This document shows, in pieces, positions 1 through 16,684 of a DNA stretch of 16,684 bases; position 1 is the first letter of the stretch; the number at the start of each line of letters is the position of its first letter. Location: contig JANKJI020000004.1 of NCBI GenBank assembly GCA_024626585.2, forward strand, positions 48,736,201-48,752,884. The letters run 5' to 3'. The stretch comes from Ginkgo biloba. Lineage: Eukaryota > Plantae > Ginkgophyta. A program made the translations under genes and the position numbers. Below the pieces are notes generated by a model. That model saw only the letters and a program-made list of their open reading frames with translations. It did no database searches and was not told the origin of the DNA.

Positions 1-323
1 ATGAAATTGGATGATGAGATTGCTTTAACATTCAATTCATTCCTAAAAGGGAGTTGTATATTTTGGTAAGAAAAGAGGGAGTTAAGGAGATCATATATGT
101 TATTGTTGGAGAACCAAAGAAATACTTGAAGAAAGTTGCACAACCATCATGAATAGAGAATAAACTTAATATTGTATCAAAACCATTAGCAAGAGTAGTA
201 GAAATATGGTGGAGAATCCACAAAGACAAAGCGAAGATATTCAAACAAGAATTAACATTATTATATAATAGATTTGAGGAAAGTAGAGATATTCCAAAAT
301 TTATTCCTGACTAAAACCCTCAC
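1..323 (+). mobile_element. Possible decayed LTR-retrotransposon gag-like fragment
   Basis: Frame from ~102 reads IVGEPKKYLKKVAQPS*IENKLNIVSKPLARVVEIWWRIHKDKAKIFKQELTLLYNRFEESRDIPKFIPD*NPH. The WW..HK...RF...KF....P spacing resembles gypsy-type gag capsid; recognised by eye only. Confidence 0.35.
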
Positions 324-706
324 AAAAACATTAGTAAATGGAAATACTTCACGCTCGCTATTTTCTCAATCACATCTTCGATAAATATGGTGGAAAATGA
401 ATCCAAATAGACTCAAAGGTTATCATTGTTCTTGTGAACAATGATAGTGGGACTAACCCATCCACTATTGTTGACTTCAAAAATATAGCCAACCCTCAAA
501 TTTTGTCAATATTTCATCCTTGACTTAATCTTTTTATATTGGGTTCATGCAAAATGGTCATTATCATTTTGGTGTGGCACCTTCCACAAGCTCAATCCAA
601 TATTGTCCTAATTTGGGTGAAATTCCTTTAAGGTCTTAGTATGACCAGCAAAAACATTAAAAAAATCTTGAAATATCATTGTAGCTTGTGCAACCCTAGT
701 CGTGCC
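324..706 (-). mobile_element. Ty3/gypsy reverse transcriptase N-terminal remnant (frameshifted, multiple stops)
   Basis: Minus strand across frameshifts: TTRVAQATMIFQDFFNVF/WSY*DLKGISPKLGQYWIELVEGATPK***PFCMNPI*KD*VKDE/IDKI/RVGYIFEVNNSGWVSPTIIVHKNNDNL*VYLD-SFSTIFIEDVIEKIAS/REVFPFTNVF. Matches the gypsy RT start (DVFAWSY.DLKGI, MNP, EIDKLL..GFI, WVSP.V.V.KK, FP.PFID). Confidence 0.88.
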
Positions 707-1722
707 TAATCATAGTCGGATCTAACCATAAAAGATAAATTGTCGACTTCAACATAATAGAGGCAGGAAAGCTAACAAACCTAAGCAAAGCCACAAAATT
801 TTGTCCGAGAATCATCTATGGTACGCAATCGAGTTAAAGATTAAGATCATCAACATGGTAAAATGGGTGAAGCCCCTTGGCTAGGCCCTAGGGCTGGAGC
901 CAATTCAAGTGAAATCTCATATTCAGACATATTTTCCAAAATGATGCAATGTGCTAAGGCATCAAACTTGAGTAGTTAAGGAGCTCTAACAAATTATTTC
1001 ATATCGATAGTTGAGATTTACCAATGGAGATCAATGATCGAGATCTCATCAAAGATCAACATTAAGTGTCATAGTGTAGAAGGGCCCACTAATATAGTCT
1101 GGATAAAATGCAAATTGAAAAAAAGGCCCAATAGCAATGCAAAGGACCCACATAGCATGAGACTACCTTGGACTCTTCAATGCTTCAACAGAAGCTCCAC
1201 ATAAATGCACTACCACTTGGAAGGTAACCACGTCAACTAGCTACAATCCAAGGAGTTGGAATCAAACATTTTATAAATATATTTTCTCAAGACATGCACA
1301 TAGCCAATTGGAACAACACTTGGGGATCGAAACATCGCTAAGGATAAATTAGACTTAGAAACATGGTTCATTAGGTGAGTTCACTACTAGTAGTTAGAAG
1401 AGGATCAAATGACTCAAAATTAGACATTGAAAGTTTTGCTTATTTTCTTTTTCCTTCTTCAAGGTTCTTGTAAGTGTTGTAAGTTGACCCTCTTTAAGGG
1501 GCAAAGGTTCTACTCACCCAAATAAGCAAATCCCTTTTGTGGGATATAAAGTTGTGTAAATTTGTGGATATAGATTCCACTTTGAATCTTGATTTAAAAG
1601 ATTTGTAGATCATCCCATTTTTCGTTAATAAAATCAATCCCTTTCCTATGAACACAACTTATAAATGTGAATCTCAATCATTGCAATATGCTTTAGTTGT
1701 GCACATAGTAAAATTTGGATGA
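707..1722. mobile_element. ~1016-bp unclassified insertion interrupting gypsy pol (solo-LTR-like size)
   Basis: Flanked by GTGCC (702-706) and GTGTC (1723-1727). Removing it with one flank copy restores the in-frame minus-strand reading ...GDYWD-TTRVAQATMIFQDFFNVF. Termini are TA...GA, not TG...CA. Confidence 0.5.
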
Positions 1723-1818
1723 GTGTCCCAATAATCACCAAGTATAATTTTATTTGGGATTCGCTTGTGTGCCAATATTGATTTTTCTCATCTCTAATTC
1801 CTTAGACTGATTAACCAT
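1398..1818 (+). repeat. Direct repeat copy A (~420 bp) of 1919-2327
   Basis: Colinear with 1919-2327 from AAGAGGA(T/C)CAAATGACTC to TAACCAT; about 30 differences in the first ~220 nt (~85% identity, counted by eye). Confidence 0.95.
1723..1818 (-). mobile_element. Gypsy pol pre-RT linker motif (copy A)
   Basis: MVNQSKELEMRKINIGTQANPK/IILGDYWD, similar to the KVNIGTEENPK...IGDYWD motif that immediately precedes RT in gypsy elements of non-flowering plants. Confidence 0.7.
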
Positions 1819-1918
1819 NNNNNNNNNNNNNNNNNNNNNNNNNNNNNNNNNNNNNNNNNNNNNNNNNNNNNNNNNNNNNNNNNNNNNNNNNNNNNNNNNN
1901 NNNNNNNNNNNNNNNNNN

Positions 1919-2327
1919 AAGAGGACCAAATGACTCAAAATAGGATATTGAAAGTTTTGGTCATTTTCTTTTTCCTTCTTTAAGGTTCTTGTAAGTGTTG
2001 TAACCTAACCTTATTAAGGGGCAAAGGTTCTATTCACCTAGATAAGAAAATCCATTTATGGGATATAAAGCTTTGTAATTTTGTGGATATAGATTCCACT
2101 TGGAATCTTGATCTAAAAGCTTTGCAGAGCAACCCATTTNNNNNNNNNNNNNNNNNNNNNNNNNNNNNNNNNCTTATGAATGTGAATCTCAATCATTGCA
2201 ATATTCTTCAATACATAGTAAAATCTGGATGAGTGTCCCAGTAATGACCAAGTATAATGTATTTGGGATTCTCTTCTGTGTCAATATTGATTTTTCTCAT
2301 CTTTAATTCCTTAGACCGATTAACCAT
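1919..2327 (+). repeat. Direct repeat copy B (~410 bp) of 1398-1818
   Basis: Begins exactly at the end of the 100-N gap and aligns to 1398-1818; contains a 33-N internal gap. Confidence 0.95.
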
Positions 2328-3463
2328 CTTTTGCAATTGTATGCTCCAATGTCTCATCAATTCCTCTATTTCCATAGTTTACCATTCTCAACTAGAAGCC
2401 AAAATCTTGGCTTTCAATTTTGCCCAACTAAAAATCCTTATGCCTTCTTGGTGCTAATAACATCTTTTTATATCCTTGGGAAATGATCGAGATCCATGGT
2501 GAGCATGTATTTTTCGTGGGGTACTACTTCTTTACCACGACATTAAAAAAATCTATATATTTCTTAGCAAGTAATTCTTGGTAATTCATTCGTAAGGATA
2601 GTGAATGAATACCAACAAATTATTTTTCAAAGCATTGTTGCATTTCATGCCAATTTGTATATTCTTGTAGATGTGCTAGGTAATATTTGCAGACCTGAAC
2701 TTCCAAGCTGAGCAAATGCAAACATCCACAACTACTAATCCTATTGGTGTAAATACACCCATGCCTTAATCAATCAATGGACATGTTGTATTCCATTACG
2801 CTTTGTCACAATGTTTCTGAACTTAGGTATATATAGTTTTGATTTGTTCTCCAGTTTGGACTCTTTGGGATGATTCTCTTGTTTGTGGACATAGATTATT
2901 GTTTGTTAGAAACAAATACAGACTTTCATGTGCTTTATGATTCCAACTGCGCAATCTTTTTGACATCGAGTCTTTGTTATCAACTACAATTTTGCCGTTA
3001 ACATTCCATTCTTCTGAGTAATCCTCTTGCATGTTTTAGGGTGTTTACTAATTTGATGAGATGATTCAGAGTATTAACTATTTGTAGCCTCAATTGCAAT
3101 GTTTGAAATAAATGATGAGTGTGTGCATGTGATGATCTCAACATGAGTACCATGGGAAACCAATGGTAAGACCATTTATTGGCCTTTACTTGAGAGAGTA
3201 AATGTCCTTTTACTACAATTTTGAATTGCCTCTACGTCATGTAATTATTGTCATCCTAACATTGATGACAATAGTATATTATTACAAACCACAATGAGAT
3301 CTTGTGGCACTCTGCTTCCTACCATTGCAACTAGTACATTTTAATGTGCCTAATGGTCGAATCTCTAACTAGTTCAAGGGATGAGCTCCAATTCCCCTAA
3401 CTAAATCCATGTTGGCTTTTTGCAAAAATAAACATTGACACTTGATCTATCATCCATGATGAG
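2233..3463 (-). mobile_element. Decayed Ty3/gypsy pol: aspartic protease (3161-3463), linker and pre-RT motif (2233-2327)
   Basis: Minus strand: LIMDDRSSVNV (retropepsin D-[T/S/G]-G site, degenerate), KPTWI*LGELELIP, IRPLGTLK, VLVAMVGSRVPQDLIVV...SMLG*Q*LHDVEAIQNCSKRTFTLSSKGQ*MVLPL (LLGRPWL motif region). Downstream: KINIDTEENPKYIILGHYWD. Order PR then RT. Confidence 0.75.
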
Positions 3464-4237
3464 CTTATTTACCTATCACGATTTTTGAGAAAAGGCCCCT
3501 TTCTTCCACAATTTTAGACTCGTTTGACAAGTTTTGAAGTAGATCAATCTTTTGTCCTGTGTGTAATTTCATTAGTGTTACTAGAGGGTTAGTTGATAAG
3601 GAACACAACTATTGTGAGTTTCTTGATAACTACATTTTTTCAGGCTAGTGGAGGAATTTTACAATGTCGTCATTTGTACTGTCTTTTCGTGGTGACGTTT
3701 TCTTTAAGTCATCAATATGTGTAGGTTGATTTTAAGACCATTGACATTCTATTTATTTTACAACTGATTGAATAGTTTGGACCTCTTCCTAAAAGTGAAC
3801 TTCTCTCTAAAAAAGATTAGGGAATATGACTATTCTACAAGATCAATGTTAACAATTTTCCCACTTCAAGTTTCTAAGTTNNNNNNNNNNNNNNNNNNNN
3901 NNNNNNNNNNNNNNNNNNNNNNNNNNNNNNNNNNNNNNNNNNNNNNNNNNNNNNNNNNNNNNNNNNNNNNNNNNNNNNNNCATTGACTTTGACCATGCTT
4001 ATGATGAGATATGTCAAGCACACAAAGCCCAATTCTTTTTGGATCTTTACTCTCTATCCTTAGTGTTTGTTGCTATTGGATTCAACAATGTTAATAGCCG
4101 GTCATGAGTAGAATTCAGCAAACAAGTCATGGTCAACATACCCTTGAGAGATGTAGGGAAATCCGATTGTGTTGCTCTCACCAACATGGGATCATTCCCT
4201 ATGAATATCAAAGTTGTAGGCATATAAGTGTAAGAAC

Positions 4238-4257
4238 AATCTTTATTAATAAAGATT
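4238..4257. repeat. Perfect 20-bp palindrome AATCTTTATTAATAAAGATT
   Basis: Base-by-base self-complementarity checked. Confidence 0.95.
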
Positions 4258-4427
4258 TTTCACAATAGATAAAAGTACATAACCGTTGACTAATGAATGA
4301 AACAATGTGTTCTTGGATAAATTGATGATCGATGGATGGATGATCCTTGCCCTACATATTAAAATGATATAAATACTATTTCTGGAGCCTTTTCATGGCA
4401 AATCTACAAAGAGACATTTCATTCCAT

Positions 4428-4449
4428 TAAAACAATCATGATTGTTTTA
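4428..4449. repeat. Perfect 22-bp palindrome TAAAACAATCATGATTGTTTTA
   Basis: Base-by-base self-complementarity checked. Confidence 0.95.
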
Positions 4450-4607
4450 TTCCTAACTCTTGTGGTTACTATCAAATTAAGCTCCTGAGGCAACTAAGAC
4501 AACTCAGTGTAGGCCATCATCTCCATCAGTGTGCCTCATATTGCCAAGTTTTGTCGTTGATGTTAGTCGGTTCAAGTCGGATGGTGTCGACGACAATGGC
4601 TCTCAAC

Positions 4608-5122
4608 GATTCTCGATGTTGATCCAGTCAATTCATGCATATCAAAGAGGATATCCCAATATATCAAATGGAGCATTGCCTTAAAGACTGGGGCTTCCAT
4701 ATCTGTAACTTTTATGACTGTATGTTGATCCTTCATCGGACCAAAATATGGGCACTTAAGACAGTTGAGCGAGTAGCAAGCCCCAATTTGTGAGCCAAAA
4801 AATTCCCCATCCACTTCGAAGCTAACATCGGCACCCTTGATACTGTCCAGAAACTCCCCAAAATGTTGACCAAGGGTTGATTCTGGCACTAGAATAGTAT
4901 AAATCTTGGGTCCCTCAATACGTGACCTCACTCCACCGATAGTACATCGTATGGAGAGGTAATCATCTTAAGAAAATATGATGGTTGCAATTGTCCCTAC
5001 AATAACTTCTTCACACAAAATTGATTCCAAACATGAGCCTATCCAAACCATAGCGATATATTGCAGCAAGCAAATGTTGGGCCAAAAAAATTGAAGTGGT
5101 TTTGGAAGTCGATGTTAGAAGG
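4608..5122 (-). pseudogene. BPM: Circularly permuted, processed BTB/POZ-MATH (BPM) pseudogene fragment, copy 1
   Basis: Minus strand with frameshifts: STSKTTSIFLAQHLLAAIYRYGLDRLM/ESILCEEVIVGTIAT | SYFLK/DYLSIRCTIGGVRSRIEGPKIYTILVPESTLGQHFGEFLDSIKGADVSFEVDGEF/AHKLGLATRSTVLSAH/FGPMKDQHTVIKVTDMEAPVFKAMLHLIYWDILFDMHELTGSTS. Both halves match plant BPM proteins but are in swapped order; junction at ~4982/4981. The 5' end abuts a gap. Confidence 0.93.
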
Positions 5123-5867
5123 NNNNNNNNNNNNNNNNNNNNNNNNNNNNNNNNNNNNNNNNNNNNNNNNNNNNNNNNNNNNNNNNNNNNNNNNNNNNNN
5201 NNNNNNNNNNNNNNNNNNNNNNTTGGAATCAATTCCTTTGTCAGCCAAAAGTAAACACAACTGCTAAGTCCTTACAACTAGTGCTTTCATCTGTCTATAT
5301 CCAATCATATGCTATTGTTTTCTTCCAATAGGTTTTTTGCTACTTAAGCCTAATAATTAGCCATAGTTAGTGAACTAGTCTTTAAATTACAATTAGTAAA
5401 TAGCTACCAATTCACTACTTCACAATTGTTAGCCATCCTCCATGGAAGTATACGAAACTACAAACTACATGACCAACACTATATAAATTGACAAGCTATC
5501 AACAACTAAAACTAAAATGCACCTACAACAAACTCTTCCATGGAAAATAACAATATACAATGACTCCTAGATAAATTGATAAGACTCAATTATAGACTTA
5601 ATGAACTCATCAGCGCTAGACCTTAACTTACTACTAGATTGAACATAAGACATTAAAGTTTTAGCAGACTTGATAGACTCATTTTTATTGACTTGAACTT
5701 GTTACATTTTTTACAAAATATAATAGACTCACTCTTTAATAAATTCAAAACTAAGTTTAAAGAATTTTAAAATACATCATGATTAAATAAAGTAATCCTA
5801 GGGCTATCGGTGGATTATGTATCAAATGAGATTGATATGTCGGTGTCAGTTGAGATATCTGTGTCGA

Positions 5868-5910
5868 TGTCAATAAGCTCCATCAGTGTCAATAAGCTTC
5901 GTCGATGTCA
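5868..5910 (+). repeat. 19-bp tandem repeat (~2.3 copies) in a GTCGATGT-rich flank
   Basis: TGTCAATAAGCTCCATCAG (5868-5886), TGTCAATAAGCTTCGTCGA (5887-5905), TGTCA. Confidence 0.8.
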
Positions 5911-6531
5911 GCCATCATCTCCGTCAGTGTCGATTTGTAGGGTATTGTCAATGGGCCTCATATTATCAGGTTTTGTCATTGGTGTCGATGTTAGTGGCTT
6001 TCAATAGTTGTTGATGTTGATCCAGTCAATTCATGCAATATCAGGAAGGATATCCCGATATATGAAATGGAACATTGCCTTAAAGACTTGGGATTCCATG
6101 TCTATAACTTTTATGACTGTATGTTGATCCTTCATCAAACCAAAACATTGGGCCTTGAAGATAGGTGAACGAGTAGCAAGCCCAATTTGTGAGCCTAAAA
6201 AATTTCCACATCCACTTCGAAGCTAACATCGGCACCCTTGCCACTATCCAGAAACTCCCCAAAATTATGATCAAGGGTTGATCCTAGCACTGAAATAGTA
6301 TAAATCTTCAGTCCCTTAGTATGTTACCTCACTACTCCAATAGTACATTGTATGGAAAGGCAATCATATTCGAGAAAATCTGATGGTTGCAACTGCCTCC
6401 ATAATAACTTCTTTGCANNNNNNNNNNNNNNNNNNNNNNNNNNNNNNNNNNNNNNNNNNNNNNNNNNNNNNNNNNNNNNNNNNNGTTGGGCCAACAAAGT
6501 TGACGCAATTATTGAAGCCGGTGTGAGGAGG
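5911..6531 (+). repeat. Paralogous block of 4513-5122 (BPM cassette plus ~100 bp of shared flank)
   Basis: GCCATCATCTCC(A/G)TCAGTGT at 4513 and 5911; colinear through the BPM fragment at ~85% identity by eye. Confidence 0.93.
6006..6521 (-). pseudogene. BPM: Circularly permuted, processed BPM pseudogene fragment, copy 2
   Basis: Minus strand: PASIIASTLLAQ[67 N]CKEVIMEAVAT | SDFLEYDCLSIQCTIGVVR*HTKGLKIYTISVLGSTLDHNFGEFLDSGKGADVSFEVDVEIF*AHKL...KDQHTVIKVIDMESQVFKAMFHFIYRDILPD/HELTGSTSTT. Same junction (GCAACCA|TCAGATTTT) at ~6384/6383; in-frame stops and frameshifts. Confidence 0.93.
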
Positions 6532-7029
6532 TTCATTAGTGGTGGCTCCAACTCCATCGGCATCATTGGTTAAAACCCTATTGGCGCCGATCTTCTTACA
6601 TCCTCCATTGGTGGCATTGGTGATTGTTGTCGGTGAAATGGTTGTCGATGAACTCCTAGCTCTACCTCCATCCTTTCTCTTTTATTGTTGAGATTTGGAC
6701 GATGGTTCAACCATCAACATAGGATGCTCTTTTGGATTGATTAGCAAGNNNNNNNNNNNNNNNNNNNNNNNNNNNNNNNNNNNNNNNNNNNNNNNNNNNN
6801 NNNNNNNNNNNNNNNNNNNNNNNNNNNNNNNNNNNNNNNNNNNNNNNNGTGACTAATGTTGTGCTATGGCCAAGTGTTGTCAATGGAGTTGCAACCAAAG
6901 TCCATTGATATTGTTGTGAGTGGGGATGGTTATTAAAGCTACGACAAAGTCTATCCATGTAGCTACAACTGAAGACTATCATTATAGTTACAACTAGTTG
7001 TTGTCTTCAGGGCTGCGACCTAATATTTC

Positions 7030-7730
7030 TTTGTGGCAAACTCACCATCTTACAGTTTATTGTTTCTTTGTAGACTTTAGAAAGGCCTTTGATATAGTTT
7101 AGAGAAACTTGATTTTGGAGAGACTTCACAAAATTAGAAACTGCAAAGATCATAATTACGATGATTATTGTCTTACATAAGCAAGTGTTTGGTTGAGACT
7201 ACACTATACACGAACTCTCTGAAGATATTCCAAGCACTACTCCCTCACCTGCATTATTTGATTTATTCATTGATGAGCTTGATCAACACATCTACGAGGG
7301 GATACACAAATGGATGATGGTTGCCTACCACATGATGTTCTGATTGCCATCCTTCTTTTTCTTAACAACATTGTCCTCCTCTCTTCTACTCTAAACAATG
7401 TCTAAAGTCATAAAGATGCTCTAGCCTCATTTTATGACAATAGGTGCCTGGATGAAACTTACTAAGACTAAGGATATGATCTTTAACACTCCTACAAGTG
7501 TTGCATAATGACTCCAATCACTTTCAAGGGTCACATAATGGAGGCCATCTGTTCATATAGTTATCCGACCCAACTTTTATCATGCACCCAACAACCCATT
7601 CATGACTTTAGAAAGGGTTTGCTTCTCGAGAAAAAATTCTTTTAACTCCAACTCTAATATATTCACAACAAACGACACTTGGTCAATGCTCTAGTGAGAC
7701 TGTCAATACTACACGAATCAAATATGGCTT
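7030..7730 (+). mobile_element. Decayed non-LTR retrotransposon (LINE) RT, non-L1 type (RTE/RTEX-like)
   Basis: VYCFFVDFRKAFDIV*RNLILERLHKI (7055-), SEDIPSTTPSPALFDLFIDELD, GCLPHDVLIAILLFLNNIVLLSS (7352-7381 = degenerate LLFADD.VLL), DALASFYDNR..TKTKDMIFN, FKGHIMEAICSYSY, LVNALVRLSILHES. Confidence 0.88.
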
Positions 7731-8080
7731 GTAAAAGGCATAGTTTAGCATTGTATGGACGACTTTACACAAGTGGGCTAATATTAAGGGATCAATTGCA
7801 TAGCTTATGTAGTTATTTATAAATGTAATTATATGTGACATATTCCTTTCCAATNNNNNNNNNNNNNNNNNNNNNNNNNNNNNNNNNNNNNNNNNNNNNN
7901 NNNNNNNNNNNNNNNNNNNNNNNNNNNNNNNNNNNNNNNNNNNNNNNNNNNNNNACATATTAGACAACGGTTACATATTAGTCATCACACAAGGACTCGT
8001 AATAAATTTTAGTAGTTATAACTAGCTATAAGTCAATTATAATGCCGCTACATTATATAGTGTATAAATTGGAATATTGA

Positions 8081-8130
8081 AATTGTACCTATGAACAAGT
8101 TCCCGAATAGAATTGTTCATGGTACTAATT
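8081..8130. repeat. Imperfect ~20-bp-stem inverted repeat
   Basis: AATTGTACCTATGAACAAGTTC-ccgaata-GAATTGTTCATGGTACTAATT; three single-base bulges. Confidence 0.8.
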
Positions 8131-8409
8131 TGTAGTGAATGCAAGTTGATACCTATTTAATGTCTNNNNNNNNNNNNNNNNNNNNNNNNNNNNNNNNNNN
8201 NNCTCTCCATGGTTTTTAACATTAAGTTGGTTGAGCAATTTTAATAACTTGGCCTAATGTCCTCTCTAGAGGGTTGGGGTTGATTACGATGAGGAGTGGG
8301 GTTTAAGGGAATCCATATTACTCCATCACCAACTATATCGAGGCCATAGCGGATGGGATTAGTGATGAGAGTTTAGGAAGCTAAAGGGGTAAAACCCCTA
8401 TTAGAATCC

Positions 8410-8900
8410 AAACCTAACTACTTAAGACAAATGTCTAAAAGTAATGCCTCTTTGATTGCATGCTCTTCATCGAGAGGTATTTTACTCAAGACATAAAAAG
8501 GAATGTTCAAGAAGAATATGCTCTCCAAACCTTCTACAACTTTCCTAACGCTCATATATGGACATTGAGCCCTAGCTACCCTCCAAGTTTTTGTGTTGTG
8601 AGATTTGTTCTATGGTCTTGCTTCATCATGGTGAAAAGCTTGGTTGCGTCAATGTAAGGCACACAAATCTCAAATCCCGTGAGAAAATGATAGATTAACT
8701 AATCCATCAAAGATGTGGATCAATTTGACAATGAGTAAACCGCATTACAGCTTCGTGAAATAACATTGGAAGAGTCTCAATCTCTTAGACTAATCATAGG
8801 CATGGGCATTCCACACTATCCTAAATTCAATTAAGTGATATCAAAGATTCTCATAATTCTTTCCTAAAAGTTCAGGCATGGGGAAGGGTGTCTCCTTGCG
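8410..8900 (-). mobile_element. Decayed LTR-retrotransposon gag (Retrotrans_gag-like)
   Basis: PMPELLGKNYENL*YHLIEFRIVWNAHAYD*SKRLRLFQCYF...IHIFDGLVNL...WRVARAQCPY...EHAIKEALLLD. Resembles the P.F.G..YEDP..HL..F....RL.LF gag signature. Confidence 0.55.
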
Positions 8901-9376
8901 CAATGGGGACCTAAAAAAATTGAATGGTTACGTTTAGTTATATTTACTCTATTAACAACAATCTCAAACAATTATGTTCCTAGCCTTAATTCATGAACAT
9001 ACACAATCTCTAAAACCTTCAAACACAATACAAGAATTTAGCAAACAAATATCAACCATCATAGAGAATAACATCTTGCTTNNNNNNNNNNNNNNNNNNN
9101 NNNNNNNNNNNNNNNNNNNNNNNNNNNNNNNNNNNNNNNNNNNNNNNNNNNNNNNNNNNNNNNNNNNNNNNNNNNNNNNNNATGTGTCAGGAGTTACGGG
9201 ACACGGTGAATCCACAACGGACCGTCACAAAACCCCTTGTGTATATATTTGTACCAAGCCTTGTACATTTTGGATGAGCATAATGGAAGGTTTATGGTTG
9301 ACCAATTCTACCTGAAATTGTTCTGTGTCTTGTGCTTGTTCGTTGATATTAGATTAATTCTAGTATTAGTTCTTAC

Positions 9377-9392
9377 AGTTGGATATCCAACT
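9377..9392. repeat. Perfect 16-bp palindrome AGTTGGATATCCAACT
   Basis: Self-complementary; the half-site TATCCAACTT recurs at 9411. Confidence 0.9.
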
Positions 9393-9409
9393 TATCCATG
9401 TAGTGAATA

Positions 9410-10140
9410 TTATCCAACTTTCTTCTCTTTTCTAGTGTTTCACCAATGCCTTCATTCCCTTATCTTGGTGCAATGTCCTTCTGCACTCTATTTTGCTATG
9501 TGCCTCTAGTTTTTCTCAGTACACTTGTGGCCCCAAAAGTTGATCTTTTCTTCTTCAAAGTTGTGTCACTTCCATTTTGTTTCCAAATGAAATCTCCAAG
9601 CGTACCCAACTCCTTTGAGCTCTGTTTTTGATATTCTTCTTTGAGCCTTTTCGCACCTTTTCTTTTCTCACTGAACCCTTAGGTTCATATCTTCAGCTTC
9701 GTGGCTCCTTCTCTTACTTGAACCCTCCATTGGATCCTTATTTCTTCTTCAGTGCTACAACTCATCCAACCTCCTTGAGCACTATGGCTCGTCATTTCTT
9801 TGTGAGTGCTCATGCTCAATCTGTCTCTTCAAGATCTGTGGCTCGTTGCTTCTTTTTACTATAAATTTTAGGGAGTTTTCTTCTGTACTTATACTTATTT
9901 AGAAGTAGGAATATCTTCTTCTTCATCATTCGATTCATCCTCATCACTCTATGTAGAGACCTTATCCTACTGAGACTGGTTTATTTTCTTCTTCTTCATC
10001 TTCCTCTTCCTATGACCTAAAGTCACCTACCACTCTGGATTCATTCGTACGGACCCTTTCTGCTAATTTCAATTTTCCTTTAGGAGTTTCCTCCCAAATT
10101 ACATTTGCATATTACCTTCTTCTGGCCTATACAACTTGTA
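9410..10140 (-). other. Purine-rich (minus strand) decayed E/K/D-rich coding-like tract, probably TE-internal
   Basis: Strong C/T skew on the plus strand. Minus-strand fragments such as WEETPKGKLKLAERV, EEEDEEEENK and SDEDESNDEEEDIP are broken by stops; no domain recognised. Confidence 0.3.
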
Positions 10141-13100
10141 ACTATTCATGATGTTAAATGTCTTATAGAGGAAAGACATTTTCTATGGGGTTATATTACT
10201 CCCTGAACTTCAAAAATTNNNNNNNNNNNNNNNNNNNNNNNNNNNNNNNNNNNNNNNNNNNNNNNNNNNNNNNNNNNNNNNNNNNNNNNNNNNNNNNNNN
10301 NNNNNNNNNNNNNNNNNNAAAGATAGCTTGCTTATGTAATTAACAAACGATTTAGTATTGTAATACAATCATAATTAGTAGGTGAAAAAGTGATATTGAC
10401 ATTTATTGATGGCGATAGCCAAATCAAACCCAATTAGCTAATGTAGCGCCGACACTCAAATTTCCTATACAAACAGATAAGACAAAGCAACAAGTTATAT
10501 TTTATGGTTTTTTGTTCACTATCATATGGCTTCCACTTTATAGTTGCCTTCTCTATCAATGGAGGGAAAAGTACGAGGACGTCTATTATTGATAGGATGC
10601 ATAAACAATTCCCTCAATATCTAAGTGCTAGAGTCAAAGGCAAGGCAAAATGTCATATTATATGGCAACAACAACGATAATGGAAATGGCATTGAANNNN
10701 NNNNNNNNNNNNNNNNNNNNNNNNNNNNNNNNNNNNNNNNNNNNNNNNNNNNNNNNNNNNNNNNNNNNNNNNNNNNTATGTGCTACATTTGTGAAACTTG
10801 TTGCTCTCATTATTAGATTCCATAAAGCTTTATATGCTATCAACATTTGAAATTACTACCTATATAACAAAGGGTTATTCTTTTTGTCCATGGGATGATA
10901 AATGTGATTGTTTATGTGTGAACAAGTAGAAGAAATTACTCATTTATTGTCATAAGGGTTAGTATTTCAATTTTTTTGTTTGTTTTATATCTATAGAAGC
11001 CCAATATGTTATATTGATTAAAATTGTTTATTAGTTGAAAATTGTTGTTTCTGATGTAATCAAGTCATTGGCCTAGTATGGCAAAAGTGTTTGCTTAGGA
11101 ATTATGGGTGAGTAAGTTATAGTGACTACTGTAATGGGTACCTTTTAGGAGGTGTTTTGTCTTGTGCCAAGATTACCCTACATTAGTTGTTGATGAGTTA
11201 TTATTAGGCAATGCACTCCTCTCATGTTATTTTGTATAATTTTCTCCTAATTATTGTCAAGCAATTAGTAAAATTTATACATTCCAATTATATCTAATTC
11301 ATCTATGATTTTGCATGATTTAGATTTCATTTTCCAATGTTAATAAAGTCCTCTTTTTTTTATTATTATTGCTCTATTAATGCGTTGACCCAATATATCT
11401 GTGAAAAAAATGAATCATCTAGCTCAAACTATCTTAGGTATTTTTTTATATCTCTTAGCAAAGATCAAAATCATTAGTGTTGATTCTAGGGATATAATGC
11501 ACTTATAACCTACTTTGTTCGTCGCATGACATATTCTTTTTNNNNNNNNNNNNNNNNNNNNNNNNNNNNNNNNNNNNNNNNNNNNNNNNNNNNNNNNNNN
11601 NNNNNNNNNNNNNNNNNNNNNNNNNNNNNNNNNNNNNNNNNAGACCACTTACATAAAGCATAAAATCCCAAAGCTGAGAAGGAGAAGGGGTTCTTTTGGT
11701 TAGTTTGATGGTTAATTCTTTGAGAGAGTTTGTTGGTGGAGAGTTTCGAAGGTGCAAGACTAGAGGAGAGATGATTCACAAAAGAAGAAGGTAATTATGG
11801 AGTAGTGAAGAGGAACCAACAATATAGCTGAGAAGAATGACCGTGAGGAAGNNNNNNNNNNNNNNNNNNNNNNNNNNNNNNNNNNNNNNNNNGAGATTAG
11901 TGTGTGGTTGAGATTATGAGCAGCTATAGGGCCCAAAGTGTTAGAGCCAAAGAATCAAGCTAAGTATATGAACAAGAAGATTGGGCAAACTACCAAATGG
12001 AGGCAACTTAGGAGGACAACTCAAGATTGAGAAGACCTTAGTAGAACCACCGATAGACACAACTTGTGACTCAGGCGTGCTGGTCTTATTGACTGAATTA
12101 TTATAATCAATTATGATATCCTAATAGNNNNNNNNNNNNNNNNNNNNNNNNNNNNNNNNNNNNNNNNNNNNNNNNNNNNNNNNNNNNNNNNNNNNNNNNN
12201 NNNNNNNNGTATTTCTCTAGTTGAAAAGTGGTTGTCTTTGTTGCCATTGTTGGGTTATTGTGGTGTGAATGTTTTAAGCGCTCTGTGTATTTATTCATTG
12301 ATGCATGGTTTATTTCCTTTTACACATTATAATGCATGTTGGTAAGCTTCTATGTCTTTCTAGCCCAATCATTGGCTAATGACAAGGCAGGCTAAAGCAC
12401 ACCTTAAGTGTGCCATCGACATGCATCGATGGAGGACTGCTTGCTAAGATCCTAAAGGCAGGCAGCTTCAACGTTGATTTGGAGTTGACTGATGAGTGCC
12501 TAGACATAGTAGCTCACTTTCATCACTCTTCCTCATTCCCGTGATCAAAACCTATTTATTCAAAGTTATTTTATCTAGCCCAAGATCATGAGTAAGGTCT
12601 CCTAGATCCAATGGCCACCACTCATGTAGATATGATATGAAAATTATTTAAAAATGTATAAAATCTTCAATAATATTTAATACACCATAGTAATACATTT
12701 AGGAAAATTTGGTTTCATCATTCTTATACATATATATTATATGCATCCGCAAATTAGTGGACTTTGTTTTGGGAAATTATTTGCCATGGATAAGGACTAG
12801 AGGAATGGGATGAAGGAGAAGGTAAAATACATTTAAAAATGACAAGTAAAAAGTACAAGTGAGGGTTAAACAAGAGGGAGAAATACAAATATGATCACAC
12901 TTCAACAACAATTTACACCTAAGTCAACAAGGAGGCATTAGTTAGAGCAAGGTGGATATCTAAGATTTATCCAAATTCCTATAAATATTACATCATAATA
13001 TTTTGTAATATTAATTGATCTCAAATTTTATGGATTGTTATTTTTTACTAGTATGTTTATTTGTTATTTTATTAGTTTGAACAATTCAAACAACAATAGA

Positions 13101-13239
13101 GAGGAGTCAAGTTTAATGTCAAACATGGGATTAGAAAATNNNNNNNNNNNNNNNNNNNNNNNNNNNNNNNNNNNNNNNNNNNNNNNNNNNNNNNNNNNNN
13201 NNNNNNNNNNNNNNNNNNNNNNNNNNNNNNNNNNNNNNN

Positions 13240-13830
13240 TGAAATTGTTCTGTATTTTATGCTTGTTCATTTTTTGAATTACATTTGGTATCAAAGTTGA
13301 GGGTTCTCCTTAGTCTAATTTCAAAATTTAGTTGTGTCATTTTTATGGTGAATTTGGTGGCAAATCCATCTTTGTTCACTATTTCACTATTGTAGCTATT
13401 TGAAGAATGGAAATATATAAATCTTTGAAGAACCAACGTTGCAAGAATTCAAGAGTTGGAGGAGCCATAAGATTTGGTGACATAATTTTGGGCAGTAGAA
13501 GTTTGGTTAGACAGACATAATCTTGTAGAATTCAATATCTTTATGAGAATTCACTGATGAATGTGTGAGAAGCTATGTAAGAAGAAACCCGTTTGAATGC
13601 TATGCACCATCGTCTGTAAGTGAAGAATATAAGTGATTGTGGTAAGGTTGTTGGAGATTTATCATGAATAGACAAAATGTAATAAGGAGGTGAGAGGAGG
13701 TCTATTTTTTGCCATGGAAAATACTATAAAGGTGAAAGGGAGGCTCTCCAAGATCATGTAGGAACCATTCACTGGAGTTGAGGCCAGATTGTGGTGAAGG
13801 TATAGTCCCATGGAAAATCATCTCACTATT
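13240..13830 (+). mobile_element. LTR retrotransposon 5' part: LTR 3' end, PBS, leader and possible gag start
   Basis: LTR-type end ...TTACA (to 13283) followed 2 nt later by the PBS. Downstream is purine-rich decayed sequence with a weak gag-like FTGVEARLW*. The right boundary is uncertain. Confidence 0.55.
13286..13297 (+). promoter_or_regulatory. Primer-binding site complementary to tRNA-iMet 3' end
   Basis: TGGTATCAAAGT versus consensus TGGTATCAGAGC (2 transitions), placed 2 nt after a CA terminus. Confidence 0.7.
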
Positions 13831-13868
13831 ATTTTCTAAATTGAAGAGTTCATCATCAAGAATACACA

Positions 13869-14459
13869 TTTCTTTCTTAAAAACTTTTCATTAATATGCG
13901 CACATTTACATATAATACAAGGGCTTTGAAGTCAAAATTAAAAGATAAAGATAAACTTTAAGTGCAAATAATTAGGACCAGAAATATTAATGGTATGCCA
14001 AAGCTACATTCAAAAAAATAGGCAATAACTCTCCTTCAACCAGTCGCTTTGGGACTATCATGAACCTCCTCCACAAAAGCAAAGTTAGATCATAATTGTG
14101 ACAAAAAATGAGTGTAACAAAAATCCATAAAAAGGATAATTTGACCCAAATTTAAACTATCAACTATATTATAGCTCNNNNNNNNNNACTTTTCCTATTT
14201 ATGCTTCATTGGGGCCTTTGTAAGGCCTCTTAAACCTGTGAAAAACCAACAAAAATATATAAAGATTTTACTCATTCCTAATTGTCAACAAGGGCAATTT
14301 CCTCCTCTTCAAGATGGTTAGTAGACAAATCCTAATTGACATCTATTCCCATTGAGGTTTAAGTACTATGATCTCCTAGATCAAATTATAGAAACCTCAT
14401 TAATATAGATTGATCAAAAATTGGACAAGGAAAGACCATCTGATCACATTTACCTTCCT
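13869..14459 (-). other. Putative L1 3' UTR with decayed A-rich tail
   Basis: T-rich sequence on the minus strand after the end of ORF2 homology, ending ...TATTAATGAAAAGTTTTTAAGAAAGAAA; no TSD can be verified. Confidence 0.3.
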
Positions 14460-16684
14460 CACTTACAAAGCACTATTTGGCTATTGAATTTTCCCAGGAA
14501 TTCCACATCCTACTCAAGTAAGAGATTTTTCAAGCCTCAAAATGAGAAGATATATTTGATCTCCTTCACTATGATTTATAGGATAGGATTATTATAGATC
14601 CACCTATTATGAACCATCTTAATAATTAGTTGATAATCTTTAAATATATCAATTTTCCAAACATTCTTCTCCATTACAAGTTTTAATCCTTCTCTAAGTT
14701 CCTTACCTTCCACTATGTTATTGGAAGAGATACCCAAGACTTCACAAAGAGCAAATCTACATAGCTAATCCAAAATCACCAAAAGGCCTCCTTCCCTAAC
14801 CTATCCTAGGTTCTTCCTTGATGCCCCATAAAAAAAAAAGACTCTTCCTCTCTCTTACTCAAATCTTGAGATGCCTCTACTTTCCTTTATCATTTTTTTA
14901 TACTTCCCTTAAATATTATAGTTTGGGATAAGACAAACCTCAAGTTGTAAGTTCCACCAAATATTCCTTCTCCAAAGGATGCTTCTCCTTTAATTTCATA
15001 GAAGAAATGCATCCCACTATAAATTTCTTTACTGCATTCATCACCCTAGCAACCGAAGGGTGAAAATTATTGAAGATGCAGTTGTTCCTTTCCAACCATA
15101 AAAACCATAAGATAAACTTTGGGAGATCCCTTTTTAATTGAACTAGACAACCTCTTTTTGACTTATACATCCATTTGAATCTTAATAGTTAGTTTTAGTC
15201 ATCAAGTAGATCTGAGACATGGCCATAGAGGAGTTCTTCTTCTTGAGGATATAAAATTAATCCTAAGGCCTCATTCCACACCTCTTTGTTAAAATTGCAC
15301 TAATATAAACATATTCTTAACCTACTCCTCTTGGTACTCATAGAGAAAACATATAGAAGGGCCATGAAACCCCCTCCAAATGAAGTTATCTATTGTAAGA
15401 ATGGCATTATAAAAGGACAACTACACCAAAACATTAACCTTTGTAAGACTAGGAGAGACCCACATAGTTATCCATTTTTTCTACTATTCCTCCCCAGTTA
15501 TGATCCAAAATCTCATAACCCCCTCTAAGAAAATAAGAGTTTTAGCCTTGAACTCCTATCCATGCCAACCTATCCTCCTCTTAAGAGAGAAAAATATTCC
15601 TCTTACCCAAATAAATTATCATCTTTTGGTAATATCTACTAAGTGCATTTGTAATCTCTATCCACTCTTCCAATCCTTTCCAACAAAACATAGAGAGGTC
15701 ACCTTTAGGGATACCAACAATAAGTTTTTTTATAAATTTTTTTATCCTCCAATAGCCTCTAATGNNNNNNNNNNNNNNNNNNNNNNNNNNNNNNNNNNNN
15801 NNNNNNNNNNNNNNNNNNNNNNNNNNNNNNNNNNNNNNNNNNATAAATATTTTTTCCATCTCCTAGGATCCATTATAGATGGTCCTAAATCAATGGTAAT
15901 CCTTGAATAATGTTCCTTCACAAGAGCAATCCTAAGTAGTGAGGGGTATCATACCATAATAAAGAGATCCTCAAAATCCCACCATAATATTTATTAATCA
16001 ATATGTCCTTATAGAGATAAGGAGAACCTAAACTTAGTCTCTAAGCTTACTTCATTCCAAGGGCCTCTACCAAATCCACCATCTTATGGACCCCCAAAAC
16101 TCCTAACTTCTTGGCTCTATAGATCATAGCCTAATTTAACAAATAGATTATCTTCTTATCTTTCCATCCCTTCCAATGAAAGGACCTCATATTTATCTCA
16201 AACCCGTTTATAATTCCCTTAGGGATAGCCAGAAAAGAACATATAAAGATAGGAAAGGGGGTCGTCACTGAGTTCATTAAAGTTACCTTTCCTACTAACG
16301 TAATCCACACTATAGTAAAACCTTCTATTTTTTCTAGAATGTCTGTAAGAGGGGAGTCCAATATTTTCCTCTAAAAGGGTTGGGAGAGAGTGGTGCACCA
16401 AGGTATCTTGTTGGAGAGTCAAAGGTGCCTCTGTAAAATCGTAGAAGTTTGTAAATTTTGTTGTACAATCTCACTGAGCTATTCATCACAAAAACCAATA
16501 TTTTATCCTTATTCACAGAACCTCCAGATGCCATCAAAAAGGTATTTAGATCTTCCTTGAATCCCTTCATATTTACCAATAATATTATGCCCAAACGAAT
16601 TATGTCATCCATAAATTATACATGAGACACTCATTTGTAGTTTGAGGTTATCTCCACTCAAATAAATGAACCCAACTCATCTTT
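14460..16684 (-). mobile_element. Decayed plant L1 LINE ORF2 3' half (RT C-terminus, zf-RVT, RNase H); continues beyond the window end
   Basis: RT region: VSHV*FMDD (16615-16604; SHLQFADD motif), ASGGSVNKDK, PTRYLGAPL, TLVGKVTLMNSV, AKKLGVLGV. zf-RVT ~15275-15470: KVNVLV*LSFYNAILTIDNFIWRGFHGPSICFLY...CNFNKEVW; then PKFILWFLWLERNNCIF. RNase H ~14480-14833: YGASRKNLG...LGISSNNIVEGKELREGL...KDYQLII. Confidence 0.95.

What the first reader, a model, noticed from the sequence alone, without database searches (positions are those of the whole stretch)
4608..6521. Circularly permuted, intronless BPM fragment: candidate circRNA-derived pseudogene in a plant
Seen: both copies read BTB C-half (..AQHLLAA..RYGLDRL..ES.LCEEV...T[I/V]AT), then a back-junction (4982/4981; 6384/6383), then MATH end and BTB N-half (SDFL..D.LSI.CTIGVV..GADVSFEVDGE..AHKL..VFKAMLH.IYWD..ELTGSTS), stopping where they began. 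That is one full turn of a ~505-nt circle. The junction lies in called bases in two separate contigs, so it is not a gap artefact. Established: native BPM order is MATH, BTB, BACK. From recollection of Arabidopsis BPM gene structure, an intron follows ..AP[I/V]FK; here TTTAAG|GCAATG is contiguous, implying an RNA-derived template. Inference: a circular RNA (or circularised cDNA) from internal BPM exons was reverse-transcribed and integrated. Such circRNA-derived pseudogenes are described in mammals; I am not aware of plant cases but cannot search.
Basis: partly seen in the sequence, partly recalled or inferred. Interest (0 to 1): 0.85.

Follow-up and report, generated by a model that had tools for sequence, protein, structure and literature searches.

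The report
Permuted BPM mRNA fossil in Ginkgo
This is a dead, intron-free copy of part of a Ginkgo protein-degradation gene with its two halves swapped; it came from mRNA, but its joint lies inside exons, so it is not a classical circular-RNA pseudogene and more likely arose when a reverse transcriptase jumped between templates.

Summary
Two tandem copies (85% alike, minus strand) of a 499-nt piece of Ginkgo biloba BPM gene Gb_03319 read residues 270-312, then 146-272: one turn plus a 10-17-nt overlap. Independent contigs span the joints and close the gaps. The intron at VFK|AM (Riccia, Amborella, Cryptomeria; inferred for the Ginkgo parent) is missing, so the template was spliced RNA. The circRNA reading fails its defining test. 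The back-junction lies about 38 nt inside exon 2 and about 86 nt before the end of exon 3, without GT/AG, at weak microsimilarity. All 31 parent polyA reads leaving these sites continue linearly. A second, apparently spliced fragment (ARP4) sits 150 nt upstream. Best reading (0.45): reverse-transcriptase template switching that jumped to the uncopied downstream part of the same mRNA and stopped at its own RNase H cut. Rivals: a cDNA circle integrated at microhomology, an interior circRNA, or tandem duplications. Both copies are decayed and share derived changes: one capture, then duplication. The scan noted two other permuted retrocopies (DnaJ13, dynein) on other DNA of this genome, unchecked. 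Verdict: new variant of a chimeric retrocopy, moderate interest.

The parts
6658..6748 (-). ARP4 (Gb_30963) fragment, residues 121-149, decayed; apparently crosses the intron site in codon 145; bounded upstream by a repeat across a zero-length gap
   Evidence: tblastn 81% over 21 aa, E 6e-10; mRNA reads with ARP4 loose ends; intron position from Amborella; 11 of 12 letters match past the intron site with one 3-nt gap
6523..6657 (-). Linker of unknown origin between the ARP4 and BPM pieces, low copy, no RNA reads
   Evidence: depth 80-130 against a single-copy depth of about 80
6506..6522 (-). Entry overlap of copy 2: repeats the last 10-17 nt of the exit (8/10, 11/17 matches to the parent)
6386..6505 (-). 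Copy 2 piece B: BPM residues about 270-312 (BTB C-half, start of BACK); includes the 67-N gap
6006..6385 (-). Copy 2 piece A: BPM residues 146-272 (MATH end, BTB N-half); back-junction 6386|6385; lost intron at 6079|6078; stops and frameshifts
5770..6005 (-). Downstream flank of copy 2, motif-rich, homologous to the flank of copy 1; no poly(A)
5223..5808 (.). High-copy, indel-variable repeat between the two copies; contiguous with 5122
   Evidence: summed contig depth 500-27,000 against about 80 for single-copy contigs; many skipping joints
5097..5122 (-). Entry flank of copy 1: 17/26 identical to the entry flank of copy 2, 11/17 to the parent's exit letters
4984..5096 (-). Copy 1 piece B: BPM residues about 270-312, frameshifted
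4607..4983 (-). Copy 1 piece A: BPM residues 146-272; back-junction 4984|4983; lost intron at 4680|4679; 4575-4967 is the last exon of gene model Gb_27384
4425..4606 (-). Downstream flank of copy 1, homologous to about 6005-5770

Best explanation
A dead chimeric retro-fragment made by reverse-transcriptase template switching, most likely in an LTR-retrotransposon particle, then duplicated in tandem. Inferred steps: RT copying element RNA hopped onto the spliced Gb_03319 mRNA near codon 272 at a short shared motif and copied back to codon 146 across the exon 2/3 junction. It slipped at weak microsimilarity onto the still-uncopied downstream part of the same mRNA (codon 312). It copied back until it met the end that its own RNase H had cut at the entry point, and was forced back onto element RNA and then an ARP4 mRNA. 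This gives exactly one permuted turn plus a 10-17-nt overlap without any circle. Shown: the order, intron loss, mid-exon joint, overlap, ARP4 neighbour, single origin and decay. Inferred: the enzyme, the particle and the same-molecule jump. The product has no apparent function.
For: Intron lost. Joint mid-exon, no GT/AG; the parent reads TTGCAAC on the donor side and TAGAAAC on the acceptor side, 5/7 alike, reached by about 4% of random pairs allowing a 1-nt offset. Entry/exit overlap significant and within the 18-bp spacing of the RT and RNase H sites (HIV RT, PMC3185654). A second, apparently spliced gene piece lies 150 nt upstream. Partial, multi-parent copies with microsimilarity at the joints are the signature of LTR-mediated retroposition (PMC5131818). 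Forced switching at RNA breaks and intramolecular switches that give duplications are established for retroviral RT (PMC3187697). No poly(A). An independent intronless BPM capture in Cryptomeria carries a mid-exon 102-nt back-jump and a deletion. 9 of 32 listed parent differences are shared by both copies, 6-7 of them derived by outgroup. 23 of 32 changes are C>T or G>A.
Against: No LTR pair or RT domain was identified around the locus, and no clear primer site; the flanks next to the insert are single-copy at 80% likeness, so no empty element was seen. The microsimilarity at the back-junction is weak (at least 3 exact letters in about 16% of random pairs). A same-molecule jump that gives one turn is my inference; I found no paper describing it. 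A circle of RNA or cDNA gives the identical sequence.
Confidence: 0.45

Rival explanations
1. A cDNA fragment of the spliced mRNA was closed into a DNA circle by microhomology-mediated end joining and integrated by one crossover at a 10-17-nt microhomology (eccDNA-type duplication, here starting from a retro-cDNA).
For: One turn with a short direct overlap is what a single crossover gives; permuted duplicates through DNA circles are described in the human genome (PMC7188851); the mid-exon joint fits end joining.
Against: It does not by itself explain the adjoining ARP4 mRNA piece, and it needs reverse transcription first anyway. No empty site was seen among the listed joints, although 43 joints were not shown.
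Confidence: 0.2
2. A non-canonical ('interior') circular RNA of Gb_03319, closed inside exons 2 and 3 at a short homologous sequence, was copied once around and captured.
For: Interior circRNAs with back-fusion points in 2-56-nt homologies and no splice signal are reported (PMC8153647). One turn is natural for a circle read by an RT with RNase H. The RNA test here was weak (polyA library, 6% read; the other RNA run had no reads on BPM).
Against: 0 of the 31 parent reads that leave the two junction sites took the back-junction. Such circles are rare beside the linear mRNA, and from my own knowledge many are suspected RT artefacts. Nothing in the sequence needs a circle.
Confidence: 0.15
3. A linear retrocopy A-B was split by an insertion with a 10-17-nt target duplication, then amplified head to tail (A-Z-B, A-Z-B, A-Z-B); the outer A and B were lost or lie outside the window.
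For: The copies are true tandem neighbours with shared flanks on both sides; depth arithmetic hints at one more A-like piece somewhere in the genome.
Against: No further BPM piece in the 16.7-kb window. The middle spacer lacks the ARP4 piece and most of the linker found before copy 2. It needs two duplications and further losses.
Confidence: 0.15
4. Classical circRNA-derived pseudogene from a back-spliced exon 2-3 circle.
For: Intron lost, reversed order, no poly(A), repeats in the flanks, as for the mouse circRFWD2 pseudogenes (PMC4897178).
Against: The joint is not exon-exon: about 38 nt of exon 2 and about 86 nt of exon 3 are missing at it, in both copies at the same letter, with no GT or AG. 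It would need a later deletion that removed the true splice joint.
Confidence: 0.04
5. Assembly artefact.
For: The window is made of short contigs with many N gaps.
Against: Contigs from two other studies span the copy-1 joint, one spans the copy-2 joint, and gaps close; a published gene model holds the copy-1 frame at 100% identity.
Confidence: 0.01

Closest known systems
LTR-mediated retrocopies by microsimilarity-driven template switching (Tan et al. 2016, PMC5131818; maize Bs1; 'abnormal template switching' in the plant review PMC13317346)
   Same: Partial, intronless mRNA pieces; more than one parent gene; short similarity at the joints; no poly(A); later re-duplication.
   Different: Here the piece is permuted by exactly one turn with entry and exit at one site; the word searches of those papers found no such case. 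Flanking LTRs were not identified here.
circRNA-derived pseudogenes (Dong et al. 2016, PMC4897178)
   Same: Reversed order, intron loss, no poly(A), repeat-rich flanks.
   Different: Their joint is a back-spliced exon-exon junction matching a known circRNA; this one is mid-exon without splice signals, and no matching RNA was seen.
eccDNA-mediated permuted duplications (Takahashi and Innan 2020, PMC7188851)
   Same: Order efghij-abcd with the cut point shared by both ends.
   Different: Those are described as duplicated genomic DNA fragments; this one is a 0.5-kb spliced cDNA.
Interior circRNAs with short homologous sequences (described in PMC8153647)
   Same: Mid-exon back-fusion at a short homology, no splice signal.
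   Different: Those are RNAs; no genomic fossil of one was found in my searches, and no such RNA was detected here.
Plant BPM (MATH-BTB-BACK) CUL3 adaptors, parent Gb_03319
   Same: Source of the sequence (Pfam MATH_2, BTB, BACK_BPM_SPOP).
   Different: The copies are permuted, partial, frameshifted and not seen in the polyA sample.

Membership tests
circRNA-derived pseudogene (Dong 2016) | Non-colinear order of parent sequence in genomic DNA | tested here: met
circRNA-derived pseudogene (Dong 2016) | The reversed joint is an exon-exon (back-splice) junction | tested here: not met
   about 38 nt inside exon 2 and about 86 nt before the end of exon 3, no GT/AG; exon borders from Cryptomeria, Amborella and Riccia
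circRNA-derived pseudogene (Dong 2016) | A parent circRNA with the same joint exists | tested here: inconclusive
   0 of 31 polyA reads; no coverage in the second RNA run
circRNA-derived pseudogene (Dong 2016) | Introns removed, no poly(A) tail | tested here: met
LTR-mediated chimeric retrocopy (Tan 2016) | Partial, intronless mRNA copy | tested here: met
LTR-mediated chimeric retrocopy (Tan 2016) | Microsimilarity at switch points | tested here: inconclusive
   entry/exit overlap significant; back-junction 5/7, about 4% by chance; the element-side template is unknown
LTR-mediated chimeric retrocopy (Tan 2016) | Pieces of two or more parent mRNAs side by side | tested here: met
   ARP4 121-149 lies 150 nt from BPM; its intron loss rests on 12 letters
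LTR-mediated chimeric retrocopy (Tan 2016) | Flanked by discontinuous parts of an LTR retrotransposon with both LTRs | tested here: inconclusive
   high-copy repeats on both sides, but no LTR pair, clear primer site or RT domain identified
eccDNA-mediated permuted duplication | Entry and exit at one shared cut point | tested here: met
eccDNA-mediated permuted duplication | Empty recipient site with contiguous flanks in a relative | not testable with these tools
   flanks are single-copy at 80% likeness; no cycad or full Ginkgo genome was searchable
Functional BPM gene | Open MATH-BTB-BACK frame, expressed | tested here: not met
   stops and frameshifts; no RNA read above 95% identity

The most novel reading that the evidence does not exclude
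Ginkgo holds a recurrent class of 'one-turn' permuted mRNA fossils (BPM here, possibly the neighbouring ARP4, and the DnaJ13 and dynein cases noted by first readers). They are made by a definable process, either same-molecule RT jumping or capture of interior circular RNAs, and they mimic circRNA pseudogenes without back-splicing. Counting their joints genome-wide would test which process it is, and whether interior circles exist in living plant cells.
Probability: 0.3. Interest if true: 0.7.

Novelty: new variant of a known kind. Interest (0 to 1): 0.48.

Why it matters
The locus itself is dead DNA. Its value is mechanistic. It shows that a reversed, intronless gene piece can carry a joint that no spliceosome made, so reversed order alone should not be filed as a circRNA pseudogene. 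Entry and exit at one site with a 10-17-nt overlap is a countable signature. If it recurs across the Ginkgo genome it records in vivo how reverse transcriptases shuffle domain order, and it bears on the question of whether mid-exon 'interior' circles are real RNAs or RT products. It also shows that gene model Gb_27384 is probably a false gene stitched from pseudogene pieces.

Tried and rejected
High-copy element: guessed (small runs held the stretch), rejected (the listed sizes are contig letters; both copies have single-copy depth of about 75-85). Scaffolder placing paralogues side by side: rejected, the 5123-5222 gap has zero length. Canonical back-splice: rejected on junction position. Gb_18050 as parent: lower scores than Gb_03319. 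DNA for Gb_27384, Gb_03319 and the short copy-1 ORF was not on record, so the Ginkgo intron letters and the other ARP4 pieces were not seen. The junction pattern in metagenome contigs gave 0 hits. PDB search blank. No LTR pair, poly(A) or RT domain near the locus; one 8-letter primer-site-like word at 6582 may be chance. Cryptomeria BPM fragments are linear and show no similarity to the window outside the BPM part, so they are a separate event. Paper searches found no plant circRNA-derived pseudogene and no one-turn permuted retrocopy; the library lacks most subscription papers, and the original interior-circRNA paper was not held.

Full report
Source and setting. The window is a string of short contigs with N gaps. 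The open stretch 4575-4967 is 100% identical to residues 217-337 of a protein filed as Ginkgo biloba Gb_27384. Its best full-length relative is Ginkgo Gb_03319, a MATH-BTB-BACK protein (73%). I take the genome to be Ginkgo on this basis; the reads tools give only coded names.

Observation. Two copies, 84.6% identical over 435 nt, lie on the minus strand. Each reads BPM residues about 270-312 (piece B) and then 146-272 (piece A). Laying contigs and reads on 4940-7300 answered the gap question. One X7 contig runs from 5533 to 5223 and straight on into 5122-4940 with no difference, so the 100-N gap has zero length and the copies are true tandem neighbours about 1.3 kb apart. The gap 6749-6848 is also zero, and an X5 contig bridges the 67-N gap. 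The copy-1 joint is spanned in two studies other than the possible source sample, the copy-2 joint in one listed contig. X5 and X7 are not on record as DNA; I infer it from the even depth and the parent contig that stops at the intron site. Both copies have single-copy depth (75-85 in X7), which corrected my first guess of a high-copy family.

Parent and RNA template. The polyA run gave 111 reads, none above 95% identity, so they come from related genes and the copies look silent in that sample. Applying the listed read variants to copy 2 gives frames matching Gb_03319 at 65/69 and 58/65 residues, against 48 each for the paralogue Gb_18050. Of the 32 listed differences 23 are C>T or G>A, as expected for decay of methylated DNA. 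BPM genes of Amborella, Riccia and Cryptomeria have introns at the same three places, one of them at PVFK|A. A Ginkgo contig carrying the parent's letters stops matching at 6078, exactly this site, while mRNA reads and both copies run through. The intron letters themselves were not shown. The insert therefore comes from spliced RNA.

The joint. The loose ends of parent reads give both contexts. The donor side ends TTGCAAC and continues TACT in the parent; the acceptor side begins CATCAG after TAGAAA. Neither side has GT or AG. The acceptor lies about 38 nt inside exon 2, and the donor about 86 nt before the end of exon 3. A back-spliced exon 2-3 circle would be about 620 nt; the observed turn is 499 nt. 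The two sites share 5 of 7 letters with a 1-nt offset; about 4% of random pairs in a conifer BPM coding sequence do as well, and about 16% share three exact letters. This is weak microsimilarity. All 12 reads leaving at the donor and all 19 leaving at the acceptor continue linearly. That test is weak, because polyA selection removes circles, only 6% of the run was read, and the second RNA run had no reads on BPM. Dong et al. define the class by a reversed exon-exon junction and note that other RT routes can give non-colinear joints (PMC4897178). The defining feature is not met.

One turn. Nineteen mRNA reads join the exit of copy 2 (6006) to the entry of copy 1 (5096) with one letter between, so nothing is missing at the cut. 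The letters before each entry repeat the last letters of the exit: 8/10 and 11/17 for copy 2, 6/10 and 11/17 for copy 1. Flank windows reach these scores in 0.04-1.4% of cases.

One capture, then duplication. Both copies have the same joint, entry flanks 17/26 alike, and downstream flanks homologous for about 200 nt. Nine of 32 listed parent differences are shared, and conifer outgroups side with the parent at six or seven of them. A high-copy repeat (5223-5808) separates the copies.

A second gene. mRNA reads also lie on 6686-6748, and their loose ends read as ARP4. The piece covers residues 121-149 of Gb_30963. It runs about 12 letters past the intron site that Amborella has in codon 145, which suggests but does not prove a spliced template. 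Gene model Gb_27384 lists ARP4 150-339, then ARP4 1-30, then BPM piece A. The window's piece ends one codon before the model's entry at residue 150, so ARP4 may be a second one-turn permutation. This rests on a gene model; the DNA of those pieces is not in the window and was not on record.

Mechanism. Partial copies, several parents, short similarities and no poly(A) are the marks of LTR-mediated retroposition by template switching (PMC5131818). Retroviral RT switches at breaks in the RNA, and intramolecular switches give deletions and duplications (PMC3187697). RNase H cuts 18 bp behind the polymerase site (PMC3185654). My inference: after entering the mRNA at codon 272, RT destroys what it copies and leaves the downstream part intact. 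If it slips onto that remnant, it must stop where it first entered. The result is one permuted turn with an overlap shorter than about 18 nt, with no circle. Sequence alone cannot tell this from a cDNA circle integrated at microhomology (compare PMC7188851) or from an interior circRNA (PMC8153647). I favour it (0.45 against 0.2 and 0.15) because of the adjoining ARP4 piece, the linear reads, and a separate intronless BPM capture in Cryptomeria with a mid-exon 102-nt back-jump and a deletion. Against it, I found no LTR pair or RT remnant at the locus. A split linear retrocopy amplified head to tail (0.15) is not excluded, since the assembly is incomplete.

Novelty. My searches found no plant circRNA-derived pseudogene and no description of one-turn permuted retrocopies; word searches of a 2026 review of gene capture in plants and of a 2026 gymnosperm pseudogene study found no mention of permutation. 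The library is incomplete. First readers flagged two more permuted retrocopies and several chimeric fragments elsewhere in this genome; I did not check them and do not count them as support. Verdict: a real, dead, RNA-derived, permuted fragment; not a member of the back-splice class; a new variant of chimeric retrocopy whose interest depends on whether the pattern recurs.

Noticed in passing
window 6658-6748 and protein P0001 (Gb_27384) residues 26-202: ARP4 pieces in non-colinear order (150-339, then 1-30; window piece 121-149): possibly a second one-turn permuted cDNA at the same locus. The model's ends lie near ARP4 exon borders, so this one could be a better back-splice candidate than BPM. 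Gb_27384 is probably a false gene model.
   Followed up: partly
window about 6012-6184: Contig depth sums in run X7 (an extra 78.8 besides parent and both copies) hint at a third BPM-like piece elsewhere in the genome; its arrangement is unknown, and this is arithmetic, not a seen sequence.
   Followed up: no
window 1398-1818 and 1919-2327: A second tandem pair, 80% identical, across a 100-N gap; no coding match sought.
   Followed up: no
L007-L010 6591-7295 and L011 5172-5607 (Cryptomeria japonica): An independent, linear, intronless BPM fragment with an internal deletion, and in L007 a 102-nt tandem back-jump; L007-L010 lie at an even 18,013-bp spacing on one chromosome; L011 lies just outside a Copia-like element.
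   Followed up: partly
window 13280-13297: LTR-end-like CA followed by a tRNA-Met primer-site-like word; 13240-13271 resembles 9313-9344. Ordinary LTR-element remnant.
   Followed up: no
window about 14200-16684, minus strand: By eye a decayed LINE-like reverse-transcriptase region; the short frames tested gave no Pfam hit.
   Followed up: partly
window 5123-5222 and 6749-6848: Both 100-N gaps have zero length in independent contigs, so other 100-N gaps in this assembly may also be empty.
   Followed up: yes
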